In this document: positions 1 to 64,000 of the stretch, piece after piece | How the letters are laid out: each line of letters starts with the position of its first letter | How positions within the stretch are numbered: position 1 is the stretch's first letter | Origin: Diadema antillarum | Taxonomy: Eukaryota | DNA length: 64,000 bases | Assembly: GCF_040938485.1 (NCBI RefSeq) | Contig: NW_027271445.1 | Span: 1,302,001 to 1,366,000 of the forward strand | Direction: 5' to 3' | The notes under the pieces: model-generated | Told to the model about the DNA's origin: nothing | The model's database searches: none | The model's input: the letters and a program-made list of their open reading frames with translations, nothing else | Program-made: the position numbers and the translations under genes

Positions 1-49740: not shown

Positions 49741-50754
49741 ACGCCGTCCCATAGAGTAATGCTGTGAGAAGTGAATGTAATAATCTATTATATTTTGAAT
49801 TGAATGAGGTTTTTTATGTGACTATAATGTATGCACAAATGCATATTTTGCGAGATCTTGAAATCAAGTTATCATGAAACCAAAGGGATGCCAAAAAACG
49901 CATGAAATCTTGTAATCACTTACTACAAGTGCTTCCAGATAGAGAACTCTTGATGATATGCCGTGGTTATCATTATTTTCTTACAGTCATTAATTTGATT
50001 AGTATGATATTACTTTTATTGAGATCACCGCCACTGTTAATCTACAAATTGAAAGAGAAGGATTAGGACATGCAATGCATCTTCATCATGACTAACAGGG
50101 AATTCGTGAGTTACCTTAAGTAGATGATGGTAATATATATCAATGTCATATTTCAATTACAGGATTTCGATGCAAGGCCAGTATAACGTCGGGTCTTTAT
50201 GTGATATCGTCACGCTAGCACTTAGATTTAATGCGAAGAACACGGCGTCACACATATGATTTCTTATGGCACACAATGCCTTAGTACACACAATTTGAAT
50301 TGTCCACAAAATCAAAATGGGAACGTCGATAGGTACGGGTATTAGTCGTTTGCAAGAAATACGGTCATTTCGTGTGTAGAATTTTGAAGATATTTCAGAC
50401 CACCCAAGTCAATGAATAAAAGTGAATAAGTGCACACTCTTTGTAATGTACAAATGTAGTGTGTTGTATATCATAGGATTATTAAATTCCCTTCTTCTTT
50501 ATACAAAATGCTTCAAAGTCTCTATCAAATCTATCCGCGACACTAGTTGAAAATCACGAGGGCAACAGTATCTAAAATTGCAATTTCTCCATATCGTCTG
50601 ATATGACTAAATGCATTTTCTGTAGAGCAGCAAACCAAGGAAATTCATGTTTGAAGGGAACTTATAGCCTTAATCATAGGTGCAGTAAATGCCCCCCAAA
50701 CAACAACAACAAAAACAACAAAAACCAAAACCACACACGCTCTCTCTCTCGCTT

Positions 50755-50785
<31 letters not shown>

Positions 50786-50790
50786 TATAC

Positions 50791-51060
50791 AAGTTCAAGG
50801 TCAAGTCCAAGTAGATTTATTTCATTTCCAACAAAATAATTAGGAATACAATAAAAAATGTTCGCATATAAAGATAATGTCAGGAAATCAGCACAACAAT
50901 CTGATGAACATACTAACATGTAATAAAGACATAGGAAAATTATTAACAGAGATACAAATAAATGTTAAATCAGTTTGGTAAAGTCAGAAACATAATTGCT
51001 GGAAATTGACGGGACTGCTAAAAGGCAGAGCCTGTAGTATGCAGTCCCCTCATAGAAAAG
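50791..51060 (-). mobile_element. Probable LINE 3'-UTR remnant
   Basis: On the minus strand, a GGGACTGC..GCAGTCCC hairpin (51011-51048) is followed by AAATAAA and a short (CTTGRM)n-like tail. No coding remnant is clearly recognisable. Confidence 0.35.
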
Positions 51061-51820
51061 GGGAAAATTGCCTTAGAGATAGAAAAAAAAGACAGAGTAG
51101 TATACACATACCTACACACGCTAAGACGCACATTAACAATCACGAAGCAGCTTTCTTATAAAAGAAGAAAAGATAAGTAGATAGAAAGATTAGTGAGGAA
51201 GGTACAAAATGAAGATCACATCAGTAAAGTTTCAGGAAAACTTAACAGTGCTTTCACAGGATATGACTTTGAAGATAGTCCATTGCAATCCGTGTCCCGA
51301 AATCCCTGGAAAAGACGGTGTAAACAATTTCTGATGGCCCAGTGTAGGAAAAGAATATACAAATCATACAGAAAATTCCATGAAGTTTCCTGTTCTATTT
51401 TTCGAAATAATGAAAATCTTAACTCCTCGATTTATTTACGGTATAACTACGCCAGGGTAATGTCCTCCCCCTACTTTGGGAAGGCGGAAGGTTACATCAC
51501 TTTCATTATGGTAGCAAAAATAACAAATGAGGTAAAATTCTCTAAAATTTCTTTTGCTAATATCAATCATGAATTATACAATTCCTATCCTAGTTTAAAT
51601 AAAAAAATTGCAAATTCATAACGATGGTAACAATTCTCAATATTCACTGACGTGATCTTCTTTTTAAATTCAAGAGCCAGAACTTGCCGAAGTTGAGGCT
51701 AAAGAAAACTGATACTTCCAGAGGAAAGTAATCCCCGGAAGACTCGTTATAACGCTATAATGAGGACAATGAAAGCTGTAAAATCTTCGAAATGTACCAA
51801 ATTTTAATATATATCCCATA

Positions 51821-51859
<39 letters not shown>

Positions 51860-52930
51860 TGTATATTATACATATATATATGCATGTATATTATACATAC
51901 ATATATGTGTGTTTATGTATACATTTATACATAATTATATATATTGTATATATGATTATTAATATTTTCAAATGGGTTAGCATTTTAGGTCATGAATCAT
52001 TTATTATTTGCTTTCAAAATTTCATCCGTAAATGATATAAAGAAATACATGAATGTAAGAAAAAAAATCTTCAATCATTCACGAGTGACACCCTCATCTC
52101 TGATCAAAACCACGAATATATAATATTATGAATATTGGTCCTCATTGATTCAAGATATCTCCATTTTTGTGTGAAAAGGGAAAACGGCTGCATAAAAAAA
52201 GAAAATTATGTGGGGATACAGATATGCAAGAATGATCGATGGGTTGATCTAGAATAAGTTTAAAAACCATAATAAGTAAATAAATCAATCAAGTTAATAA
52301 ATCAGTTCACACTGAAACTAACTACTTCATCTTCACCTTGGCCGTGGACAATACGTGTTATATGTTCCACATGTTCAACATATAATCAAAGGGTGAATGG
52401 GGTTGGAGTCTTGATGTTAAAGAAAAAAAATCAATTGGGCAAAAGTTTAGTTGGTACGGAAACAAAGGCGGGACTAGTTTTGGTTTGGAGGTAGTACTTC
52501 CTTGGGTTTAGGATTATTAGATTCAACATCAATTCCAACTAACGAATGGAGTAGGATGTTTGGGGTTGACTCAACCTGATCGTAAATCATGGTTTGGCTG
52601 TACTTGGTCTTACAATAAGATGGAGAGATGAGGCTAGATGTTCCATCATACAGTGAGAGAACACTGGAATCCTTCTTACATTCAGGTGGTATACTAAAGA
52701 ATGTTGGAGATCAGTGACTTACTCGAGGTGAAGTCAAGAGTATAGGTTGAGGTCATTGACTGGCCGGAGGTGAAGAGGCATATCCGATCATCAAAGTGGA
52801 ATATGAAGGGGGTAGTAATAATTAACTTTGTGTATGATTACACAATACTCTACAAAAGTTATCAGTGAAAATGAGGGGGATTTCCTTGCGAGTAGGTCTA
52901 AGCAATCTATCTACTGCATAAACACATATA

Positions 52931-54355
52931 TTACAATTTATTATCATCGTATTCATTAGTTGCCGGCTTGTCTGTTATGCTTTCCTCGTTGGGTGACATA
53001 GATTTATTTTCGACTCCAACTTTAACATCATTTATTACGTCGTTTGTTTCTAGAATTTCGAGGTCTTTGTTACTGTCTTCTTTCCAAATGGTGCGTCGAA
53101 GAAGTTTACGAATGAAAACTAGAGAAAAGCACGCAAGAATAGTAAAGAAGAAGGAGAGAAGGGGCACAGATATTGCTAGATTTGACTCCGGAGGTGGATA
53201 TACTCTAGTAAGTACCACCACTGCGAACGAAGCGTTCTGGACTCCTGTCTCCAGCACCACGACAATGGCCTGGTTATTGTCCAGGCGAAACAATTTGGCG
53301 ATCATTCCGCCAAGGAGTCCTCCGCAACAAGGCAACAGGATCGCAGAGACATAAACAGATGGAGGAGAAAGAAAGACGTACCATATGAAGGGAATCAAGA
53401 TAGCTTGTGAAATGACAACGGTAACGATAACGACAGGCTTCAAAATCTTTAGCACCTTCTCTTTAATCTTTGGCGCTCTGTTGTTAAAAAGCATCCCCAA
53501 TATAACGGGAGTGATCAAGATCGCCGCTTGTATAGCCACTTGTTCAAAAGGTGTTTGTATATCATTCGTTTCGACGAACCTTGAGTATATAAAAATATTC
53601 AAGGGCATCATACCAAATGCCAGAAGCGTGGAACAAGTTGTCATGGTCATACTTAGGACAAAGTCTGCATCCAGCAATAGAGCAAAATCGTTGCTAACCT
53701 TTCCACCCGGGGAACATCCCATCATCAACAATCCTACATGTAGGGCGTAAAAGGCACCAAGTTTTAGTACTTTAGCGATACCTAACGATAGCGCGGGCAT
53801 CACCACGAACTGGCAGATAAATCCGATGATAAGCGGACACGGTGCTTTAAACGTCTGAATGACAAGTCTGAACTCAATTGCTGCTCCCATCATGAAGAAA
53901 GTACCCATTAATGGCACGTAGAACGCGTATTGGAGGATAACCTGGATGATGCTATTGCCAACGTTCACCTTGACGGTCAGTGTGGCCACCTGCTCTTTTA
54001 CGTCCGATCCAACCGACGATGCCCAAACCAACAGACTCGAAATTCCGATGTGCTGTCCTCGTATGGTAAGTTCATGAGTAACAGGGAACTGATGATCAGG
54101 AGATGCGGACAGACACTCGATTAAGTTGATGACTTTGAACGTGTAGACATTCTCGCTTTCGAAGGACATGCAGAGGTTTTCTGATCCTTCGTAAATGAGT
54201 ACAGTAACGTTGACAGTCTGTTCCTGGCGCTCGAACACGACAACCTGGTGGGTGTTCAAGAAGCTTACATTTGGCATTAACTGCCCGCAGCAATGACGAA
54301 CGAACATGAGTAGTAAGAGGATAAGGAGAGGAGAATGGCTGTTGTTTCCATCCAT
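52931..54355 (-). CDS. SLC10A-like: SLC10-family sodium/bile-acid symporter-like protein, copy 2 (474 aa from MDGNNSHS)
   Basis: Uninterrupted ORF with the same motifs as copy 1; about 87% identical over the first ~200 aa by eye. I place the start at ATG 54355 because it aligns with the copy-1 start and begins the signal peptide. The ORF-track start at 54439 adds 28 aa that look like an intron polypyrimidine tract. Confidence 0.92.
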   Translation of the reverse strand: MDGNNSHSPLLILLLLMFVRHCCGQLMPNVSFLNTHQVVVFERQEQTVNVTVLIYEGSENLCMSFESENVYTFKVINLIECLSASPDHQFPVTHELTIRGQHIGISSLLVWASSVGSDVKEQVATLTVKVNVGNSIIQVILQYAFYVPLMGTFFMMGAAIEFRLVIQTFKAPCPLIIGFICQFVVMPALSLGIAKVLKLGAFYALHVGLLMMGCSPGGKVSNDFALLLDADFVLSMTMTTCSTLLAFGMMPLNIFIYSRFVETNDIQTPFEQVAIQAAILITPVILGMLFNNRAPKIKEKVLKILKPVVIVTVVISQAILIPFIWYVFLSPPSVYVSAILLPCCGGLLGGMIAKLFRLDNNQAIVVVLETGVQNASFAVVVLTRVYPPPESNLAISVPLLSFFFTILACFSLVFIRKLLRRTIWKEDSNKDLEILETNDVINDVKVGVENKSMSPNEESITDKPATNEYDDNKL

Positions 54356-54568
54356 CGTTACGCGGTATTTCTGTCTGTCTGGATGTTTAGCGCAAGAAAA
54401 TAACGTAAAGAAATAATTAACGATACAATACAAGATCATCTGGAACTTATAAACAGCGATAGAGGTACTTATACCTTTTGACGTGTACTGAATGTTTTTA
54501 CTAACGTCTCTGTATAATGAATAAGTATCGTCTGCTTAATATAATAGTCTATATCTAGGTATGAAAGT

Positions 54569-56608
54569 CATGGCCGGCGCAGCCGTGGGGGCCGTGGGGG
54601 CTCGGGCCCCCACACTTTTTGTGCACCATCCAAAGGAATACATAAGGTGTCATCACTTTGGGCCCCCCCACTTTTTTAACCTGTACATAAAAAAGATGAT
54701 CCTCATGAAATTAGCAATTATCGTCCTATTTCTTTATTGCCTAGTATATCCAAAATCTTAGAAAAAATTGTTTATAATAGACTTCTTAAATTTATTAATA
54801 AGTATGATTTACTTATTCCCAATCAATATGGTTTCAGAAAAAATTATTCAACTGATTTAGCACTAATACAAATTTATGACAAAATTACAAGTGCTTTTGC
54901 AAACAAAGAACATGTTGCAGGTATATTTTGTGATTTGAGTAAAGCATTCGATACTCTTGATCATTCTATTTTACTCAACAAACTTAGTCATTATGGTATT
55001 CGAGGACAAGCACTTTTATGGCTTAAAGATTATCTAACTAATAGAAGAAAATATGTTATTTTTAATGGTTGTGAATCTGACCCCCTTCTAATTAAATGTG
55101 GTGTTCCTTAAGGCTCAATTCTAGGCCCATTATTATTCCTTCTTTATGTTAATGATATCATAAATACATCCTCTCTTCTCTCTTTTGTTCTATTTGCTAA
55201 TGATACGAATATATTTTATTCTCATAAAGATCTTAAGATTTTAAATGACACTTTAAATATTGAAATTAGTAAAGTATCAAATTGGTATAAGTCTAATAAA
55301 CTTTCTTTGAATATAAAAAAGACTCATTTTATTCATTTCAAACTTCATTCTCATAATGAAGATACGTTGATACATATTAATATTGATGATATCCCATTAG
55401 AAAAGAAAATGAATTCAAAATTTTTAGGAGTATATATAGATGAAAGTTTGACTTGGAATGAGCATTTACATCATGTTACAACGTGTATTTCTAGAAATAT
55501 AGGGATAATTTCCAAGCTGAAGTTCTTTCTTCCTCGTTCAACTTTATTTCTATTATATAATTCCTTAATTCTCCCATATATAAGTTATTGCAATGTTGTA
55601 TGGGGTACTTGCGGCTCTACCAAAATAAATTCTATATTTAAATTACAAAAGAAAGTTATACGTATTTGTACAGGATCGCATTTTCTGGCTCATACCGATT
55701 CTTTATTTCATGAGCTTAAAACATTGAAGGTTTTTGATTTGAATATTATTCAAGTAGCAGTAATTATGTTCAAATATATACATCAGCAACTTCCATCATC
55801 GTTTGATAACATGTTTAGGTTCAATACTTCTGTCCATTCGTACCCTACTCGTATATGTAGAAATTTCCACCTTTTGAATCCCAAATTATTAGTGACACAT
55901 AAATCTATAAGACATTCGGGTCCGGATATTTGGAATAATCTCCCGGATAATATAAAGTCTTGTTCAAGTATTTATTCTTTGAAAGCTTCACTTAAACGAT
56001 ATTTGATACAATTATATTCTCCAAACCAATTGAGCTAACAAATATTTATAGTATTGATTGTCATCTTATTGTCAATCTCTATTTTCTTCCTTCAACTGCA
56101 TCTTGCACTCTCACCTGCAACTGCACTGCACTCACCTGATCACCTTCCTCCAAGAGAGTTATGTCGTTGGATAGTCATTTTATGAGGCCTCCATCCATTT
56201 CAAGCTTAATCGCTTATGATGGTGGTCTCCTGCATTCAATTATCTCTGTTGTTTACTGAAAAATACTGTATATTTTATTTTATGTTACTGTGTATCTACA
56301 TTGCTCAATGCAATCACCTATGTGAATCTATTTATGTACTGTTATCGATTTATTTCACTGCACTTGTTATTCTTTGTCTTTGTACTTTTTGAAATTTGCA
56401 TTCAAGTTGCATCTGATTGAATGCAGAAATAAAAGCAAATAAACAAACAAACAAACTTTTTTAACCCGGAAGTACGTAAGTGGCACTAAAATAGAAATAG
56501 ATAGGGATCTTAAAGGATGGCCTTTTTTTTTTTTTTTTTTTTTTGCTTGTCAGCTGAAGAAACCCGGAAGTAGGCCCTCACACTTTTGAAAACACTGCGC
56601 CGGCCCTG
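54569..56608. mobile_element. Non-autonomous DNA transposon (MITE, ~255 bp) split by the LINE insertion; 5-bp TSD
   Basis: TIRs CATGGCCGGCGCAG (54569-54582) and CTGCGCCGGCCCTG (56595-56608) match at 13/14. Direct repeat AAAGT at 54564-54568 and 56609-56613. Confidence 0.8.
54682..56454 (+). mobile_element. 5'-truncated non-LTR retrotransposon (CR1/L2 group, Crack/L2-like), inactive ORF2 reverse-transcriptase fragment with 3' UTR and (CAAA)n tail
   Basis: One reading frame over 54680-56038: PVHKKDD..NYRPISLL, QYGFR, DLSKAFD, GVP*GSILGP, FANDT, GPDIWNNLP..LKRYL. In-frame TAA at 55109-55111 (GVPQG to GVP*G). Catalytic FADD is mutated to FAND (55193-55204). The element is flanked by the 12-bp direct repeat ACTTTTTTAACC (54670-54681 / 56455-56466). 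Confidence 0.93.
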
Positions 56609-57143
56609 AAAGTACTCTTTGTACTCACCTTTTACTTCAAGATGACTCTTCCTCAATTCAATTAAATTTCTTTATTTCCATGTAACAAAAGGCGATACAT
56701 AGTACAAAGTATAATATATAATACAAGCAAAAAACAAAATAGTATGCCCTCTTTAATGAAAAGTATTTGCGAATGAATGTGTAGTAGTATACAACAAACA
56801 ATGCGTAAATGCACAAATGAGATTAATCAGAAAAATAAAGCTTTGAAAAAAAATCACTAGATTCACAGGTTGTTAGACGTGGCTCCCCCGTTTAACAATG
56901 CACATAATAAATCTATCTAAAATGGTACGTTGATTAAATGCATTTGTCAACTGTGATGATAAAAGCATGTTGGCAACAACACTTTGATGTGATAAAACAA
57001 TAACACAAAAATTCAGAATAAGATGACAATATCAATTTTTTGGCAATATTCAGACAATATCACCTAAATAGACTTTGTTATTACAGAACAACAAGTAAAA
57101 AAGTTCCTTACTATTCCATGAAGCTTGAACTTGGCTATGCACT

Positions 57144-57175
57144 TGGCCTTTGGTATTCACTCGTAGAATATCAAG
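57144..57175. promoter_or_regulatory. 32-nt non-coding block identical upstream of both SLC10 paralogues (copy 2)
   Basis: Identical to 42117-42148, while the flanking sequence is clearly diverged. Confidence 0.6.
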
Positions 57176-57589
57176 TAAGACCCACGAATGTTTTTGATGC
57201 AAAAGAGTGAGCCGAAACTACAATTCACCCGCCGCTTGAATAGTCAGGTCCCCAGGTTCCGCAGCCCCTGCAGAAACAGCTGACACCACTCGATAAAACG
57301 ATGGAGTAACTTCATGATGAAACCAACCAAACCTATGAGAAGACTTGAACAGGCTATTAAAGGGATGATAAGCAAATTACCCTTGCCGTTTTGTCCTTTG
57401 AACTTTCCCGTAGTGTATACAAAAGCAGTTCAACTGGCTCTAGGTGAATAACCCTACTCAGGGGCAGTTCAATTTGCATAGCTTCATGTAAGATATTGAT
57501 GGATTTCCTAGTCAACATCGTAAATGCATAATCTATAGTGCCTGTTCAACAATTGGTATTGATGTCAGCTACATCAACATGTTATTAAT

Positions 57590-58280
57590 CCTGAAAGGAA
57601 AAAACTGTGTACGTTCGCTAATCAGCCCCAAGATCGAATCATAAACTTTACAAGCCTACTGTGGAAGAAGACGAAAAAACATTCCCCAGGGCAGTAGGGT
57701 AGTAATAGGGTGAAATATAAGAGATTTCAAAAGTCAGAACAGATTATCTCAATATTAAAAAGAACGTACACACTCTGGAAATAGTGAACATCGAAATGTT
57801 ATAAATCCTGGAAGGAAATAGGGTATACGTGAGCTAATCAGCCCTAAGATCGAATCATTATTGAAAACTTTATAGGCCAACTGTGGAAGAAGACGAAAAA
57901 AAAAGTCTCCAGGGCATAAGGGTAGTAAGAGGGTCAAATATAAGATATTTTTAAAAGTCAGAACAGATAATAAAAGAGCAGACTTTAAGCTTTAGAATGT
58001 TGTATGACTCAATAGAAATGGACTCTCTTAACCTATACTGTATCTAAATATTGAAAAGAAAGTCCACACTCTGGAAAAAGTGAACATCGAAATGTTATAC
58101 ATCCTGGAAGGAAATAGGGTATACGTTCGCTAATCAGCCCCAAGATCGAATCATAAACTTTATAAGCCTACTGTGGAAGAAGAAGAAGAAGAAGAAGAAG
58201 AAGAAGAAGAAGAAGAAGAAGAAAAATCTCTCCAGGGCAGTAGGGTAGTAATAGGGTCAAATATAACAGATTTTTAAAAA
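57590..58280. repeat. Three copies of a ~150-210-bp unit upstream of SLC10 copy 2
   Basis: GCTAATCAGCCC(C/T)AAGATCGAATCAT..ACTGTGGAAGAAGA..CCAGGGCA..AGGGTAGTAA at ~57590-57745, ~57760-57970 and ~58055-58280. Confidence 0.85.
58176..58223. repeat. (GAA)16 microsatellite within the third repeat unit
   Basis: Seen directly; the sister units have only GAAGAAGAC at this position. Confidence 0.95.
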
Positions 58281-58927
58281 GTTTGTTTATAAATGCATTG
58301 TTAGCTGTGGTACAATAAAGACATGATAACTTGCTCTCCGTTGATAGTTCTATATAGTATTAGCTGTATGTCAATCATTGTGTCCTGTATGCTTTTAAGA
58401 ATTATCATTCATCTTGTATTTCTTTCTTTCTCTTATAATCATACAGAGTATGGACATAGTCCATATCAATCATGGTAGATATTCTTTTCGGATCATTCGG
58501 AAAGACTGCCCTTTCGGTATAGCCATAGAGCTGATTTTCAAATGGATCCGTACCTAACATGTAAAAGATATTCAACCTTGTAACTGCAGAGAGACAAGGA
58601 GATGTGGTAAATACTGAATTATATGCAATATCATTGCACAGCTGACACTGCAAAGAAAGCAATACAAGTATTGATAAACAACAAGGTCAAAATTAAGATC
58701 TCATTAGTCATAATATGGAAGATTTCATTGTACAAACAATCTCGGATCCTACGCAAAACAAAAATACAGAAAGAAATGAAAATAAAACAAAGATAATAAA
58801 GATAAAATATATATGAAATGGAAGTGCCATTACACATTGCAAACAAACCTACATCCTAAACTTCACAAAAAATTGAAGGGCAAGTAAAGAACCATGTGGT
58901 GAGAAAAGAAATGAATTATATCACCAG

Positions 58928-59041
58928 GGCCCCGTTTTATAAAAAGATATAATAGATTTTAAATTTCCTTACCACACAGGCTTTCATAGACTTACCATAG
59001 AAATCAACATTATTAATTATAAATCTTCACAAAACAGGACC
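58928..59041. mobile_element. 114-bp PIF/Harbinger-like MITE (3-bp TSD CAG)
   Basis: CAG|GGCCCCGTTTTATAAAA ... CTTCACAAAACAGGACC|CAG. The TIR matches at 12/17 and all mismatches are transitions. Confidence 0.55.
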
Positions 59042-60802
59042 CAGATCGGTTCATTCGGTGTATGGACTGTGCAGAATATCTACACGAGAGTTACAAGACT
59101 ATGAATTTGGTCATTCCATCATTTCATTCCAGCATTATTTCTAAAGGTATTATTTCCCAAGGCTAGGCAGGGTACAAGAATATGATTCTTGAAAACAAAT
59201 CTTTTGGGACATCACTTTTTGTTACACATTCCAAATATTTGCATGAATAAGCATTTTCATTTCATTGTCACAGACAAAAATGGGACAGTTCTTAATTTGG
59301 TGATGTTCAGATATTTTCAATGGTACGCTCCCTGCTCCCATTGACATGATGATTTGTTTTTTTTTAGAATTCACCATGCTAAAAGTTGTGTTTATTAAAC
59401 TAAGTTTATAAGGTTGTTAAATATTAACAAGAATAAAACAACATCTGCAAACAATGCCAATCCAGATGATTCCTGCATCTATTGGACATTTTAACGTACA
59501 AAGTAAATAGCAGGAAGCCTATTAGGAACCCTTGCGGTATACTCCACATGTTATGCTCTATTTATCAAATAATAGTAGCCATGTACAGAAATGACCGTCG
59601 TCTATCTTCAAAATGACTCCTTAACCATTTAGAGTGGTTATATTCTTAGTATTCAAAATTTCTAATTTCTTGTTTTTCCAATGGATTAGCATGATCAACT
59701 AAATCAGTTGGCCATGGGAGATCGATCATTTTATACCAATGACTTTCCCATTTCTTCAGCAATTTCCACTATCGATGGAATAAAGAGCCCTGATGCCTGA
59801 CTGTCTATCAGTTTAAGATTTTTTATTTTTTTTTTTTTTTTTGGGGGGGGGGGGGTCAGATATTTGACTTCTTGATATTTTCATTATTTTTGGCGAGGGT
59901 ATATGTGTACGAATGCCGGGGCACTACGGTTTTATGCATGTTTTGTTATTCGCATTGTTCTTTTTTATTTTCTGATTGTTTCGCCTGACATCAGGATATC
60001 AAAATTTTCATACATGGAGTCCTTGAGGGATCTTGAGATGCCCTCACCTTCTAGAGTAATTCACAAATTTTACAAGCTACTCTTTTCTTGTGAATTCCTC
60101 TTTTCCATGTACAGTTATGAATTAAGATTGTATTGCTTACTTGATTATTTGTCCAAACCAGAGTTGATATCATTATAAGAATTGCATTCATGTTTTGTAG
60201 AAAATTACGTGATTCAAAGTTCCTTTAAATAACATCTACTTATGTACGCGTTATGTATTTTACTTTGTATTACTTTATATGGAAATAAAATCATTTTGAA
60301 TTAAATTGAACTGAATTGAACCGCTTGGGTAACTCGTGTACATTTCCAATCTTTTGGTTCACTGGTTAAGAACATGCGCGATTGGGGAGGCAATCATAGA
60401 AGCTACCGGTTTAAGAATATTTGCTCATAAACTGCCAGGGCAGTGGCTTTATTGTGGCTTCATATACTTCTCATCACTTGCTATTACATCCCTGAAGACA
60501 AAGAGTATAGTAAACACGCATATTAAAGAGCTTTCTCGTCTAAGTGCTCATGAATGTACTATGAAGAGATTTGCTCATACGGCTTTAAGAAAAGTACTTC
60601 TTGAAATTGACATTTCCTAGCAATTAACGTCGTTGTCATTCACCTTGATAAAAGTGGCTTCTCTATTGGTTTTCCAATCTGGTGCTAAAGCCCTGGATAA
60701 TCCGACTGGATTAACTTAAAAAACACCCAGCTCGGAATAATGTACGCTTGAGATGCGACAAAGGAAGCGTCTTTCCTTCTGCGCACATTCCTTTTTGTTT
60801 TA

Positions 60803-61502
60803 CATTTGTGACCGTGCATCACAAAACCGACAAAAATACGTACCCACTGATTTTGTATGAGGACTGAAAATAGGTGAAATGAGTCAACCTAGCCAATCTT
60901 GCGTTTTTCATATTTTCTGAAAGAGCAAGTCTTCTTCTACATTGTACAAAAACTTTTGATCATAAAACAAACAGGAAGGTGTTATCTACCAGTTTTTCCT
61001 GGTAGAATAGTGTGGTTATATGTGTTTTCTGGAGCCCCCTTTTCATTTCTTAAAAACCCTGTCCATACTCTTCACTTTCAACTCCATTAACGTCAGAAAG
61101 GATGATACTACTGCTTTGGAATTTAGCAATAATCATGGACAGAATAGGTTAATAGAGCATGCTTAATTTCAACTTAATCTAATAATCTCTTCATTGTTGT
61201 TGCTCCGGTGGTTTACATCGTGTTTTTTTTTTTTTTTTTGGTTTCATTCACTGCACAGCTAGCACGGCCTGGTAAAGATTAAACACTTGAATCGACCCAT
61301 AGTACTTCAGAGTCTCTTTGCTTAGTTCACACTTTCCAGATTGTGTGCATTCTTTCTGATATCAAGATAGAGTAGGAGAATCCATTTGAGTTGAGTTATA
61401 CATCATTTTAAAGCTAAAAATCTGCACTTTCAGAATCTAGTCTTAACTACAAATCCATGTTCGGCAACTTTTGGTTGATTTTGTGATGCATGGTCACATT
61501 TA
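60803..61502. mobile_element. ~700-bp MITE with 20-bp TIR core
   Basis: TGTGACCGTGCATCACAAAA (60807-60826) and TTTTGTGATGCATGGTCACA (61479-61498) match at 19/20. TA lies near both ends. Confidence 0.65.
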
Positions 61503-63196
61503 TTCTAGTCGGATTATGCTTTCTGATTTACTTTCTTTTCGCTGTAATCGATCTCTGATTCAAATGAGCTTTGAAATATTATACGTCATCAAAGTAGACT
61601 TATTATGTCTTATTACGTGTTCTTCGCTGTGAAATATCATTGACTGACTTCCCCAGGTGAGCAAGACAGCACTTATTGGTCCTTTATCTAAAAGAGGTCA
61701 AAATCAATATCACACAATTTTCATTCCCCCACGCCTGTTCATATCAATTATTTGTATTTCATGATGTTTTACACTTGCAACATTACTGATGATAAGAAAT
61801 TTGAATTTCCCTAAAAAATAATATATCACAATAATGATCACTTCTTGAGCGTTCAAATACTCTTGTTTGATTTTCTTTTGTTTTGAATCACCAAAATAGT
61901 TTACACAATTTATCGTGTATATTTACAAATAAACTCCTTGAAATATGATCTAATTCCATGATATACAGCAAAGTTGCTTTGTGTGCTATGAAACAGATTT
62001 GGTCAATTCGTCGCAGTTCATATTCCCGAATATCTGAACAATGCTAAAAGCATAGTATAAGGGTATATGAAGTTATCAATCCGTTGCATAACACTGTCCA
62101 TAGTGTTTAACACATACAAGCTCTGAGTGTATCTGTCTATTCCAGGAAAGGTATTGTTCCTCTTGTTACTATCCGCTCCAAGTCATTGTTACTATAACAT
62201 AAAAAGAGTAATCCTTGAACGCGATACCCTCACAGTGACCATTTTTTTTGAAGATGTCACAATGCATTTGGCAAGAGACTCTCAGTAAAAGGTATTAGCG
62301 GTAGTGCAATAATGGAACCGAGAATAGAGAACAGTACTCTATCAAAGTGCGCAACACGCCATTCAGTGAAAAGACGTCATTAGGAAATGGTAATGGTAAT
62401 GGATCTTTTCTCCTAGCCCCGAGGAACAAAGCGAAGATCGTGTCGTTTGTATCAAAGGCATAGTGATACGTGTCATAGAAAAAAAACCAAATCATTAGAA
62501 AAGCAACAAAAATGATAATCTACATTGTACCTGTGGAGTCTTCGCTTCGCCACACGTTCCCTCAACTCATCTGCTTAGACATGCAAGTGTCACACCACGA
62601 AGGGACGATTGTGACAATGACTTGACGTGTGAACTGGTACTTCTAAAAAACACCTAGTACCAGTCAGCTCGGAGTGGTGACTCCTGAATGGGCTAATATA
62701 ATCTTGGACATTGTTATGTCTTGTGACGAAAATCCCGTGTGCTGATAGATTGATTCCTTGCTAATGTACTTTTCAGCTGATGTCGATTAGTGACGAACAA
62801 ACACGTGTCTTCAGAATTCATTAGGATATCATCAATTCAAGACGGCTATGTGTGCATCTATTGGAAGTCATTCATCATCATTATTTTCTGCAGGTAAGAG
62901 ACAATTGTTGTATAAACGCGCATGGTTTGTGGTTACATATTTTGACTATCAATGTTGAAAATGAAAGTAACGACAGAATGAACTTTTGCCACCTTGAGGA
63001 TATTAAGTGTAACACCTTAAAAGCAACAAAAACAAAAATTCCATACGCTAAGGAAAAAAAAAAAAGATGTGATAAGTTGCATGTACGGTAGCCTTACACG
63101 TAATCCTGTACAAGTATAATAGATCCATACATTTATACAGGTATCCTACGTGACTATGTGTGTGTATGTGTATGTGTGTGTTTATATTCATATATA

Positions 63197-63544
63197 GGGC
63201 GGTGAGTTGGCTCAGTCCGTAGCGCGTCTGCCTCACGATCCTAAGGACCCGTGTTCGAACCCGAGTCTGGACTGACCAATGTTGTGTGTAATCATACCGT
63301 CCCCTCTAGCAAAAGGCAAAACACTCTGTCCCTCGGATAGGACATAAAATGGAGGTCCCGTGTATGAGAGAGTCACAACTCATGCACGTAAAAGATCCCG
63401 CTTCATTCATTCATCGCAAAGAGTAGGGTGTTTAACCCGGTGAAGTGGTCCCACCTCACATCCAACTGCACCCCATGGAAAAGTGTAGCTAGCTATGGGC
63501 TATCACTATCCAGGCATCTTCTCAGATGGAAATGAACAAACAAA
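63197..63544 (+). mobile_element. tRNA-derived SINE with Deu-domain-like core (DeuSINE type)
   Basis: A-box TGGCTCAGTCCG (63208-63219) and B-box GTTCGAACCC (63253-63262). The core CCCTCGGATAGGACATAAAATGGAGGTCCCGTG...GCACGTAAAAGATCCC...GAGTAGGG..CCCGGTG resembles the Deu/Nin domain as I recall it. The tail is GAAATGAACAAACAAA. Confidence 0.8.
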
Positions 63545-64000
63545 TATAAGCGTATGTGTGTAGCTATGTAGAAGATGTACGCATGACTAAAAGTAAAAAG
63601 TTAAGAGCTGAGTTTTTAAGTTGACTGACATGCGTGTGAATAAAATACAAACAAACAAACAAACACAAAAACACACAGGCGCACAAAGAAAGAAACAAAA
63701 ACAACAACAATAAAAACAAACACATGCTGTGCCTTGTCCTCCCACATGGTACCCTAACCCAAACCTGATCATCATTCGGAGATCCTATTTTAATTTTCTG
63801 GAAACATGTTGCCGATGGGTGGGAGTGAAAGGGTTAAACACAGAAAGGACAATTTTCTTAAACGGAAATTCTGGACCAGTTTCATTTCGGTTTATTAAAA
63901 AAAAGAAGAACATTTCCTGAGAATAAGAGCGAAAACCTAAAAAAACAACAACAGGGAACTTTATGACTGTTTTTTGAACAGTCAATATGAATATGGAAAT

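What the first reader, a model, noticed from the sequence alone, without database searches (positions are those of the whole stretch)
53735..53742. Transposon-footprint-like TA-CATG-TA insertion adds His-Val to a membrane helix of SLC10 copy 2
Seen: copy 1 reads GCG CTG GGA TTG (A-L-G-L). Copy 2 reads GCC CTA CAT GTA GGA TTG (A-L-H-V-G-L), a 6-bp in-frame insertion that turns a TA into TACATGTA. Established: Tc1/mariner elements duplicate TA, and elements with CA...TG ends can leave TA-CATG-TA excision footprints. Inference: an element jumped into the coding sequence and excised, leaving a frame-preserving footprint just before the CSPGG crossover helix. The ORF stayed intact, so this may be a transposon footprint fixed as a protein change.
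Basis: partly seen in the sequence, partly recalled or inferred. Interest (0 to 1): 0.72.

Follow-up and report, generated by a model that had tools for sequence, protein, structure and literature searches.

The report
Tc1 transposon scar in urchin transporter
A six-letter scar of the kind a Tc1-type jumping gene leaves when it departs adds His-Val to a membrane helix of one duplicated sea-urchin SLC10 transporter gene, but it is a rare variant in a copy that looks dispensable, so it is a clean example of a known process, not a fixed protein innovation.

Summary
On the minus strand copy 2 reads GCC CTA CAT GTA GGA TTG, and copy 1 reads GCG CTG GGA TTG.

The decisive evidence is an empty allele. 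The second haplotype contig (C618) carries the same copy 2 reading GCC CTA GGA, so a single TA became TACATGTA. Contigs from three other read sets also lack the six bases. Only one read set, possibly from the assembled animal, keeps them. Copy 1, seven more distant in-genome paralogues, six sea-urchin homologues and NTCP all have the short form, so the insertion is derived.

The genome is Diadema antillarum or a very close relative. It holds a 1.9-kb Tc1-like element family in at least 10 copies that are 99.8-100% identical. Each copy is flanked by TA and ends CA...TG, and one insertion is heterozygous. TACATGTA is about 3.5-fold over-represented in 135 kb sampled.

A Tc1 excision footprint is therefore the best explanation (about 0.85). 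"Fixed as a protein change" is not supported:
- The variant is polymorphic.
- The empty allele on C618 carries a stop codon and a frameshift.
- The His-Val haplotype also has a 1.8-kb retroelement insertion upstream of the gene.
- AlphaFold confidence collapses at the crossover only in the His-Val protein.

The scan noted the same type of scar elsewhere in this genome (s1-215094). The mechanism is textbook, so interest is modest.

The parts
53735..53742 (.). TACATGTA: TA target duplication flanking CATG. The six extra bases can be placed at 53735-53740 or 53737-42. They lie inside the 12-bp palindrome CCTACATGTAGG (53733-53744), built on the ancestral palindrome CCTAGG.
   Evidence: One search reports '6 left out at 53735' in X7, X4 and X5.
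53735..53740 (-). Codons GTA (Val207, 53735-53737) and CAT (His206, 53738-53740) of copy 2. These are the two added residues.
   Evidence: Read directly from the sequence.
53702..53716 (-). Codons for C214-S-P-G-G218, the crossover motif of the discontinuous helix.
   Evidence: P216 and G218 invariant. NTCP alignment.
52931..54355 (-). SLC10 copy 2. It is intronless and 474 aa from MDGNN; the open frame runs on to 54439. It has a signal peptide, a beta-rich N-terminal domain of about 130 aa, and an SBF transporter core.
   Evidence: One search gives Pfam SBF at 6.3e-31. Model.
40345..41781 (-). SLC10 copy 1, the tandem paralogue (478 aa). It is 76% identical in protein and 90% in DNA, and has the short form.
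54023..54025 (-). Codon Trp111 (TGG). In the C618 allele of copy 2 it reads TAG, a premature stop.
53952..53953 (-). Site where the C618 allele, and the contig of read set X7, carry one extra base, causing a frameshift.
   Evidence: One search reports 'put in behind T at 53952' in X7.
54682..56457 (+). About 1.8 kb bearing reverse-transcriptase-like ORFs. It is present on this haplotype and absent from C618, and starts about 330 bp upstream of the copy 2 ATG. Boundaries are approximate.
   Evidence: (ORFs 54737-55111 and 55307-56038).

Best explanation
A Tc1-like cut-and-paste transposon inserted at the TA of codon Leu205 (CTA) of SLC10 copy 2 in the germ line of a Diadema sea urchin. This duplicated the TA. 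The element was later excised by its transposase, which cuts the non-transferred strand two bases inside the element. That leaves CA and TG overhangs on the two flanks, and end-joining sealed them as TA-CA-TG-TA. The net gain is 6 bp, so the reading frame is kept and His-Val is added to the short helix that leads into the CSPGG crossover of the transporter core. Shown here: the single-TA ancestral state, the derived and polymorphic status of the insertion, and resident, recently mobile Tc1-like elements with TA|CA...TG|TA ends. Inferred: the insertion and excision events themselves, and the 2-nt stagger of the local element family. The variant is most likely neutral or mildly harmful, and sits in a paralogue under relaxed constraint.
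For: (1) Empty allele. Copy 2 on C618 reads GCC CTA GGA in otherwise 97%-identical, collinear sequence. Contigs of X7, X4 and X5 lack exactly these 6 bp. (2) Polarity. Copy 1, seven more distant in-genome paralogues and six urchin homologues have no residues at these two columns, and the NTCP structure chains shown residue by residue lack them too. (3) Source elements. DDE_3 matches are abundant. One family of 1.9 kb has 10 copies at 99.8-100% identity. Every copy is flanked by TA and ends CACTAC...GTAGTG. Its ORF carries HTH_Tnp_Tc3_2 and DDE_3 domains and it has terminal inverted repeats. One copy (L031) is heterozygous, with a clean single-TA empty site on the allelic contig. (4) TACATGTA occurs 6 times in the window against 1.77 expected, with 0 of 100 shuffles reaching 6. 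In 135 kb it occurs 14 times against 3.9 expected (P = 6e-5), the second most enriched non-microsatellite palindromic 8-mer. (5) Published rule: Tc1/mariner excision leaves 2-3-nt 3' overhangs, and end-joining leaves the first or last 2-4 element bases between the TA copies (PMC3878927; PMC6943129). (6) The inserted CATG is not complementary to the flanks, so hairpin-derived (P-nucleotide) repair does not produce it. It is also not a tandem duplication (direct reading of the sequence).
Against: No allele with an element at this TA was seen: there were no joints or loose ends at 53735-53742 in four read sets. The cutting stagger of the Diadema family is unknown. A 3-nt stagger, as in Sleeping Beauty, would predict a different scar. 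I could not retrieve a paper that states TACATGTA itself as the Tc1/Tc3 footprint, so that detail rests on my own knowledge of van Luenen et al. 1994. In the 32 kb of haplotype alignment only this one canonical scar was found.
Confidence: 0.85

Rival explanations
1. The 6 bp were added by ordinary repair of a spontaneous double-strand break, or by a replication error, with no transposon involved. The match to TA-CATG-TA is then a coincidence.
For: Non-duplicative 4-10-bp indels do occur between the two haplotypes. No occupied allele was found. The site was picked out after the fact from a 64-kb window.
Against: The exact pattern needs both a TA target and one specific 6-mer. The bases are not copied from the flanks. 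The genome holds mobile elements with matching ends. TACATGTA is enriched about 3.5-fold.
Confidence: 0.1
2. The six bases are an assembly or sequencing error on contig C557.
For: Only one of the four read sets shows them, at depth 5.5, and that set may come from the assembled individual.
Against: An independently built contig of X1 spans the site over 530 nt with no gaps. A clean palindromic 6-bp insertion outside any homopolymer is not a usual error type. The frame stays intact.
Confidence: 0.03
3. His-Val is ancestral, and the short forms are deletions.
For: None found.
Against: Every comparator has the short form: the copy 2 allele on C618, three read sets covering two organism labels, copy 1, the distant paralogues, the other urchin genera and the NTCP chains aligned.
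Confidence: 0.01

Closest known systems
Tc1/Tc3 excision footprints of Caenorhabditis elegans, and the canonical Sleeping Beauty footprint TAC(A/T)GTA
   Same: A TA target is duplicated, the terminal element bases are left between the two TA copies, and the break is repaired by end-joining (PMC3878927, PMC6943129). From my own knowledge, in-frame footprints that restore partial gene function are known from Tc1 revertants of unc-22 and unc-54.
   Different: This is a natural, segregating germ-line allele in a sea urchin, not a laboratory revertant. The scar has four inner bases (2+2), not the three of Sleeping Beauty. The element that left it is not identified.
Plant Ac/Ds, Spm and Tam footprints that add amino acids to proteins (own knowledge, e.g. 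Schwarz-Sommer et al. 1985)
   Same: Transposon insertion and excision inside an exon leaves a frame-preserving footprint, creating a new protein allele.
   Different: hAT and CACTA footprints come from hairpinned flanks with variable sequence and an 8- or 3-bp duplication. Here the scar is the fixed TA-CATG-TA of the Tc1 type.
SLC10 (sodium/bile acid symporter family; NTCP, ASBT, and SLC10A3-like members with a long N-terminus)
   Same: Pfam SBF core. The CSPGG crossover, the Ser-Asn of the Na+ site and the ETGxQN motif are conserved.
   Different: The gene is intronless, is one of at least ten paralogues in this genome, and has a beta-rich N-terminal ectodomain. The substrate is unknown. The C557 allele has two extra residues in the half-helix before the crossover, which no other member examined has.

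Membership tests
Tc1/mariner excision footprint | The ancestral (empty) site is a single TA at exactly this position. | tested here: met
   The C618 allele reads CCCTAGGA. X7, X4 and X5 lack the 6 bp.
Tc1/mariner excision footprint | The derived site has two TA copies flanking a few bases. | tested here: met
   TA-CATG-TA at 53735-53742.
Tc1/mariner excision footprint | The inner bases equal the terminal bases of an element family resident in the same genome. | tested here: met
   A 1.9-kb Tc1-like family ends 5'-CA...TG-3' next to TA in all 10 copies. Its domains are HTH_Tnp_Tc3_2 and DDE_3.
Tc1/mariner excision footprint | That family was mobile recently enough to account for a polymorphic scar. 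| tested here: met
   Copies are 99.8-100% identical with an intact ORF. The L031 insertion is heterozygous, with a clean TA on the allelic contig.
Tc1/mariner excision footprint | The transposase cuts 2 nt inside the element, so that CA and TG remain on the flanks. | not testable with these tools
   This needs an excision assay or a catalogue of verified excision sites for this family.
Tc1/mariner excision footprint | An occupied allele (element still at this TA) exists in some individual. | tested here: inconclusive
   No joints or loose ends at the site in four read sets. These were contigs only, from few individuals.
SLC10 / SBF transporter | Match to Pfam SBF above the curated cut-off. 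| tested here: met
   108-109 bits against a cut-off of 24.3 for both copies. NTCP structures match at 4e-33.
SLC10 / SBF transporter | Crossover motif and Na+-site residues conserved (CSPGG, Ser-Asn, ETGxQN). | tested here: met
   Invariant columns G213, P216, G218, S221, N222, E369, T370, G371, Q373 and N374.
SLC10 / SBF transporter | Canonical spacing of the half-helix before the crossover. | tested here: not met
   The C557 allele of copy 2 has two extra residues that no other sequence examined has. Model confidence falls from 92/87 in copy 1 to 64/52 in copy 2 over residues 201-220. This bears on the allele's function, not on family membership.

The most novel reading that the evidence does not exclude
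The His-Val allele encodes a working transporter with altered properties, and it is kept in the population because the alternative copy 2 allele is null. In that case a transposon scar is being recruited as a functional protein variant in a recently duplicated gene.
Probability: 0.08. Interest if true: 0.55.

Novelty: new member of a known kind. Interest (0 to 1): 0.33.

Why it matters
This is an unusually clean natural example of a transposon scar inside a coding sequence. The empty allele, the scar allele and the likely source element family are all visible in one genome. It shows that Tc1-type elements are currently mobile in Diadema and that they leave frame-preserving scars in exons. It also gives a concrete pair of alleles (with and without His-Val in the half-helix before the SLC10 crossover) for testing how tolerant that helix is. 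It does not reveal a new mechanism, and it does not show adaptive recruitment.

Tried and rejected
- Literature. Full-text searches for TACATGTA or CATGTA together with footprint, excision or Tc1 found no paper stating this exact scar. Plasterk 1991 (PMC452867) is not held. I therefore cite only the general rule.
- Haplotype comparison. I tried to fetch the whole C618 counterpart of the window. Only 32 kb could be aligned, and the five other TACATGTA sites in the window could not be checked for polymorphism.
- Second DDE_3 family (352-aa ORF, more than 30 copies). The copies are 99.9% identical across the whole 4.4 kb fetched, so the element ends were not reached.
- Allelic sites of other element copies. 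L025 has no second contig. The L026 flank is itself a repeat; its best other match (87%) has a single TA and no scar. The L032 counterpart could not be cut out.
- Expression. No RNA run holds the gene, so expression of copy 2 is unknown.
- Public protein records. The exact copy 1 and copy 2 proteins are not in the public protein collection.
- Rejected mechanisms. P-nucleotide (hairpin) repair is rejected because the inserted bases are not the complement of the flanks. Tandem duplication is rejected because no adjacent copy exists. Gene conversion is rejected because no paralogue carries the six bases.

Full report
**What is there**

The window is contig C557:1302001-1366000 of a 1.75-Gb genome. 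An ORF from another contig of this genome is 485/486 identical to an annotated Diadema antillarum protein. The animal is therefore D. antillarum or a very close relative.

The minus strand carries two intronless tandem paralogues of the SLC10 family (Pfam SBF, E about 1e-31):
- Copy 1 is at 40345-41781 (478 aa).
- Copy 2 is at 52931-54355 (474 aa from MDGNN; the open frame reaches 54439).

The copies are 90% identical in DNA and 76% in protein. dN/dS between them is 0.34 overall and 0.25 in the membrane core.

**The observation**

Copy 2 reads GCC CTA CAT GTA GGA TTG, where copy 1 reads GCG CTG GGA TTG. The DNA alignment has one clean 6-bp gap at this point. On the plus strand the site is TACATGTA at 53735-53742. 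It sits inside the perfect 12-bp palindrome CCTACATGTAGG.

**The decisive comparison**

The genome search found a second contig, C618, with the same tandem gene pair. C618 is collinear with the window at 95-98% identity, including non-coding DNA. I read it as the other haplotype of a highly heterozygous animal.

Copy 2 on C618 reads GCC CTA GGA TTG.

I laid the contigs of four public read sets on 52700-54700. The six bases are "left out at 53735" in X7 (organism A), X4 and X5 (organism B). They are kept only in X1 (organism A), the best holder, at depth 5.5. X1 may come from the assembled individual. Its contig mixes C557-type and C618-type letters, which could reflect a different haplotype or bubble-popping in a heterozygote.

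**Polarity**

The two residues are absent from copy 1, from seven more distant paralogues in this genome, and from six homologues of Strongylocentrotus, Lytechinus and Diadema. The NTCP structure chains that were aligned residue by residue lack them as well. The insertion is therefore derived, and it is polymorphic rather than fixed.

**Is a Tc1-type element a credible source?**

A search of the genome with Pfam DDE_3 gave hundreds of candidates, several with intact ORFs and identical scores. One family stands out:
- It is 1.9 kb long and present in at least 10 copies at 99.8-100% identity.
- Every copy is flanked by TA and ends 5'-CACTAC...GTAGTG-3', that is TA|CA...TG|TA.
- Its ORF has HTH_Tnp_Tc3_2 and DDE_3 domains, and it has terminal inverted repeats.
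- For copy L031, the left and right flanks map to adjoining positions on an allelic contig and share a single TA. That insertion is therefore heterozygous, and the family has moved recently.

Published work states that Tc1/mariner transposases leave 2- or 3-nt 3' overhangs. It also states that end-joining leaves the first or last 2-4 element bases between the duplicated TAs (PMC3878927; PMC6943129). With a 2-nt stagger, a CA...TG element gives exactly TA-CA-TG-TA. That Tc1 and Tc3 cut 2 nt inside the element is my own knowledge (Vos et al. 1996; van Luenen et al. 1994). I could not retrieve a paper stating it.

**Chance and background**

- Between the haplotypes I found 183 indels in 32 kb. 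Nine are 6 bp long. About half of those nine are microsatellite or tandem events, and only the one at 53735 is TA-to-TA-NNNN-TA.
- TACATGTA occurs 6 times in the window against 1.77 expected, with 0 of 100 shuffles reaching 6.
- It occurs 8 times against 2.2 expected in 71 kb of unrelated loci.
- Together that is 14 against 3.9 (P = 6e-5), the second most enriched non-microsatellite palindromic 8-mer out of 256.
- One of these sites is CATG in the middle of a (TA)n microsatellite (L065).

My counts agree in direction. In my 32 kb, however, scars were a small share of mid-sized indels, not half.

**Alternatives**

- The inserted CATG is not the complement of the flanks, so hairpin (P-nucleotide) repair of the hAT or V(D)J type does not explain it.
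- It is not a tandem duplication.
- No paralogue carries it, so gene conversion is excluded.
- An assembly error is unlikely, given the X1 contig.
- A transposon-free random insertion remains possible, at about 0.1.

**Consequence for the protein**

His206 and Val207 lie 6-7 residues before Cys214 of the CSPGG crossover. They fall in the short half-helix that precedes it (TM3a in NTCP numbering, from my own knowledge).

I modelled both copies with the same 14-sequence alignment:
- Copy 1 gives pLDDT 92 and 87 for residues 201-210 and 211-220, with a helix at 201-211 and a short break after it.
- Copy 2 gives 64 and 52, with a helix at 201-209, an eight-residue unstructured stretch, and pLDDT below 50 at residues 213-217.

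This suggests local disturbance. It may partly reflect the alignment gap, so I treat it as an inference.

The same allele also has Gly at residue 200, where the C618 allele, copy 1 and most of the urchin homologues have Asp.

**Status of the gene**

The C618 allele, which has no scar, carries TGG-to-TAG at Trp111 and a 1-bp insertion near codon 135. The same 1-bp insertion is present in read set X7.

The C557 haplotype has about 1.8 kb of retroelement sequence bearing reverse-transcriptase-like ORFs. It starts about 330 bp upstream of the ATG and is absent from C618.

X4 and X5 lack the scar and the frameshift, so intact short alleles may exist. The stop-codon position in those two sets was not among the rows shown. 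No RNA data were available.

Copy 2 therefore looks like a redundant paralogue carrying several independent lesions, and the scar is one more tolerated variant.

**Verdict**

- A Tc1-type excision footprint is the best explanation (0.85).
- "Fixed as a protein change" is not supported.
- The mechanism is already known, and this is a clean new natural instance of it.

Noticed in passing
L004/L011 (C618:201899-203315), corresponding to window 53952 and 54023-54025: The other haplotype's copy 2 is a pseudogene allele, with Trp111 TGG-to-TAG and a 1-bp insertion. The frameshift is also present in read set X7.
   Followed up: yes
window 54682-56457: About 1.8 kb with reverse-transcriptase-like ORFs (54737-55111 and 55307-56038) is present on this haplotype and absent from C618. 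It starts about 330 bp upstream of copy 2. Contig depth rises to 10^4-10^5 from about 54570, so it sits within a very high-copy repeat.
   Followed up: partly
window plus 71 kb of other loci: TAGGCCTA is the most enriched non-microsatellite palindromic 8-mer (6 sites against 0.56 expected). It is another TA-NNNN-TA word, and may be the scar of a second element family with GG...CC ends or part of a repeat.
   Followed up: no
L051-L060 (e.g. G000:C2:2900216-2904671): A second DDE_3 family (352-aa ORF) has more than 30 copies that are 99.9% identical over more than 4.4 kb. It is larger than a typical Tc1 element, and its ends were not reached.
   Followed up: partly
L005-L020 and further places listed: The SLC10 family is expanded in this genome. 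There are at least ten intronless paralogues, each present on two contigs, some in tandem clusters on C29 and C1316 that include broken copies. The paralogues translated are 449-566 aa, longer than the NTCP structure chains (300-354 aa). In the two modelled copies (window copy 1 and copy 2) the extra N-terminal residues (about 29-131) form a beta-rich domain.
   Followed up: no
L031 (G000:C1327:658294-661725) against G000:C840:157390-157990: There is a heterozygous insertion of the 1.9-kb Tc1-like element. The allelic contig has a clean single TA and no scar.
   Followed up: yes
window about 32600-33000: A run of N (an assembly gap or masked stretch) lies inside a mechanical ORF.
   Followed up: no
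window 53756-53758 (codon 200 of copy 2): The C557 allele has Gly (GGT) where the C618 allele, copy 1 and most of the urchin homologues have Asp. This is a second derived change five residues before the scar.
   Followed up: partly
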